Positions 1 through 64,000 of a DNA stretch of 64,000 nucleotides are shown piece by piece. A program made the translations under genes and the position numbers. The stretch is from contig DASRFM010000031.1 of the NCBI GenBank assembly GCA_035651575.1, forward strand, positions 67,059 to 131,058, read 5' to 3'. Under the pieces are notes generated by a model that was not told where the DNA came from, ran no database searches, and saw only the letters and a program-made list of their open reading frames with translations. The stretch's first letter is position 1, and every line of letters starts with the position of its first letter. This DNA is from Burkholderiales bacterium (GTDB lineage: Bacteria; Pseudomonadota; Gammaproteobacteria; Burkholderiales; SG8-39).

Positions 1-515
1 GCCAGCTGCGCAGCCACGGCATCACGCGGGACGCCTCCCGCATGCACGGCGAACCGCACGGCCCCTGGTACTACGAGCAGCTCGAGCTCGGCTACAACTA
101 CCGCATGACGGATCTCCAGGCCGCGCTGGGCGCAAGCCAGCTCGGCCGGATCGGCGAGTTCCTGCAGCGGCGCCGGGCGCTCGCCGCGCGCTATGCGGGC
201 GTGCTGCGCGGGCTGCCGCTCGAGCTGCCGCCGCCCGACGAGCGCTCGGCATGGCATCTCTACGTCGTGCAGGTGGACGCAGGCGTGCGGCGCAGGACGG
301 TGGAGCGTATGCGCGCCGCCGGGATCGAGGTGAACGTGCACTACATCCCCATCCACCTGCATCCGTATTACCGCGCGCTCGGCTTTCGCGAAGGCGATTT
401 CCCCGCGGCCGAGCGCTTCTACGCGCGGGCGATCTCCCTGCCGCTCTTCCCTGCGCTGAGCGAAGCGGAGCAGGACCGCGTGGGCTCGGCGCTGCGCGAC
501 GCGCTTCGGCCGTGA
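1..515 (+). CDS. pseC: DegT/DnrJ/EryC1-type PLP aminotransferase, C-terminal part (PseC-like); 5' end lies outside the window
   Basis: The frame runs to the window edge. The translation (YNYRMTDLQAALG...NVHYIPIHLHPYY...ISLPLFP) matches the conserved C-terminal half of sugar aminotransferases. It is the first gene of a pse-type gene order. Confidence 0.8.
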   Translation, partial: QLRSHGITRDASRMHGEPHGPWYYEQLELGYNYRMTDLQAALGASQLGRIGEFLQRRRALAARYAGVLRGLPLELPPPDERSAWHLYVVQVDAGVRRRTVERMRAAGIEVNVHYIPIHLHPYYRALGFREGDFPAAERFYARAISLPLFPALSEAEQDRVGSALRDALRP

Positions 516-1264
516 ACGCCGTGGCGATCATCCAGGCGCGCATGGGCTCGACGCGCCTGCCCGGCAAGGTGCTGCGCACGCTCGGAACGAAAAGCGTGCT
601 CGCGCATGTGGTCGAGCGCGTGAAGCGCTGCAGCGTGATCGACGCCGTCGTGGTCGCCACCACGAGCCGCGAAGCGGACGACGCCGTGGAGGAGGAGGCG
701 CGCGCGCACGGGGCGGCGGTCTTTCGCGGCAGCGAAGAAGACGTCCTCGATCGATATCATGGCGCGGCGCGCCGGTTCGGCGCGGACACGATCGTGCGCA
801 TCACGTCGGACTGCCCGCTGCTCGACGCCTCGCTGACCGACGCCATCGTGCGCCGCTTCCTCGCCGCGCGAGACGGCCTCGACTATCTCAGCAATACGCT
901 CGTGCGCACTTATCCGCGCGGCCTCGACACCGAGGTCTTCAGCTTCGCGGCTCTGGACGCTGCGCAGCGTGAAGCGCGCGAGCCGCACCAGCGCGAGCAC
1001 GTCACGCCGTACATCTGGGAGCATCCCGAGCGCTTCCGCGTCGCCCAGCACACCGGGACGCCCGACCGCTCGGCACTGCGCTGGACCCTCGACACCGAGG
1101 AGGACTGGCGCTTCCTCGCGGCGGTATTCGCCGCTGCCGGCGGCGCCCCGGGCGACACGCAGGCGCTCGTGGAGCTCCTCGAGCGCCGGCCGGAGCTCGC
1201 CGCGATCAACGCGCACGTCGAGCAGAAGAGGTCTGGGCCTGGGCCACGCAGCGTTCCGCGTTGA
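512..1264 (+). CDS. SpsF/COG1861-like cytidylyltransferase (acylneuraminate cytidylyltransferase superfamily); likely the CMP-nonulosonate activating enzyme
   Basis: GTG at 512 overlaps the pseC stop (GTGA). The N-terminus VNAVAIIQARMGSTRLPGKVL and the ITSDCPLLD motif are typical of SpsF-type cytidylyltransferases. Confidence 0.7.
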   Translation: MNAVAIIQARMGSTRLPGKVLRTLGTKSVLAHVVERVKRCSVIDAVVVATTSREADDAVEEEARAHGAAVFRGSEEDVLDRYHGAARRFGADTIVRITSDCPLLDASLTDAIVRRFLAARDGLDYLSNTLVRTYPRGLDTEVFSFAALDAAQREAREPHQREHVTPYIWEHPERFRVAQHTGTPDRSALRWTLDTEEDWRFLAAVFAAAGGAPGDTQALVELLERRPELAAINAHVEQKRSGPGPRSVPR

Positions 1265-2264
1265 CGCCTCCGCCGCGCTCGGCACCGGGCATTTCGTCCG
1301 TTGCCTCGCGCTTGCCCGCGCGCTGCAGGAGAAGGGCTGGCGGGCGAGCTTCCTCTGCCGCGGGCTGCCGCCGGCGCTGCGGCGGCAGGCGCTCGAGCGA
1401 GGGGTGCACCTGCTGCAGCTGGCGGACGCCACGGCCGGATGGCAGGGCGATGCGGCGCAATGCAGGGCGGCGCTCGGCGCGGCGATGCCGGAATGGCTGG
1501 TCGCCGACCACTACGCGCTCGATGCGCGCTGGGAGCGCGCGATGCGCGCGCCGGGCATGCGAATCGCGGTGGTGGACGACCTTGCCGATCGCGCGCACGA
1601 CTGCGATCTGCTGGTCGATGCCTCCGGCGGGGGAGAGCGGTACCGAGGCCTGGTCCCGGAATCGGCCCGGGCGCTTTGCGGGCCGCAGTTCGCGCTGCTG
1701 CGGCCGGAATTCGCGGCCGCACGCGCGCACGCCGCGCCGCGCACGCGCGTGGCGCGGATCCTCGTCGCCTTTGGCGGCGCCGACGCGGGCGGCGACACGG
1801 AGAAGGCGCTTCGCGCGCTGCGCGGTGCCGCGGGACTCCATGTCGAAGTCGTGGCCGGCGCGCTCAATCCGCGCCGCGCCGGGATCGCGGCGCTCTGCGC
1901 CGAGCTGCCCTCGGCGCAGTTCGTCGGCGAGACCGACGACATGGCTCGCCTCATGGCGCAGGCCGACCTCGCCATCGGCGCCGCCGGCGGCACGACGTGG
2001 GAGCGATGTTGCCTATACTTGCCTGCCGTGATTCTTCTCGCCGCCGCCAATCAGGTCACCCTCGCGCAAGCCGCAGCCCGGCAGGGTGCGGCGCTCGACC
2101 TCGGCTGGCCCGCTGCCGGCACGGAGGAGCGCCTCGCACACGCGGTCGAGGCGTTGCGCCGCGAGCCGGCGCGGCTCGCGGAGATGTCGCGCCGCGCCGG
2201 CGCGCTCGTCGACGGCCTCGGCGCGCGCCGCGTGGCCGAGGCCATGGAGGCCGCGTGCGCATAG
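1233..2264 (+). CDS. pseG: UDP-2,4-diacetamido-2,4,6-trideoxy-beta-L-altropyranose hydrolase (PseG-like, GT-B fold)
   Basis: FRVDASAALGTGHFVRCLALARAL is the PseG N-terminal motif, and AIGAAGGTTWERCCL lies in the C-terminal half. No in-frame ATG/GTG/TTG exists between 969 and the motif, so the start is placed at an in-frame CTG and is uncertain. Confidence 0.65.
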   Translation: MGLGHAAFRVDASAALGTGHFVRCLALARALQEKGWRASFLCRGLPPALRRQALERGVHLLQLADATAGWQGDAAQCRAALGAAMPEWLVADHYALDARWERAMRAPGMRIAVVDDLADRAHDCDLLVDASGGGERYRGLVPESARALCGPQFALLRPEFAAARAHAAPRTRVARILVAFGGADAGGDTEKALRALRGAAGLHVEVVAGALNPRRAGIAALCAELPSAQFVGETDDMARLMAQADLAIGAAGGTTWERCCLYLPAVILLAAANQVTLAQAAARQGAALDLGWPAAGTEERLAHAVEALRREPARLAEMSRRAGALVDGLGARRVAEAMEAACA

Positions 2265-2908
2265 CCGTCCTGTGCTCCGATGCCCGCCACCCGGTGTTCG
2301 GCTGGCTCGAGCGCTGGCGCGCCCGGCGGGCCGGCACGGACGACGTGGCGCTCGCCACGCAGAGCGCGGCGCTGGAAGGCGGCGATTTGCTGCTTCTCGT
2401 GTCGTGCCATGAGATCCTTGCGCCCGAGCTGCGCGCGAAATACCGCAAGGTCCTGGTGCTTCACGCGAGCGACGTGCCGGAGGGACGCGGCTGGTCGCCG
2501 TACATCTGGCAGGTGCTGGAAGGGCGCAACCGCATCGTCGTCTCGCTTCTCGAAGCGCGCGATGCGGTCGACTCCGGCGCGGTCTGGGCGCAGCGCGCGA
2601 TCGCGCTGGAAGGCCACGAGCTCCTGCCCGAGATCGAGCAGAAGCTCTTCGCCGCGGAGCTCGACCTGATGGACTTCGCCGTGGCGCATCTCGACTCGGC
2701 GGCACCGCGGGAGCAGGATGCGGCGCGCACGCCCACCGTGTACCGGCGCAGGACGCCGGAGGACAGCCGGCTCGATCCGACGCGCTCGATCGCGGAGCAG
2801 TTCGACCTGCTGCGGGTATGCGATGCGGAGCGCTATCCGGCGTTCTTCGAGCTGCGCGGCTGCCGCTATATCGTCACGGTACGCAAGGCCGAGCCGCCGG
2901 GCGCATGA
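2255..2908 (+). CDS. Formyltransferase-family protein (Fmt N-terminal-domain-like), in the position usually held by PseH
   Basis: GTG at 2255 overlaps the pseG end by 10 nt. LVLHASDVPEGRGWSP corresponds to the H-x-S-x-L-P-x-x-R-G formyltransferase motif. 217 aa. Confidence 0.65.
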   Translation: MRIAVLCSDARHPVFGWLERWRARRAGTDDVALATQSAALEGGDLLLLVSCHEILAPELRAKYRKVLVLHASDVPEGRGWSPYIWQVLEGRNRIVVSLLEARDAVDSGAVWAQRAIALEGHELLPEIEQKLFAAELDLMDFAVAHLDSAAPREQDAARTPTVYRRRTPEDSRLDPTRSIAEQFDLLRVCDAERYPAFFELRGCRYIVTVRKAEPPGA

Positions 2909-3975
2909 GCGCCGCGCCGCGCATCGTCGTCGCGGGACGGTCGATCGGACCGGGAGAGCCGCCCTTCGTCATCGCCGAGATGTCGGGAAACCACAACCAG
3001 TCGCTCGACCGGGCCCTGCAGATCGTCGAGGCCGCCGCGCGCGCGGGCGCGCACGCGCTGAAGCTCCAGACCTACACCGCCGACACGATGACGCTCGATG
3101 TGCGGAGCGACGGCTTCGTCGTGCAGGACCCGTCCAGCCCTTGGCATGGCGAGGCGCTCTACGCGCTCTACCAGAAGGCGCACACGCCGTGGGAATGGCA
3201 CGAGCCGATCTTCCGGCGCTGCCGGGAGCTCGGCCTGCTCGCCTTCAGCACGCCGTTCGATGCCACGGCGGTGGATTTCCTGGAAAGCCTCGACGCGCCC
3301 TGCTTCAAGATTGCTTCCTTCGAGAATGTGGACCTGGCGCTCATCCGCAAGGCGGCGGCCACCGGCAAGCCGCTCATCGTCTCGAGCGGGCTCGCGAGCG
3401 AAGCGGAGCTTGGCGAGGCGGTGGCTGCGGCGCGCAGCGCCGGGTGCCGCGAGCTGCTGCTGCTGAAGTGCACGAGCAGCTACCCCGCTTCGCCGGCGGA
3501 GAGCCACCTCGCGACGATTCCGGACATGGCACGCCGCTTCGGTTGCCTCGTCGGCGTCTCCGACCACACCCCGGGCATCGGCGCGGCCGTCGCGGCCGTG
3601 GCCCTCGGCGCGGTGGCGATCGAGAAGCACCTGACCCTCGCGCGCGGCGATGGAGGCGTCGACGCGGCGTTCTCGCTGGAGCCCGAGGAGCTCCAGCGGC
3701 TCGTCGCGGAGAGCCGGCGCGCCTGGGAGGCGCGGGGAAGCGTGCACTACGGCCCTTCCGAGGGCGAGAAATCCTCGCTCGTCTTCCGCCGCTCGCTCTA
3801 CGTGGTGCGCGACATGAAGGCCGGCGAGCGTTTCACGGGCGAGAACGTGCGCGCCGTGCGGCCGGGCTACGGCCTCGCGCCGAAGCATCTCGACGAGGTG
3901 CTGGGGAAACCCATTCGCCGCGCCGCCGAGCGCGGCACGCCGCTCACCTGGGACCTGGTGGGCGAAAGGCCCTAG
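2905..3975 (+). CDS. pseI: Pseudaminic acid synthase
   Basis: ATGA overlap with the upstream gene. Motifs PFVIAEMSGNHNQSL, LKLQTY, FKIASFE and VSDHT, plus a C-terminal SAF-like domain (VRPGYGL), are typical of NeuB/PseI synthases. Confidence 0.9.
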   Translation: MSAAPRIVVAGRSIGPGEPPFVIAEMSGNHNQSLDRALQIVEAAARAGAHALKLQTYTADTMTLDVRSDGFVVQDPSSPWHGEALYALYQKAHTPWEWHEPIFRRCRELGLLAFSTPFDATAVDFLESLDAPCFKIASFENVDLALIRKAAATGKPLIVSSGLASEAELGEAVAAARSAGCRELLLLKCTSSYPASPAESHLATIPDMARRFGCLVGVSDHTPGIGAAVAAVALGAVAIEKHLTLARGDGGVDAAFSLEPEELQRLVAESRRAWEARGSVHYGPSEGEKSSLVFRRSLYVVRDMKAGERFTGENVRAVRPGYGLAPKHLDEVLGKPIRRAAERGTPLTWDLVGERP

Positions 3976-5222
3976 CCGCCGGCGATCGAGCGGTACAGCG
4001 CGCCATAGCTCTGCGCCTGCCGGTCCAGGGTGAACTGCGCTTCCACCATCGCGCGCGCCCGGTGGCCCATCTCCTCGCGCTCGCCGGGATGCTCGTCCAT
4101 CCAGCCGATCGATTCGGCGAGCGCGGCCGGGTCGCCGGCGCGCGCCAGCAGGCCCGTGCGCCCGGGAATGACCATGTCGGGGATACCGCCGGTGTCGAAG
4201 CCGACCACGGGTCGCGCGCAGGCCATCGCCTCGAGCGCGGTCTGGCCGAAGGCCTCGGCGAGAGACGGAATGACGAAGACATCGGCGGCGCCGTATGCCG
4301 TCGCGAGCGCGTCTGCCGAGGAAAGCGCGCCCAGCGAGCGCACCGGCGGCAGCTCCGCGGGAAGCTTCGGCATCGCGTCGCCGAACGCGAGGGCGAGGAG
4401 GCGCGGCCGCGAGCGCAGGCGGCCCAGCGCCGCAAGCATCTCGGGCATGCCTTTGCGGCGGTTGGCGTGGGTCTGGGCGCCGAAGCACACGATGAAGGCG
4501 TCTTGCGCGAGGCCGAGCGCGCGGCGGCATTCCGTGCGCGGCTTTGGCGAGAACGCGGCGACGTCGACGCCGTAGTGGATCGTCCGGAAGCTGCGCGCCT
4601 CCGCGAGCACGGCGCTGCGGCGCGCCTCGCCTTCCAGCCAGCGGCTGTCGGCCACGACGTGCAGGTTGCGCCCGCGCAGCGCATCGCGCTTCAGCAGGAA
4701 GTTCTGCCTGGAGGGATCGCTCTCGGCGCGCAGGAACCCGAGCTGCGGGCAGGAGCCGCAGGCACGCGTGAAGCGCTCGCAGCCGAAGCTGTAGTGGCAG
4801 CCGCCGGTGAACGCATGCATGTCGTGCAGCGTCCAGACGACCGGAAACGGCGCGGGCACGCCGGAAAAGAAGGACCGGTAGGCGAGGAAGCCGGCCGTCC
4901 AGTGCAGGTGCAGGACGTCGGGTGCGAATCCCGGCGCGCGCGCGGAGAGCGGCAGGGCATGGCGGCTGTCGCTGAAGATCTCGTAGTCCACCCGCCGGCC
5001 CCAGAGCCACGGCGCCATGCTGCGGATCTGGAAATGCTGCCACCCTGCGCGCAGCGCAGCCGCCAATCCGGTGGCGTACGGTACGTAGGTCGGGTCCGGC
5101 GCTGCGCCGAAGGGATACAGGAAGCGGCTCTCCACGCCTTGCCCGGCGAGCGAATCGTGCAGGCGGCGGGCGGCGATCGCCGCGCCGCCCGACAGCCCCG
5201 CGTTCACGTGCAGGACCTTCAC
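3972..5222 (-). CDS. Glycosyltransferase family 4 (GT-B)
   Basis: 416 aa. The C-terminal region VFVIPSLAEAFGQTALEAMACARPVVGFDTGGIPDMV is the EX7E-type GT4 signature. Confidence 0.8.
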   Translation of the reverse strand: MKVLHVNAGLSGGAAIAARRLHDSLAGQGVESRFLYPFGAAPDPTYVPYATGLAAALRAGWQHFQIRSMAPWLWGRRVDYEIFSDSRHALPLSARAPGFAPDVLHLHWTAGFLAYRSFFSGVPAPFPVVWTLHDMHAFTGGCHYSFGCERFTRACGSCPQLGFLRAESDPSRQNFLLKRDALRGRNLHVVADSRWLEGEARRSAVLAEARSFRTIHYGVDVAAFSPKPRTECRRALGLAQDAFIVCFGAQTHANRRKGMPEMLAALGRLRSRPRLLALAFGDAMPKLPAELPPVRSLGALSSADALATAYGAADVFVIPSLAEAFGQTALEAMACARPVVGFDTGGIPDMVIPGRTGLLARAGDPAALAESIGWMDEHPGEREEMGHRARAMVEAQFTLDRQAQSYGALYRSIAGG

Positions 5223-6703
5223 TCCACCGCTCTCGGATCGATTCCGAGCTCGCGCGCGGCGCGCGCGATGGACGCTTCGCCGCGTCCCAGCAGCCGGCCG
5301 ATGGCGCCTGCGGCGATTGCCGCGCCGCGCGGGCGCAGGCGAACGGACTTGAACTCGCCCTCGAACACCCCGCTCGCGCGGAAGTACCTGAACGGGGTGC
5401 CGAAGGTCTTGCGGTGGTAGCCGTAGATGAGCGCGCCTTCGAGCGGCGCCGCCGGCAGCTCAGCGTGCACCAGCCTGACGAGCTCGTCGTGCGAGCCGGC
5501 GTTGTAAGTGGAGCCGAGCCGGTGATAGAGGCTCACGCCGGCGAGGATGGAGGGCTTGCGCCAGAACGTCGCTTCAATGCCCATCGAGGAGCCGAAGGTG
5601 ATCGCCTTTTCGGCATTGAAGAGCAGCGCGTAGGAGCTGACCGGGCTGTCGGCCGGGATGAGCGCGAAGTTGGGTGCCCGCAGGGCAGCCAGCTGCGCCG
5701 TGAACGCATCGCTCACGCCGCGCAGGTTGGGGTGGACGCGCAGGTACAGCCTCATGCGCGCGTCGTCGCCGAGCGAGGCGAGGATCCGGCGCAGGCCGTC
5801 GATCTGGCTCTCGTAGACCGGCGAGCGCCATTCGTCGGAATAGGCGGCGAACTCGTCCTCCGAGGAGTTGTAGAGAACGATGTTGCGCTTGGACGCATCC
5901 CACCCCGGCGGCAGCAACCCCGCGCGCTGCTCGCCGGTGTAGGAGAACCAGGTCTGCACCACGCCGCGGGAGAGCTCCTGGTAATAGGACTCGGCGACCT
6001 GCGCGCGCGTCTGGGGATCGGCCGCGGCCCACGATTCGCGCGCCATGCGCTCCGCGGCGGCGAGCTCGTAGGGAAGGTGGTTGCGGAACAGGGCGTAGCG
6101 CTGCAGCGTGCTGCCGACCTCGTGCACATAGACGTCCACGCCGGCCTGCTGGCCCGCGCGCAGGACGGCCCGCGTCGAAGCGTAGCGCCCGTTGTAGACG
6201 TAGACGCGGCCGGGGGCTTCGTCCGCGAGGTAGTTGCGCCATGACAGGAACACCGCGTAGCTGCTGAGCAGCAGCCTGCGCAGGAGCCGGGCGATCTGCG
6301 GGTCGCGCAGGTCCGGCGAGGACGAGCGCAGCACCGAGATGAGCGAGGAGAGCGCCGCGTAGCCGAGGTCGAAGCCCTCGACCCGGCAGCGCTTCAGCTC
6401 TTCGACGTCGGCGAAGTCCAGCTGCAGCGCGCGCAGCGCCGCGGCGTCGCGCTCCGCGAGCCGGAAAAGCGGGAGCGTGCGCACCGGGCGCGTGAGCAGC
6501 CGCAGGCCGTGGACGCGACGGTCCACGCACGCGGCGCAGACATTGAAGGCATGCCGGGGGTTCGCGTCGCAGCTGAAGAGCTCCGCGTCGCAGCCGAGCA
6601 GCGCGACCTCGTCGCCTTCGTCGAGGTGCTTCTGCATGAGCTCGAGAGAGGTCTCGTAGTGCGGCGTGTTGACGGCGAACGGCGCCGCGAAGAGCACCTT
6701 CAT
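5219..6703 (-). CDS. Capsule_synth (KpsS/KpsC)-like protein; candidate nonulosonic-acid transferase
   Basis: Start is set at MKVLFAAPF (ATG 6703), preceded by GGAGG...GAAGGA and overlapping the upstream stop (ATGA). Motifs NSSEDEF and LYLRVHPN resemble capsule-synthesis family proteins. The family call is by eye only. Confidence 0.45.
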   Translation of the reverse strand: MKVLFAAPFAVNTPHYETSLELMQKHLDEGDEVALLGCDAELFSCDANPRHAFNVCAACVDRRVHGLRLLTRPVRTLPLFRLAERDAAALRALQLDFADVEELKRCRVEGFDLGYAALSSLISVLRSSSPDLRDPQIARLLRRLLLSSYAVFLSWRNYLADEAPGRVYVYNGRYASTRAVLRAGQQAGVDVYVHEVGSTLQRYALFRNHLPYELAAAERMARESWAAADPQTRAQVAESYYQELSRGVVQTWFSYTGEQRAGLLPPGWDASKRNIVLYNSSEDEFAAYSDEWRSPVYESQIDGLRRILASLGDDARMRLYLRVHPNLRGVSDAFTAQLAALRAPNFALIPADSPVSSYALLFNAEKAITFGSSMGIEATFWRKPSILAGVSLYHRLGSTYNAGSHDELVRLVHAELPAAPLEGALIYGYHRKTFGTPFRYFRASGVFEGEFKSVRLRPRGAAIAAGAIGRLLGRGEASIARAARELGIDPRAVE

Positions 6704-7539
6704 GCTTCCTTCACCGCCTCCAGGTAGAGCGAGTTCGGCCGCACGACGTGGCCCTCCGCGCTGACGTCGAGGTGGAACGAAGGCCATTCCGGGATGAGGC
6801 TTGCGTGCGCCGTCTGGGCGACGACCCGGCCAAAGCCGGCGCGGCTCAGGAGCTGCCCGAGCGAATGCGCGTCGTACATCCACTGGTGGGCTTCGCCCGA
6901 GAGGCGAAAGCGGCCGATGGCGAGCGCGCGCGCGGCGCGCGGCCCGAGGAGCGTCGTCGCGATCACCTGCTCATAGCGGCGCCGCAGCGCGCCCGGGAGG
7001 TAGCGCAGGCGATGGCGCCACGGGGAAGCGCGCGCCGCGCCATCGAAGACCTGTCCGGCTTCCTCGCCGAGCCGGCTGCGCACGAATGCGTCGTTTGCCG
7101 GCCGCCGGCGGAGGTACGCGAGCATCTCGCCGCCGCTGCGCTCGCGGGCGAGCTGGTCGACGAGCTCGGTCGTCATCCATTCGTGGTCCTGCGCTGCGCC
7201 GGGCGCGCCGGCGCGCGCGCGCTCGAGCGCTGCGAGGTAGGCACGGCAGGCATCTTCCAGGTCGGGCACTACGACGCGCAGCACGCCGCCCGCCTCGAGA
7301 ACGCGGCGGCATTCCGCGAGGAACGGCAGCACGGCATCGCGCCGCAGGTGCTCGAGCACGTGCGAGTGGTAGACCGCCGCGCAGCTCGCGTCGGCGAGCG
7401 GCAGGCCGCGCTCGGCGTCCCAGGCACGCACGCCCGGCACGGCGGGAGCGACGTCGAGGTTGAGCCAGGCGTCGTGCGCGCGGCTGCCGCAGCCGACGTT
7501 CACGTAGCGCGAGGTGCCGGCGGCCGAGGGACGTATCAT
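6700..7539 (-). CDS. Class I SAM-dependent methyltransferase
   Basis: RYVNVGCGS (motif I), AVYHSHVLEHL and GGVLRVVVPD. Start is at MIRPS (ATG 7539..7537). Confidence 0.75.
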   Translation of the reverse strand: MIRPSAAGTSRYVNVGCGSRAHDAWLNLDVAPAVPGVRAWDAERGLPLADASCAAVYHSHVLEHLRRDAVLPFLAECRRVLEAGGVLRVVVPDLEDACRAYLAALERARAGAPGAAQDHEWMTTELVDQLARERSGGEMLAYLRRRPANDAFVRSRLGEEAGQVFDGAARASPWRHRLRYLPGALRRRYEQVIATTLLGPRAARALAIGRFRLSGEAHQWMYDAHSLGQLLSRAGFGRVVAQTAHASLIPEWPSFHLDVSAEGHVVRPNSLYLEAVKEA

Positions 7540-8428
7540 GGAGCCCGATGATAAGGGCAAGGCAGCGGGCATGAGCGCGGCGCAAGGCGCGGAACCTCTC
7601 GTCTCGCTCATCACTGCCACGCTCAATGCGGCGCGCGACCTGCCGCCGACGATCGCCTCGATCGCGCGCCAGCGTGGCGTCTCGTTCGAATGGATCGTGG
7701 TCGATGGCGGCTCCGCAGACGGCACGCTCGAGCTGCTGCGGCGGCACGCGAATCTCGTGCGCCACTGGAGGAGCGAGCCCGACGCCGGCATCTACGACGC
7801 GTGGAACAAGGGCTGCGCGCTGGCGCGCGGGCAATGGCTGCTGTTCCTCGGGGCGGGCGACGAGCTCGAAGGTCCGTCCGCCCTGGCCGCCTTCGCCGAG
7901 GCGCTCGGGCGCGCGCACCCTGAGCACGACCTGGTCTACGGCAGGCTGCGCTATATCAGCGCGGCGGCGCGCGCCGAGCTCGACGAGGTCGGCGAGCCCT
8001 GGGACAAGCTCGCCAAGCGCTGGGAGCTCGGCCGTCCGGCGCTGCCGCCCAACCAGGCGCTTTTCTACCATCGCTCGCTCTTCGGGCCGGGCCGGGGCTT
8101 CGACGCGCGCTACCGCATCGCCGGAGACGCGGCTTTCCTTCTGCGCCACGCGCTCGGCAAGCCGCCGCTCTTCGTGCCCCGCACGCTGGTGCGCGTGCAG
8201 ATGCGAGGCGCCTCCATGGATCTCGGGCACGCCGCCCAGATGGCGGGCGAGATCCGGCGGCTGACGCGCGAGCTCGGCCTGCGCGCGCCGCCCGGCCACC
8301 GCCTCGCCGAAACGCTGCTCCTCGCCGCGAAAGTCGGCGTCTCGAAGATGCCGGCGTGGCTCGGCATGCCGATCGCGGACGGCTATCGCCGGCTGCGCGG
8401 CCGCCCGAAGCGCTGGAGCGTGCGATAG
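7538..8428 (+). CDS. Glycosyltransferase family 2
   Basis: LVSLITATLNAARDL, WIVVDGGSADGT, DAGIYDAWNKG and FLGAGDEL. ATG 7538 has GAGGGA 6 nt upstream; ATG 7571 is an alternative start. Confidence 0.75.
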   Translation: MEPDDKGKAAGMSAAQGAEPLVSLITATLNAARDLPPTIASIARQRGVSFEWIVVDGGSADGTLELLRRHANLVRHWRSEPDAGIYDAWNKGCALARGQWLLFLGAGDELEGPSALAAFAEALGRAHPEHDLVYGRLRYISAAARAELDEVGEPWDKLAKRWELGRPALPPNQALFYHRSLFGPGRGFDARYRIAGDAAFLLRHALGKPPLFVPRTLVRVQMRGASMDLGHAAQMAGEIRRLTRELGLRAPPGHRLAETLLLAAKVGVSKMPAWLGMPIADGYRRLRGRPKRWSVR

Positions 8429-9231
8429 AAAGCGCCCTCGCCCTCGTCATCCCCGTCCACGGCGAGGGCGCCGAGCTGCGGGCGAGCCTCGACTCGCTCG
8501 CCCGCGCCGACCTGCCGCAGCGCATGCATACGATCGTGGTGGACGACGGCAGCGAGCCGCCGATCGGCATCGAGCGCGCCGAGCCGTGCTTGAACCTCTG
8601 CCTGCTGCGCCTCGAGCGGCACGCCGGCATCGTCGCCGCGCTGAACCGCGGACTGGAGCAGGCGCGGCTCTTCGGCGCGCGCTACGTGGCGCGCCTGGAC
8701 GCCGGCGACACCGTGGCGCCGGAGCGCCTGGCGCGGCAGCTGGGCTGCCTCGAAGCCGACCCCGGCGTCGGCATCGTGGCTTCCGATGCGCTCTTCGTGG
8801 ACGAGTCGGGCGCGGCGCTCTTTCGCTTCGAGGCGCCGCGCACGGATGCCGAGGTCCGGCGCCGCATGCATGTCAATTCGTGCCTGCCGCACCCCACCGT
8901 CATGCTGCGCATGAGCGTGCTCGAGCGCACCGGGTTCTATTCGACCGCCTTCCCGGCCGCCGAGGACTACGAGCTCTTCTCCCGCGTGCTCGCGTGCAGT
9001 CGTGCCGCGTGCATCCCGGAGGCGCTGACGACCAAGAGCGTCTCGCGCTCGGGAATTTCCGCCTCGCGGCGGCGCGAGCAGCTGCGCTCCAGGCTGCGCG
9101 TGCAGGCGCGCTACTTCGACTGGGGCGCTGCGGCGAGCTATTACGGGCTCGCGCTGACGCTGCTGCTTTTCCTCGTCCCGGCGCGCCTGCTCGCGGCGAT
9201 GAAGCGGCGCGCCGGCGCAGTGCGCTACTAG
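8356..9231 (+). CDS. Glycosyltransferase family 2
   Basis: LALVIPVHGEG, TIVVDDGS, ARLDAGD and AAEDYELFSR, with a C-terminal hydrophobic segment. The only canonical in-frame start is GTG 8356, which gives a 73-nt overlap with the upstream gene. Confidence 0.7.
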   Translation: MARHADRGRLSPAARPPEALERAIESALALVIPVHGEGAELRASLDSLARADLPQRMHTIVVDDGSEPPIGIERAEPCLNLCLLRLERHAGIVAALNRGLEQARLFGARYVARLDAGDTVAPERLARQLGCLEADPGVGIVASDALFVDESGAALFRFEAPRTDAEVRRRMHVNSCLPHPTVMLRMSVLERTGFYSTAFPAAEDYELFSRVLACSRAACIPEALTTKSVSRSGISASRRREQLRSRLRVQARYFDWGAAASYYGLALTLLLFLVPARLLAAMKRRAGAVRY

Positions 9232-9235
9232 GCCG

Positions 9236-10387
9236 ATGCGCCTGCTCCTCGTCACGCACTACTACTCCACTCATCGCGGCGGCGTCGAGATCGTGGCCGG
9301 CACTCTGGCCACGCTTCTCGGCTCGGCGGGCTTCGCCGTGGACTGGCTCGCGAGCGACTGCGACCCCGCACCGCCGGCGGCGAAGGGCGTGCGCTGCGTG
9401 CCGATGGCGTCGTGGAATGGCATCGAGCGGGCGAGCGGCATTCCGTACCCGCTGTGGGCGCCGCGCTCGCTGCGGCGCCTGCGCCAGGCGGTGCGCGAGT
9501 GCGACGCGGTCCATCTGCACGACGCCCTCTACATGGGCAGCGCGGCCGCATTCGCCTTCGCGCGCCGGGAACGCAAGCCGGTTCTCGTGACGCAGCACGC
9601 GGGCGCCCCGGCCGGCGGTGGCCTCGTCTCGCCGCTGGTCTCGTTCCTCAACCGCACGCTCGCCCGCAGCGTTCTCGCGCAGGCAGACCAGGTGTTCTTC
9701 GTGAGCCCGGCCGTGCAGGCCTATTTCTCCGCCTTCGTTCCCTTCCGGGCGCCGCCGCGCCACGTCGCGAACGGCGTCGATGCCGGGGTCTTCGCCTTCG
9801 CCGACGCCGAGCGCTCGCGTGCGCTGCGTGCTGCCGCCGGGCGCGACCCCCGGCGGCCGCTCTGCCTCTTCGTCGGCCGCTTCATCGAGAGCAAGGGCCT
9901 GCGACTGCTCCTCGCGCTCGCCCGGGCCTTTCCCGAAACGGACTGGATCTTCGCCGGGCACGGACCGCTACCGCCGGAGGAAGAGCGCCTCCCGAATGCC
10001 GCCGTTGTGCGCGGAGCCTCCGGAGAGGCAATCGCCGCGCTCTATCGGATGGCCGACCTCGTGCTCCTGCCGAGCCGGCGCGAAGGGTTTCCGCTCGTCA
10101 TCCAGGAGGCCCTGGCCTGCGGCACGCCGGTGCTCGTGAGCGAGGAGGCTGCCGCCGGCAGCCCGGCCATGGCCCCGCTGATGTTCGTCGAGAGCGTGCG
10201 CGGCGCGGACGCCTTGGCGCGCTGGCGCACGCGGCTCGCGGCCCTGCTGGCGCAGCGCGGCGAGCTCGACGCGATGAGAGGGCGGCTGGCCGAAGCCGCG
10301 CGCCGCGAATGGTCCTGGGCGCGCACCGCGGAGCTCTACGGCGCCACGCTGCGCCGGCTCGTCGAAAAGCCGCCGCTCAGCGGCTGA
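9236..10387 (+). CDS. Glycosyltransferase family 4
   Basis: MRLLLVTHYYSTHRGGVE at the N-terminus and LLPSRREGFPLVIQEALACGTPVLVSE in the C-terminal half. Confidence 0.8.
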   Translation: MRLLLVTHYYSTHRGGVEIVAGTLATLLGSAGFAVDWLASDCDPAPPAAKGVRCVPMASWNGIERASGIPYPLWAPRSLRRLRQAVRECDAVHLHDALYMGSAAAFAFARRERKPVLVTQHAGAPAGGGLVSPLVSFLNRTLARSVLAQADQVFFVSPAVQAYFSAFVPFRAPPRHVANGVDAGVFAFADAERSRALRAAAGRDPRRPLCLFVGRFIESKGLRLLLALARAFPETDWIFAGHGPLPPEEERLPNAAVVRGASGEAIAALYRMADLVLLPSRREGFPLVIQEALACGTPVLVSEEAAAGSPAMAPLMFVESVRGADALARWRTRLAALLAQRGELDAMRGRLAEAARREWSWARTAELYGATLRRLVEKPPLSG

Positions 10388-11321
10388 GCGCGGGCCAGCC
10401 TCGGTCCCAGCGCAGGCGGTCGAGCAGCATCTCGCGCGCGCCGCCCGGCGCGCGGTAGGCGTGATAAAGGATCCAGTCGCCGCCGGCATCGTCCGCGATT
10501 ACGCTGCAGTGCCCCGGCGCGATCCAGCCGCCGCCCGCCTCCAGGATCGGGTCCGAGCGATCCTCGAACGGGCCCTCGGCATCGCCCGAGCGCGCCACCA
10601 TCACCGCGTAGCGCGGCTCGCGCGCGCAACAGCGATCGCCGGAGTAGAAGAGAAAATAATCCGGCTCGCGATACACGACCCAGGGCGCCTCGATGAGCGC
10701 ACGATAGGGCTTCGCAGCGTCCGGAAAGAGCAGCTCGCGGGCCGCGCTGCCCGGGAGAAAGCCGAGGCGGTCTGCCGCGAGCTCCTGCACGCGGAGCGGC
10801 GCGCCGCCCGAGCCCCAGTAGAGCAGGCGCTTGCCGCTGCGCGGATCGTCGAACGCCATGGGATCGATGTTCTCGATGCCTTCGCCGCAGAGCAGGGGCC
10901 GGCCGGAGTCGACGAAGGGCCCGGAAGGCGCGGCGGCGCTCGCGACCGCGAGGCATTTGCCGGTCGCGCCGTCGGGCTCCGCCGAGTAGTACATGAAGTA
11001 GGTTCGCCGCTCGGCGTCGTAGAGGACGTGCGGCGCCCAGAACTGCTGCTTTGCGGCGGCCCACGCCGGCTTTGCGGGCAACGCATCGCCGAGCTCTTCC
11101 CAGTGCACGAGGTCCGCAGAGCGCGCGACCTGGATGTTGATCCATTTGCCCGCGCGCTCGGTCTGCGTCGCGTACGCGTAGAAGGCGCCGTCGGCGGCGC
11201 GCAGCACCGCCGGGTCCGGAAAGTCCGCCGGCAGCACCGGATTGACGAAGGCGGGCGGCCCCTGCGTCGCGCACGAGGCGAGCGCGAGGGCGCTGGCGGC
11301 GGCGAGCGATGCGCGCAGCAT
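10377..11321 (-). CDS. Glycoside hydrolase family 43 lipoprotein
   Basis: Start is at MLRASLAAASALALASC (lipobox LASC). FPDPAVLRAADGAFYAYAT, FWAPHV and YFLFYSG are GH43 five-bladed propeller motifs. Confidence 0.8.
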   Translation of the reverse strand: MLRASLAAASALALASCATQGPPAFVNPVLPADFPDPAVLRAADGAFYAYATQTERAGKWINIQVARSADLVHWEELGDALPAKPAWAAAKQQFWAPHVLYDAERRTYFMYYSAEPDGATGKCLAVASAAAPSGPFVDSGRPLLCGEGIENIDPMAFDDPRSGKRLLYWGSGGAPLRVQELAADRLGFLPGSAARELLFPDAAKPYRALIEAPWVVYREPDYFLFYSGDRCCAREPRYAVMVARSGDAEGPFEDRSDPILEAGGGWIAPGHCSVIADDAGGDWILYHAYRAPGGAREMLLDRLRWDRGWPALSR

Positions 11322-11323
11322 GC

Positions 11324-13015
11324 CTAGGCGAGGCCGGGGTTGCCGTTCACGCCGACGAGCCGCGGCATGAACGGCGCGCGCGCCGCGACGGTCTTGCGCT
11401 CGCGCAGCCAGCGCTCGACGACGTCCCAGACCGGCTCGCCGCTCGCGCCCTCGCTCACCGGCGCCCAGCCGGCCACCTTGTAGCGCCGGCCGCCGCGGAG
11501 CGGCAGCCCGTTCAGCCGCAGGTCGAACACGCGCGCGCCCATCGGCGCGTACGGGTCGAACGCGTAGGTGAGCCCGCCGACGCGCACCATGTCGCCGCCC
11601 TGCTGCAGGTACGGGTCCGGGTTGAAGAGGTTGTCGGCGATGTCCTCGAGGATGGATTTGATCTGCTCGCCGGTCAGCTCGCTCAGCGTGACGTACGGAT
11701 ACGTGATCGCCGTCTGGCTCATCAGGTCCTCGAGCGTGATCGGCTCGCCCGGAAGAAGCGTCGGGCCCCAGCGAAAGCCCGGCGAGAAGGCGATCTCGGC
11801 CCCCTTCACGGCGAGCAGGGCGTCGAGGATGAGCTCGTCGAAGCTGCCGTTGAAGTTGCCGCGCCGGTAGAGCAGCCCTTCGGTGACGGCGAGCCTGCGC
11901 GAGAGCTTTTCGAGGTACGGCGCCCGCGCGTTGTCGATGTAGGCCTGCATCTCGGCGTCGGCGGGGAGCAGGTTGGAGAAGACGGGGAGCAGGCGGTAGC
12001 GGTAGTCCGTCACCCCGCCAGCGCCCACCTTGAGGTCGAGCAGCGCGAGGAACTTGCCGTGCGAGCCGGCATTGGTGACGAGGGTCTTGCCGACGAGCGT
12101 CGGCGCCGGCACGCCGTCGTGCGTGTGGCCGCCGAGGATGGCGTCGATGCCGCGCACGCGGCCGGCGAGCTTCAGGTCCACGTCCATGCCGTTGTGCGAG
12201 AGCAGCAGGACCGCCTTGGCGCCCTTGCCGCGTGTTTCGTCCACGAGCGACTGCAGGCGGCTCTCCTGGATGCCGAAGCTCCACTCCGGGAAGAGGTGGC
12301 GCGGATGCGCGATCGGCGTGTAGGGAAACGCCTGGCCGATGACGGCGACTGGCACCCCGCTCACGGGGTAGATGCGGTAGGGCATGAACACCGCATCCTC
12401 GAAGTCCGTGGTCCGGACGTTCTGGGCGAGAAAGGCAATCGGGCCGAGCTCCTGCTGCACGGCTTGCCTGACGCGCTCGGCGCCGTAGGTGAACTCCCAG
12501 TGCGCCGTGGCGGCGTCGACGCCGAGGAGCTTCTGCGCGCCGATCATGTCCGCGCCGCGCGTCCAGAGCGAAGTGGCCGAGCCCTGCCAGCTGTCGCCGC
12601 CGTCCAGGAGCAAGGCGTGCGGCCGCCCCGCGCGCAGCCGCTTGACCAGCGTCGCGAGGTGCGCGAAGCCGCCGAGCCTGCCGTAGCGGCGCGCCGCCGC
12701 CTCGAACTCGAGGGAGGTGAAGGCGTGCGCCGAGGCGCTGCCCGGCGCGATGCGGAAGTGCTTGAGGAACGCCTCGCCGACGAGGTGCGGCGGCTGGCCC
12801 TCGGCCGGCCCGACGCCGAGGTTGACGCTCGGCTCGCGAAAGCGCATCGGCAGGAGCTGCGCGTGCACGTCGGTGAGGTGCAGGATCGAGACGTTGCCGA
12901 AGCGCGGCGGGTCGTAGAGCGCGCCCGCCGCCTGCGCCTCGCTCGCGCGCGGGCGCAGCGCCGCCCCGGCCGCCGCGGCGAGCGCCAGGAGCCGGAGGAA
13001 GTCGCGTCTGAGCAA
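11324..13015 (-). CDS. soxB: Thiosulfohydrolase SoxB
   Basis: TTG start followed by the Tat motif RRDFLRLL. Metallophosphoesterase motifs (ILHLTDVHAQL, GGDSWQGS, SHNGMDVD, GGHTHD) and a 5'-nucleotidase-like C-terminal domain. Confidence 0.9.
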   Translation of the reverse strand: MLRRDFLRLLALAAAAGAALRPRASEAQAAGALYDPPRFGNVSILHLTDVHAQLLPMRFREPSVNLGVGPAEGQPPHLVGEAFLKHFRIAPGSASAHAFTSLEFEAAARRYGRLGGFAHLATLVKRLRAGRPHALLLDGGDSWQGSATSLWTRGADMIGAQKLLGVDAATAHWEFTYGAERVRQAVQQELGPIAFLAQNVRTTDFEDAVFMPYRIYPVSGVPVAVIGQAFPYTPIAHPRHLFPEWSFGIQESRLQSLVDETRGKGAKAVLLLSHNGMDVDLKLAGRVRGIDAILGGHTHDGVPAPTLVGKTLVTNAGSHGKFLALLDLKVGAGGVTDYRYRLLPVFSNLLPADAEMQAYIDNARAPYLEKLSRRLAVTEGLLYRRGNFNGSFDELILDALLAVKGAEIAFSPGFRWGPTLLPGEPITLEDLMSQTAITYPYVTLSELTGEQIKSILEDIADNLFNPDPYLQQGGDMVRVGGLTYAFDPYAPMGARVFDLRLNGLPLRGGRRYKVAGWAPVSEGASGEPVWDVVERWLRERKTVAARAPFMPRLVGVNGNPGLA

Positions 13016-13016
13016 A

Positions 13017-13601
13017 CTACTGGTTGACCGGCGAGGACGGGTCCAGGAGCAGCGCCACCAGGTCCTTGATCTGCTCCGCGGTCAACGTGCCGGAAGTGCC
13101 GAAGCGCGGCATCTGGCTGCACGCGCTGAACGCTTTCGCGTTGTAGATCTTGGAATAGACGTAGCGCTGCGCGTCCGCGCCGCTGCCCCGCTTCCTGCCG
13201 AAGCCGCGCAGGCTCGGGCCGATGGTGCCGAAGGAGAGCTCCTTGGGCGAGAGCTCGTGGCAGTTGTAGCAGCTGCCGCCGGCGTTGCCGGGCTTGTCGT
13301 TCCAGGTCATGCCCTGGCCGCTCTGCGCGAGGCGCTCGCCGCGCTTCCAGTCGCCCATCAGGCTGCCCTCGGGGATGACGAGCGTCTTCTGCTGGTCGGC
13401 TTCCAGCGTGCGCGCGAGCGCCTGCGGCGGGCGGTCGCGCGCCTCGGTGCAGACGCGCTGCAGCCCGTCCTGCGGGATGCGGTCCATCCCGGCCTGGCCG
13501 CGCGGGTGGAAGTCGCGCTTCAGGACCTGCTCCACCTGGATCTCGGAATCGGCGAAGGCGATGGGCGCGGCGAGCGCCAGGAGAAGGAGCAGGCGGCTCA
13601 C
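13017..13601 (-). CDS. soxX: Sulfur oxidation c-type cytochrome SoxX
   Basis: Signal peptide, single heme site CYNCH, MPRFG motif. Positioned between soxA and soxB. Confidence 0.8.
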   Translation of the reverse strand: MSRLLLLLALAAPIAFADSEIQVEQVLKRDFHPRGQAGMDRIPQDGLQRVCTEARDRPPQALARTLEADQQKTLVIPEGSLMGDWKRGERLAQSGQGMTWNDKPGNAGGSCYNCHELSPKELSFGTIGPSLRGFGRKRGSGADAQRYVYSKIYNAKAFSACSQMPRFGTSGTLTAEQIKDLVALLLDPSSPVNQ

Positions 13602-14392
13602 CGCTTGGTCCCCGGCCCGCGGTACGGCTCGCCTTGTCCGGTCGCGGCAAGAAAGAGATTCAGCGCCACCGTCGCCTCCGAGCCGAACGTCGGCTCAGGC
13701 ATGCGCATCTGGCGGTAGCAGTCGTTCAGGCGCCACTGCATGGTCTTCAGCTGGCTGTTGGAGACGCGGTACGCCGGCCAGGTCGCCACCACGGCGCGCG
13801 CATAGCGCGGCTCGTAGAGCACGGGCAGCTCCTGCATGCGGATGCGCCTGTCCGGCTCGCCGTGGCAGGAAGCGCAGGAGAAATCCCACGGCCCGGCGCG
13901 ATGGAAGAAAAGTGCGCGCCCGAGCTCGAGCGCCGCCTGCTCCTTGGGGTGGCGCGTGCCCGGCGCCATCTTCACGCCGCGCGACTGCGCCGCGATGTAG
14001 GCGGAAAGGTATTCGAGCTCCGAGGGCCGGTCCTCGTTGCCGAACACGCGCCGCGTCGCATCCTGCAGGCTGCGCCCCTGCAGCGTGGTCATGCAATGCA
14101 CGAGGCGGGTCTCCAGGTCCATGACGCGGTCGGTATCGGCGAAGTAGCGCGGCAGCCGCGCGTAGGCGCCCTTCAGCACGCCCGGGCCCAGGCCGAGGTC
14201 GCATTTCTCGAGTGAGACGTTGCGCGGACCGGCGGGCTTCTTCCAGAGCTCCTCGCCCCCGATCTCGAAGAGCTCGACCGGGCTGCCCTCGGACACCATG
14301 CGCTGGTAGCGCTCGATCTCCTTTTTCGCGTCCTGCGCGCCGGCCGGCAAGGCGCAAACTGCGGCGAGAAAGACCACTGCCGCCCGGATCAT
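13598..14392 (-). CDS. soxA: Sulfur oxidation c-type cytochrome SoxA (single-heme type)
   Basis: Start is at MIRAAVVFLAAV (ATGA overlap with soxZ). One CASCH heme site, plus the RLNDCYRQMRMPEP motif. Confidence 0.85.
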   Translation of the reverse strand: MIRAAVVFLAAVCALPAGAQDAKKEIERYQRMVSEGSPVELFEIGGEELWKKPAGPRNVSLEKCDLGLGPGVLKGAYARLPRYFADTDRVMDLETRLVHCMTTLQGRSLQDATRRVFGNEDRPSELEYLSAYIAAQSRGVKMAPGTRHPKEQAALELGRALFFHRAGPWDFSCASCHGEPDRRIRMQELPVLYEPRYARAVVATWPAYRVSNSQLKTMQWRLNDCYRQMRMPEPTFGSEATVALNLFLAATGQGEPYRGPGTKR

Positions 14393-14703
14393 GCGATCGC
14401 GGTCTCCGTGCGGTTGGACTCGCCCTGGTTGTCGACCCAGCTCACCTCGACCTTGTCGCCCCTGGCCCCGCCCTTCACGCGGAAGCTGAACACGGGGTTG
14501 CGCGAGACGCCCTGGCTGATCTGGCTCTCGACCACGGTCTTGCCGTTCAGCTTGACGGTGACGTTCTGGATGAAATGCATCGGCACGAGCTTGCCGTCCT
14601 GGTCCTTGCGCTGCCCGGTCTCCATCGGATGGGTCATGAGCACGCGGATGTCGGTAACGCCGCCGTTGACGCTCGCGCGCATCTTCATCGGTCCTGCCGC
14701 CAT
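14389..14703 (-). CDS. soxZ: Thiosulfate oxidation carrier complex protein SoxZ
   Basis: 104 aa. IRVLMTHPMETG and FIQNVTVKLNGK are typical SoxZ motifs. Confidence 0.85.
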   Translation of the reverse strand: MAAGPMKMRASVNGGVTDIRVLMTHPMETGQRKDQDGKLVPMHFIQNVTVKLNGKTVVESQISQGVSRNPVFSFRVKGGARGDKVEVSWVDNQGESNRTETAIA

Positions 14704-14712
14704 GGGATCCTC

Positions 14713-15150
14713 CTAGCCTCCGCAACCGCCGATCGTGACCTTCACCTCTTTCGTCGCGACATAGTGCTTGCCGCCGGCCTCGGCGATGACGCGCACGTCG
14801 GAGGTCTCGCCCATCTTGACGTTCACCTTCACGAAAGGCAGCGCGCCTTCCATGAAGTCGAACTTGGCGACGAGCGGGAAGGGATTCTTGTCCACCAGCA
14901 CCGAGAGCGATTTCGTCCCGGGAATGTTGCTCGTGATCTCGACCGGCACGACCGCGCCGTTCTCCGCGATCTGCGGCACGTCGATCACGATGTCCTTGCT
15001 CGGCGCGGCACCCACGGCGCCGATGCCCTTCAGCGCCTCGGGCGCGGTTTTCGCGCCGAAGGCTTCCTTGTTCCACGCCGCGAGCACGGCCCACGGCTTG
15101 AGCAGCGCGGCGCCGAGCGCCGCGACCACGGTTCGTCGCAAACGGTCCAT
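14713..15150 (-). CDS. soxY: Thiosulfate oxidation carrier protein SoxY
   Basis: C-terminal GGCGG sulfur-carrying motif, Tat/Sec-like N-terminus, and the PQIAENGAVVPVEI motif. Confidence 0.9.
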   Translation of the reverse strand: MDRLRRTVVAALGAALLKPWAVLAAWNKEAFGAKTAPEALKGIGAVGAAPSKDIVIDVPQIAENGAVVPVEITSNIPGTKSLSVLVDKNPFPLVAKFDFMEGALPFVKVNVKMGETSDVRVIAEAGGKHYVATKEVKVTIGGCGG

Positions 15151-15187
15151 CGGGTCTCCGGGACTCCTTCTTTTGGAGCGCGGTATT

Positions 15188-15685
15188 CTAGCGCCCGGCG
15201 CGGCGGAATACCCCTGATTTGCCGCCGCTTTTCTCCTCGAGCCGGAGCTCGACGACGCGCATGCCGCGGTCCACCGCCTTAAGCATGTCGTAGATCGTGA
15301 GCAGGCCCACCGCGGCCGCGCTGAGCGCCTCCATCTCGACGCCGGTCGGCCCGCGGCACTCGACCCGCGCGAGGATGCGCGCCTGCGAGCGGCGCTTGTC
15401 GAGCTCGAAGTCCACCGAGACGCGCGTGAGCGCGAGCGGGTGGGCGAGCGGGATGAGCTCGGGCGTGCGCTTCGCCGCCTGGATGGCCGCGATGCGCGCG
15501 ATGCCGAGCACGTCGCCTTTCTTCGCCTTCCCGGAGGCGAGCAGCCGGAAGGTCGCCGGCCGCATCGTGATGCGGCCCGACGCGGCCGCGATCCGGTGCG
15601 TGGCGTCCTTCTCGCCGACGTCGACCATGCGGGCGGAACCTCGGGCGTCGAAATGAGTCAATCGGCGGGGAGCGCTTCTGGCCAT
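15188..15685 (-). CDS. moaC: Cyclic pyranopterin monophosphate synthase MoaC
   Basis: [38 protein letters not shown] and LIPLAHP are MoaC motifs. Confidence 0.9.
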
Positions 15686-15707
15686 GTCCGGGCGCTATCA
15701 TAAACAG

Positions 15708-17150
15708 ATGCGAATCATGGCGTTATTTCTTTCGGCGGCGATCGCGCTCGGCCCGCGCGCGGCGGCCCAGTCGCTGCCCGACCTGGGCGGGTCGGGTGAC
15801 GCCGCGCTTTCTCCCGCCATGGAGCGCAAGCTGGGCGAGAGCATCGTGAACGAGATCCGCACGCGCGACCCCACCTACATCGAGGATCCCGAGGTCTCCG
15901 ACTATCTCGGCAGCATCGGCGCGCGCCTCACGCAGGTGATGACGGGGGCGCGCTACGACTTCGAGTTCTTCCTGATCCGCGACCCGACGATCAACGCGTT
16001 CGCGCTGCCGGGCGGGTTCGTCGGCGTGCACACCGGGCTCATTACTTCCACGGAGACGGAGTCCGAGCTTGCCTCGGTGCTCGGCCACGAGATGGGCCAC
16101 GTCACGCAGCGGCACATCGCGCGCATGTTCGGCCAGCAGCAGCAGGTGCAGATGCCGATGATGGTGGCGCTCGCCGCGGCGCTGCTGCTGGCGCGCTCGC
16201 GCCCCGACCTCGCCACGGGCGCCGCCGCGGCGACGCAGGCCACGGTGATGAACCAGCAGCTCTCCTACTCCCGCGACTTCGAGCGCGAAGCCGACCGCGT
16301 CGGGCAACAGGCGCTCGCCGACGCGGGCTACGACCCGCGCGCCATGGCAACCTTCTTCGAGAGGATGCAGCGCTCGACGCGGCTCTCGGATGACAACTCG
16401 ATCCCGGGCTACTTCCGCACCCACCCGCTCACCTACGAGCGCATCGCAGACGCACAGAGCCGGGCCGCCGCGCTGCCGTATCGCCAGCACGCCGACAGTC
16501 CGGAGTTCCAGCTCGTGCGCGCGAAGCTGCGCGCCGACGTCGGCGAGCCGGCAGATGCGGTGAGGCAGTTCGAGGCGGCGTTGCGCGAGGGACGCTATGC
16601 GAGCGAGCAGGCGGCCCACTACGGCCTCGCCACCGCGCTCCTGCGCGCGCGCCGGCCGGCCGATGCGCAGGCCGAAGTCGATCGCCTGCGCGCGCTCGGC
16701 AAGCCCGATCCGATGATCGAGATGCTCGCCGCGCGCGTGAAGAGCGCGCTCGGCGACCGCGCCGGCGCGAGCGCCGTCCTCGAGCAGGCCCGCGCCAAGT
16801 ATCCGTACTCGCGTCCCGTGTTCTACGCGTACATCGAGGCGCTGCAGCAGTCGGGTCGCAACGCCGAGGCGGCGGCCGGCCTCACCGAGGCGCTGCGCCA
16901 GCGGCCGAGGGACCTGAAGCTGCATTCGCTCCTCGCGCTCACCTACGCCTCGCTCGGCAAGCGTCTGCTGCAGCACCAGGAGCAGGCCGAGGTGTACGCG
17001 CTGCAGGGCAGCCTGCCGGCGGCGATCGAGCAGCTGCAGCTCGCGCGCACCGCCGGCGACGGCGACTTCTACCAGCTGTCGGTGGTCGACGCGCGCCTCA
17101 AGGACCTGCGCACGCAGCACGCCGCCGACCTGCGCGACCAGAAGCGCTAG
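15708..17150 (+). CDS. M48-family metalloprotease with TPR repeats (BepA/YfgC-like)
   Basis: HEMGHVTQRH zinc motif, signal peptide, C-terminal TPR-like region. Start is chosen at ATG 15708; 15684 and 15717 are alternatives. Confidence 0.8.
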   Translation: MRIMALFLSAAIALGPRAAAQSLPDLGGSGDAALSPAMERKLGESIVNEIRTRDPTYIEDPEVSDYLGSIGARLTQVMTGARYDFEFFLIRDPTINAFALPGGFVGVHTGLITSTETESELASVLGHEMGHVTQRHIARMFGQQQQVQMPMMVALAAALLLARSRPDLATGAAAATQATVMNQQLSYSRDFEREADRVGQQALADAGYDPRAMATFFERMQRSTRLSDDNSIPGYFRTHPLTYERIADAQSRAAALPYRQHADSPEFQLVRAKLRADVGEPADAVRQFEAALREGRYASEQAAHYGLATALLRARRPADAQAEVDRLRALGKPDPMIEMLAARVKSALGDRAGASAVLEQARAKYPYSRPVFYAYIEALQQSGRNAEAAAGLTEALRQRPRDLKLHSLLALTYASLGKRLLQHQEQAEVYALQGSLPAAIEQLQLARTAGDGDFYQLSVVDARLKDLRTQHAADLRDQKR

Positions 17151-18079
17151 CTGCCGTAGCCTTCGTAGAGAAGGTCGAAGGCTTTCTCGGCCTCCAGCAG
17201 CAGCTGCGTGTCGTTCTGCGAACGGCGCATGGCGCCCTGGAGCAGCGTCTGGACGCCGGCCGCCTCGGCCACCGGCGCGTCGTGAATCTCGAGGTAATGG
17301 ACGATCTTGCCGATCTTGCCGAGCGCTGCGTTGCGCGCGAGGTCGAAGCGCCCGAGGAGGTTCTCGTAGGTCACGCCCTGGGCGCTGTTCGCGAAGGTCG
17401 CGCCTTCATAGGCGAAGCTCACGGCTTCCTTGGGCGCCGCATCGCCCTTCTCCAGCCAGACGATGGTGGCCTCCGGATCGATGAAGCGGCGGATGAGCCA
17501 GGCGCTCGCGAGGCGGTCCGCCCAGAGCGGCCTGCGGGTCGCCCAGGTGCGCCGCAGCATGCTCTGCGTGGTGTCGATCGAGGATTTTCCCTGGTTGGGG
17601 AAGAGCAGCCGCCGCACCTCGGCGTCGGCCTCGGCGAGCGCCTTGCGCGTGCGCGCCTGCGCGCCGGTGGGGAAGAAGTCGAGCGCGGCGATCGCGTCGA
17701 ACTCGCGCCGCTGCTTGTGCAGCACGCGCGAGATCGCGCTCGGGTCCGAGTGGCCGAAGCTGATGCGCAGGCTCTCGACCGTCTTGGCGAGCGCCTCGTA
17801 GCGCGCCGTGCGGTCGAAGAGGGCGGCGAAGGCGGCCTGCTGGCCGGCCGAGGTGCCGCTCACCTCGACGACATGCGCCGATCCGGCGATCTTCCCGGCA
17901 TAGTCGGCAAGCGCCTCGAGCGCCTGGAGATTCGACGCGCTGCGCGGCAGCAGGTACGCGCCTTCGCGGATCACCGCCGCGCCGAGCGATTCGAGCGTGC
18001 GCAGCACGCGCATGCGCGCAGCCGGATCCTCGGTCGGAAGTTGCGCGATCAGCAGAAGCCACTGGGCGGCCGCGTTCAT
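17147..18079 (-). CDS. ChrB-like chromate-resistance domain protein
   Basis: N-terminus LLIAQLPTEDPAARMRVLRTLESLGAAVIREGAYLLP and C-terminal WADRLASAWLIRRFIDPEA match ChrB-family features. No chrA is seen in the window. Confidence 0.65.
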   Translation of the reverse strand: MNAAAQWLLLIAQLPTEDPAARMRVLRTLESLGAAVIREGAYLLPRSASNLQALEALADYAGKIAGSAHVVEVSGTSAGQQAAFAALFDRTARYEALAKTVESLRISFGHSDPSAISRVLHKQRREFDAIAALDFFPTGAQARTRKALAEADAEVRRLLFPNQGKSSIDTTQSMLRRTWATRRPLWADRLASAWLIRRFIDPEATIVWLEKGDAAPKEAVSFAYEGATFANSAQGVTYENLLGRFDLARNAALGKIGKIVHYLEIHDAPVAEAAGVQTLLQGAMRRSQNDTQLLLEAEKAFDLLYEGYGS

Positions 18080-18129
18080 GACAGCGTCTATTGCATCATA
18101 TACTTGGGCCCTCGCAACGGAGCGGTGAC

Positions 18130-18357
18130 ATGGATTTCGCCAAGGAACTCGACGCGCGCGGGCTGAACTGCCCCCTTCCCATCCTGCGTACGAAAAAGGC
18201 GCTCGCCGACATGCGCCCGGGCGACGTGCTGAAGGTGCTCGCGACCGATCCCGGCTCGGTCAAGGATTTCCAGAGCTTCTCGAAGCAGACCGGGCACGAG
18301 CTCGTGTCGCACAGCGAGGAGAACCGCGAATTCACCTTCTACATGAGGAAGAAGTGA
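18130..18357 (+). CDS. TusA/SirA-family sulfurtransferase
   Basis: LDARGLNCPLPILRTKKAL (CPxP active-site motif). 75 aa, with GGAG upstream of ATG 18130. Confidence 0.8.
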   Translation: MDFAKELDARGLNCPLPILRTKKALADMRPGDVLKVLATDPGSVKDFQSFSKQTGHELVSHSEENREFTFYMRKK

Positions 18358-18842
18358 GGGCGGCCCTCGCCGCCGCCATTTCGCTTTTCGTCCTTCCGGT
18401 GCGCGCGGAGGACGCCACGTTCGGCGTCCGGCTGCTGGCGCCGGCGAGCGCGCTGAAGGCGGCGCAGGCTGCCCTCGCGAGCTGCCGCTCGAGCGGCTTC
18501 CAGGCGAGCGTGGCGGTGGTGGATCGCATGGGCGTGCTGCAGGTGCTGCTGCGCGATCGCTTCGCCGGCCCGCATACCGTCGACATGGCGAGCGCCAAGG
18601 CCTACACCGCGGCGAGCTTCCGCATGAGCACGCGCGAGCTTGCCGAGGCGACGCAGCCCGGCAAGCCGCAGAGCGGCGTGCGCAGCCGGCCCGGCGTCGC
18701 GGCGGTGGGCGGCGGCCTCGCGATCGAGGCGGGCGGCTCGCTCCTCGGCGCCATCGGCGTCTCCGGCGCGCCGGGCGGCGCCGAGGACGAGAAGTGCGCC
18801 GCGGCGGGCATCGAGGCAATCCGGGAGGACCTCGAGCTCTGA
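18354..18842 (+). CDS. GlcG/HbpS-like heme-binding protein (DUF336)
   Basis: GTGA overlap with the tusA-like gene. GGGLAIEAGGSLLGAIGVSGAPGGAEDEKCAAAG is the family signature. Has a signal peptide. Confidence 0.75.
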   Translation: MRAALAAAISLFVLPVRAEDATFGVRLLAPASALKAAQAALASCRSSGFQASVAVVDRMGVLQVLLRDRFAGPHTVDMASAKAYTAASFRMSTRELAEATQPGKPQSGVRSRPGVAAVGGGLAIEAGGSLLGAIGVSGAPGGAEDEKCAAAGIEAIREDLEL

Positions 18843-18867
18843 GGCCCGCGCGCGGCTCTGTGGAATA

Positions 18868-19374
18868 ATGGGCCGCATGATGGCGCGATGGATCCGGCTG
18901 GGCGCGGTGGAGCGCACGGCGTTCGACGCGGCCTGCAGCGCCCTCGCGCTCGCTCAGGCGAGAAGCGCGCCGCCGATCCTGCTCTGGTCCGAGGAGGCGG
19001 CCTACTATCCCTTCGCGCTCATTGCGCCGCTCAAGTTCGCGCCGGGCCGTCGCGAGCGCTGGCTTGCCTGGGGCCTTGCCTCGGCCGTCGCCACCTACCG
19101 GCAATTCCGCGTGCCGGCCTACCTTGACGACGAGCTGCGGCTGCACGGCCGCAATGTCGCCGACAGCCGCGCCGGGCAGCTCGGCGAGTGCGCCCTCGTC
19201 GTCTCGAGCTTCCTCATGCGCTTCCCGGGCAGCTGCGTCGCGACGCCTTCGCTCGAGCTGGAAGAGGCGTTCCGCCTGCGCCTGGAGGCGCAGCACGGCT
19301 GGCAGTTCGACTCGTCCTGGCCGAGCGTTTCGGAAACCTGCCTGCGCGCGCCGCTGAATGATTTCGCGCCGTGA
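18868..19374 (+). CDS. Hypothetical protein
   Basis: In-frame ATG at 18868 with GC3-biased coding. No family recognised with confidence; there is a weak resemblance to the lipoate/biotin ligase fold. Confidence 0.4.
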   Translation: MGRMMARWIRLGAVERTAFDAACSALALAQARSAPPILLWSEEAAYYPFALIAPLKFAPGRRERWLAWGLASAVATYRQFRVPAYLDDELRLHGRNVADSRAGQLGECALVVSSFLMRFPGSCVATPSLELEEAFRLRLEAQHGWQFDSSWPSVSETCLRAPLNDFAP

Positions 19375-19981
19375 CTGGCTGAGCGGCACTGCCGCGCTGC
19401 TGCTCGTGCGCGATGCGCTCGCACAGGGGCGCGTCGAGAGCGGCGTGCGCACCGCCTACGGCGACGTGCGCGTGAACGGCAAGCCCGTGCGCCGCGGCAT
19501 GGCGCTGCGCGCGGGCGATTCGGTCTCCACGGGTCCCGAAAGCCAGGCGGTGTTTGTGCTGGGCGCCGATGCGTTCCTGGTGCGCCAGCAGAGCGAGGCC
19601 TCGTTCCTCAAGGCGGGCCTGCGCATCGCCACCGGCGCGGTGCTCTCGGTGTTCGCGCGCGGCGCGCGGCGCATCGAGACCGGCACCGCGGTGATCGGCA
19701 TCCGCGGCACCGCGGTCTATGTCGAAGCGCAGGGCGGGCGCAGCTATGTCTGCACCTGCTACGGCGAAGCGGTGCTCGAGCCGCGCGACGACCCGGCGGC
19801 GCGCGAGACGGTGCGCACCACGCACCACGAGCAGCCGCGCTACATCCTGGCGAAGGGCGCGCCGCAGATGATGATGCACGCGCCGGTCGTCAACCACACC
19901 GACGCCGAGCTCGAGATGCTCGAGGCGCTCGTCGGCCGCACGCCGCCCTTCGTCGGCAAGGGCTACAAGCCCTACTACTAG
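19358..19981 (+). CDS. FecR-domain periplasmic protein with Tat-type signal
   Basis: ISRRDWLSGTAALLL at the N-terminus. GDVRVNGKPVRRGMALRAGDSVSTGPESQAVFVLG is FecR-domain-like. Confidence 0.55.
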   Translation: MISRRDWLSGTAALLLVRDALAQGRVESGVRTAYGDVRVNGKPVRRGMALRAGDSVSTGPESQAVFVLGADAFLVRQQSEASFLKAGLRIATGAVLSVFARGARRIETGTAVIGIRGTAVYVEAQGGRSYVCTCYGEAVLEPRDDPAARETVRTTHHEQPRYILAKGAPQMMMHAPVVNHTDAELEMLEALVGRTPPFVGKGYKPYY

Positions 19982-19991
19982 GAAGTTCGAT

Positions 19992-21242
19992 TCACGGAAT
20001 GATGCCCAGCCGCTCGTAAACCGGGCGGATCTCGCGGCGGATCGCCGGAAGCCGGCTCGCGTAGGCGAGCGCCGCGCCGAGCGCCACGACGCCGCACCCG
20101 GCGAGGGTAGCCGGCGGGCCGATGTGCTCGGCGAGCGAGCCCGAGAGGAACGCGCCGACCGGCGACATGCCGATGAAGGCCATCACGTAGAGCGAGGCAA
20201 CGCGCCCGCGCAGCTCGTCGGGCACGATGCTCTGGATCACCGTGTTGGTCGACGCCGCCGACAGCATGAGGCCCATGCCGACGAAGTAGAGCGCGGGAAG
20301 CGCGAGCCAGAGGCTGTGCGCGAACGAGAACACGACAAGCGCGCCGCCCGCGGTTCCGGAGGTAAACGCGATCAGCCGCAGCAAGCCGCGGATGCTCGGC
20401 CGCGTGGCGAGATAGAGCATTCCGGACACCGCGCCCAGCCCCGCGCCGCTCACCAGCACGCCGAGGGTGCGCGAGTCGCCGTGGAACGCCTCGCGGGCGA
20501 ACCACGGCATCAGCGCCGCATAGGACTGCACCGTCACGCTGGTGGCGGAAAGGAGCAGGAGCGCGCTGCGGATCGGCAGGAAGCCGTAGGCGAAGCGCGC
20601 GCCGGCGGCGAGCTGGCGCAGGAGCCCGAGCTCCGCCGGCTCATGCCGGTGCGGCGCGACCCGCATGCGCGAGAGCATGGCGAGCATGAAGAGGTAGGTC
20701 AGCACGTTCGCGCCGTAGCCCCAGCGCTCGCCCAGCACCGCGATCAGCGTGCCGCCGATGAGCGGTCCGACAAAGCGCGCGCCGTTCATCATGATCGAGT
20801 TGAGCGCGATCGCGTTGGGCAGGTCCTCCTTGCCGCCGACCAGCTCGACGAGGATCGACTGGCGCGCCGGCGCGTCGCACGCGTTCACCGTGCCGAGCAC
20901 GAGGTTGGCGGCAACGAGGTGCCAGGGCTGCGCGATGCCGAGCGCTACTACGCCGAACAGGGCGGTCGCCTGCAGCGAGGCCACCGAATTGGTGAGGATC
21001 AGGACGCGGCGCCGGTCCATGCGGTCGATGAAGACCCCGGCCACGGGCGTGAGCACGAGGAATGGGATCTGCAGCGCGAACGCGGCGAGCCCGAGCATGA
21101 AGGCGGACTCGGACATGCGGTAGATGAGCCAGCTCGTCGCGATCAGCTGCAGCCAGCTGCCGATCTGCGCGGTGCCCTGCCCGAGGTAGAAGAGCCGGAA
21201 GTTCCGGTGGCGCAGCGCCCGCAGGCCGCGCGGCAGGCTCAC
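19992..21242 (-). CDS. MFS transporter (EntS/MFS_3-like)
   Basis: GTG 21242 overlaps the valS stop (GTGA). [23 protein letters not shown] and DRMDRRRVL, with about 12 hydrophobic segments. Confidence 0.8.
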
Positions 21243-24001
21243 GGCGCGCCGGCCAGCCTTTCGAGCTGCTGGCGCACCTTGGCGAGCGTCGCCTCGAAGC
21301 CGGCGAGGCGCTCGCGCTCCTGCTGCACGACGGTTGCCGGGGCGCGCTCGACGAAGGCGCTGTTGGAGAGCTTCGCCTTCGCCCGGCCGATCTCGCCGTC
21401 GAGGCGCGCCGCCTCCTTGGAGAGGCGCTCGCGCTCGAGCTGCGGGTCGATCTCGATGTGCGGCATCAGGCGATGCTCGCCCACGATCGCGACCGGCGAG
21501 CCGGTGTCCGGCAGCACGTCGACGACTTTCGGCTCGGAGCGAGCGAGGCTCAGCATCGCGGCCACCGTGGTCGGGCTCGGCTTTCCGGTCAGGTAGAGCG
21601 TGATGCGGTCCTTGGGCGCGATCTTCATCTCGCTGCGAAGGTTGCGCGTCGCGTTCACGACCTGCTTCGCGAGCGCGACCTCCGCCTCGGCGCGCGCGTC
21701 GATTTTTTCGGGCTGGCTCTTGGGGTAGGGCGCGAGCATGATGCTTTCGCCCTTCTTCCCGGCGAGCGGGCGAACGCTCTGCCAGAGCTCCTCGGTGATG
21801 AACGGAATGATCGGGTGAGCCAGGCGCAGCGCGCTTTCCAGAACCCGGACCAGCGTGCGCCGCGTGCCGCGTTGCTGCCGCTCGTTCCCCTTGGCGAGCT
21901 GATCCTTTGCGATCTCGACGTACCAGTCGCAGTACTCGTCCCAGATGAAGCGGTAGAGGGCCGCGGCCGCGTTGTCGAAGCGGTATTCCGCAAACGCCTG
22001 CTCCACGTCCGCCTCGGTGCGCTGCAGGAGGCTCACGATCCAGCGGTCCCACGTCGACAGCTCGACCGCCGCCGAGTCGTCCTGGCCGCAGTCTTTCCCC
22101 TCGGCGTTCATCAGCACGAAGCGCGTCGCGTTCCAGAGCTTGTTGCAGAAGTTGCGGTAGCCCTCGCAGCGCCCGAGGTCGAAGTTGAGCGTGCGCGAGA
22201 AGGAGGCGAGGGAGGCGAAGGTGAAGCGCACCGCATCCGCGCCGAAGGCCGGGATGCCGCCGGGGTAGTGGCTGCGGATGTAGCCCTCGATCTTCTTGCG
22301 GTGCTCGGACCTGAGCAGGCCGACGGTGGATTTCTCGAGGAGCAGCTCGAGGGAGATGCCGTCGATGAGATCGAGCGGGTCGATCGTGTTGCCCTTGGAC
22401 TTCGACATCTTCTCGCCTTCGGCGTCGCGCACGATGGCGTTGATGTACACGTGGCGGAAGGGCACCTTGCCCGTGAAATGGCGCGTCATCATGACCATGC
22501 GCGCCACCCAGAAGAAGATGATGTCGAACCCCGTGACCAGCACCGAGGAGGGCAGGAACACCTCGAGGTCCCTGGTCTTCTCCGGCCAGCCGAGGGAGGT
22601 GAAGGGCACGAGCGCGGAGGAGAACCAGGTGTCGAGGACGTCCTCGTCCCTTTTCAGCTTCCTGCCGCCCGCCTTTTTCGCCGCCTCGGCCTCGCTCCGG
22701 GCGACGTAGATCCTGCCCTCGTCGTCGTACCACGCCGGGATCTGGTGGCCCCACCAGAGCTGGCGGGAAATGCACCAGTCCTGGATGTTCTCCAGCCACT
22801 GGTTGTAGGTCGCGGTCCAGTGCTCGGGGAAGAACCGGACTTCGCCGCGGGCCACCACCTCGAGGCCGTCGCGCGCGAGCGAGTCCATCTTCACGAACCA
22901 CTGATCCGTGAGCATCGGCTCGACGATGACGCCGGTGCGCCCCGAGCGCGGCACGCGCAGCTTGTAGGGCTTCTCCGAGACGAGCAGGCCCTGCGCCTTC
23001 AGGTCCTCGAGGATCCGCCTGCGCGCCTCGAAGCGCTCGAGCCCGCGGTACGCGGCCGGCGCGGCGTCGTTCAGGCGCGCATCCAGCGTGAGGATGCCGA
23101 CCGGCTCGAGCTTGTGGCGGCGGCCGACCTGGTAGTCGTTGAAGTCGTGCGCCGGCGTGATCTTGACGCAGCCGGTGCCGAACTCCGGGTCGACGTAGTC
23201 GTCCGCGATGACCGGGATTTCCTTGTCCGTGAGCGGCAGGCGCACCCGCTTGCCGACGACCGCGAGGTAGCGCTCATCCTTCGGGTTGACCGCCACCGCG
23301 ACGTCGCCGAGCATCGTCTCCGGCCGCGTCGTCGCGACCGTCACGCTGAAGCCCTCGCCGGGATAGCGGATCTCCCAGATCCTGCCGTCCTCCTCCTCGC
23401 TGTCCACCTCGAGGTCGGACACCGCGGTGCCGAGGACCGGGTCCCAGTTGACGAGCCTCTTGCCCCGGTAGATCAGGCCTTCTTCATAGAGCCGTACGAA
23501 CACCTCGACCACGGCGCGCGACATTTTCGCGTCCATGGTGAAGTAGCCGGCGTTCTGGCCCTCGGTGTCCGCGTAGCTCCAATTGGCCGAGGCGCCGAGG
23601 CGGCGCATCTGGCGCGTGATCGTCGCTCCCGACTGCTGCTTCCACTTCCACACGCGCTCGAGAAACTTCGCGCGCCCGAGGTCGTGGCGCGTCTTGCCTT
23701 CCTCCTCCAGCTGGCGCTCGACCACGATCTGCGTCGCGATGCCGGCGTGGTCGGTGCCCACCACCCAGTTGGTATTGAGGCCGCGCATGCGGTGGTAGCG
23801 GATGAGCGCGTCCATCAGCGTCTGCTGGAACGCGTGGCCCATGTGCAGCGTGCCGGTGACGTTCGGCGGCGGCAGCTGGATGCAGTAGGCGGGCTGGCTG
23901 TCCGGAGAATGCGGCTCGCGGTGCCGGAACCGGCCGGCTTCTTCCCAGCGCGCGTACCAGCGGCGCTCGACCTCGACCGGGTTGAAGCTCTTCTCCAGCA
24001 A
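21239..24001 (-). CDS. valS: Valine--tRNA ligase
   Basis: 920 aa. [14 protein letters not shown] (HIGH) and KMSKSKGN (KMSKS) motifs, plus a C-terminal coiled coil. Confidence 0.95.
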
Positions 24002-24002
24002 C

Positions 24003-24395
24003 CTACTTCGCCTTCGTCTGCCCCAGGGCGTGCGCCACCGAGGCGGCGACCGCCTCGCGCACCATCTGGCTCACGCTGCCGGTGAGCTCGGAGCGCGTGC
24101 CCTCGAGCGCCTGCCCCAGCACGGCGTTCAGCGTGCGCGCGAGCTTGTCCTCGATCACGCGGTCCACTTCCGGGCCGAGGCGCTCGAGCACCGCGCGCTC
24201 GAGCTCGCGGGCGAGCGCCTCGAGCGCTCCGGGGTCGAAGGCGCGCGCGCGCGGCACCGCCTCGTCGTCCAGGATCTCGGTGAGCACCGGGACATCGGCT
24301 TCCTGCGGCGCCGCGCCCTCGCTGCGGCGCAGGAGGGCATCCACGCGCTCGACGAGCGCGTCGGGCTTCTGGACCGGGTCGTTACTCGCCGCCAC
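24003..24395 (-). CDS. Hypothetical protein
   Basis: 130-aa acidic/Ala-rich ORF with good GC3 bias, tightly packed between holC and valS. Confidence 0.5.
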
Positions 24396-24816
24396 GCGCC
24401 GTTCCCAGATCGTGGTTGGCGATCGGGTAGCCCCGGTCGCGATAGAACTTGTAGCGCTGGCGGCCGGCGTTGCGCTCGGCGTCGTCCGCGCCGACGACCT
24501 CCAGCAGGCGCTCGAAGCGCTCGAAATGCGGCGGCGGCTCGGCCGAGAGATTGAGCAGGAGCTCGCACGGCTCCGGGGTTTCCGGGCCGCTCGCGATCAG
24601 CACGGGCGTCTGCGCGGCGAGCGGGTCGTGCGCCGCGCAATGCGGCACGAAGCCCGTCGCGGGCCAGGTCCACAGCAGCTTGTCGATGCGCGCGGCCGTC
24701 TCGGCGTCGCCCGCGTAGACGAGGAGCCTCTTCTTCTGCGCGAGCGCCTTGCCGGCGAGGCGGCAGGCGACCTGGAAGCGGTCCTGGGCGTTGAAATAGA
24801 AATCGACGGACGTCAT
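24382..24816 (-). CDS. holC: DNA polymerase III subunit chi
   Basis: Start is at MTSVDFYFNA (ATGA overlap with pepA). CRLAGKA, LDKLLWTW and FVPH motifs. Confidence 0.8.
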   Translation of the reverse strand: MTSVDFYFNAQDRFQVACRLAGKALAQKKRLLVYAGDAETAARIDKLLWTWPATGFVPHCAAHDPLAAQTPVLIASGPETPEPCELLLNLSAEPPPHFERFERLLEVVGADDAERNAGRQRYKFYRDRGYPIANHDLGTARGGE

Positions 24817-26300
24817 TTCCGCCCGGCGTGGCGCAGCGCGTAGCGCACCAGCAGCGGCACGGGACGCCCGGTTGAGCCTTTTTCGCGGCCGCTTTTCCAG
24901 GCGGTGCCGGCGATGTCGAGGTGCGCCCAGCGCATGGCGCGCGCGAAGCGGGCGAGGAAGGACGCTGCGGTGACCGCGCCGGCGGGGCGGCCGCCGATGT
25001 TCGCGAAGTCGGCGAAGTTCGAGCGCAGCTGCTCCTGGTAGTCCTCCCAGAGCGGCATCTGCCAGACGCGGTCCCAGGCGTCGTCCGCGGCGGCGCGGAT
25101 CTCGTCGGCGAGCTTTTGCTCGTTGGCGAAGAGCCCGCTCGCGACGTGGCCCAGGGCGATGACGCAGGCGCCGGTGAGGGTCGCGATGTCGATCACGACC
25201 TCGGGATGGAAGCGCGCAACGTAGGTGAGCGCGTCGCACAGGATGAGGCGTCCCTCGGCGTCGGTATTCAGGATCTCGACGGTCTGCCCGGAGAGCGACG
25301 TGACGATGTCGCCCGGGCGGGTGGCAGCGCCGCCGGGCATGTTCTCGCAGGTCGGGATGACGCCGACCACGTTCACCGGGGCACGCATGGCGGCGAGCGC
25401 GTAGACCGCGCCGAGCACGCTGCCCGCACCCGACATGTCGAACTTCATCTCGTCCATCTCGCCGGAGGGCTTGAGCGAGATGCCGCCGGTGTCGAACGTG
25501 ATGCCCTTGCCGACGAGCGCGAGCGGCTTCCTCGTCTTCGGGCCGCCGGAATAGCGCAGCACGATGAGCTTGGGCGGCTGGTGCGAGGCGCGGCTCACCG
25601 CGAGCAGCGCGCCCATGCCGAGCTTCTCCATGTCGCGGCGCTCGAGCACCTCGAGCGGCAGCTTGAACCGGCGCGCGATCTTCGCCGCCTCGGCGGCGAG
25701 ATAGGCGGGCGTGCAGATGTTCGGCGGCAGGTTGCCGAGCGTGCGCGCGAGGTCCGTGCCGTCGGCGGTGGCCACGGCTTCCTTGCGCGCCTGCTCGAGG
25801 CCGGCGCCCGCCGACACGGGCAGGGTCACCGTCTTCAGCGCCGGCGCGGCAGCGTTCTTCTGCGTCTTCAGCTGGTCGAAGCGGTAGAACGCCTCGCGCA
25901 GCACGAGCACGGCGTGACGCACGTTCCAGGAGAGCGGCCTGGCGCCGACCTTCACGTCGACGAGGAAGAGCGCGGCGTCCTCGGTCCCGATCTCCTTCAG
26001 CGCGTTGGCCGCGCCGCGCAGCGCGTCGCGATAGGCCGCCTCGCCGAACTCCCGGCGCTCGCCGAGGCCCACGAGCAGCACGCGCTGCGCCGCGATGCCC
26101 GGCAGCTCGCGCAGCAGCAGCGTGGAGCCGGTCTTGCCGGAGAGGTCCTTCAGCGCCTTGCGCAGCGCGCCCTTCGCCACCTGGTCCGCGCGCCGCGCGG
26201 GCGCGGTGAGCGCGCCGCCCGTCGCCGGGTCCCGGAACACGCCGAGCACGGCGCAGCTCTTCACTCGCTCGGGCGCGAGCGCGCGTATGCTAAATTCCAT
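24813..26300 (-). CDS. pepA: Leucyl aminopeptidase
   Basis: M17 motifs VGKGITFDTGGISLKP and NTDAEGRLILCDAL. Confidence 0.9.
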   Translation of the reverse strand: MEFSIRALAPERVKSCAVLGVFRDPATGGALTAPARRADQVAKGALRKALKDLSGKTGSTLLLRELPGIAAQRVLLVGLGERREFGEAAYRDALRGAANALKEIGTEDAALFLVDVKVGARPLSWNVRHAVLVLREAFYRFDQLKTQKNAAAPALKTVTLPVSAGAGLEQARKEAVATADGTDLARTLGNLPPNICTPAYLAAEAAKIARRFKLPLEVLERRDMEKLGMGALLAVSRASHQPPKLIVLRYSGGPKTRKPLALVGKGITFDTGGISLKPSGEMDEMKFDMSGAGSVLGAVYALAAMRAPVNVVGVIPTCENMPGGAATRPGDIVTSLSGQTVEILNTDAEGRLILCDALTYVARFHPEVVIDIATLTGACVIALGHVASGLFANEQKLADEIRAAADDAWDRVWQMPLWEDYQEQLRSNFADFANIGGRPAGAVTAASFLARFARAMRWAHLDIAGTAWKSGREKGSTGRPVPLLVRYALRHAGRK

Positions 26301-26314
26301 AGCGAAAGTATCGC

Positions 26315-27391
26315 ATGATCTTTCACCGCGCGCTCCTCAGGGAATTCGCCGGACTCGCCGGCGCGGTGTTCATGACGCTGTTCGCGATCGCGCTCACCAC
26401 GCGCCTCATCCGCCTGCTCGGCGACGCCGCCGGCGGCCGCATTCCGTCCGACGCGGTGGTCGCCTTCCTTGGCTTCTTCGCGCTCGGCACGCTGCCGGTG
26501 CTGCTCTCGCTCACCATGTTCATCGCGGTGCTGCTCACGCTCACGCGCAGCTGGCGCGACTCGGAGATGGTGATCTGGTTCAGCTCGGGGCTGCCGCTTA
26601 CCGCGTGGCTCAAGCCGGTGATGACGTTCGCGCTTCCGCAGATCGCGGTGATCACGGTGCTCTCGCTTTTCATCTCGCCCTGGGCGGCGCAGATGGGAGA
26701 CCAGTACCAGTCGCGGGTCGCGGCGCGCGACGATGTCACGCGCGTGAGCCCCGGCGTGTTCGGCGAGACCGGCAACAAGGAGCGCGTGTTCTTCGTCGAG
26801 TCGGTTTCCGGGGACGAGAAGACGGTGCAGAACGTCTTCGTGAGCTCGGTCCAGCAGCAGAAAGGCGGCGTCAGCATGAGCCGCACCGGGCACACAGAGA
26901 CCGCGCCCAACGGCGACCGCTTCATCGTGCTCGAGCGCGGCCGGCGCTACGAGGGCTCGCCTGCCGAGGGCGAGTACCGGATCACCGACTTCGAGCGCTA
27001 TTCCGCGCGCATCGAGACGCCGGAGACCGACCAGCCGGTCGTCACCGCGAAGCAGTTGCCGACCTGGACGCTCGTCACCAATCCGACAAGCGGAAACCTC
27101 GGGGAACTCGTGTGGCGCCTGGGCATCCCGGTGTCGGCCCTGGTGCTCGTTCTCCTCGCCATCCCGATCAGCTTCGTCAACCCGCGCGCCGGGCGCTCCG
27201 CGAACCTGCTCTTCGCGCTCTTCACCTATGTCGTCTACTCGAACCTGATCAGCGTGAGCCAGGCGCGAGTCGCGCAGGGCCGGCTGGATTTCGGCATCGG
27301 CCTGTGGCTGGTGCACGCCGTCATGGCGCTCCTCCTGGTCGTGATGTTCGCCCAGCGCATGCAATTGATACGGCTCCGCATTGGCCGCTGA
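26315..27391 (+). CDS. lptF: LPS export ABC transporter permease LptF
   Basis: MIFHRALLREF at the N-terminus and YjgP/YjgQ topology. Divergent from pepA, as in many proteobacteria. Confidence 0.85.
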   Translation: MIFHRALLREFAGLAGAVFMTLFAIALTTRLIRLLGDAAGGRIPSDAVVAFLGFFALGTLPVLLSLTMFIAVLLTLTRSWRDSEMVIWFSSGLPLTAWLKPVMTFALPQIAVITVLSLFISPWAAQMGDQYQSRVAARDDVTRVSPGVFGETGNKERVFFVESVSGDEKTVQNVFVSSVQQQKGGVSMSRTGHTETAPNGDRFIVLERGRRYEGSPAEGEYRITDFERYSARIETPETDQPVVTAKQLPTWTLVTNPTSGNLGELVWRLGIPVSALVLVLLAIPISFVNPRAGRSANLLFALFTYVVYSNLISVSQARVAQGRLDFGIGLWLVHAVMALLLVVMFAQRMQLIRLRIGR

Positions 27392-28478
27392 AAAAGCCCG
27401 CATCCGGACGCTCGAGCGGTACTTTGCGCAGCAGATCTACAGCGCGGTGCTGTTCGTGCTCGCGGGGTTCATCGCGCTGTTCGCGTTCTTCGACCTGATC
27501 CACGAGCTCGGCGACCTGGGCAACGGCGACTACGGGCTGCGCCAGGTGTTCGGCTTCGTGCTGCTGTCGGTGCCGGCGCACGCCTACGAGCTCTTCCCGA
27601 TCGTCGTCCTGATCGGGACGCTGTACGTGCTCGCGCACCTCGCCAGCAATTCCGAGTACACCGTGATGCGCGGCTCGGGCCTTTCGCCGCTGCGCGCGGG
27701 CGCCATGCTGGGGCGCATCGGGCTCGCGTTCGTCGTCTCCACGTTCGTCATCGGCGAATGGATCGCCCCCTACGCCGAGGAGGCGGCGCAGAAGCTGAAG
27801 CTGCGCGCGATGAGCTCGCTCATCGGCGAGGACCTGAGCTCGGGCCTGTGGTTCAAGGACGAAGGCTCGTTCATCAACGTGCGCGAGGCGCGCAAGGCCG
27901 ACCAGCTGAGCGGCGTGCGCATCTACGTCTTCGAGCCCGGCAGCTCGCGCCTGCGCACCCTCACGGTGGCGAAAAGCGCGGAGTACCGCTCGCACGGCGT
28001 CTGGATCCTGCAGGACGTGGATCGCACGGAGTTCGGCGCGCAGGGCCCGCGCAGCGTCCACGCCGCCGAGGACGAATGGCATTCGGCGGTGAGCCCGGAC
28101 ATGCTCGATGCGCTCATCGTCAGGCCCGAGCGCATGTCGGCCTGGGCGCTGCACAAGTACACGCAGCACCTCGAGAGCAACCGGCAGAAGACCGAGCGCT
28201 ACGAGATCGCGTTGTGGAAGAAGCTGTTCTACCCGCTCGCGACCCTCGTCATGATGGCGCTCGCGCTGCCGTTCGCCTACCTGCAGGCGCGCGCCGGCAT
28301 GGTCGGCGTCAAGGTGTTCCTCGGCATCATGCTCGGCATCCTGTTCCACATGCTGAACAGCCTCTTCTCGCACATCGGCCTGCTGCAGAACTGGCCGCCG
28401 ATCGCCGCGGCGGCCGTGCCGAGCGCGGCGGTCTTCCTGACCGCGGTGATGGCGATGTGGTGGGTGGAGCGCCGCTAG
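27381..28478 (+). CDS. lptG: LPS export ABC transporter permease LptG
   Basis: TTG start overlaps the lptF end. LERYFAQQIYSAVLFVL and YjgP/YjgQ topology. Confidence 0.85.
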   Translation: MAAEKARIRTLERYFAQQIYSAVLFVLAGFIALFAFFDLIHELGDLGNGDYGLRQVFGFVLLSVPAHAYELFPIVVLIGTLYVLAHLASNSEYTVMRGSGLSPLRAGAMLGRIGLAFVVSTFVIGEWIAPYAEEAAQKLKLRAMSSLIGEDLSSGLWFKDEGSFINVREARKADQLSGVRIYVFEPGSSRLRTLTVAKSAEYRSHGVWILQDVDRTEFGAQGPRSVHAAEDEWHSAVSPDMLDALIVRPERMSAWALHKYTQHLESNRQKTERYEIALWKKLFYPLATLVMMALALPFAYLQARAGMVGVKVFLGIMLGILFHMLNSLFSHIGLLQNWPPIAAAAVPSAAVFLTAVMAMWWVERR

Positions 28479-28485
28479 CCAGGGG

Positions 28486-28875
28486 CTAGATCCGGGCGAG
28501 GCGCGTGCCGGCAAGGCGATCGTGCAGGAACTGCCGGTCGCGGTCGAAGAATGCCCAGACGATGGAGGCGCCGCTCGGCACGAGGATGAGCGCGAGGAGA
28601 AAGCGGGCGAGCGCCCGGCCGGGCGTCACGCCGACGAGGCGGATCTTCCAGGCCTTCATCGCGAGCGTCTGGCCGGTGCGCAGCCAGCACCACAGGAAGT
28701 AGGCGCCGAACACGAAGACGAGCAGCAGCTGCAGCTCGTGGCGCAGCGCCCCGCGGGTGGCGTCGCGGCCGCCGCTCGCGAAGAAGAAGATCCAGGCGGC
28801 GAAGAAGCCCACGGCAAAAAGCAGCAGCGCCTCGTACGCCATCGCCGCGAGGCGCCGCAGCAAGGACGGGGTCAA
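28486..28875 (-). CDS. RDD-family membrane protein
   Basis: TTG 28875 overlaps the upstream stop (TTGA). LLRRLAAMAYEALLLFAV and the C-terminal RDRQFLHDRLAGT are RDD features. Confidence 0.65.
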   Translation of the reverse strand: MTPSLLRRLAAMAYEALLLFAVGFFAAWIFFFASGGRDATRGALRHELQLLLVFVFGAYFLWCWLRTGQTLAMKAWKIRLVGVTPGRALARFLLALILVPSGASIVWAFFDRDRQFLHDRLAGTRLARI

Positions 28876-29354
28876 GGCTTCTTTTTTTTCTTGGCCGGCT
28901 TCGCCGGCGGCACGAGGCTTTCCCGCTCCATCGGCGAGAGCGCCTGGTACTGGGCCCACTGCTCGCGCAGGTCGCCGCGCTTGGCGGGCTGCGACTTGGC
29001 GAGGTTCTTGTAGGACTCGCGTGCAACGCGGCGCTGCTCGGGCGTCAGCCGCACCCATTCATGCATGCGCTGCTGGACGCGCTCCTGCTGCGGCGGCGCG
29101 AGCTTCGGGTAGCGCTTCGCGATGGCGATCCACTTGCGCTTGCGCGTGCCGTCGAGCGTTTCCCAGTCGTTCTTGAGAGGCGCGAGGATCTGCTGCTGCT
29201 CCGCAGTGAGCTCGGCCCAAGCCGGGCGGCTCGGGCGTGGCGCCTTCGTCGCGGCCTTTTGCGCCTGCGCGGCCGCCTTCGGCGCGGGCGCAGGCTGGGC
29301 CGCGGCCCCCGCCGCAACGCATAGCGCGAGCACGAGCCAGGCGGCGCGGCGCAT
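28872..29354 (-). CDS. DUF3106-like secreted protein
   Basis: Signal peptide MRRAAWLVLALCVAAGAAAQ. Repeated W-x-x-L/P-x-E-Q-R helices and a Lys-rich C-terminus. Confidence 0.6.
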   Translation of the reverse strand: MRRAAWLVLALCVAAGAAAQPAPAPKAAAQAQKAATKAPRPSRPAWAELTAEQQQILAPLKNDWETLDGTRKRKWIAIAKRYPKLAPPQQERVQQRMHEWVRLTPEQRRVARESYKNLAKSQPAKRGDLREQWAQYQALSPMERESLVPPAKPAKKKKKP

Positions 29355-29734
29355 CACTCCTCCGCGGCGCGCGTCTTCAGGAAGTTCTGGAACCCGCGGT
29401 CGAGGTAGGCGTCGATCGGCAGGTCGCTCGTGAGGAGCTGCTCGTCGATCTCCACCACTTCGGCCGCGCGCTGATTCTGCTGCCAGGTGTAGATCGCCGA
29501 CACCGCGACGCCGAGGGCGACGACCGGGGCGAGGAGCCGAAGCGACAGGCCGCCCCAGCCGCCAAGCTCGACGACCGCGTGGCCCGCCCAGGCGAGCGCG
29601 CTTTCCGCCTCGGGGCGCTGGCGCTCGAGCGCGAGCTCGCGCGCGGCGCGCAGCCGGCCGAGCTTGCGCTCGTCCAGGCGCAAGCCCTGGTTCAGAAGGT
29701 GTGCAACGCGGTCGCCGAATTGTGGTTCGTTCAT
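29354..29734 (-). CDS. DUF3619-like single-pass membrane protein (possible anti-sigma partner)
   Basis: 126 aa with one TM segment (LRLLAPVVALGVAVSAIYTW). Lies immediately downstream of, and overlapping, the ECF sigma gene. Confidence 0.55.
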   Translation of the reverse strand: MNEPQFGDRVAHLLNQGLRLDERKLGRLRAARELALERQRPEAESALAWAGHAVVELGGWGGLSLRLLAPVVALGVAVSAIYTWQQNQRAAEVVEIDEQLLTSDLPIDAYLDRGFQNFLKTRAAEE

Positions 29735-30378
29735 GGCTTTTCCCGGACGTCCACGCCGCGCGCCCTAAGCGCAGTCGCCAAGGCATGCGCAGCTCTCGAG
29801 CAGTGCGTTTTCACGCTCCCCTCGGAGCAGCCCATGACCCGGGCGGTCTCGGCCACGTCCAGCTCCTCCCAGTAACGCATGATGAAAGCCTCGCGTTGAC
29901 GCGCGGGCAGCTTGGAAAGCTCTTGTTCAATTATTTCAAGCACTTGAGCCCGTTCCAGCTGGTCCTGCGGCGCCTCCTCGACATTTGACCCATCGGCCGC
30001 CTGCAGGGTTTCCAGCGGATCGCTGTCGTCATCGTCTTCCCGGCCGCCGGCGAGCGAGGAGAGGAGCGTCGTCCATAGCGAGCGCACCTTCTGGCGGCGG
30101 TAGTAGTCGCGGATCGCGTTCTGCACGATGCGGTGGAAGAGCAGCGGCAGCTCCGCTGCCGGCCGGTTGCCGTACTTCTCGGCGAGCCGCAGCATCGCGT
30201 CCTGCACGATGTCGAGCGCGGCTTCCTCGTCGCGCACGGCGAACATGGCCTGCTTGAATGCACGCCGCTCGACGCTTTCGAGAAAAGCGGAAAGCTCGCT
30301 GCGGGTTGCCAGGGTGAGACCCTCTGCCGGGGCGACGTTGTTTGCAGTCCATGGTACCAAAGTCGCGCCCGCTGGCAC
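29731..30378 (-). CDS. ECF-type RNA polymerase sigma-70 family factor
   Basis: Region 2 (ALDIVQDAMLRLAEKY, FHRIVQNAIRDYYRR) and region 4 (LPARQREAFIMRYWEELDVAETARVMGCSEGSVKTHCSRA). The GTG start is uncertain. Confidence 0.8.
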   Translation of the reverse strand: MPAGATLVPWTANNVAPAEGLTLATRSELSAFLESVERRAFKQAMFAVRDEEAALDIVQDAMLRLAEKYGNRPAAELPLLFHRIVQNAIRDYYRRQKVRSLWTTLLSSLAGGREDDDDSDPLETLQAADGSNVEEAPQDQLERAQVLEIIEQELSKLPARQREAFIMRYWEELDVAETARVMGCSEGSVKTHCSRAAHALATALRARGVDVREKP

Positions 30379-30389
30379 TCGCTATTCGC

Positions 30390-30418
30390 TTGACCGCATC
30401 GCAGCAAGCCTTTATTGT
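30390..30418 (+). promoter_or_regulatory. Candidate sigma70 promoter for ilvB (TTGACC-17 nt-TATTGT)
   Basis: TTGACC at 30390-30395 and TATTGT at 30413-30418, about 40 nt upstream of the ilvB ATG. Pattern match only. Confidence 0.35.
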
Positions 30419-30457
30419 GTAAAGCTTTTCCAGCGGGGCAGGGGATCGTTCAAGGGC

Positions 30458-32170
30458 ATGGACCGAGTCAAGACCAAGGAGCTCACCGGCGCCGAGATCG
30501 TGGTGCGCTGCCTCCAGGAGGAGGCCGTCGACTACGTCTTCGGCTATCCCGGCGGCGCGGTGCTCTTCATCTATGACGAGCTCTTCAAGCAGGACAAGGT
30601 CAAGCACGTCCTGGTGCGCCACGAGCAGGGCGCGGTGCACGCGGCCGACGGCTACTCGCGCTCCTCGAAGAAGGTCGGGGTCGCGCTCGTCACCTCGGGC
30701 CCCGGCGTCACCAACGCGGTCACCGGCATCGCGACCGCGTACATGGATTCCATCCCGATGGTCGTGATCACCGGGCAGGTGCCCACCCACGCGATCGGCC
30801 TGGACGCGTTCCAGGAGTGCGACACGGTCGGCATCACGCGCCCCATCGTGAAGCACAACATGCTGGTGAAGGACGTGCGCGAGCTCGCCTCGACGATGAA
30901 GAAGGCGTTCCACATCGCGACGACCGGGCGCCCCGGGCCGGTGGTGGTCGATATCCCGAAGGACGTCACCGCGGCGCTGTGCGAGTTCGACTATCCCGAG
31001 ACGGTCTCGATGCGCTCGTACAACCCCGTGCGCAAGGGCCATTCCGGGCAGATCAAGAAGGCGGTCCAGCTCCTCCTCGAGGCGCAGCGCCCGATGATCT
31101 ACACCGGGGGCGGCGTCGTGCTGTCGGATTCCTCCGCGCAGCTCAAGCAGCTCGTGAAGAAGCTCGGCTTCCCGTGCACCAACACGCTGATGGGCCTCGG
31201 CGCGTACCCGGCGACCGACGCCCAGTTCCTCGGCATGCTCGGCATGCACGGCACCTATGAGGCGAACATGGCGATGCAGCACTGCGACGTGCTGCTCGCG
31301 ATCGGCGCGCGCTTCGACGACCGCGTCATCGGCAACCCGGCGCACTTCGCGCAGAACCCGCGCAAGATCATCCACGTCGACATCGATCCGTCGTCCATCT
31401 CCAAGCGGGTGAAGGTCGACGTGCCGATCGTCGGCAACATTCCGGACGTGCTGGACGAGGTGCTGAAGCTCCTCAAGGAGGCCCAGGCGCCGGACGTCAA
31501 GGCCTGGTGGAGGCAGATCGAGGAGTGGCGCAAGAAGGACTGCCTGCGCTACGACCGCAGCTCGAAGATCATCAAGCCGCAGTTCGTGCTGGAGAAGCTC
31601 TACGAGGTCACCCGGGGCGACGCCTTCGTCACGTCGGACGTCGGCCAGCACCAGATGTGGGCGGCGCAGTTCTACAAGTTCGACCAGCCGCGCCGCTGGA
31701 TCAACTCCGGCGGCCTGGGCACCATGGGCTTCGGCCTGCCCGCCGCGATGGGGGTGCAGCTCGCCAATCCCGGCGCGACGGTCGCCTGCGTGACCGGCGA
31801 ATCCTCGATCCAGATGTGCCTGCAGGAGCTCTCCACCTGCAAGCAGTATCGCCTGCCGATCAAGATCGTGAACCTCAACAACAAGTACATGGGCATGGTG
31901 CGCCAGTGGCAGCAGTTCTTCCACGGCAACCGCTATTCCGAGTCGTACATGGACGCGCTGCCCGACTTCGTCAAGCTCGCGGAAGGCTACGGGCACCGCG
32001 GCCTGCTGGTCGAGAGGCCGGCCGACGTCGAGCCGGCGCTGAAGGAGGCGTTTTCCAGGAAGAGCGAGCTCGTCTTCCTCGACTTCATCACCGACCAGAC
32101 CGAGAACGTCTATCCGATGATCCCCGGCGGCAAGGGCATCACGGAGATGATTCTTTCCGAAGAGCTATAG
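30458..32170 (+). CDS. ilvB: Acetolactate synthase large (catalytic) subunit
   Basis: ThDP enzyme motifs GYPGGAVL, HEQGAVHAADGY and GGLGTMGFGLPAAMG. 570 aa. Confidence 0.95.
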   Translation: MDRVKTKELTGAEIVVRCLQEEAVDYVFGYPGGAVLFIYDELFKQDKVKHVLVRHEQGAVHAADGYSRSSKKVGVALVTSGPGVTNAVTGIATAYMDSIPMVVITGQVPTHAIGLDAFQECDTVGITRPIVKHNMLVKDVRELASTMKKAFHIATTGRPGPVVVDIPKDVTAALCEFDYPETVSMRSYNPVRKGHSGQIKKAVQLLLEAQRPMIYTGGGVVLSDSSAQLKQLVKKLGFPCTNTLMGLGAYPATDAQFLGMLGMHGTYEANMAMQHCDVLLAIGARFDDRVIGNPAHFAQNPRKIIHVDIDPSSISKRVKVDVPIVGNIPDVLDEVLKLLKEAQAPDVKAWWRQIEEWRKKDCLRYDRSSKIIKPQFVLEKLYEVTRGDAFVTSDVGQHQMWAAQFYKFDQPRRWINSGGLGTMGFGLPAAMGVQLANPGATVACVTGESSIQMCLQELSTCKQYRLPIKIVNLNNKYMGMVRQWQQFFHGNRYSESYMDALPDFVKLAEGYGHRGLLVERPADVEPALKEAFSRKSELVFLDFITDQTENVYPMIPGGKGITEMILSEEL

Positions 32171-32178
32171 AAGGGCGC

Positions 32179-32670
32179 ATGCGCCATATCATCTCGATCC
32201 TCGTCGAGAACGAGGCGGGTGCGCTGTCCCGCATCTCGGGGCTGTTCTCGGCGCGCGGCTACAACATCGAGTCGCTCACCGTGGCGCCGACCGAGGACGC
32301 GTCGATGTCGCGCATGACGATCGTGACCACGGGATCGGAGGACGTGGTCGAGCAGATCACGAAGCAGCTGAACAAGCTCGTCGACGTGGTGAAGGTGGTG
32401 GACCTGTCCGAGGCCGAGCACATCGAGCGCGAGCTGATGCTCATCAAGGTGCGCGCCGGCGCCAAGGAGCGCGAGGACATGAAGCGCATGGCGGACATCT
32501 TCCGCGGGCGCATCATCGACGTCTCCGACAACACCTACACCATCGAGCTCACGGGCGACGGCCGCAAGCTCGACGCCTTCATCCAGGCGCTCGAGCCCGG
32601 CAGCATCATGGAGACGGTGCGCACCGGCACGAGCGGCATCGGCCGCGGCAACCGCATCCTTCGCGTTTAA
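32179..32670 (+). CDS. ilvH: Acetolactate synthase small (regulatory) subunit
   Basis: MRHIISILVENEAGALSRISGLFSARGYNIESL (ACT domain). 163 aa. Confidence 0.9.
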   Translation: MRHIISILVENEAGALSRISGLFSARGYNIESLTVAPTEDASMSRMTIVTTGSEDVVEQITKQLNKLVDVVKVVDLSEAEHIERELMLIKVRAGAKEREDMKRMADIFRGRIIDVSDNTYTIELTGDGRKLDAFIQALEPGSIMETVRTGTSGIGRGNRILRV

Positions 32671-33723
<1,053 letters not shown>

Positions 33724-33730
33724 GGGGCGG

Positions 33731-34381
33731 TTGAAGAACTACCCGCACCCGATCATCGCGCGCGAGGGCTGGCCGTTCCTCGCGATCGCTGTGCTTGCTT
33801 CTCTCCTGGCGAGCGCCTTCTTCGGCTGGTGGTCGCTGCCCTTGTGGCTGGCGAGCGTTTTCATCCTGCAGTTCTTCCGCGACCCGGCGCGCGAGGCCCC
33901 GCAGGACGCGCGCGCCGTGCTCGCGCCGGCCGACGGCCGCGTCGTCGAGGTGTCGCGCTCGCAGGACCCCTATGTGCGGCGCGAGGCGCAGAAGGTGAGC
34001 ATCTTCATGAACGTCTTCAACGTGCATTCCAACCGCTCGCCGGTGGAGGGCACGGTGCAGGAGCGCTGGTACTTCCCGGGCGCGTTCCTGAACGCCGCGC
34101 TCGACAAGGCGTCGCTCGCGAACGAGCGCAACGCGCTCTGGCTGCGCACGCGCGACGGCCAGGACGTCACCTGCGTGCAGGTGGCGGGGCTGATCGCGCG
34201 CCGCATCCTGTGCTATGTTGCCGCCGGCGCCGAGCTCGGGCGCGGACAGCGCTTCGGCTTCATCCGCTTCGGCTCGCGCGTCGACGTCTACCTGCCGCTC
34301 GACGCCGAGATCAAGGCCGCGATCGGCGAGAAGGTCTCCGCCGGAGAAACCGTGATCGCGAGGCTCGCTTCGCATGGCTGA
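33731..34381 (+). CDS. psd: Phosphatidylserine decarboxylase (short Asd-type proenzyme)
   Basis: TTG start. FFRDP, SPADG-like APADGRV and the FGSRVD (G-S cleavage site) motifs. Confidence 0.85.
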
Positions 34382-35183
34382 AGACCCGGACCCCGATCTC
34401 GAGCACGAGGCGGAGCACGACGAGCGGCCCGCAGCGCGGGCGCCCTTCGGCGGCCTGCGCCGCCGCGGCATCTACCTCCTGCCCAATCTCTTCACCACGG
34501 GCGTTCTCTTCTGCGGCTTCTACGCCATCGTGCAGGCGATGAACGACCGCTTCGAGGTCGCGGCGATCGCCGTGTTCGTCGCCATGGTGCTTGACGCGAT
34601 GGACGGGCGGGTCGCGCGCTGGACCCAGACACAGAGCGAGTTCGGCGCGCAGTACGACAGCATCGCCGACATGGTCGCGTTCGGCGCCGCGCCGGCGCTC
34701 ATCGCCTACGAATGGGCGCTGAAGGACCTCGGCACCGGCGGCTGGATCGGCGCGTTCATCTACTGCGCCGGGACGGGGATCCGCCTTGCGCGCTTCAACG
34801 CCAACCTCGGCGTCGTGGACAAGCGCTACTTCCAGGGCCTGCCGAGCCCCTCCGGCGCCGCGGTGATCACGGGCTTCGTGTGGATGCTCAGCGACTTCGG
34901 GCTCGAGCCGGGGGAGTACCTGTCGATCACCGGGCTCACCTGGCTCGTGGCAGTGTTCGCCGGCGTGACCATGGTGTCCAACGTTCCCTTCTACAGCTTC
35001 AAGGAAGTGAACTGGAAGAAGCGCGTGCCGCTGTGGGTGATCCTCGCCGCGGTGGCGGCGTTCTCGGTCATCGCCTCCCGGCCCTCGCTCGTGCTGTTCG
35101 CGCTTTTCTTCGGCTATTCGCTCTCCGGCTACGTCATGTGGGCGATGGGGCAGCGCGTTCGTTCCGTGTTGCCGGAGGAATGA
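34374..35183 (+). CDS. pssA: CDP-diacylglycerol--serine O-phosphatidyltransferase
   Basis: CDP-alcohol phosphatidyltransferase motif DAMDGRVAR...G...DSIAD. Multi-pass membrane protein. Confidence 0.85.
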
Positions 35184-35199
35184 ACGGAGGAAGGCCCCG

Positions 35200-35526
35200 A
35201 TGATCCACGAGCTGCGCATCTACCGCTGCGTTCCCGGACGCCTGCCCGCCCTGCACAAGCGCTTCCAGGGCGCGACGCTCGCGCTGTGGGAGAAGCACGG
35301 CATCCGCCAGGTCGGCTTCTGGACGGTGCTCGTCGGCGACGGCAACCAGGATCTCTACTACCTGCTCGAATGGAAGGACATGGCGGAGCGCGAGCAGAAG
35401 TGGGGCGCCTTCCAGGCCGACCCGGAGTGGCAGGCGAAGCGCGCCGAGAGCGAGCGCGACGGCGCCATCGTCGCGAACGTGACCAGCAGCTTCCTCGCGC
35501 CCACCCCCTATTCGCGGCTCAGGTAA
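35200..35526 (+). CDS. NIPSNAP-family protein
   Basis: MIHELRIYRCVPGR and the YYLLEWKDMAEREQKW pattern. GGAGGA RBS upstream. Confidence 0.7.
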   Translation: MIHELRIYRCVPGRLPALHKRFQGATLALWEKHGIRQVGFWTVLVGDGNQDLYYLLEWKDMAEREQKWGAFQADPEWQAKRAESERDGAIVANVTSSFLAPTPYSRLR

Positions 35527-35540
35527 TTCGGTGGTATAGT
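35511..35540 (+). promoter_or_regulatory. Candidate promoter upstream of the leuA leader (TTCGCG-18 nt-TATAGT)
   Basis: TATAGT at 35535-35540 and TTCGCG at 35511-35516. Pattern match only. Confidence 0.3.
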
Positions 35541-35547
35541 CGCCGCC

Positions 35548-35625
35548 ATGCATCAGGCCCTCGCTTCGCTCCTCTCGCCCGCGCTCCTCGCGCTGGGCGG
35601 CCTGCTGCTGCGCCCCGCGCGCTAA
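35548..35625 (+). promoter_or_regulatory. Candidate Leu-rich leader peptide ORF of leuA (MHQALASLLSPALLALGGLLLRPAR)
   Basis: 25-codon ORF with 9 Leu codons, including a CTG CTG CTG run, in the 189-nt leuA upstream region. It is followed by a 7-bp hairpin at 35658-35678. Confidence 0.4.
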
Positions 35626-35715
35626 ATTCCCCGACCCACAATCCGAGCTTCGACCGCTCTGCCCCCACAAAGGGCAGAAAGGGACAAGTCCATCCTCATC
35701 CAGGGAAAACTGCAC

Positions 35716-37284
35716 ATGAACGACGTGACCCCCAAAGGCAGCCAAGACAACTTGATCATCTTCGACACCACCATGCGCGACGGCGAGCAGAGCCCCGGCG
35801 CGTCCATGACCAAGGACGAGAAGCTGCGCATCGCGCGCGCCCTGGAGCGCATGCGCGTCGACGTGATCGAGGCGGGTTTCCCGGCGGCGTCGAACGGCGA
35901 CTTCGAGGCGGTGCAGGCGATCGCCAACGTCGTCAAGGATTCGACCGTGTGCGGCCTGTGCCGGGCGAACGACCGCGACATCCAGCGCGGCATCGACGCC
36001 CTGAAGGGCGCGAAGTCGCCGCGCATCCACGTGTTCCTCGCCACGAGCGCGCTGCACATGGAGAAGAAGCTGCGCATGACGCCCGCGCAGGTGCACGAGC
36101 AGGCGAAGCTCTCCATCAAGTTCGCGCGCAAGGCCTGCGCGGACGTCGAGTTCTCGCCGGAAGACGGCAGCCGCTCGGACCCGGACTTCCTCTGCCGCGT
36201 GCTCGAGTCGGTCATCGCCGAGGGCGCCACCACGATCAACATCCCCGACACGGTGGGCTACGCGGTTCCGGAGCAATTCGGACTTTTCATCAAGGACCTG
36301 AGGACGCGGATCCCGAACTCGGACAAGGCGGTGTGGTCGGTGCACTGCCACAACGACCTCGGCATGGCGGTCGCCAACTCGCTCGCCGCGGTGAAGATCG
36401 GCGGCGCACGCCAGATCGAGTGCACGATCAACGGCCTCGGCGAGCGCGCGGGCAACACCTCGCTCGAGGAAGTCGTGATGGCGGTGCGCACGCGGAAGGA
36501 TTTTTTCAACCTGAAAACGAAGATCGATGCGACGCACATCGTGCCGACGTCGCGCCTCGTGTCGCAGATCACCGGCTTCGTGGTGCAGCCCAACAAGGCG
36601 GTGGTGGGCGCCAATGCCTTCGCGCACGCCTCGGGCATCCACCAGGACGGCGTGCTGAAGGCGCGCGACACCTACGAGATCATGCGCGCCGAGGACGTGG
36701 GCTGGACCACCAACAAGATCGTGCTCGGCAAGCTCTCGGGCAGGAACGCGTTCAAGCAGCGCCTGAAGGAGCTCGGCGTCGAGCTCGAGAGCGAGGACGC
36801 CTACAACAAGGCCTTCCAGCGCTTCAAGGACCTCGCCGACAAGAAGGCCGAGATCTTCGACGAGGACCTGATGGCGCTCGTCGCGCAGGAGGCGGGCCTC
36901 TCGTCGGAGGAGCACTGGAAGCTCGTCACCATGAACCAGGCGAGCGGCATGGGACAGAAGCCTTTTGCAAAGATCACCCTCCTCGAAGCCGGCCATGAGA
37001 AGCAATCCGAATCCCAGGGCGACGGGCCGGTCGACGCGACGTTCAAGGCGATCGAGGCCCTGGCGAAGAGCGGCGCGGAGCTGCTGCTCTACTCGGTGAA
37101 CGCCGTCACGCAGGGCACCGAGTCGCAGGGCGAGGTGACGGTGCGGCTCTCGAAGGGCGGGCGCATCGTCAACGGCGTGGGCGCCGACACCGACATCGTC
37201 GTCGCCTCCGCCAAGGCCTACATCAGCGCGCTGAACAAGCTGGAGAGCAAGGTCGAGCGGGTCAACCCGCAGCATCAGCACTAG
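35716..37284 (+). CDS. leuA: 2-isopropylmalate synthase
   Basis: [15 protein letters not shown] and [16 protein letters not shown] motifs, plus the C-terminal LeuA dimerisation/regulatory domain. 522 aa. Confidence 0.95.
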
Positions 37285-37285
37285 G

Positions 37286-38299
37286 GTGAGGAGGGCCGCG
37301 CCGCCGGGCGTCACGGACACCGAGGACCGCTATTACGGGATGCTCGCCGGCGCGGCGGCGGCGCGGGTGCTCGAGTCGGTCGAGGCCGTCGGCCTTGCGC
37401 CCCTGCTCGCGCGCGGCAAGGCGCTCAAGCCTGAGGCCATCGCCACGGCGCTGAAGCTCGACGTGAAGCGCGCGTGGAAATGGTTCGGCCTGCTCGAGCA
37501 GATGGGGTTGCTTGAGCGCGAAGGCGCTGCGCGCTACCGCGCCGGTCCGCTCATGCGCTCGATGTTCTCTCCGCAGGGGAAGCTGCTCTTCTTCTACCGC
37601 GACTTCCTGCGCTACTTCAACGTCGTCATGGGCTTCGATCTCGCGGCGGTGCTGCGCGGCGCGCCGGTCGCCGGCGTGCCGTACCCGCCGCAGACGCCCC
37701 TCGAGGTGGAGCTGCTGGAAGCGTGGATGCGCACCACGGCGCAGGGCACGCTCGCGCGCATGGAGCGCGCGATACGCTTCTCCGCAGTCTCGCGCCTGCT
37801 CGACGTCGCGGGCGGCGACGCGACGATGGCGATTGCGCAGGCAAGGCGCCATCCTCGCCTGCACGTCACGGTCTTCAACCTGCCGGCTTCCGCGGCGCTC
37901 GCCCGCAAGAATGTCGCCGCGGCGAGATTGCAGAAGAGGATCGACGTCGTCGAGGGCGACTTCCGCCGGGATCCGCTGCCGCGCGGCTACGACATGGTGC
38001 GCTTCTCGCGCGTGCTCGCCGATTGGCCCGAAGAGGTGTGCGGCATGCTCCTCGCGAAGGCGCACGCGTCCCTCGAGCCGCGCGGAAGGGTACTGATCTG
38101 CGAGCCGCTCGCCGACGACAATCCTGCGCTGGTCTTCGCCTGGCATTTCAGCTACCTGCCCTACGACGACTTCGGCGTCGGCGTGTACAAGCCGGCGGCG
38201 GCCTATCGCCGCCTGCTCGCCGACGCGGGCTTCAGGCGCGTCACGGTGAAGCCGCGCGACCGCGAAAGCATCCACTCGGTCATCGTGGCCGCAAAGTGA
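37286..38299 (+). CDS. Methyltransf_2-type SAM-dependent O-methyltransferase with N-terminal winged-helix/dimerisation region
   Basis: LLDVAGGDATMAIA (motif I), DVVEGDF, YDMVRFSRVL and GRVLICEP. The start is ambiguous: GTG 37286 lies 2 nt after the leuA stop, and ATG 37340 is the alternative. Confidence 0.7.
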   Translation: MRRAAPPGVTDTEDRYYGMLAGAAAARVLESVEAVGLAPLLARGKALKPEAIATALKLDVKRAWKWFGLLEQMGLLEREGAARYRAGPLMRSMFSPQGKLLFFYRDFLRYFNVVMGFDLAAVLRGAPVAGVPYPPQTPLEVELLEAWMRTTAQGTLARMERAIRFSAVSRLLDVAGGDATMAIAQARRHPRLHVTVFNLPASAALARKNVAAARLQKRIDVVEGDFRRDPLPRGYDMVRFSRVLADWPEEVCGMLLAKAHASLEPRGRVLICEPLADDNPALVFAWHFSYLPYDDFGVGVYKPAAAYRRLLADAGFRRVTVKPRDRESIHSVIVAAK

Positions 38300-39288
38300 A
38301 GGCGCCGCCTGCGATCTACGTCAGCGGCGTCGCGGGCGGGACCAATCCGTCGCCCGGCGTGGGGATCGCGCGCTGCCTGCGCGAGGCGTTCCCCGCTGCG
38401 CGGCTCATCGCCGTGGATTACAGCCCGCACAGCGCCGGCCTCGCCTGGGCGGACTTCGACGAATGCATCGTGCGTCCTTCGTGGCTCCTGCGCGGGCCGC
38501 AGCGGCACGTTGCCTACGTCCGCTCGGTCCTCGCTCGCGGGGGCATCTGGCTGTCGTGCCTCGACCTCGAGCTGCGCCTGCTCGCGCCGCACCTGCGTCG
38601 CCGTGCGCTGGCGCCTTGCCCGCCGCTGCGCGCGCTGCGCTGGGCGCGCAAGCCCGCGGCCGAGATCGCACGCCGGCTCGGCCTCGCGGCGCCGCCCTCG
38701 CTTCGGGTGGGCAGGAACAGCGATGCCGTGCTCGGGGCGTTCTGCCGGGAGCACGGCTGGCCGGTATGGGTGAAAGGGCCCGACTACGGCGCAGCGCCGA
38801 TCTGGTCCTGGTACGAGCTCGCGCCGGCCTTGCGCGAAATGGCGGCGCTCTGGGGCGGGCGCGAAAGGCTCCTTCTCCAGGCGCACAGCGACGGCCACGA
38901 CGTCACCCTCGCATTCGCCGCGCTCGGCGGCCGGCTGCTCGGCGCCGCGCAGCTCGAGAAGCTCGAGCGCACCGCCGAGGGCAAGGTCTGGCGCGGGCGC
39001 GTGAGCGCGGTGCCGCAGCCGCTCGAGCGCAGGCTGCGCGCGCTGGTTCGCGATGCGCGCTGGTCGGGAGGCGGCGAGATCGAGTGCGTGCGCGACCGCG
39101 CGTCGCGGCTGTGGCTCGTCGAATGCAATCCGCGCTTCCCGGCCTGGATCTACGGCGCGGCGCTCGCCGGCCGCAACCTTCCGGGGCTGCTGGTGGGCAC
39201 CCTGACTGGCGAGAAGCTTGCGCAACCCCGCAGGCGCGAGCGCGGCACCTTCACGCGCATTGTCCTGGAGAATCCGGCTCCCCTATAA
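38296..39288 (+). CDS. ATP-grasp domain protein (carboxylate-amine/peptide ligase type)
   Basis: GTGA overlap with the methyltransferase stop. Has a Rossmann-like pre-ATP-grasp N-terminus, WPVWVKGPDYG, and a LWLVECNPRFPAW metal/ATP-site motif. 330 aa. Confidence 0.7.
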   Translation: MKAPPAIYVSGVAGGTNPSPGVGIARCLREAFPAARLIAVDYSPHSAGLAWADFDECIVRPSWLLRGPQRHVAYVRSVLARGGIWLSCLDLELRLLAPHLRRRALAPCPPLRALRWARKPAAEIARRLGLAAPPSLRVGRNSDAVLGAFCREHGWPVWVKGPDYGAAPIWSWYELAPALREMAALWGGRERLLLQAHSDGHDVTLAFAALGGRLLGAAQLEKLERTAEGKVWRGRVSAVPQPLERRLRALVRDARWSGGGEIECVRDRASRLWLVECNPRFPAWIYGAALAGRNLPGLLVGTLTGEKLAQPRRRERGTFTRIVLENPAPL

Positions 39289-39677
39289 TGCCGCAGCCGA
39301 CTTTGGCGGGGGGCCAGATGGCGCACAAGAAATCCGCAGCACCGAAGGGAAAAAAATCAGCGGGCAAGGCAGTGGCCGTGAATCCGTGGCTGCCGGCCGT
39401 GCCGCTCAAGGGGCGCAAGCTCCTGAAGCCGGTGCTGGCCGTGCCGCTCGCGATGATGGCGGGCGCGGCGAGCGCGGATCTTCTGCCGGCGCGTGCGCTG
39501 ACCGTTCCGGCCGAGGCCGCCCGGCAATCGCTGTCCGCGAAGGACTACGAGCGCCTGGTCGGCGCGAAGAAGGCCGAGATCCTGCGCAAGTTCGAGGGCA
39601 GGCAGGCGTTCCAGCTGGCCCAAGGCAGCGATAGCCGCGGCGGCGGCAAGAGCGGCCAGCGCCCGAGCGGCAGCTAG
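39288..39677 (+). CDS. Small basic protein of unknown family with an internal Sec-signal-like segment
   Basis: The only frame with GC3-biased codon usage in the 390-nt space between the ATP-grasp and decarboxylase genes. It has a Lys-rich N-terminus, then KGRKLLKPVLAVPLAMMAGAASA followed by DLL. Alternative starts are 39318, 39372, 39378 and 39399. Confidence 0.5.
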   Translation: MPQPTLAGGQMAHKKSAAPKGKKSAGKAVAVNPWLPAVPLKGRKLLKPVLAVPLAMMAGAASADLLPARALTVPAEAARQSLSAKDYERLVGAKKAEILRKFEGRQAFQLAQGSDSRGGGKSGQRPSGS

Positions 39678-39682
39678 CGCGT

Positions 39683-40837
39683 TTGCGGCGGCAGGCCCTT
39701 CCGGCGCCGCTGCGCCGCGACCTGCTTCGCGTCCTGCGCTCCGGCGCCGGCGATACGCCGAGGCGCTTCCTCCTTCCCGAGTACGCCGCGAGCCAGTTCC
39801 GCGAGGCCGCGCGCGCGGCATCCCGTGTCAAGGCGTCGCCGCGCGTCGTGCTCGCCTACAGCATCAAGACCAATCCGTTTCCCGGGCTCCTCGACCTCGC
39901 GCGGGCGCACGGCATGCGCGCGGAGGCCATCACGCAGGCCGAGGTGGCGCATGCGCTGCGCCGCGGGTTCCGGATGGAGGACACCGTGCTGAACGGCCCG
40001 GCGAAGTGGTGGCCGGAGCCGGTGCGCGAGACCGGGTATGCGGCGATCTTCTGCGATTCTCTGCAAGAGCTGCGTGCGCTGCGCGGCGCGCTCGCCGCAG
40101 GCCGCGTGCGGGCGCGCAGCGTCGGCCTGAGGCTGCGGCCGGCGACCGTGCGCTCGCGCTTCGGCGTCGACCTCTCGGAGCGCAAGTCCTTTGCCGAGGC
40201 GGTGCGGCTGCTGCGCAGCCTGCCGCGCGACCAGGAGATCGGCTTTCACTTTCACCAGGCGAGCAGCGCGGTCGGCGTTCGCACATGGCAGTATCTGGCG
40301 CGCAACTTCATCGCTGCGGCGGGCATCCTGGGCGAGCACGCCGGGCGCCCACCCGCGGCGCTCAGCGTCGGCGGCGGCTGGCATCCGGACGACTGGTCGC
40401 GCTTCCTGCGCGCGGAGCTCGGCGATCTCGCGAGGCTCTGCCGGCGGCAGATCCCGTCGCTGCGCGAGCTCATCGTCGAGCCGGGCAAGGCGCTTGCGCA
40501 GCGCTCGATGGGCCTCGTCATGCGCGTGCTCGAGGTGCGCCGCGGCGAGCTGCTCGTCGACGGCTCGGTGGCCGAGCTGCCCGACCTGCCGAGCCATCCG
40601 CATCGCTTCGTCTCGCTGAAGGCCGGGAAGCTCGCGTCGTGGCCTTCCGGCCGCACGCGGCTTCTCGGACGCCTGTGCATGGAATTCGACGTCGTCGGCG
40701 AGGCGCTGCATCCGCCTGCCGGGCTGCGGGCGGGCGATCTCGTCGCGGTGCTCGACTGCGGCGCCTATGATGCGAGCATGGCCTACCTTTTCAGCCGCGG
40801 CTTCGTCGAGGCACTGCCCGGCCCAGGCACGCTTTGA
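39683..40837 (+). CDS. Orn/DAP/Arg-type (fold III) PLP-dependent decarboxylase
   Basis: TTG start. YSIKTNP (PLP lysine), SVGGGW (phosphate loop), VEPGKAL and GRLCMEFD (catalytic Cys region). 384 aa. Confidence 0.75.
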   Translation: MRRQALPAPLRRDLLRVLRSGAGDTPRRFLLPEYAASQFREAARAASRVKASPRVVLAYSIKTNPFPGLLDLARAHGMRAEAITQAEVAHALRRGFRMEDTVLNGPAKWWPEPVRETGYAAIFCDSLQELRALRGALAAGRVRARSVGLRLRPATVRSRFGVDLSERKSFAEAVRLLRSLPRDQEIGFHFHQASSAVGVRTWQYLARNFIAAAGILGEHAGRPPAALSVGGGWHPDDWSRFLRAELGDLARLCRRQIPSLRELIVEPGKALAQRSMGLVMRVLEVRRGELLVDGSVAELPDLPSHPHRFVSLKAGKLASWPSGRTRLLGRLCMEFDVVGEALHPPAGLRAGDLVAVLDCGAYDASMAYLFSRGFVEALPGPGTL

Positions 40838-41655
40838 AGGCGTCGCCGAGGACCTGGCTGTTTGTCCCGGGGGCGGACGAGCGTGCGCACGCGGCCGCGG
40901 CGCGCTCGGGCGCGGACGTAGTCATCCTAGAGTTGGAGGACTTCACGCCGCCCGAGCTGCGGCCCAGGGCCCGCGCGCTCGCGGCGAAGGCATTCCGGGC
41001 GTGGAAGCAAGCCGGCGCACGGACCGCCGTGCGCGTCAACCCGCTCGAGGGCGACGGCGGCGCGGACCTCGGTGCCGTGCTGCCCGCGAGGCCGGATTTC
41101 GTCCTCCTGTCGAAGGTCGTCTCGGCAGCGCAGCTGCGGGCGCTCGAGGCGGCGAGCGGCGCCGCTTTCGACCTCGTGCCCAACATCGAGACGGCCGCCG
41201 GCCTCGTCCGCGCGCAGGAGATCCTCGTTGCCAGCCGGCGCGTGGTCGCCGCGCTCGTCGCGAGCGAAGACATGGTCGCCGACCTCGGCACCGAGCGCAG
41301 CCGCGGCGGGGCGGAGCTTGCGTACGTGCGCGCCCGCTTCCTCGTGGAATGCCGCGCCGCCGGCGTCGAGGCGATCGATTGCCCGTACACCTTCGGCGAC
41401 GCGAAGGGCGCCGTGGCCGACGCGCGCTACGCGAAGCGCCTCGGCTACCGCGCGAAGAGCCTGGTGGATCCGTCCCACGCGCGGCTGATCAACGCGGTGT
41501 TCAGCCCTTCCCGGAAGGAGATCGAGAAAGCGCGGCGCATCGTGTCGGCGTTCGACAAGGCCCGCGCCGCCGGGAAGGAGCGCGCCCGCGTCGGCGGGCT
41601 GCTCGTGGAAGTGCCGATCTACGCCGCGGCGAAGCGCCTGCTCGAGCGCGCATGA
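40834..41655 (+). CDS. HpcH/HpaI aldolase / citrate lyase beta (CitE)-family protein
   Basis: TTGA overlap with the upstream gene. WLFVPGADERA, VVILELEDF, VRVNPL, VPNIETAAG and SEDMVADLG are CitE-family motifs. Confidence 0.75.
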   Translation: MKASPRTWLFVPGADERAHAAAARSGADVVILELEDFTPPELRPRARALAAKAFRAWKQAGARTAVRVNPLEGDGGADLGAVLPARPDFVLLSKVVSAAQLRALEAASGAAFDLVPNIETAAGLVRAQEILVASRRVVAALVASEDMVADLGTERSRGGAELAYVRARFLVECRAAGVEAIDCPYTFGDAKGAVADARYAKRLGYRAKSLVDPSHARLINAVFSPSRKEIEKARRIVSAFDKARAAGKERARVGGLLVEVPIYAAAKRLLERA

Positions 41656-42005
41656 GGGCAGGGTGGCTGCTTCTCGTCTTCGGCGGCGCCGCGCTTGCAC
41701 AGCCCTCGTGCTTCGATGCCGCGAACGACCGGGCCGCGCTGGATGAGTGCGCGCAGAAGGAGATCCTGCCGCTCGAGGCGGCCGTCGTGAGCCGGGTGAA
41801 CGCCCTGCGCGCGAAATACCGGAATACTGCGGGCCTGCGCGAGGCGCTGGAGAAATCGCAGGACTCGTGGAATGCATACCGCAACGGCCATTGCAGCGTC
41901 GAGGCGCAGGCACGCGGCGGCTCCGAGGTCGCGGCGCAGAGGGCCTACGCGTCCTGCTCGAAGCGCGAGCTTGCCGCAAGATTGAAGGAACTGGAGGGAC
42001 TGTGA
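41652..42005 (+). CDS. DUF1311 (LprI-like) secreted protein
   Basis: ATGA overlap with the upstream gene. Signal peptide MRAGWLLLVFGGAALAQ, plus C...LDEC...SQDSWNAYRNGHC...C cysteine spacing typical of LprI-like domains. Confidence 0.65.
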   Translation: MRAGWLLLVFGGAALAQPSCFDAANDRAALDECAQKEILPLEAAVVSRVNALRAKYRNTAGLREALEKSQDSWNAYRNGHCSVEAQARGGSEVAAQRAYASCSKRELAARLKELEGL

Positions 42006-42958
42006 AGCGGCTCTTCTTTCTCGTCCTGGTCTTCGCCGCGGGGCTGGCGCGCGCCCAGGCGCCCTATCCCGGCAAGCCGATCCGCCTCATCGCGCCGTTT
42101 CCGCCCGGCGCGGTGGTGGACACGCTGTGCCGCGCGCTCGGCGCGCCGATGGGCGAGCTGCTCGGGCAGCCGGTGGTGGTGGAGAACCGCGTCGGCGCTG
42201 GCGGCAACATCGGCATGGACCTCGTCGCCAAGGCGCCGCCCGACGGCTACACGATCGGCATGGGGAGCATCGGCACCCACGGCATCAATCCGAGCGTGTA
42301 CGCGAAGATGCCTTTCGACCCGGTCCGCGATTTCGCCCCGATCACGTTCGCCGCGAGCAACATCAACGTGCTGGTCGTCAATCCCGCGGTTCCTGCGCGC
42401 AGCGTCGCGGAGCTGATCGCCTATGCGAAAGCGAATCCCGGCAAGCTCTCGTTCGGCTCGGCAGGGGTCGGCACCTCGCAGCATCTCGCCGGCGAGCTCT
42501 TCAAGCAGGTGACCGGCATCGAGATGTCGCACGTCCCATACAAGGGCGCGGGCCCCGCGGTGACCGACCTGATCGCCGGGCAGATCCCGCTCATGTTCGC
42601 CGATATCTCCGCGGCGCTGGGCCACGTGCGCGCCGGCCGGCTGCGCGCGCTCGGCGTCACGACGCGGGCGCGCACGCCGCTGCTGGACGTGCCTACGCTC
42701 ATCGAGCAGGGCGTTCCGGACTTCGACGTGAACGCGTGGTTCGGGCTGTTCGCGCCCGCCGGCACGCCCGCCGAGATCGTCGCCCGGCTGAACGGCGCGG
42801 CGGTGAAGGCGCTCGGCGCGCCGGCCACGCGCGAGCGGCTGCAGGGCCTGGGCCTCAATCCCGCGCCCGACACGCCGCAGGCCTTCGAGCGCTTCGTCCG
42901 TGCGGAGCTCGAGCGCTGGGCCAAGGTCGCGCGCGCGGTCAATATCCGCGCCGAGTGA
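42002..42958 (+). CDS. Bug-family (TctC-like) tripartite tricarboxylate transporter substrate-binding protein
   Basis: GTGA overlap with the upstream gene. Signal peptide and YPGKPIRLIAPFPPGAVVDTLCRAL, GSAGVGTSQHL and VPYKGAGPAVTDLIAGQ motifs. No tctA/tctB adjacent. Confidence 0.85.
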   Translation: MKRLFFLVLVFAAGLARAQAPYPGKPIRLIAPFPPGAVVDTLCRALGAPMGELLGQPVVVENRVGAGGNIGMDLVAKAPPDGYTIGMGSIGTHGINPSVYAKMPFDPVRDFAPITFAASNINVLVVNPAVPARSVAELIAYAKANPGKLSFGSAGVGTSQHLAGELFKQVTGIEMSHVPYKGAGPAVTDLIAGQIPLMFADISAALGHVRAGRLRALGVTTRARTPLLDVPTLIEQGVPDFDVNAWFGLFAPAGTPAEIVARLNGAAVKALGAPATRERLQGLGLNPAPDTPQAFERFVRAELERWAKVARAVNIRAE

Positions 42959-43289
42959 GGCGCGCGTAGGCCACCACCGCGGCGAAGAACGCGAGGCTGA
43001 GGCCGATCTCCGCGAGCGCCGCGGCGCGCGAGGCGCCGCGCTCGGCCCAGGCGCGCATCACGCCCTCGGCGAAGTACGCGAGCACAAGCAGGCTCGACCA
43101 CTGGTAGGTGTAGCGCCGCCCGGCGAGGATGCCGCCGAGCGCGAGCGTGAGCGGCAGCGCCTTCAGCGCGGCGAGCGAGCCGCCGGGGCGCAGCGGCGCG
43201 AGCCACAGCTCCCACGCGAGGCACAGCGCGATCAGCATCACCAGGGCGCAAAGCGCCGCCGCGCGCAGCTTGGCCATGCTCGGTATCAT
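42939..43289 (-). CDS. DUF2069-like membrane protein
   Basis: Four hydrophobic segments and a GRRYTYQWSSLLVLAYFAEGV motif. The start could be 43277. Confidence 0.6.
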   Translation of the reverse strand: MIPSMAKLRAAALCALVMLIALCLAWELWLAPLRPGGSLAALKALPLTLALGGILAGRRYTYQWSSLLVLAYFAEGVMRAWAERGASRAAALAEIGLSLAFFAAVVAYARLTRRGY

Positions 43290-43299
43290 AAGAGCAACA

Positions 43300-44145
43300 A
43301 TGAAAAGGCCAGCGTGGCGCGAGCTTGCGCAGTTCGGCGTGGCGGTCGTGCGGCGCTTCTACGAGGACCGCAGCTCGCAGACCGCGGGCAGCCTCACCTA
43401 TACGACGCTGCTCGCGCTGGTGCCGCTGCTTACCGTCGCCCTGACGGTCTCGACCGCGTTCCCCGTGTTCGACCGGCTGCTCGGCGCGCTGCAGGACTTC
43501 GTCGTCGACCACGTGCTGCCGGACACGCCGGGCGTCGACACCTTCGCCGAGCAGCTGAACGAGTTCACCGAGCGCGCCGGGCGCGTGCGCGCGATCGGGC
43601 TGGCGGCGCTCGGCCTCACCGCGCTCATGACCATGCACACCATCGAGGACGCGCTCAACCGCATCTTCCGCGTGGCGCGGCCGCGCCTCCTGGCAAAGCG
43701 CTTCGCCATGTACGTCGTGGTGCTCGCGGTGGGCCCGCTGCTGATCGGCGCCAGCCTCTCGATGACGACCTTCCTCATCGTGAGCTCGCTCGGCGCCCTG
43801 AACCTGGATTCGGTGGCCGAGTCGGTGCTGCGCTTCCTGCCCTTCGTGCTCACTTGCGCGGCGCTCACGCTCTTGTACATCCTGGTGCCGAACCGCGAGG
43901 TCCCGGCGCACCATGCGCTTACCGGCGGCTTCCTCGCCGGCGTCGCTTTCGAGCTCGCCAAGCGCGCGTTCGCCCTCTACGTGAGCCGCTTTCCCACCTA
44001 CGCCTTCATCTATGGAACCTTCGCCACCATGCTGCTTTTCCTCATCTGGATGTACGTGTCGTGGTTCATCGTGCTCGCCGGCGCCACGCTGACCGCGATG
44101 CTTCCCGGCCTGAAGGAGCGCGGCGCGCTGAAAGGCCAGCCGTGA
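43300..44145 (+). CDS. YihY/BrkB-family inner membrane protein
   Basis: SLTYTTLLALVPLLTV, VPNREV and FATMLLFLIWMYVSWFIVLAGA are YihY-family features. Confidence 0.8.
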   Translation: MKRPAWRELAQFGVAVVRRFYEDRSSQTAGSLTYTTLLALVPLLTVALTVSTAFPVFDRLLGALQDFVVDHVLPDTPGVDTFAEQLNEFTERAGRVRAIGLAALGLTALMTMHTIEDALNRIFRVARPRLLAKRFAMYVVVLAVGPLLIGASLSMTTFLIVSSLGALNLDSVAESVLRFLPFVLTCAALTLLYILVPNREVPAHHALTGGFLAGVAFELAKRAFALYVSRFPTYAFIYGTFATMLLFLIWMYVSWFIVLAGATLTAMLPGLKERGALKGQP

Positions 44146-44846
44146 GCGCGATCGCCCGCGAGGAGCGCCTCATCGTCGCGCTCGACGTCGCGAGCCCGGC
44201 CGAGGCGCGCGCCCTCGTCGAGCGCCTCGGCGATGCGGCGCGCTTCTACAAGATCGGCATGGAGCTCTTCATGGCGGGGGGCTACTTCGAGCTGCTCGAG
44301 TGGCTGGTCGGACGCGGCAACAAGGTCTTCGTCGACCTCAAGTTCTTCGACGTGCCGGAGACCGTGCGCCGCGCGGTCGCGAACCTGCGCGGCCGCGGCG
44401 CGACGTTCGCAACGGTGCACGGCAACCAGGCGATGATGGAGGCCGCCGCGCAGGCGAAGGGGGAGCTGCGCATCCTCGCCGTCACCGTCCTCACCAGCCT
44501 CGATCGCGGCGACCTCGACGACCTCGGCTTCTCCTGCGACGTCGAGCACCTCGTCCTGTCGCGCGCGCGGCGCGCCATCGAGGCGGGCTGCGACGGCGTG
44601 ATCTCTTCAGGCCTCGAGGCATCCCGCCTCAAGAAGGAGTTCAGGGAAAAGCTCCTCGTGGTCACGCCGGGGATCCGGCCGGTGGAGAACAAGCCCGCGG
44701 ACGACCAGAAGCGCACCGTCGACGTCGCGCAGGCCTTCGCGAACGGCGCGGACTACATCGTGGTCGGGCGGCCGATCCGGCAGGCCGCGGATCCGCGTGC
44801 CGCGGCGCAGGCGATCCAGCGCACGATCGCCACGGCCTTTACTTGA
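44142..44846 (+). CDS. pyrF: Orotidine 5'-phosphate decarboxylase
   Basis: GTGA overlap with the upstream gene. LIVALDV, FVDLKFFDVPETV (DxKxxD), TPGIRP and IVVGRPI. Confidence 0.9.
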   Translation: MSAIAREERLIVALDVASPAEARALVERLGDAARFYKIGMELFMAGGYFELLEWLVGRGNKVFVDLKFFDVPETVRRAVANLRGRGATFATVHGNQAMMEAAAQAKGELRILAVTVLTSLDRGDLDDLGFSCDVEHLVLSRARRAIEAGCDGVISSGLEASRLKKEFREKLLVVTPGIRPVENKPADDQKRTVDVAQAFANGADYIVVGRPIRQAADPRAAAQAIQRTIATAFT

Positions 44847-45114
44847 GCAGCGTCTCGAGCAAGCGCCTGAGCACCTCGTGCGAGGGCGGCTGCGGCCCGA
44901 AGAAGAGCGTCTCCGCGCCGCGCTTCACGAGGATCGTCGGGAAGTTCTCGATCTCCAGCTCGCCGACCCGCTCCGCGTCGTCCTCGGTATCGAGCCAGCC
45001 GAAGGCGGCCTGCGGGAACGCGGCGGCGAGCGCCTCGAACCCCGGGCGGTACTCGGCGCAGGTGTCGCACCACGCCGCGCAAATGCAGGTCACCTCGTAC
45101 GCCGGCCGGGCCAT
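44839..45114 (-). CDS. Thioredoxin-fold protein
   Basis: 91 aa with a WCDTC (CxxC) motif and FPTILV. This is the 3' end of a longer antisense ORF whose upstream part is rejected. Confidence 0.6.
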   Translation of the reverse strand: MARPAYEVTCICAAWCDTCAEYRPGFEALAAAFPQAAFGWLDTEDDAERVGELEIENFPTILVKRGAETLFFGPQPPSHEVLRRLLETLLK

Positions 45115-45126
45115 CAGGGCCGCATC

Positions 45127-46344
45127 ATGACCGATTTTCTGCACGCGCTGGCCGGGATTGCGGGCCTGCTTGCGCTGGCGTGGGCGGCGAGCGAGAACCG
45201 GCGCGCGGTGCCGTGGCGGGCGATCGGCGCCGGCCTCGCGCTCCAGGTCGCGCTCGCGGTCCTCTTCCTGAAGGTCGAGCCGGTGAAGAACGCGTTCATG
45301 AAGGTGAACGACGCACTCCTCGTCCTCGAGCAGGCGACGCAGCAGGGCACCGGCTTCGTGTTCGGCTATCTCGGCGGCGCCGCGCCGCCCTTCGCGGTGA
45401 CGGACGAGAACGCGGTGTTCATCCTCGCCTTCCGTGCGCTCCCGCTCGTGCTCGTCATCAGCGCGCTCTCGGCGCTGCTTTTCCACTGGCGGGTGCTGCC
45501 GGCGATCGTCGCCGCGCTGTCCTGGCTCCTCGAGAAAGCCATGCGCGTCGGCGGCGTGGTGGGGCTCTCGACCGCGGCGAACGTCTTCGTCGGCATGGTG
45601 GAGGCGCCGCTTTTCGTGCGCCCCTACCTCGGGCGCGTATCGCGCGGCGAGCTCTTCGCCATCATGGTCGGGGGCATGGCGTCCATCGCCGGCACGGTGC
45701 TCTTCCTGTACGCGAGCATCCTCGGCCGGGTGGTGCCCGACGCGGTGGCGCACCTGCTGATCGCCTCGCTCCTCTCCGCGCCCGCCGCGCTCGTCATCGC
45801 CTTCCTGATGGTGCCTCCGGAGGGCGAGATCACCGGCGCGCGTATCGCTCTGCGCTCCGAGGCCTCCGGCAGCATGGACGCCCTTACGCGCGGCACGCTG
45901 GAGGGCGCGCAGCTCCTGGTCAATATCGTGGCCATGCTGGTGGTCTTCGTCGCGCTCGTCGCCCTGGTGAACCTGCTCCTCGCGCCTTACACGCTGCAAG
46001 GCCTGCTCGGCGCGCTGCTCGCGCCGCTCGCCTGGCTCGCCGGCGTGCCCTGGAGCGAGGCGCAGGCCGGCGGCGCGCTCCTCGGCACGAAGACCGTCGT
46101 CAACGAGCTCGTCGCCTACGTGGACCTCGCGCGCGACGGCTCGCTTTCGCCGCGCAGCCGTGTGCTCCTCACGTACGCTCTGTGCGGGTTCGCGAATTTC
46201 GGAAGCCTCGGCATCCTGATCGGTGGCCTCGGCACCATGTGCCCGGAGCGGCGCCAGGAGGTGGTTGCGCTCGGCTTCCGCTCGATCGTCGCCGGCACGT
46301 TGGCGACGTGCCTGACCGCCGCCACGGTCGCGTTGGTCCTGTAG
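45127..46344 (+). CDS. NupC/NupG-family concentrative nucleoside transporter
   Basis: ASENRRAVPWRAIGAGLALQVALAVLFL N-terminal motif and C-terminal ALCGFANFGSLGILIGGLG. Confidence 0.85.
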   Translation: MTDFLHALAGIAGLLALAWAASENRRAVPWRAIGAGLALQVALAVLFLKVEPVKNAFMKVNDALLVLEQATQQGTGFVFGYLGGAAPPFAVTDENAVFILAFRALPLVLVISALSALLFHWRVLPAIVAALSWLLEKAMRVGGVVGLSTAANVFVGMVEAPLFVRPYLGRVSRGELFAIMVGGMASIAGTVLFLYASILGRVVPDAVAHLLIASLLSAPAALVIAFLMVPPEGEITGARIALRSEASGSMDALTRGTLEGAQLLVNIVAMLVVFVALVALVNLLLAPYTLQGLLGALLAPLAWLAGVPWSEAQAGGALLGTKTVVNELVAYVDLARDGSLSPRSRVLLTYALCGFANFGSLGILIGGLGTMCPERRQEVVALGFRSIVAGTLATCLTAATVALVL

Positions 46345-46385
46345 CGGATCGGCTACAGAAGGTTCACGCGTTTTGGGATATTCCC

Positions 46386-46538
46386 GTTGGGGGTCGTCTC
46401 CTAGCATCGCCTTGGAGAAGACGGCGAGCGGATCGAACGGAGAGCCACTGACCCTTTCCCCCCCCTTGCATACGCACCTCCCTCCCTTCGTGCGTATGTA
46501 GGCATACGACCCCGGCACCCCTACCGGGGTCTTTTTTT
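46386..46538 (+). ncRNA. Candidate structured RNA (sRNA or glgA leader) with C-rich, anti-Shine-Dalgarno-like loops
   Basis: Imperfect hairpin 46393-46425. C8 tract 46458-46465. 9-bp hairpin 46469-46498 with loop CUCCCUCCCUUC. Terminator hairpin 46508-46531 followed by U7. The 5' end is unknown. Confidence 0.3.
46508..46538 (+). terminator. Rho-independent terminator
   Basis: GACCCCGG-CACCCCTA-CCGGGGTC followed by TTTTTTT. It ends 2 nt before the glgA ATG. Confidence 0.75.
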
Positions 46539-46540
46539 AT

Positions 46541-47950
46541 ATGCGCGTCCTTTTCGTCACCTCCGAATGCGCGCCGCTCACGAAGACCGGCGGCCTGGGC
46601 GATGTCAGCGCCGCGCTGCCTGCCGCGCTCCGCGAGCTCGGGGTCGACGTGCGCGTGCTGCTGCCCGGATACCGGGCCGTGCTGCGCGCGCAGGTGCACG
46701 CCGGTCCGGCGGCCGCCTTTCGGGTCGCGGGCTTCGACTGCCGGCTTCTGGAGAGCCGCCTGCCCGACGGCGTGCCCGTCTACCTGCTCGATTGCCCGCC
46801 GCTCTACGGACGCGAGGGCGGGCCCTACCAGTCGGCCGAAGGCGTCGATTGGCCCGACAACGCGCTGCGCTTCGGTGTGCTTTCCGCCGCGGCGGCGCTC
46901 GTCGCGCAGGGCAGAGGCCCCTCGGGGTGGCACGCCGATCTCCTGCACTGCAACGACTGGCCCGCGGCGCTCGCGCCGGCCTACGCTCCCGACTGCCCGA
47001 GCTTGCTCACCATCCACAACCTCGCGTTCCAGGGAAATTTCGCGCCCGACGTGCTGCACCCGCTCGGGCTGCCGCCGGAGCTCTACGCGCCCGAGCGGGC
47101 GGAGTTCTACGGCAAGCTTTCCTTCCTGAAGGCGGGAATCGTCTGTGCGCACGCGATCGCGACCGTCAGCCCGACCTACGCCGCGGAAATACGCACCGAG
47201 GAATTCGGCTGCGGCCTGCACGGCGTGCTCGAGCGGCGCAAGGCCGAGCTGCACGGCATCCTGAACGGCATCGACACGCGCGAATGGGATCCGGCGACGG
47301 ACCTGCGCATCGAGCAGAACTACGATGCCGGCTCGCTCGAGCGCAAGGCGGCGAACAAGGCGGCGCTGCAGCGGCGCCTGGGCCTGGCTGCGAATCCCGC
47401 GGTGCCCCTGCTGGGGGTAGTCGGACGGCTGACTCACCAGAAGGGCATTGACCTCATCGCCTCCGCGGCGGACGAGCTCGCTGCGCTGCCGGCGCAGCTC
47501 GCGATCCTGGGCAAGGGCGAGCGCGAGCACGAGATCGCCGTAGCGGCGTGCGCCGCACGCCATCCCGGACGCATCGCGGCGGCGATCGGCTTCAACGAGG
47601 ACCTCGCGCACGCGATCGAGGCGGGCGCGGATGTCTTCCTCATGCCCTCGCGCTTCGAGCCCTGCGGCCTGAACCAGATGTACAGCCAGCGCTACGGCAC
47701 GCTTCCCGTGGCGCGCGCGACCGGCGGCCTCGTCGACACGATCACGGACGGGGAGACCGGCTTTCTCTTCAGGCCGGCGGAGACCGCCGCGCTCGTCGGC
47801 GCGGTGCGCCGGGCGCTCGAGGTCCACGCGCGGCCGGCGCAATGGCGCGCGCTGCAGCGCGCCGCCATGGCCCGCAACTTCAGCTGGTCAGCGGCCGCTC
47901 GTCAGTACGCCGCTCTTTACCGCCGCCTCGCCACGCCGGTAGCGGCATAG
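46541..47950 (+). CDS. glgA: Glycogen synthase
   Basis: MRVLFVTSECAPLTKTGGLGDV and SRFEPCGLNQMY motifs. Confidence 0.9.
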   Translation: MRVLFVTSECAPLTKTGGLGDVSAALPAALRELGVDVRVLLPGYRAVLRAQVHAGPAAAFRVAGFDCRLLESRLPDGVPVYLLDCPPLYGREGGPYQSAEGVDWPDNALRFGVLSAAAALVAQGRGPSGWHADLLHCNDWPAALAPAYAPDCPSLLTIHNLAFQGNFAPDVLHPLGLPPELYAPERAEFYGKLSFLKAGIVCAHAIATVSPTYAAEIRTEEFGCGLHGVLERRKAELHGILNGIDTREWDPATDLRIEQNYDAGSLERKAANKAALQRRLGLAANPAVPLLGVVGRLTHQKGIDLIASAADELAALPAQLAILGKGEREHEIAVAACAARHPGRIAAAIGFNEDLAHAIEAGADVFLMPSRFEPCGLNQMYSQRYGTLPVARATGGLVDTITDGETGFLFRPAETAALVGAVRRALEVHARPAQWRALQRAAMARNFSWSAAARQYAALYRRLATPVAA

Positions 47951-48911
47951 CGGAGCCGGCCTCGGCCGGCTCTTCCGCATCGGCGTCGACCTGCTCCGCG
48001 TTCCAGGCGCGCAGCTTCGCGAGCAGCGCCGCGTCGTGCTCGCCGCGGATCGGCCAGCGGCGGTTCCAGAGGTTGAAGCGCGGGCGGTGGCCCATCGCGT
48101 CCTGCTGTGCCGCAGCGAGCGCGCTCAGCGTGCCGACGTCGCGCCAGTACGCAGCCTCCTCGCAATCGAGCAGCCCCGGAATGCGGTTCGCCGCGAAATC
48201 GTAGGCGTACAGGCGTGCGTGGCCGGCAAGCCGGGGCAGCAGGTCTCGGCCGAAGTCGGTGTCGCCCAGGCGCCGCGACTCGCGCAGCAGCCGCTCGAGC
48301 GCACGCGGCTCGAAGAGGTAGTTGCCCATCGAGGCATAGGCGCGCTGCGGGTCGTGCGGGATGGGGGCGGGCTCGCGCGGCTTCTCGCGGAACGCGAGCA
48401 CGCGGCCGTCGGCGCCCGTGGACAGCACGCCGAAGGACGAGGCCTCGCGCAGCGGCACGGCGAGTGCCGCGACCGTCATGTCGGCGCGGCGCGCGGCGTG
48501 GAAGTCCACCATCTGCCGCACGTCCATGCGGTAGACATGGTCGGAAGCGAACACCGCCACGGCGTCGGGAGCGTGCGCCTGGACGACGTCGAGGTACTGG
48601 TAGACCGCGTCCGCGGTGCCCTTGAACTGGCCGGCCAGCGTATTGGAGCGCGGCAGCAGCACCTGGATCAGGCCCTGCGAGCCGGCGAACCACGGCGCCC
48701 AGGCGCGCGAGATGTGCTCGATGAGCGATGCAGGCTTGTACTGCGCGAGCACGTAGATCGTGTCGATCCTCGAGTTCACGAGGTTGCTCAGCACGAAATC
48801 GATGATCCGGTAGCCGCTGGCGAAGTGCAGCGCCGGCTTGGCGTGCTCCGCGGTGAGCGGGTAGAGCCGCGAGCCTTCTCCTCCAGCCAGTACAAGCGCG
48901 ACGATTTTCAT
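47880..48911 (-). CDS. glgC: Glucose-1-phosphate adenylyltransferase-like protein lacking the C-terminal left-handed beta-helix domain (possibly a remnant)
   Basis: MKIVALVLAGGEGSRLYPLT, KPALHFASGYRIIDF, FKGTADAV, YWRDVGTL and RRWPI are present. The sequence then diverges and stops after about 60 aa. The 3' end overlaps glgA by 71 nt. Confidence 0.65.
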   Translation of the reverse strand: MKIVALVLAGGEGSRLYPLTAEHAKPALHFASGYRIIDFVLSNLVNSRIDTIYVLAQYKPASLIEHISRAWAPWFAGSQGLIQVLLPRSNTLAGQFKGTADAVYQYLDVVQAHAPDAVAVFASDHVYRMDVRQMVDFHAARRADMTVAALAVPLREASSFGVLSTGADGRVLAFREKPREPAPIPHDPQRAYASMGNYLFEPRALERLLRESRRLGDTDFGRDLLPRLAGHARLYAYDFAANRIPGLLDCEEAAYWRDVGTLSALAAAQQDAMGHRPRFNLWNRRWPIRGEHDAALLAKLRAWNAEQVDADAEEPAEAGSAMPLPAWRGGGKERRTDERPLTS

Positions 48912-49099
48912 GTAGCGGTGCCTTTCTCTTCGCGGAAATTCGTGGAAAGAGTTCTTGCCGACGATGATAGAGAGCACGACACGAAGTCACTATCGCCCGG
49001 ACTGGATTCCGCGCGTAGCGCCGACCTGACCCGTGGTAGTCGCCATGCGACAGGAAATTCGCCGCCGCGCGATAGCCCGCGCTCACGGCCCGCCCTACG

Positions 49100-49744
49100 A
49101 TGGTCCGGGCCATGAGCGCGTTCCTGCAGAGAGGGCTCTACGGCATCGCGGCGGCGCTGCTTCTGGTCGCGGGCACCCGCGCAGCGCATGCGCCCGTGGA
49201 TGCGCCCTTCGCCTCCTGCGTGCCCGACGCCGCCGAGGCGCCGCAAGGCGCCGCGAGCGATCCCGCGCAGCGCACCCTCGCCGGGTACCTCGCGCGGCGC
49301 TTCACCATCGCCCCCGAAGCGGCGCAGCGCATCGTCGGTGCGGCGTTCGACGCGGGGGACGCCTCGAGCCTCGACCCGCTGCTGCTCCTCGCCATGATCG
49401 CGGTGGAGTCGCGCTTCAATCCCTTCGCGCAGAGCGACAACGGCGCGAAGGGCCTGATGCAGATCATTCCCAGGTACCACCTCGACAAGCTCGCGCCCCT
49501 CGGCGGCGAGTCCGCGGTGCTCGATCCCGAGGCCAACATCCGCGTGGGGGCGCAGATCCTGCAGGAATACGTGGCGCGGGCCGGAAGCCTGGAGGCGGGC
49601 CTGCAGGTCTACAACGGCGCCGCCGACGACGCCTCCGCGCAGTACGCGCAGAAGATCCTCGCCGTGCGCTCGCGCCTGGAGCAGGCCGCCTATCCCGGGC
49701 TGCGGCGCGCCGAGATCGCCTTGAACAACGCCAAAGGGAGCTGA
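49100..49744 (+). CDS. Lytic transglycosylase (SLT domain) protein
   Basis: AMIAVESRFNPFAQSDNGAKGLMQI (catalytic E-S motif) and a signal peptide. The start could be 49112. Confidence 0.75.
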   Translation: MVRAMSAFLQRGLYGIAAALLLVAGTRAAHAPVDAPFASCVPDAAEAPQGAASDPAQRTLAGYLARRFTIAPEAAQRIVGAAFDAGDASSLDPLLLLAMIAVESRFNPFAQSDNGAKGLMQIIPRYHLDKLAPLGGESAVLDPEANIRVGAQILQEYVARAGSLEAGLQVYNGAADDASAQYAQKILAVRSRLEQAAYPGLRRAEIALNNAKGS

Positions 49745-49746
49745 CC

Positions 49747-50208
49747 ATGCTGCGAAACGCCCTGCTGCTGCTCGCCGTGTCTATTCCGCTTGCCATCCCG
49801 CTCGCGCCCGCGGCCGCCGCGCCGGAAACGCGCGTCACGGCGGCGGACGTCGCCGAGATCCACGCCGTCATCAACCGGCAGATCGACGCCTTCCGCCACG
49901 ACGACGCGCAGGGCGCCTTCGCGCTCGCCTCGCCGGCCGTGCAGCGCACGTTCCGCACGCCGCAGAAGTTCCTCGACGTCGTGCGCATGGCCTATCGCGC
50001 CGTCTACCGGCCGGCGGCGGTCGCGTTCCTCGATCTCCTCATCCTCGGCGACGAAGTGGTGCAGCAGGTGCAGGTGACCGACCGCGGCGGCATGGTCTGG
50101 CTCGCGTACTACGCCATGCAGCGCCAGGGCGACGGCAGCTGGCGCACGGGCGGCTGCCACCTCGTGCAGCCCGCGCGAACCATACCGGCGGCGCTCCGGA
50201 TCGAGTAA
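49747..50208 (+). CDS. DUF4864-like secreted protein
   Basis: Signal peptide, INRQIDAFRHDDAQGAFALASP and GDGSWRTGGC pattern. Confidence 0.5.
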   Translation: MLRNALLLLAVSIPLAIPLAPAAAAPETRVTAADVAEIHAVINRQIDAFRHDDAQGAFALASPAVQRTFRTPQKFLDVVRMAYRAVYRPAAVAFLDLLILGDEVVQQVQVTDRGGMVWLAYYAMQRQGDGSWRTGGCHLVQPARTIPAALRIE

Positions 50209-50219
50209 CCTCCGGCGGC

Positions 50220-52187
50220 GTGGAAGCTCCCGTCCGGACGGGCGCCAGCGCCGTCTGGCGCGGCCGTCCGTATCCGCTCGGCGCCACCTGGGACGGCTCC
50301 GGCGTCAACTTCGCCCTGTACTCGGAGAACGCCGAGCGCGTCGAGCTCTGCCTCCTCGAGCCGCGCGGGCGCCGCGAGACCGAGCGCATCGAGCTCACCG
50401 AGCGCACCGACTACGTCTGGCATGCCTACCTGCCCGAGGCGCGGCCGGGCCTGCTCTACGGCTACCGGGTGCACGGGCCCTTCGACCCGGCGCGCGGCCA
50501 CCGCTTCAATCCGCGGCGGCTGCTGCTCGATCCGTACGCCCGCCTTGTCGTCGGATCCGTGTCCCAGGTCGTCGACAGCGCCTTCAGCTGGGACGACGAC
50601 CGCCCGCCCCGCGTGCCTTGGGACGAGACGGTGCTCTACGAGCTGCACGTCAAGGGCTTCACGAAGCGCCATCCCGGAATCGGCGACGCGCTGCAGGGCA
50701 CGTACGCCGGCCTTGCCAGCCCCCCGGCGCTCGAGCACCTGCGCCGGCTGGGCGTGACCGCGGTGGAGCTGCTGCCGGTCCACGCCTTCGTCGATGAGAA
50801 GCGCCTGCTGCAGAACGGGCTGCGCAACTACTGGGGGTACAACAGCATCGGCTTCTTCGCCCCCGACCTGCGCTATTCCGCCACCGGCGCCCCGGGCGAG
50901 TTCAAGACGATGGTGAAGACGCTGCACCGGGCCGGCATCGAGGTGATCTTGGATGTCGTGTACAACCACACCGGCGAGGGCGACGAGCTCGGCCCCACGC
51001 TCGCCTTCCGCGGCATCGACAACCTCGTCTACTATCGGCTCGACCCGGCGGACCGGCGCCGCTACGTCAACTGCACCGGGACCGGGAACGCGCTGAACGC
51101 GGAGCATCCGGCGGTGCTGCAGCTCATCATGGACAGCCTGCGCTACTGGGTGAGCGAGATGCACGTGGACGGCTTCCGCTTCGACCTCGCGACCACGCTC
51201 GCGCGCACCGGGCGCGGCTACGACCGCGGCTCGGCATTCCTCGGCGCGGTGCGCCAGGATCCGCTGCTCGCGCAGGTCAAGCTGATCGCCGAGCCCTGGG
51301 ACATCGGCGAGGGCGGCTACCAGCTCGGCAACTTTCCCGTGCGCTGGGCGGAGTGGAACGACCGCTACCGCGACGGCGTGCGCGGCTACTGGCGCGGCGA
51401 CGCCGGCGTGCTGGGCGAGCTCGCGTCGCGGCTTTCGGGCTCGAGCGATCTCTTCGCCGCCGGCGGCCGCGGCCCGACGGCGAGCGTCAACTACATCAGC
51501 GCCCACGACGGCTTCACGCTTCGCGATCTCGTCAGCTACAACGAGAAGCACAACGAGGCCAACGGCGAGGAGAACCGCGACGGCCACTCGGACAACCGCA
51601 GCTGGAACTGCGGCATCGAAGGCCCGACCGACCGCGCCGACATTCTCGAATTGAGGGCAAGGCAGGCGCGCAACCTGCTCGCGACGCTCCTTTTCTCCCA
51701 AGGCGTGCCGATGCTTCTCGCCGGCGACGAGCTCGGCCGCACGCAAGGGGGCAACAACAACGCCTATTGCCAGGACAACGAGACGAGCTGGCTCGACTGG
51801 CAGCCGCCGGCGGACGCGAGCGAGCTCGACGCGTTCGTCGCCGGCCTCATCGCGCTGCGCCGCGCTCACCCCGAGCTGCGCCTGGCGCAATACACGCAGG
51901 ACATCGCCTGGCTGCGGCCCGACGGCGCCGACATGACGCTCGCCGACTGGCACGATGCGGCGCGGCGCGCGCTGGCGATGCGCCATGGCGGCGTCCTCGT
52001 GCTCTTCAATTGCGCCGAAGAGGCGCTCGAGTTCGTCCTGCCGCCCGGCGGCTGGGAGACGCGCCTCGATACCTTCCGCGGCGGCTTCGGGCAAAGCCCG
52101 GCCGCGGGACGCTACGCGCTCGGGGCCCGCGCGCTCGCGTTGCTCGTCAGATCCACGTCATCAGCCCCAGCTCGAACGGATGCGTGA
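50220..52187 (+). CDS. glgX: Glycogen debranching enzyme
   Basis: PLGATWDGSGVNFALYS, NYWGYN, DVVYNHT, GFRFDLA and EPWD GH13 motifs. GTG start. Confidence 0.9.
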   Translation: MEAPVRTGASAVWRGRPYPLGATWDGSGVNFALYSENAERVELCLLEPRGRRETERIELTERTDYVWHAYLPEARPGLLYGYRVHGPFDPARGHRFNPRRLLLDPYARLVVGSVSQVVDSAFSWDDDRPPRVPWDETVLYELHVKGFTKRHPGIGDALQGTYAGLASPPALEHLRRLGVTAVELLPVHAFVDEKRLLQNGLRNYWGYNSIGFFAPDLRYSATGAPGEFKTMVKTLHRAGIEVILDVVYNHTGEGDELGPTLAFRGIDNLVYYRLDPADRRRYVNCTGTGNALNAEHPAVLQLIMDSLRYWVSEMHVDGFRFDLATTLARTGRGYDRGSAFLGAVRQDPLLAQVKLIAEPWDIGEGGYQLGNFPVRWAEWNDRYRDGVRGYWRGDAGVLGELASRLSGSSDLFAAGGRGPTASVNYISAHDGFTLRDLVSYNEKHNEANGEENRDGHSDNRSWNCGIEGPTDRADILELRARQARNLLATLLFSQGVPMLLAGDELGRTQGGNNNAYCQDNETSWLDWQPPADASELDAFVAGLIALRRAHPELRLAQYTQDIAWLRPDGADMTLADWHDAARRALAMRHGGVLVLFNCAEEALEFVLPPGGWETRLDTFRGGFGQSPAAGRYALGARALALLVRSTSSAPARTDA

Positions 52188-54690
52188 GGAGCGCGTTGCG
52201 CGGGTAGATCCGCACGCGGTACTCGAGGCGTCCGGCAAGGCCGGGCTTGAGGTCGATCGCATAGCGCTGCTCGCCTGAATCCATGCCGGAGGCCGGGGCG
52301 AGCTCGTGTCGATGCTCGACCGGCGGCGACTGGTTCTTGCGCGCAAGCAGCAGCTCCACGCACACGTCCTGCGGCGCGAGCCCGTTCAGGCGCACGGCGA
52401 CCTCGACCGGCATGCTGTCGCCGAAGCGCAGCCTCGCCCGCGGCGGGTCCAGCCGGCGCCCCGCGACGCCGGGCCACGCGGCGCGCACCTTCGCCTTCCA
52501 GGCCGCCGCGGCGCGCGCGCCCTCGTAGCCGTTGTCCGAATAGCGGTGCCCCTGGCGCGCCGCCGGCAGGTAGAACTTCGCCAGGTACTCGCCCAGCATG
52601 CGCGCCGCGTCGTAGCGCGGCAGCAGCGAGGCCATGGAGCGCTTGGCGATGCGTACCCACTCGGGCGAGAGCCCGCCGTTCGCCTTGCGGTAGTAGAGCG
52701 GGATCAGCTGGTCCTGCAGGATCTCGTACAGCGTGCGCGCCTCCTCGTAGTCGCGCCGGTGCGGGTCGAGCTCGTGGGAGGCGGGCTTGATCGCCCAGCC
52801 GTTCTCCCCGTCGTAGCCCTCGTCCCACCAGCCGTCGAGGATCGAGAGGTTGATGACGCCGTTGATGCCCGCCTTCATGCCGGAGGTGCCGGAGGCCTCC
52901 AGCGGATGCACCGGGTTGTTCAGCCAGACGTCGACGCCGGAGACGAGACGCCGCGCGATGTGCAGGTCATAGCCTTCCAGGAAAAGCAGGCGTCCCTCGA
53001 ACTCCTCCTGCCGCGCCATGTGGCAGAGCGCGCGGATCAGCTCCTGGCCGGGCTCGTCCGCCGGGTGCGCCTTGCCCGAGAAGAGGAACAGCACCGGCCG
53101 CTCGCGGTCGCCGACGATGCGCCGCAGGCTGTCGAGATTGTTGAAGAGGAGCGTCGCGCGCTTGTAGGTGGCGAAGCGCCGGCCGAAGCCGATGGTGAGG
53201 ACGCTCGGCTTCGCCGGGTCGGCGAAGCGAAGCAGCCGCTCGAGATGCGAGTCGCTGCCGTGGTTGCGGCGGTGCTGCAGCGCGACGCGGTGGCGCACCA
53301 TGTGCAGCATGCGCGCCTTGATGTCCTGGCGCACGCTCCAGAAGATGTGGTCGGGAATGTCGCGGATCTTCTCGAGCACGCCCGGATAGGAGAGCCGGTG
53401 CATCCATCCGGCGCCGAGGAAGCGGTCGAGCACGCCGGCCCATTCCGGGGCGAGGAAGGTGGCGACGTGCACGCCGTTGGTGACGTAGCCGAGCGGGTTC
53501 TCCTCCGGCGACACCTGCGGCCAGAATTCCCTGAGCAGCCGCTGCGACACGCCGCCGTGGATGCGCGAGACGCCGTTGTGATAGCGCGAGCCGCGGATCG
53601 CGAGCGCGGTCATGTTGAAGTCGCCGCCCTGCGGCGGGCGCGCGAGCGCCGCCACCTTCTCGGCCGCGCCGAGCTGCGCGAAGCAGCTCTTCAGGTACGG
53701 GCCGACGGTCGCGTCGGAGAACTGGTCGTGTCCCGCGGGGACCGGCGTGTGCGTCGTGAAGACCGTATTGGCCGCGACGGCCTCGAGCGCCGCGTCGGGC
53801 TCCTGGCCGTCGGCGACCAGCGCGCGCATGCGCTCGAGGATCAGGAACGCGGCGTGGCCTTCGTTGATGTGCCAGACCGAAGGTCGCACGTTCATCGCGG
53901 CGAGCGCGCGCACGCCGCCGACGCCGAGCACGATCTCCTGCTCGACGCGCGTCGTGCGGTCGCCGCCGTAGAGGCGGTGCGTGATGCGCCGGTCGCGCTC
54001 GTTGTTCTCGGGCAGGTCGGTGTCGAGCAGGTAGAGCACCACGTGGCCGACGCGCGCCTGCCAGACCTTCACGATCACCGTGCGGCCGGGGAAGGCGATC
54101 TCGACCCGCGTCTCGGCGCCGTCCTTCTGCACCGGCGCGATCGGCAGGTCGTCGAAGTCCGAGTCGTAGTACTCGGCGCGCTGGCGGCCCTCGCCGTCCA
54201 CGGTCTGCGTGAAATAGCCCTGCCGGTAGAGAAGGCCCACGGCGACGAACGGGATCTGGAAGTCGCTGGCCGCCTTGCAATGGTCGCCGGCGAGGATGCC
54301 GAGGCCGCCGGAGTAGGTGGGCAGGCTCTCGTGCACGCCGAACTCGGCGCAGAAGTAGGCGACGAGGTCCTCGGGGCGGAAGCCGCCCGGGTTCTGCCGG
54401 AAGGGCGACTCCGCGAGGTAGGCGTCGAACGCGGCGAGGGCGCGCATGAAGCCGTCGAGGAACGCCGGATCGGAGGCCGCCTCGAGCAGGCGCTGCTCGT
54501 CGACGCTCTTCAGCATTGCCTTCGGGCTGTGCCCCACCGCGTCCCACAGCGCGGGATTCAGCTTCGCGAAGAGCGCGCGCGTCGGCCGGTCCCAGCTGTA
54601 CCAAAGGTTCGCCGCGAGCTCTTCGAGCCTGGCGAGGCGCTTTGGGATCCGGGGATTGACTTCGAGGGAGTAGCGGGTTCCGCTCGGCAT
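52147..54690 (-). CDS. glgP: Alpha-glucan phosphorylase (GT35, DUF3417-containing type)
   Basis: 847 aa. LANLWYSWD N-terminal domain, GGLGILAGDH, and EASGTSGMKAGINGV (PLP-Lys region). Confidence 0.9.
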   Translation of the reverse strand: MPSGTRYSLEVNPRIPKRLARLEELAANLWYSWDRPTRALFAKLNPALWDAVGHSPKAMLKSVDEQRLLEAASDPAFLDGFMRALAAFDAYLAESPFRQNPGGFRPEDLVAYFCAEFGVHESLPTYSGGLGILAGDHCKAASDFQIPFVAVGLLYRQGYFTQTVDGEGRQRAEYYDSDFDDLPIAPVQKDGAETRVEIAFPGRTVIVKVWQARVGHVVLYLLDTDLPENNERDRRITHRLYGGDRTTRVEQEIVLGVGGVRALAAMNVRPSVWHINEGHAAFLILERMRALVADGQEPDAALEAVAANTVFTTHTPVPAGHDQFSDATVGPYLKSCFAQLGAAEKVAALARPPQGGDFNMTALAIRGSRYHNGVSRIHGGVSQRLLREFWPQVSPEENPLGYVTNGVHVATFLAPEWAGVLDRFLGAGWMHRLSYPGVLEKIRDIPDHIFWSVRQDIKARMLHMVRHRVALQHRRNHGSDSHLERLLRFADPAKPSVLTIGFGRRFATYKRATLLFNNLDSLRRIVGDRERPVLFLFSGKAHPADEPGQELIRALCHMARQEEFEGRLLFLEGYDLHIARRLVSGVDVWLNNPVHPLEASGTSGMKAGINGVINLSILDGWWDEGYDGENGWAIKPASHELDPHRRDYEEARTLYEILQDQLIPLYYRKANGGLSPEWVRIAKRSMASLLPRYDAARMLGEYLAKFYLPAARQGHRYSDNGYEGARAAAAWKAKVRAAWPGVAGRRLDPPRARLRFGDSMPVEVAVRLNGLAPQDVCVELLLARKNQSPPVEHRHELAPASGMDSGEQRYAIDLKPGLAGRLEYRVRIYPRNALLTHPFELGLMTWI

Positions 54691-54778
54691 GTCCGCGCGC
54701 CAATTCTACTCAACGCCTGTTGAGCGCAATGCGCGACAACGCGTGTCGCCGAACGGCTACGCGCTGTAAGGCTTTTTT

Positions 54779-55732
54779 TTACGGAATCGGAACGGCGGAC
54801 AGCAGCTGGGCGCCGACGTCCATGCGGCGCGACGACTCGTGCGCCGGGCGCAGCCGGTGCGCCGCGACGCCGGGGAGGATCGCCTGCACGTCCTCCGGGA
54901 TCACCTTGTCGCGGCCCTCGAGCAGCGCCCAGGCGCGCGCGCAGTGCACGAGCGCGAGCGCCGCGCGGGGCGAGAGCCCGGTCACGTAGTGCGGCGAGCG
55001 GCGCGTATGCTCGACGATCGCCTGCACGTAGTCGAGGAGGGCGGGCGCGACGTGGATCCTCTGCGTGGCGAGCTGCAGCTCCACCAGCTCGGCAGGCGCC
55101 ATGACCGGGTCGAGCGTGGCGAGCAGGTCGCGCCGGGCGGTGCCCGACAGAAGCGCGCGCTCCGCGTCGCGGTCGGGATAGCCGAGCTCGATGCGCATCA
55201 TGAAACGGTCGAGCTGCGACTCGGGCAGGGGGAAAGTGCCGACCTGCTCCGAGGGGTTCTGCGTGGCGATGACGAAGAAGGGCTCGGGCAGGCGACGCGT
55301 CTCGCCTTCGGCGGTGACCTGGTGCTCCTCCATCGCCTCGAGCAGCGCCGACTGCGTCTTCGGCGTCGCGCGGTTCACCTCGTCGGCGAGCACCACCTGG
55401 GCGAAGATCGGGCCGGGATGGAACTTGAACGCTCCGGTGTCGCGCTCGTAGACCGAGACGCCGATGATGTCGGCCGGCAGCATGTCGCTCGTGAACTGGA
55501 TGCGCTGGAAGTTGAGGCCGAGCGTGCGCGCGAGGACGTGCGCGAGCGTCGTCTTGCCGACCCCCGGCAGGTCCTCGATGAGCAGATGGCCGCGCGCGAA
55601 GATGCAGGCGAGCGCGAGGCGCACCTGCGTTTCCTTGCCGAGGATGACGCCGCTCGCCGAGGCGATGATGCGGTCGACCGCGCTCGCGGTCGCGGGCGCG
55701 TTCTTGCTCTGGAATTCCGCCTTCAGCAGCAT
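54779..55732 (-). CDS. MoxR-family AAA+ ATPase
   Basis: Walker A GVGKTT, Walker [23 protein letters not shown], and VIATQNP. Confidence 0.85.
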
Positions 55733-55767
55733 GCGGCGATTGTACTCGATGCGCTAACATCCCATGC

Positions 55768-56697
55768 GTGAGCACCGCGTTCGTGACCCACTCCGATTGT
55801 CTCAAGCACGAGATGGGCGCGCATCACCCCGAGCGCCCGGAGCGCCTCGGCGCGATCGAGGACCAGCTCATCGCCTCCGGGCTCGGGCAATACCTCGTGC
55901 GCCACGAGGCGCCGCTCGCCACCGACGAGCAGCTCGCTCGCGTGCATCCGATGGACTATGTGCGCGCCATCCGCGACGCCGCGCCGAGCCACGGCACGGT
56001 GCACCTCGACCCGGACACGGCGATGAATCCGTGCACGCTCGACGCCGCGCTGCGCGCGGCCGGCGCCGGGGTGCTCGCCGTTGACCTTGTTTTACGGAAC
56101 GAAGCGTCGAGCGCGTTCTGCAGCGTCCGCCCGCCCGGCCATCACGCCTGCCGCGCGCGGCCGATGGGGTTCTGCATCTTCAACAACGTCGCGGTCGCCG
56201 CGCGCCACGCGGTGCACGCGCACGGCCTGGAGCGCGTCGCGATCATCGATTTCGACGTGCACCACGGCAACGGCACCGAGGACATCTTCGAGAACGACCC
56301 GCACGTGCTGATGGCCTCGACCTTCCAGCACCCGTTCTATCCGTACAGCGGCACCGACGATCCGGCGCCGAACATGGTGAACGTGCCGCTTGCGGCGGGC
56401 GCCGGCTCGCGGGAGTTCCGCGAGGCGGTCAGCGAAGCCTGGGTCCCCGCCCTGGACTCCTTCAGGCCGCAGCTGATTCTCTTTTCTGCCGGCTTCGACG
56501 CGCACGCCGAGGACGACATGGCGATGCTGCGCTTCGCCGACGCGGACTATGCCTGGGTCACCGCGCAGATGAAGGCACTCGCCGAGCGCCACGCGGGCGG
56601 TCGCATGGTGTCGCTCCTCGAGGGCGGCTACTCGCTCTCGGCGCTGGGCCGCAGCGCCGTGCAGCACATCAAGGTGCTCGCCGGGCTGAACGCCTAG
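55768..56697 (+). CDS. Histone deacetylase-family (class II-like) amidohydrolase
   Basis: [24 protein letters not shown] and LEGGY zinc/active-site motifs. Confidence 0.85.
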
Positions 56698-58922
56698 CGC
56701 TTCGGCGCGGCTTGAATCAGCGCCCAGACCCTGGGCGGCGAGAGCGGCAGGCCGCGTGGCACTGCGCCAAGCGGAGCGAGCGCGGCGCCGACCGCGTTGG
56801 CGATCACGCCGCCCACCGAAATGAGGCCGCCCTCGCTCGCGCCTTTCGCGCCCCCCATCAGCCCGATGTCGGTGGGCGCGTGCTCGATCACGATGCCGCG
56901 CAGGCTGGGAAAGTCCGTCGCGCTCGGCAGCAGGTAATCGGCGAGCGAGGCGGTGAGGAACTGGCCGTTGTCGTCGTACTGCAGGTGCTCGAGGAACGCG
57001 CCGCCCAGGCCCTGGACCAGCGCGCCGATCACCTGTCCGTGGGCGGTGAGCGGGTTGATCACGCGGCCCATGTCCTGCACCACCACGTAGTCGACGAGGC
57101 GCACATGCCCGGTTCGCGGATCGACGGCCACGTGCGCGGCCGCCGTGCCGTAGGAGTAGGTATGGCGCGTGTTGGCGTAGGTGCTCTCGACCGTGAGCGG
57201 CGCGAGCGACTTCAGGTCGACGTCCTTCAGCGGCACTTCCCTGCCAAGGCGCTTGGCGATCTCGTCCTTCAGCGCCTGGGCCGCCATGAGGAGCGCCGAG
57301 CCGCCCATTACGGTGGCGCGCGAATGATAGGAACCGAACCCTTCGGTCACGCCGGTGGTCGAGCCATGGAAGATGCGGATGCTCTCCATCGGCAGGCCGA
57401 GCGCATCGGCCGCGATCTGCACCATGATGGTCTCGAGCCCCTGGCCGACGCTCGTCGAGCCGACGAACACCGAGACCAGGCCGTCGGGATCGAGCACGAT
57501 GCGGGCGCTTTCCCGCGGGCCGGTGGCTCCGCCCTCGATGTAGCAGCCGAGCGCGACCCCGTGGTACCGGCCGTCGATGAGCCTGCCCTGCAGCTTCGCC
57601 TTCTCCTCCCAGCCGAACTCGGCCAGGCAGCGCTCGAGCGCCATCCGGTAATCGCCGCTGTCGAGCTCCTCCTTCTTCTCCGGCGGCCCCGCGACGGCGA
57701 TCGGGTACGGCATCTCGCCGACCGAGGGCAGGTTCTTGCGCCGGAACTCGACGCGATCGACGCCGAGGTCCTGCGCCGCCAGGTCGAACAGGCGCTCGCG
57801 GAAGAAGTCGCCTTCGTAGCGGCCCGGGCCGCGGTAGGTGCCGACCGGAGTCTTGTTCGTCATCTGCACGTACGACTCGATGTGGACGTTGGGCACGCGA
57901 TAGCACCCGGACAGGAACTGGGTCACGTTGCGCGCCGGGATCGGCCCGTTGGCGCGGTAGTAGGCGCCCATGTCGACCCAGACCTTGCCGCGCAACGCGA
58001 GGAGCGTGCCGTCCTTCTCGCAGGCGATCTCGAGCTCGCAGTCCATCTCGCGCGAGTGGTTGGCTGCGAGCAGGTTCTCGCGCCGGTCCTCGATCCACTT
58101 CACCGGGCGGCCGAGCTTGCGCGCGATCCACGGGATGAGGAAGTCCTCGGGGTAGAACTCGCCGCGCACGCCGAACCCGCCGCCGACATCGCCCTCGATC
58201 ATGTCGATGCAGTCCTCGGGCAGGTCCATGTGTTTCGCGATCGTCTTGCGCGACTGGAAGGGCACCTTGGCGGCGCCCAGCACGGTGAGCTTGGTCTTGG
58301 CGCCGTCCCACACGGCGAGCACGCCGCGCGGCTCCATGCACACCGCAGTGTGGCGCTGGACCGAGAATTTCTCGCGCCGCACGTACGGCGCCGATGCAAA
58401 GGCGGCGTCGGCGTCGCCTTTGCGCGCGGCGTAGGTCATGGCGCGGTTGGTGCCGCGCTCTTCGAAGAGCAGGCTCTGGTCGGCCTGCGAGACCTGCCGG
58501 TTCGGGACCGGCGCGAGCGGCTCGATGTCGAGCTCGATCGCGTCGGCCGCGTCCTCGGCGAGCGCCAGCGAGTCGGCCACGATCACGGCGATCGGCTCGC
58601 CGACGTAGCGCACCTTGTGCTGCGCGATCACCGGCTGCTCAAAGGGCACCAGCTCGGGCAGCGGCAGCAGCCGCAAGGGCACGGTCGGGACACCGGCTTC
58701 GTTCTTCGCGATGTCCGCGGCGGTATAGATGGCGCGCACGCCCGGCATCGCTTTCGCTTCTTCAATCCGTATTTTTTTCAGGAGCCCATGCGGCAGCGGG
58801 CTGCGCAGGATCGCCGCATGCAGCATGCCTTCGCGGTGCAGGTCGTCGACGTACTGGCCGCGGCCGCGCAGCAGGCGCAGATCCTCCAGACGCTCGATCG
58901 GCTGGCCTACGAAGCCCATCAA
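56694..58922 (-). CDS. Xanthine dehydrogenase/CoxL-family molybdopterin-binding subunit, paralog 2
   Basis: 742 aa. [19 protein letters not shown] and the GTYRGPGR loop (not the form I CO-dehydrogenase AYxCSFR loop). 4-nt overlap with paralog 1. Confidence 0.85.
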
Positions 58923-61141
58923 GCGGCCGTGCGGGCGTCCTGGATCATCTGCCAGACCCGCGGCGGCGAGAGCGGCAGAGCGCGCGGCACCGCGCCCAAC
59001 GGCGCGAGCGCGGCGGCTACGGCGTTCGCCACCACGCCGGCCACCGAGACGATGCCGCCTTCGCCGGCGCCCTTGGTGCCGAGCGGGTTGATCGGCGAGG
59101 GGGCGTCTTCCAGCACGAACGCGCGCACGCTCGGGAAGTCCGTGGAGGTGGGCAGGAGATAGTCGGCGAGCGACCCGGTGAGGAACTGCCCGTTCTCGTC
59201 GTACTGGAAGTGCTCGAGCAACGCTCCCCCCAGGCCCTGCACCACCGCGCCCACGATCTGGCCGTTGGCGAGCAGCGGGTTCACGATCTTGCCGACGTCT
59301 TCGACGGTGACGTAGTCGACGAGCCGCACGTCGCCGGTGCGCGGGTCGACCGCCACATGCGCGGCGCAGGCGCCGCTCGCATAGGTATGGCGATGGTTAT
59401 GGAAGGTGCTCTCGATGGAGATCGGCGCGAGCGACTTCAAGTCCACGTCCCTCAGCGCGTCGACCTTCCTGCCGGTGCGCTTGGCGATCTCCTCCTTCAG
59501 CTCCTTCGCCGCCAGCAGCACCGCGGTGCCGCTCATGACGGTGGAGCGCGAGTGGAACGAGCCGAAGCCTTCCTTGAGATACGTCGTGGAGCCATGGAAG
59601 ATGCGCAGCTTCTCCATCGGCAGGCCGAGCGCGTCGGCCGCGATCTGCAGCATCACGGTCTCCAGGCCCTGGCCGATGCTCGTGCCGCCGACGAAGACCG
59701 AGACGCCGCCGTCGGGATCGAGCAGCATGCGGGCGCTTTCGCGCGGCCCCGCCGCGCCGCCCTCGATGAAGCAGCTCAGCGCGATGCCGTGATAGCGGCC
59801 CTCGACGAGCTTGCCCTGCAGCTTCTTCTTTTCCTCCCAGCCGAACTCCTTGAGGCAGCGCTCCAGCGCGATCTGGTAGTCGCCGCTGTCGAGCTCTTCC
59901 TTCTTCTCGGGAAGGTCCAGCGTCGCCAGCGGGAACGGGAATTCGTCCTTGCGCGCAAGGTTCTTGCGCCGGAACTCGACCGGGTCGATGCCCAGGTCGC
60001 GCGCGGCAAGGTCGAACATGCGCTCGCGGAAGAAGTCGGCCTCGAAGCGGCCGGGGCCCCGGTAGGTGCCGACCGGCGTCTTGTTGCTGAGGAACATCGT
60101 CGACTGAATGTGGAGGTTCGGGACGCGGTAAGGGCCCGACAGCATCTGGGCGCAGTTGCGCGGCACCATCGTGCCGTTCGCGCGCGCATAGGCGCCCATG
60201 TCCACCCACAGCTTGCCGCGCAGCGCGAGGACGGTGCCGTCCTTCTCGCAGGCGATCTCGAGCTCGGCCTCGATGTCGCGCGAGTGATTGGCGGCGAGCA
60301 GGTTCTCGCGGCGGTCCTCGACCCACTTCACCGACCGGCCGAGCTTGCGCGCGGTCCACGGAATGAGGAAGTCCTCGGGATGGAACTCCCCGCGCACACC
60401 GAAGCCGCCGCCGGTGTCGCCCTCGATCATGTCGATGCAGTCTTCGGGGAGGTCCATGTTCTTCGAGATCACCCGGCGCGACTGGAACGGCACCTTGGCC
60501 GCCCCCTCGACCGTGAGCTTGGTCTTCGCGCCGTCCCAGGTGGCGAGCAGTCCGCGCGGCTCGAGGCACACTGCGGAATGGCGGTTGGTGATCAGGCGCT
60601 CGCGGCGCACGTAAGGCGCCCTCACCGACAGGGCATCGCCCTTCGTGGCGGTATACGTGATCGGGATGTTGGTCCCGGCCTCCTCGATCAGCAGCGAGGC
60701 GTTCTTTTCCGAGCTCTGCCGGTCGGACACCGCGGGCAACGGCTCGATGTCGAGCTCGATCGCGTCGAGCGCGTCCTCGGCCTGCGCCTGCGTGTCGGCG
60801 ACCACGATCGCCATGGGCTCGCCGACGTAGCGCACCTTCGTGCGGGCGATCACCGGCTGCTCGAACGGCAGCAGCTGGTCGACGGGCATCAGCCGCACAG
60901 GGATCGCCGGTACTTTGCTGTTTCCGGGGGCGACGTCCTCAGCCGTATACACGGCCCGCACGCCCGGCATTGCTTTCGCCTTTTCGACCCGGATCTTCTT
61001 CAGGAGCCCATGCGCCAGCGGGCTGCGCAGGATCGCCGCGTGCAGCATTGCGTCGCGGTGCAGGTCGTCGACATACCGGCCGCGCCCGCGCAGCAGGCGC
61101 AGGTCCTCGATGCGCTCGATCGACTGGCCGACGTAGCTCAT
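58919..61141 (-). CDS. Xanthine dehydrogenase/CoxL-family molybdopterin-binding subunit, paralog 1
   Basis: Start is at [26 protein letters not shown] (ATG 61141). Colinear with paralog 2 along its whole length. Confidence 0.85.
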   Translation of the reverse strand: MSYVGQSIERIEDLRLLRGRGRYVDDLHRDAMLHAAILRSPLAHGLLKKIRVEKAKAMPGVRAVYTAEDVAPGNSKVPAIPVRLMPVDQLLPFEQPVIARTKVRYVGEPMAIVVADTQAQAEDALDAIELDIEPLPAVSDRQSSEKNASLLIEEAGTNIPITYTATKGDALSVRAPYVRRERLITNRHSAVCLEPRGLLATWDGAKTKLTVEGAAKVPFQSRRVISKNMDLPEDCIDMIEGDTGGGFGVRGEFHPEDFLIPWTARKLGRSVKWVEDRRENLLAANHSRDIEAELEIACEKDGTVLALRGKLWVDMGAYARANGTMVPRNCAQMLSGPYRVPNLHIQSTMFLSNKTPVGTYRGPGRFEADFFRERMFDLAARDLGIDPVEFRRKNLARKDEFPFPLATLDLPEKKEELDSGDYQIALERCLKEFGWEEKKKLQGKLVEGRYHGIALSCFIEGGAAGPRESARMLLDPDGGVSVFVGGTSIGQGLETVMLQIAADALGLPMEKLRIFHGSTTYLKEGFGSFHSRSTVMSGTAVLLAAKELKEEIAKRTGRKVDALRDVDLKSLAPISIESTFHNHRHTYASGACAAHVAVDPRTGDVRLVDYVTVEDVGKIVNPLLANGQIVGAVVQGLGGALLEHFQYDENGQFLTGSLADYLLPTSTDFPSVRAFVLEDAPSPINPLGTKGAGEGGIVSVAGVVANAVAAALAPLGAVPRALPLSPPRVWQMIQDARTAA

Positions 61142-61614
61142 TTCTTCGCTCCGCCGCGGTAGGCCGAGCGCGCCTCGTACACCGCCTCGATGATGTTCAT
61201 GTAGCCGGTGCAGCGGCAGATATTGCCCGACAGCACTTCGCGGATGCGCTCCTTGCTCGCGTCGGGCTCTTCGCTGAGGAGCGCGTGCGCGGTGGTCAGC
61301 ATGCCGGGCGTGCAGAATCCGCATTGCAGCGCGTGGTGCTTGCGGAAGGACTTCTGCAGCGGCGTGAGGTCGTCTTCGCGCGACAGGCCCTCCACCGTCG
61401 TCACCTTCGCGCCTTCGGCTTGCGCCGCGAGCATGAGGCAGCTGCGCACCGCCTCGCCGTCCACGATCACCGTGCACGCCCCGCACACGCCATGCTCGCA
61501 GCCCACGTGCGTGCCGGTCTGCATGAGATGGTGCCGCAGGCAGTCGGCCAGATGGGTGCGCGCCGGCACTTCCGCCTCCACCGCCTTGCCGTTCAACTCG
61601 AACTTGATCTTCAT
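61138..61614 (-). CDS. (2Fe-2S)-binding small subunit (CoxS-like)
   Basis: CEHGVCGACTV and QCGFCTPGM...CRCTGY cluster motifs. Confidence 0.9.
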   Translation of the reverse strand: MKIKFELNGKAVEAEVPARTHLADCLRHHLMQTGTHVGCEHGVCGACTVIVDGEAVRSCLMLAAQAEGAKVTTVEGLSREDDLTPLQKSFRKHHALQCGFCTPGMLTTAHALLSEEPDASKERIREVLSGNICRCTGYMNIIEAVYEARSAYRGGAKK

Positions 61615-62477
61615 GCCTTGCCCCGTTGCGCCGCCTGCTGGAGCGCGCGCTCGAGCAAGGTGCCTGCCAGGGCGCGCCGGTAGGCCGCGCTTGCGTGCAG
61701 GTCGGAAGGCGGCTCGAGCGCTGCTTCGGCGGCCCGGGCGGCGGCCTGGATGGCGGCGTCGTCGACGACGCGTCCGTTCAGCGCTTTTTCGGCCTGCGGG
61801 ATGCGGTGCGGCCGCAGGCATGCGCCGATGACGCCGACGTGGGCATTGACCGCCTTGCCGCCGGCGTCGACGTCGTAATACGTCGCCACGCCCGCGAGGG
61901 CAAAGTCTCCGCGACGCCGCGCGAGCTCCTCGAAGCCCCAGCGGCGCGCCGCCGGCCACGCCGGCAGATGCACCTCGACGATCAGCTCGTCGTCGGCGAG
62001 CGAGGTCGTCAACGCGCCGGTGAAGAACCGGCCGGCCTCGATGACGCGCTCTCCCTTGGGGCCCAGCACCCGGATTTGCGCGTCGCACGCGACGGCGATC
62101 CCGGGCATCTCGGCGGCGGGATCGGCGTGGGCGAGGCTGCCGCCGACGGTGCCGCGGTTGCGGATCTGGTAGTGCGCGACATGCGAGATGGCGGCCACGA
62201 GGAGCGGGTGCGCCGTGCGCAGGCGCGCATCGTCTTCGATGTCGCGCCAGCGCGTGCGCGCGCCGAGACGCACGCCATCCGCGCCGATGGAGATCCTGCG
62301 CAGGTCGTTCAGCCTCCGGATGTCGACCAGCAGCGAGGGCGTCGCGAGACGGAACGCCATCGTCGGCAGGAGGCTCTGGCCTCCCGCGAGCACTTTCGCG
62401 CCGCCGCTCGAGGCAAGCAGCGCTACCGCTTCCGCGAGGGTCGCGGGGGCGGCATATTCGAACGGGGCAAACTTCAT
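61611..62477 (-). CDS. FAD-binding medium subunit (CoxM-like)
   Basis: VLAGGQSLLP and IRNRGTVGGSLAHADP motifs. Confidence 0.85.
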   Translation of the reverse strand: MKFAPFEYAAPATLAEAVALLASSGGAKVLAGGQSLLPTMAFRLATPSLLVDIRRLNDLRRISIGADGVRLGARTRWRDIEDDARLRTAHPLLVAAISHVAHYQIRNRGTVGGSLAHADPAAEMPGIAVACDAQIRVLGPKGERVIEAGRFFTGALTTSLADDELIVEVHLPAWPAARRWGFEELARRRGDFALAGVATYYDVDAGGKAVNAHVGVIGACLRPHRIPQAEKALNGRVVDDAAIQAAARAAEAALEPPSDLHASAAYRRALAGTLLERALQQAAQRGKA

Positions 62478-62484
62478 GGCGCCC

Positions 62485-63459
62485 TCAGCGCTCGACCAGA
62501 TTGCGATAGAACTTCTGCGGCGGAAGGTTGCCCTCCATTCCCGCTGCCTTCATCGCCGCGAGCGTCACCTTCCAATCCTCTTCGGCCATCCAGCCGAGCG
62601 GCGCGTCTTTCGTTGCCTGGCTGTGCATGTGCTCGATCACCATCGGCAGGCCCTGCTCGACGAACTGCCGGTTCGATTCCGGGTAGGCCTCCATCAGCGC
62701 ATCGACCGCGCTCTTGGGATCGGCCACCGCGTCCTTCCAGCCCCGCAGCGTCGCGCGCAGGAAGGCGCGCACCAGCTCCGGCTTCTGATCGAGCGTGCTG
62801 GTGGCAACGAAGTAGCCGTTACTAAGCAGGTTGACGCCCCAGTCCGAATAGAGGGTGAATTGAACCTGGTCGGACTGCACGCGCGCGCGCAGGTAATCGC
62901 CGAAGCGGAAGCCCGGAATGGCATCGACCTTCCGCGTAAGCAGGGCCGCGGTCTTCGACGCCGCCTCGATGGAAATGATCTTGTAGGAGCTGGCGGGAAT
63001 CTTGAACTTGCTGAACACCGCCATGGTGGCGACGTAGTCCGCGCCGCCGACGACCGTGCCGATGGTCTTGCCTTCCAGCTCCTGGGGCGAACCGATCTTC
63101 TTGCCGAGTGTAATGATGCCGGCGGGGCCCTTGGGCGTCGTGTTGGCGACCATGATGACCGGCGCGCCCTTGGACACGGCAAGCGCCATCGCTCCCGCGT
63201 CGGCGAAGCCGAAGGTGTCTCCGCCGGAGGCCACGATCTGCACCGTCGAGCCCGAACCCTTGCCCGGTTTGACCGTCATGTCGATCCCCTCGGCGGCGTA
63301 GTAGCCGCGCTTCGCGGCGAGGATCGGGCCGACGTGGTGCGAGCCTGGTACCCAATCGAGTCGCAGGGTGGCAACGGTGTTCTCGGCGCGTGCGGGCGGG
63401 GCCGCGAGCACAAACACCGACAACAGGATGGAAAGTGCCGAGCTGCGCCGGATATTCAT
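62485..63459 (-). CDS. NMT1/THI5-like periplasmic substrate-binding protein
   Basis: Start is chosen at MNIRRSS (GGGGAGG RBS, signal peptide ending ARA). Has an LRLDWVPGSHHVGP motif. Confidence 0.7.
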   Translation of the reverse strand: MNIRRSSALSILLSVFVLAAPPARAENTVATLRLDWVPGSHHVGPILAAKRGYYAAEGIDMTVKPGKGSGSTVQIVASGGDTFGFADAGAMALAVSKGAPVIMVANTTPKGPAGIITLGKKIGSPQELEGKTIGTVVGGADYVATMAVFSKFKIPASSYKIISIEAASKTAALLTRKVDAIPGFRFGDYLRARVQSDQVQFTLYSDWGVNLLSNGYFVATSTLDQKPELVRAFLRATLRGWKDAVADPKSAVDALMEAYPESNRQFVEQGLPMVIEHMHSQATKDAPLGWMAEEDWKVTLAAMKAAGMEGNLPPQKFYRNLVER

Positions 63460-63478
63460 CGTGCCTCCCCTAGTAGTA

Positions 63479-63499
63479 GAACCACTCCAAGAACCACTC
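63479..63499. repeat. Direct repeat GAACCACTC-CAA-GAACCACTC in a divergent promoter region
   Basis: Two exact 9-mers whose starts are 12 nt apart, between the SBP gene start (63459) and the RidA gene start (63564). Confidence 0.6.
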
Positions 63500-63563
63500 A
63501 CGTTATGCGAGCCGCCTTTGTCTAGGATATTGTCATTTTCAGCTTCGAGCCATAGGAGGCACT

Positions 63564-64000
63564 GTGAAACTGGTCCACCTTAATCCGGCGAGCCTGTTCG
63601 CGGCACCCGGCGGGATGTACTCGCACGCCGTGCGCGCGGGCGAGCAGCTCTATATCTCCGGACAAATCGCGCGCGACCTGGACGGCAAGCTGGTGGGCGA
63701 TGGCGACGTCGTAGCGCAATATCGCCATGTCTGGGCAAGCCTCGGGACCGTGCTGGCGGCCGCGGGACTCGGCTACGAGCATCTGGTGAAGACCACGACC
63801 TACGTGGTCGGCGAGGCGAACGTCCCGGCCATCCGCGCGCTGCGCAAGGAGCTCGCCCCGCCCAAGCCGCCCGCCAGCACCATGCTCGTGCTTCCGGCGC
63901 TCGCCATCCCGGGCGCGCTGGTCGAAGTGGACGCTATCGCGGTTTTTCCTGCCGCTCGGCGAGCTCGGCCAAAATCCCGGCCGCGCGCGCGCACTGCGCC
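63564..64000 (+). CDS. RidA/YjgF-family protein; no stop before the window end
   Basis: AGGAGG at 63554-63559, then GTG 63564. My own translation reads VKLVHLNPASLFAAPGGMYSHAVRAGEQLYISGQIARD...TTTYV...VEVDAIAV, which is typical RidA. Confidence 0.7.
   Translation, partial: MKLVHLNPASLFAAPGGMYSHAVRAGEQLYISGQIARDLDGKLVGDGDVVAQYRHVWASLGTVLAAAGLGYEHLVKTTTYVVGEANVPAIRALRKELAPPKPPASTMLVLPALAIPGALVEVDAIAVFPAARRARPKSRPRARTA

Follow-up and report, generated by a model that had tools for sequence, protein, structure and literature searches.

A conserved ATP-grasp ligase and PLP decarboxylase cassette with a small basic partner protein, and its lineage-specific additions, in a Burkholderiales bacterium

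In rhizoferrin synthesis FslC decarboxylates N-citrylornithine, and in staphyloferrin B synthesis SbnH acts on citryl-Dap. The LysW/AmCP system combines an ATP-grasp ligase with a small ribosomally made protein: LysX attaches an amino acid to this carrier by an amide, not by a thioester. Graspetide (microviridin-type) loci are laid out as methyltransferase, ATP-grasp and small ORF. Butirosin and closthioamide synthesis use a stand-alone ATP-grasp ligase, a PLP decarboxylase of the Orn/DAP/Arg fold and a small protein; the ligases attach Glu or Asp to a tether through the side-chain carboxylate, the decarboxylases accept the amino acid only in that tethered form, and the ligase-decarboxylase pair can iterate (PMC7183216). 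CtaD loads Asp via its side-chain carboxylate, CtaF decarboxylates the tethered form only, iteratively and in a manner that mirrors BtrJ/BtrK, and a PCP lies close to 95% of CtaD homologues (PMC7183216).

Here we describe a locus from a Burkholderiales bacterium in which a stand-alone ATP-grasp ligase, a small protein and an Orn/DAP/Arg-fold decarboxylase are likewise found together. It lies in a stretch of 64,000 nucleotides, which we call the window. Judged by analogy, its closest characterised counterpart is the BtrJ/BtrI/BtrK and CtaD/CtaE/CtaF ligate-then-decarboxylate system, which was overlooked in the original prediction for this DNA. The features of the locus are:

37286-38299, + strand: g1, 337-aa family-2 SAM-dependent methyltransferase (PF00891, 2e-24)
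38296-39288, + strand: g2, 330-aa ATP-grasp carboxylate-amine/thiol ligase, CPS-like/PRK12767 type
39260-39289, + strand: candidate σ70-like internal promoter, TTGTCC-18 nt-TATAAT, conserved
39318-39677, + strand: g3, 119-aa small basic protein (alignment of 12 homologues)
39683-40837, + strand: g4, 384-aa fold-type III (Orn/DAP/Arg family) PLP-dependent decarboxylase (PF02784 and PF00278)
40834-41655, + strand: g5, 273-aa CitE/HpcH-family (acyl-CoA) lyase-like protein (PF03328, 1e-30)
41652-42005, + strand: g6, 117-aa secreted DUF1311/LprI-family protein (PF07007, 3e-9)
42002-42958, + strand: g7, 318-aa orphan Bug/TctC periplasmic solute receptor (PF03401, 5e-79)
42939-43289, - strand: DUF2069 gene, overlapping the 3' end of g7 by 20 nt

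The original prediction described seven tightly packed same-strand ORFs that begin right after leuA, end convergently with a DUF2069 gene and fit no pathway that could be named. Indeed, all seven are present on the + strand, a single base separates the leuA stop codon (ending at 37284) from the GTG of g1 at 37286, the DUF2069 gene runs into the Bug gene from the minus strand, and the overlaps GTGA at 38296, TTGA at 40834, ATGA at 41652 and GTGA at 42002 are as described. Every quoted motif is present in the translations, and profile HMMs upheld the seven family calls, that of the ATP-grasp through a weak sequence match (PF15632, PRK12767) together with a confident fold; no curated family or pathway model among the Pfam and NCBIfam profiles covers the gene set. 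One junction had to be revised. TAATG at 39286-39290 had been taken as a g2/g3 overlap, but the 12 aligned homologues of g3 all begin M/V-A-K/N-K, and this, together with a G-rich SD ahead of it, places the start of g3 at ATG 39318. The in-frame upstream ATG at 39288 is probably not used, and the gap between g2 and g3 is therefore 29 nt.

The seven genes do not travel as the single unit that had been proposed. The locus is a composite of a core cassette, g1-g4, and lineage-specific acquisitions, and the four-gene unit of methyltransferase, ATP-grasp ligase, small basic protein and PLP decarboxylase is conserved across phyla. The ligase, a g3-type protein and the decarboxylase occur together in every related (window-type) locus, spanning Nitrospirota, Myxococcota and betaproteobacteria-like contigs, and the O-methyltransferase accompanies this trio in six lineages, with g1 orthologues of 60-80% identity immediately 5' of the ligase in loci L089, L090, L091, L094 and L009. 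Across three phyla, each window-type locus has its g3 homologue either between ligase and decarboxylase or immediately 5' of the latter, and L011, with its ligase on the opposite strand, is no exception. In most loci 2-5 nt separate g3 from the decarboxylase gene; here the distance is 5 nt.

The remaining genes are distributed very differently. An orthologue of g5 was found only in L089 (76% identity) and is absent from all other loci. For g6 and g7, tblastn matched only L001 and L002, which are from the same organism as the window, and L089 runs from CitE straight into DUF2069 without a Bug receptor. Because CitE, LprI and Bug are not conserved, the analogy to SbnG/SbnH and the idea that the Bug receptor re-imports the product, both part of the original prediction, rest on accessory genes, and neither is upheld. 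The core may be a horizontally mobile cassette which in this lineage would have gained the CitE-like lyase and, more recently, the DUF1311 protein and the orphan Bug receptor. The solved structures matched by g5 are citrate lyase β and malyl-CoA lyases (159 bits against the citE model, cutoff 443, and 141 against RipC, cutoff 375), and g6 matched 3gi7 (DUF1311) at 5e-4.

Cooperation between the ligase and the decarboxylase, as originally proposed, is borne out by their linkage. The two adjoin each other in 85 of 88 loci fetched from among 574 genome hits, and in at least two of the other three the contig runs out a few hundred bases or less from the ligase. In a finished Streptomyces zaomyceticus plasmid they are fused in a single 758-aa ORF; furthermore, the ligases P0031 and P0033 carry C-terminal extensions running into the decarboxylase N-terminus, and P0042 combines a decarboxylase domain and ligase similarity in one protein. 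A sister clade of more than 500 genomes (Pyrinomonadaceae, Sphingomonadales, the S. zaomyceticus plasmid) has the pair side by side in the same gene order as in the window, with ligases about 38-45% and decarboxylases about 39-45% identical to ours. Unlike the window, the sister cassette has neither g3 nor a family-2 methyltransferase and instead carries conserved partners of its own, a 200-256-aa Cys/His/Asp protein and 227/234-aa HRDH-motif paralogues; all of these are annotated as hypothetical. Since this clade runs the enzyme pair without g3, the chemistry does not intrinsically need g3, which could instead serve in export, membrane anchoring or regulation.

The σ70-like element TTGTCC-18 nt-TATAAT overlaps the last codons and the stop codon of g2 and is predicted to drive g3-g4. 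It is the sole promoter-like match in 9 kb, where 0.2 were expected. Eight loci (the window, L089, L091, L094, L090, L009, L010 and L092) share an unchanged TATAAT, which is kept across two coding frames although it there encodes L-stop, I-stop, V-stop or Y-N; the element is absent upstream of g3 in L003, L006 and L011.

The small ORF noted originally proved to be a genuine, conserved partner gene. Purifying selection acts on it: dN/dS lies at 0.13-0.25 for five of the six pairs and at 0.44 for the most divergent one, and the codons of its invariant motif residues have undergone many synonymous changes. The family is tiny, comprising 5 clusters in 1.84 billion representatives, and is confined to the cassette. 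Its members share an NPW(L/I)PAVPxKG motif, a hydrophobic stretch of 12-16 residues ending in AxA and a mostly helical C-terminal part; with the hydrophobic segment preceded by a long, highly cationic N-region, g3 has the look of a peptide that is exported or inserted into the membrane. Profile searches of g3 gave no Pfam or NCBIfam match and no PP-binding domain, the AF2 model (pLDDT 55) shows no helical bundle and no confident fold, and no Ser, Cys, Lys, Asp or Glu is invariant among the 12 homologues; no attachment site can be named. An ACP or phosphopantetheinyl carrier is ruled out for g3, which has no PP-binding domain, conserved Ser or helical bundle. In contrast to butirosin and closthioamide, the small protein here is not an ACP/PCP and looks exported, the cassette has no PCP, and the window has no PPTase and no BtrH/CtaG-type transacylase. 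In contrast to LysW, g3 has no Cys and hence no zinc finger, and its C-terminus is basic, not acidic.

The AF2 model of g2 (pLDDT 91) has a confident ATP-grasp fold, with 2pn1, CPS1, an L-amino-acid ligase, PurK and PylC as the best Foldseek matches, and on this model g2 belongs to the CPS-like ATP-grasp group, not to the RimK/LysX-like one that includes LysX. The CPS-like clade has been grouped with BtrJ-like enzymes (PMC4431377); the likeness of g2 to BtrJ and CtaD is one of group and gene pairing. For g4, a single-sequence search found BtrK as the best PDB match (1.5e-12), whereas a family-profile search placed FslC first (1.6e-27), then DAP decarboxylases and then BtrK (7.5e-20); these closest solved relatives all act on conjugated amino acids. 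The catalytic residues K119, K160, E263, N278 and R280 of g2 are invariant across 32 homologues, as are the g4 motifs YSIKTNP (with the PLP-Lys), HFHxASS, GGGW, EPGK, LGRLCMExD and GAYDxSM in their family, and we counted this invariance in both enzymes for a ligate-then-decarboxylate model. The best solved relative of g1 is SibL (1.8e-23), followed by DnrK, BchU and ASMT, which suggests a family-2 enzyme of the kind that usually acts on small molecules.

We tentatively propose, with a little less than even confidence, that the cassette follows the BtrJ/BtrK and CtaD/CtaF logic in a variant that has either no carrier or a new one, with a substrate, a role for g3 and an order of steps that we infer by analogy. 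g2 would convert a carboxylate into an acyl phosphate and join the activated group to a nucleophile; by analogy, the carboxylate would be that on the side chain of Asp, Glu or an amino acid like them. This would leave a free α-amino-acid end that g4 would then decarboxylate, much as BtrJ/BtrK and CtaD/CtaF work on carrier proteins and FslC/SbnH on citryl-amino acids, after which g1 would methylate the product or a precursor. g3, predicted to be co-expressed and translationally coupled with g4 from its own conserved promoter, would be a dedicated partner, most likely the acceptor or tether, or a peptide bearing the product. Against this model we counted the lack of a PCP, the absence from g3 of a PP-binding domain, of an invariant Ser, Cys, Lys, Asp or Glu and of a confident fold, the usual small-molecule substrates of the methyltransferase family, and the sister clade that does without g3.

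Since FslC and not BtrK is the best profile match of g4, a free small-molecule route fits this result equally well. The pathway could be an ATP-grasp analogue of NIS siderophore chemistry, in which g2 links the side-chain amine of a diamino acid with a (poly)carboxylic acid, the resulting conjugate is decarboxylated by g4 and methylated by g1, in this lineage CitE supplies or trims the acid and the Bug receptor binds the carboxylate product, and g3 is merely an accessory membrane or export protein. The fold neighbours of g2, which are small-molecule ligases, the small-molecule enzymes related to g1 and the sister clade without g3 agree with this, and like the FslC and SbnH/SbnG systems the window has a decarboxylase of this family and, in this lineage, an HpcH/CitE-superfamily gene next to it, with translational coupling between the two both here and in L089. 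However, the amide maker here is an ATP-grasp and not an IucA/IucC synthetase, no NIS synthetase, exporter, TonB receptor or siderophore transport gene is present in the operon, g4 scores 33 bits against the FslC model with its cutoff of 500, and most cassettes have neither CitE, found in two lineages only, nor Bug. The strict synteny of g3, its coupling to g4 and the separate promoter would also go unexplained, and we consider this route possible but on balance unlikely.

The basic N-region and hydrophobic segment of g3 resemble those of membrane-targeted proteins, the nearest solved relatives of g4 include DAP decarboxylases, and in two lineages the decarboxylase is followed by a small periplasmic protein (LprI here, CusF-like in L003/L006). 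g3 might therefore anchor the enzymes at the membrane, where they would modify an envelope precursor such as a meso-DAP-containing peptidoglycan precursor or an aminolipid head group. This is entirely inferential and seems improbable to us: the related loci inspected have no conserved envelope-biosynthesis genes alongside the cassette, its distribution is rare and patchy, and the methyltransferase would have no obvious role. The graspetide layout, raised originally, would make g3 a precursor macrocyclised by the ATP-grasp via side-chain ester or amide links and tailored by the methyltransferase, and NPW(I/L)PAV does loosely match the P-h-h-x-h leader motif of graspetides (PMC8939145). But g2 matched no graspetide maturase model at E ≤ 0.01, and the folds closest to it are CPS, PurK and Lal rather than RimK-like enzymes; g1 is PF00891 and not the PIMT-type TIGR04188; g3 lacks a conserved Thr/Ser/Lys plus Asp/Glu core pattern; C39 peptidase and ABC exporter are absent; and a PLP decarboxylase has no role in graspetide chemistry, making this reading very improbable. 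Least credible of all, to the point of being nearly negligible, is ordinary primary metabolism, with a second lysA and a central-metabolism citE lying beside leuA by chance. The best NCBIfam names for g4 and g5 are indeed lysA and citE, and the cassette is downstream of leuA both here and in L091, but g4 scores 75 bits against the lysA model (cutoff 298) and g5, like g4, falls far under its equivalog cutoff; and across unrelated contexts and phyla, the decarboxylase always travels with the ATP-grasp and g3.

Seven open reading frames, all on the plus strand, follow leuA in the window as originally predicted, and every peptide motif quoted for them was found in the translations. Profile HMMs confirmed the family calls for g1, g4, g5, g6 and g7. 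The ATP-grasp call for g2, which is weak by sequence, was settled by an AlphaFold model and its nearest solved folds in a Foldseek search: the CPS-like protein 2pn1, CPS1, an L-amino-acid ligase (Lal), PurK and PylC. The genes are as follows:

37286-38299, plus strand: g1, PF00891 methyltransferase (profile HMM, 2e-24)
38296-39288, plus strand: g2, ATP-grasp ligase (weak by sequence; AlphaFold model, pLDDT 91)
39318 (ATG)-39677, plus strand: g3, small ORF (start set from homologues)
39683-40837, plus strand: g4, Orn/DAP decarboxylase (PF02784 and PF00278)
40834-41655, plus strand: g5, HpcH/CitE protein (profile HMM, 1e-30)
41652-42005, plus strand: g6, LprI/DUF1311 protein (profile HMM, 3e-9)
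42002-42958, plus strand: g7, orphan TctC/Bug receptor (profile HMM, 5e-79)

Four-base overlaps are seen in the sequence at 38296, 40834, 41652 and 42002. The set starts tightly behind the leuA stop codon, at a gap of one base, and it ends in a 20-nt convergent overlap with the DUF2069 gene (42939-43289, minus strand). One junction had to be revised: the TAATG at 39286 had been taken as the start of g3, and since the homologues all begin M/V-A-K/N-K, which matches the ATG at 39318 behind a G-rich Shine-Dalgarno sequence, we place the start there. No terminator-like site was seen within the seven-gene set in the 9 kb scanned, and physically the seven genes are one tight transcription unit. In the convergent Bug/DUF2069 overlap itself (42939-42958), no terminator-like hairpin was detected between the two genes. 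Base composition was not informative about horizontal acquisition, as the GC content of the operon (0.70-0.73) overlaps that of its flanks (0.65-0.73). The 34000-45000 region gave no Rfam match, and PADLOC returned a generic methyltransferase match only, which does not support a role in anti-phage defence. A 108-aa ORF (35200-35526, MIHELRIYRCVPG...) lies between a pssA-like gene and leuA and overlaps its upstream neighbour by 4 nt.

Relatives of g2 numbered 42 in a word-indexed protein search and 574 when one genome per species was scanned with a pattern; all fetched loci were searched by tblastn with the seven window proteins and accessory proteins, and gene tables were read for several contigs. 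The ligase gene adjoins the decarboxylase gene in 85 of 88 fetched loci, and in at least two of the three exceptions the contig breaks off no more than a few hundred bases from the ligase gene. Within a clade of window-type ligases (53-79% identical), a g3 homologue always lies between ligase and decarboxylase; its members include Nitrospirota (L003-L007, L009, L010, L092), a Myxococcaceae MAG (L011), an unclassified MAG (L090) and betaproteobacteria-like contigs (L089, L091, L094). The g3 and decarboxylase genes of the Myxococcaceae MAG are on the opposite strand, with their order kept. A g1-type methyltransferase is directly upstream in the window, L089, L090, L091, L094 and L009 by tblastn and gene tables. 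Among the fetched loci, CitE is restricted to the window and the betaproteobacteria-like contig L089 (76% identity), and LprI and Bug to the window's own lineage (L001, L002). Thus, of the predicted co-occurrence of ATP-grasp ligase, decarboxylase and CitE, the pairing of the first two held and the extension to CitE did not, and what had been presented as a seven-gene operon is, as a conserved unit, a four-gene cassette (g1-g4) with lineage-specific additions. As an observation worth following, the operon was nevertheless sound.

Gene order at two of these contigs shows that related organisms share one chromosomal position for the cassette: L089 reads methyltransferase-ligase-g3-decarboxylase-CitE and then directly DUF2069-BrkB-pyrF, and in L091 leuA is directly upstream of the cassette. 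Because L089 runs straight from CitE to DUF2069, gene order indicates that the last two genes of the set, g6 and g7, are a recent insertion. In Nitrospirota, the gene 3' of the decarboxylase encodes a small secreted protein that weakly resembles CusF/DUF5666 (L003 10602-10925, where the two genes overlap, and L006 10734-11084), a position that parallels that of the secreted LprI protein 3' of CitE in the window.

Its pattern of substitution marks g3 as a real gene, since dN/dS lies at 0.13-0.25 for five of the six pairs and at 0.44 for the most divergent one, and the invariant residues of its N-terminal motif have undergone many synonymous changes. The family is tiny: when 1.84 billion representatives were searched exhaustively with HMMER, five clusters of 97-113 residues came up. 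Seven loci were confirmed by scanning metagenome contigs; one of them, the would-be distant homologue L098, then proved to be an antisense ORF within a 972-aa gene. The protein has an N-region of 37-45 residues with a net charge of +9 to +13 and an invariant N-P-(W/F)-x-P-x-x-P motif, a hydrophobic stretch of 12-16 residues with V-P-L that ends in small residues (A-x-A), and a C-part of 50-69 residues in which one helix is predicted and the tail is basic and rich in Gly. It reads as a predicted Sec-type signal or anchor whose cationic N-region is unusually long. In most loci its stop codon lies 2-5 nt from the decarboxylase start.

The stretch in front of g3 carries its own regulatory signature. 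At 39260-39289, overlapping the end and stop codon of g2, TTGTCC-18 nt-TATAAT is the sole σ70-like site in the 9 kb scanned, against 0.2 expected. The TATAAT, a perfect one preceded at 18 nt by TTGTyy, is invariant in eight loci (the window, L089, L091, L094, L090, L009, L010 and L092) at a GC content of 62-73%. Its codons read Leu-stop, Ile-stop or Val-stop, or Tyr-Asn where the frame is another, and its retention despite differing codons and frame points to selection on the DNA rather than on the protein. We read the site as a likely conserved internal promoter serving g3, which would give a separate transcript of g3 and g4 in addition to read-through from leuA and g1. In the 5' UTR of the Nitrospirota g3 genes (L009 ~10985-11005, L010 ~4075-4095, and L092), a perfect TTGACA stands ~10 nt downstream of TATAAT and just before the AGGAAGGAGA Shine-Dalgarno sequence; it could be a second promoter element or an operator.

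Most of the 574 g2 relatives form a sister clade, ~40-45% identical and without g3, in Pyrinomonadaceae, Allosphingosinicella and Sphingomonas, including the cultured S. qilianensis, and across soil Acidobacteriota and Sphingomonadales the pairing of ligase and decarboxylase is widespread (574 genome matches). There, the stretch between the two genes is a low-complexity linker. In the g2 relatives P0031 and P0033, the C-terminus is extended across this linker and into the N-terminal part of the decarboxylase; in P0042, a decarboxylase domain is joined to a ligase-like stretch in one protein. Candidate g3 homologues of the type in the sister-clade locus L008 were discarded, as they consist of the linker and the N-terminus of the decarboxylase in a ligase-decarboxylase that is split or fused. 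On a finished Streptomyces zaomyceticus plasmid (NZ_CP108525.1, L099 8992-11268), a 758-aa single chain annotated as hypothetical is an ATP-grasp::Orn/DAP-decarboxylase fusion. Fusion in one protein is strong evidence that ligase and decarboxylase handle one and the same molecule, one step after the other.

All catalytic motifs are kept in g4, whose best match in a single-sequence search of solved structures is BtrK (1.5e-12); in a family-profile search, FslC and DAP decarboxylases rank ahead of BtrK. BtrK acts on Glu-S-ACP and FslC on N-citrylornithine, so that the nearest solved relatives of g4 are, by these matches, enzymes that act on amino acids conjugated at the far end. The possibility that close homologues would prove to be an ordinary lysA and a central-metabolism citE is not borne out: g4 scores 75 bits against a TIGR01048 (lysA) cutoff of 298, g5 scores 159 against a TIGR01588 (citE) cutoff of 443 and is also below the RipC cutoff, and synteny too argues against such housekeeping roles. 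The closest relatives of g1 are SibL, DnrK, BchU and ASMT.

A stand-alone ATP-grasp enzyme genetically coupled to an Orn/DAP/Arg-fold PLP decarboxylase (85/88 loci; fused in L099) is shared with the Btr/Cta thiotemplated systems. In the closthioamide pathway, CtaD, an ATP-grasp enzyme, links Asp to a carrier through its side-chain carboxylate and the Orn/DAP-fold CtaF decarboxylates the tethered form only, the two iterating in a way that mirrors BtrJ/BtrK, and a PCP is found nearby for 95% of CtaD homologues (PMC7183216). The CPS-like/PRK12767 group in which g2 falls has been classed with BtrJ-like enzymes (PMC4431377), a placement that would relate g2 to BtrJ and CtaD indirectly. However, membership of the Btr/Cta family fails on the carrier: the cassette is without a phosphopantetheinylated carrier, none of the seven operon proteins is an ACP or PPTase, and none matches the CA-clan transacylase (BtrH/CtaG) used for off-loading. 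Nor does g3 take the carrier's place as an ACP/PCP, having no PF00550 match at E ≤ 0.01, no invariant Ser or Cys, and an AF2 model of pLDDT 55 without a four-helix bundle. The LysW/AmCP system pairs a LysX/RimK-type ligase with a small carrier that has a Cys4 zinc-finger and ends in an acidic tail; it does not fit, as g3 lacks Cys and its Gly/Lys/Arg tail is basic, and g2 is CPS-like. Graspetide precursors combine a leader motif with a core in which Thr/Ser/Lys and Asp/Glu abound, and the O-methyltransferase, where one is present, is PIMT-type. Here, g2 has no graspetide maturase NCBIfam match (e.g. TIGR04187, RimK-like) at E ≤ 0.01 and has CPS, PurK, Lal and PylC folds, g3 lacks a conserved acceptor/donor pattern, and g1 is a PF00891 protein rather than PIMT-type TIGR04188.

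With the same enzyme pair, a small protein and no PCP, we propose that the cassette would be a module that first ligates and then decarboxylates, that g3 would be the partner dedicated to it, most likely as acceptor or tether, and that g1 would tailor the product. The chief alternative is an NIS-like amide made as a free small molecule. The FslC match of the decarboxylase, the small-molecule character of g1 and g2, and the existence of a sister clade without g3 all favour it; an NIS siderophore of the staphyloferrin B/rhizoferrin type is opposed by the lack of IucA/IucC among the seven proteins, by an FslC score of 33 bits against a cutoff of 500, and by a CitE that is not conserved with the cassette. 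The earlier staphyloferrin-like, graspetide-like and Bug re-import suggestions were built on non-core genes or on families whose tests these proteins fail. Within the proposed module, a more specific version, which we regard as rather improbable, is that g3 could be a ribosomal, phosphopantetheine-independent acceptor on which ligase and decarboxylase build, possibly iteratively, ω-aminoacyl units (β-alanyl/4-aminobutyryl type) via amide bonds in the cytoplasm, followed by export through the signal-like segment. If true, this would parallel the thiotemplated cycle of BtrJ/K and CtaD/F with a protein as template, and would represent an undescribed post-translational modification or RiPP-like class.

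No description of the cassette was found in the literature on ATP-grasp, PLP decarboxylase and precursor or scaffold peptide systems; the enzymatic logic is known and the partner protein g3 is new. To our knowledge, the only NRPS-independent, carrier-templated assembly lines for amides, those of the butirosin side chain and closthioamide, are driven by ATP-grasp/PLP decarboxylase pairs. Here the pair is kept without a recognisable carrier in two forms, one fused or adjacent in hundreds of soil genomes and a rarer one wrapped around a dedicated, small, exported-looking protein with what looks like its own conserved promoter. Its substrates, once worked out, would lead to a new amino-acid-derived metabolite family or a new protein modification, and the pair offers genome miners a handle on clusters now labelled 'hypothetical' or 'diaminopimelate decarboxylase'.

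Two further protein families accompany the sister clade. A conserved family of 200-256 aa is encoded 3' of the decarboxylase (L008 4166-4936, L099 11265-11852 and ~68 other loci; hhalign probability 99.4% for the L099 member), with invariant Cys96, His152 and Asp168 and the motifs HHGxxCC, LDCG and IYHE. Its profile has no match in Pfam, NCBIfam or PDB, and it could be a candidate papain/transglutaminase-like (BtrH/CtaG-like) transacylase. The second comprises paralogous proteins of 227/234 aa (L008 148-831 and 866-1570, and ~64 other loci) with an HRDH motif (PAHRDH...CHEFIWFRTN), likewise without a Pfam, NCBIfam or PDB match. These are 55-70% identical across phyla, more conserved than the accompanying enzymes, and may be metal-dependent oxygenases.
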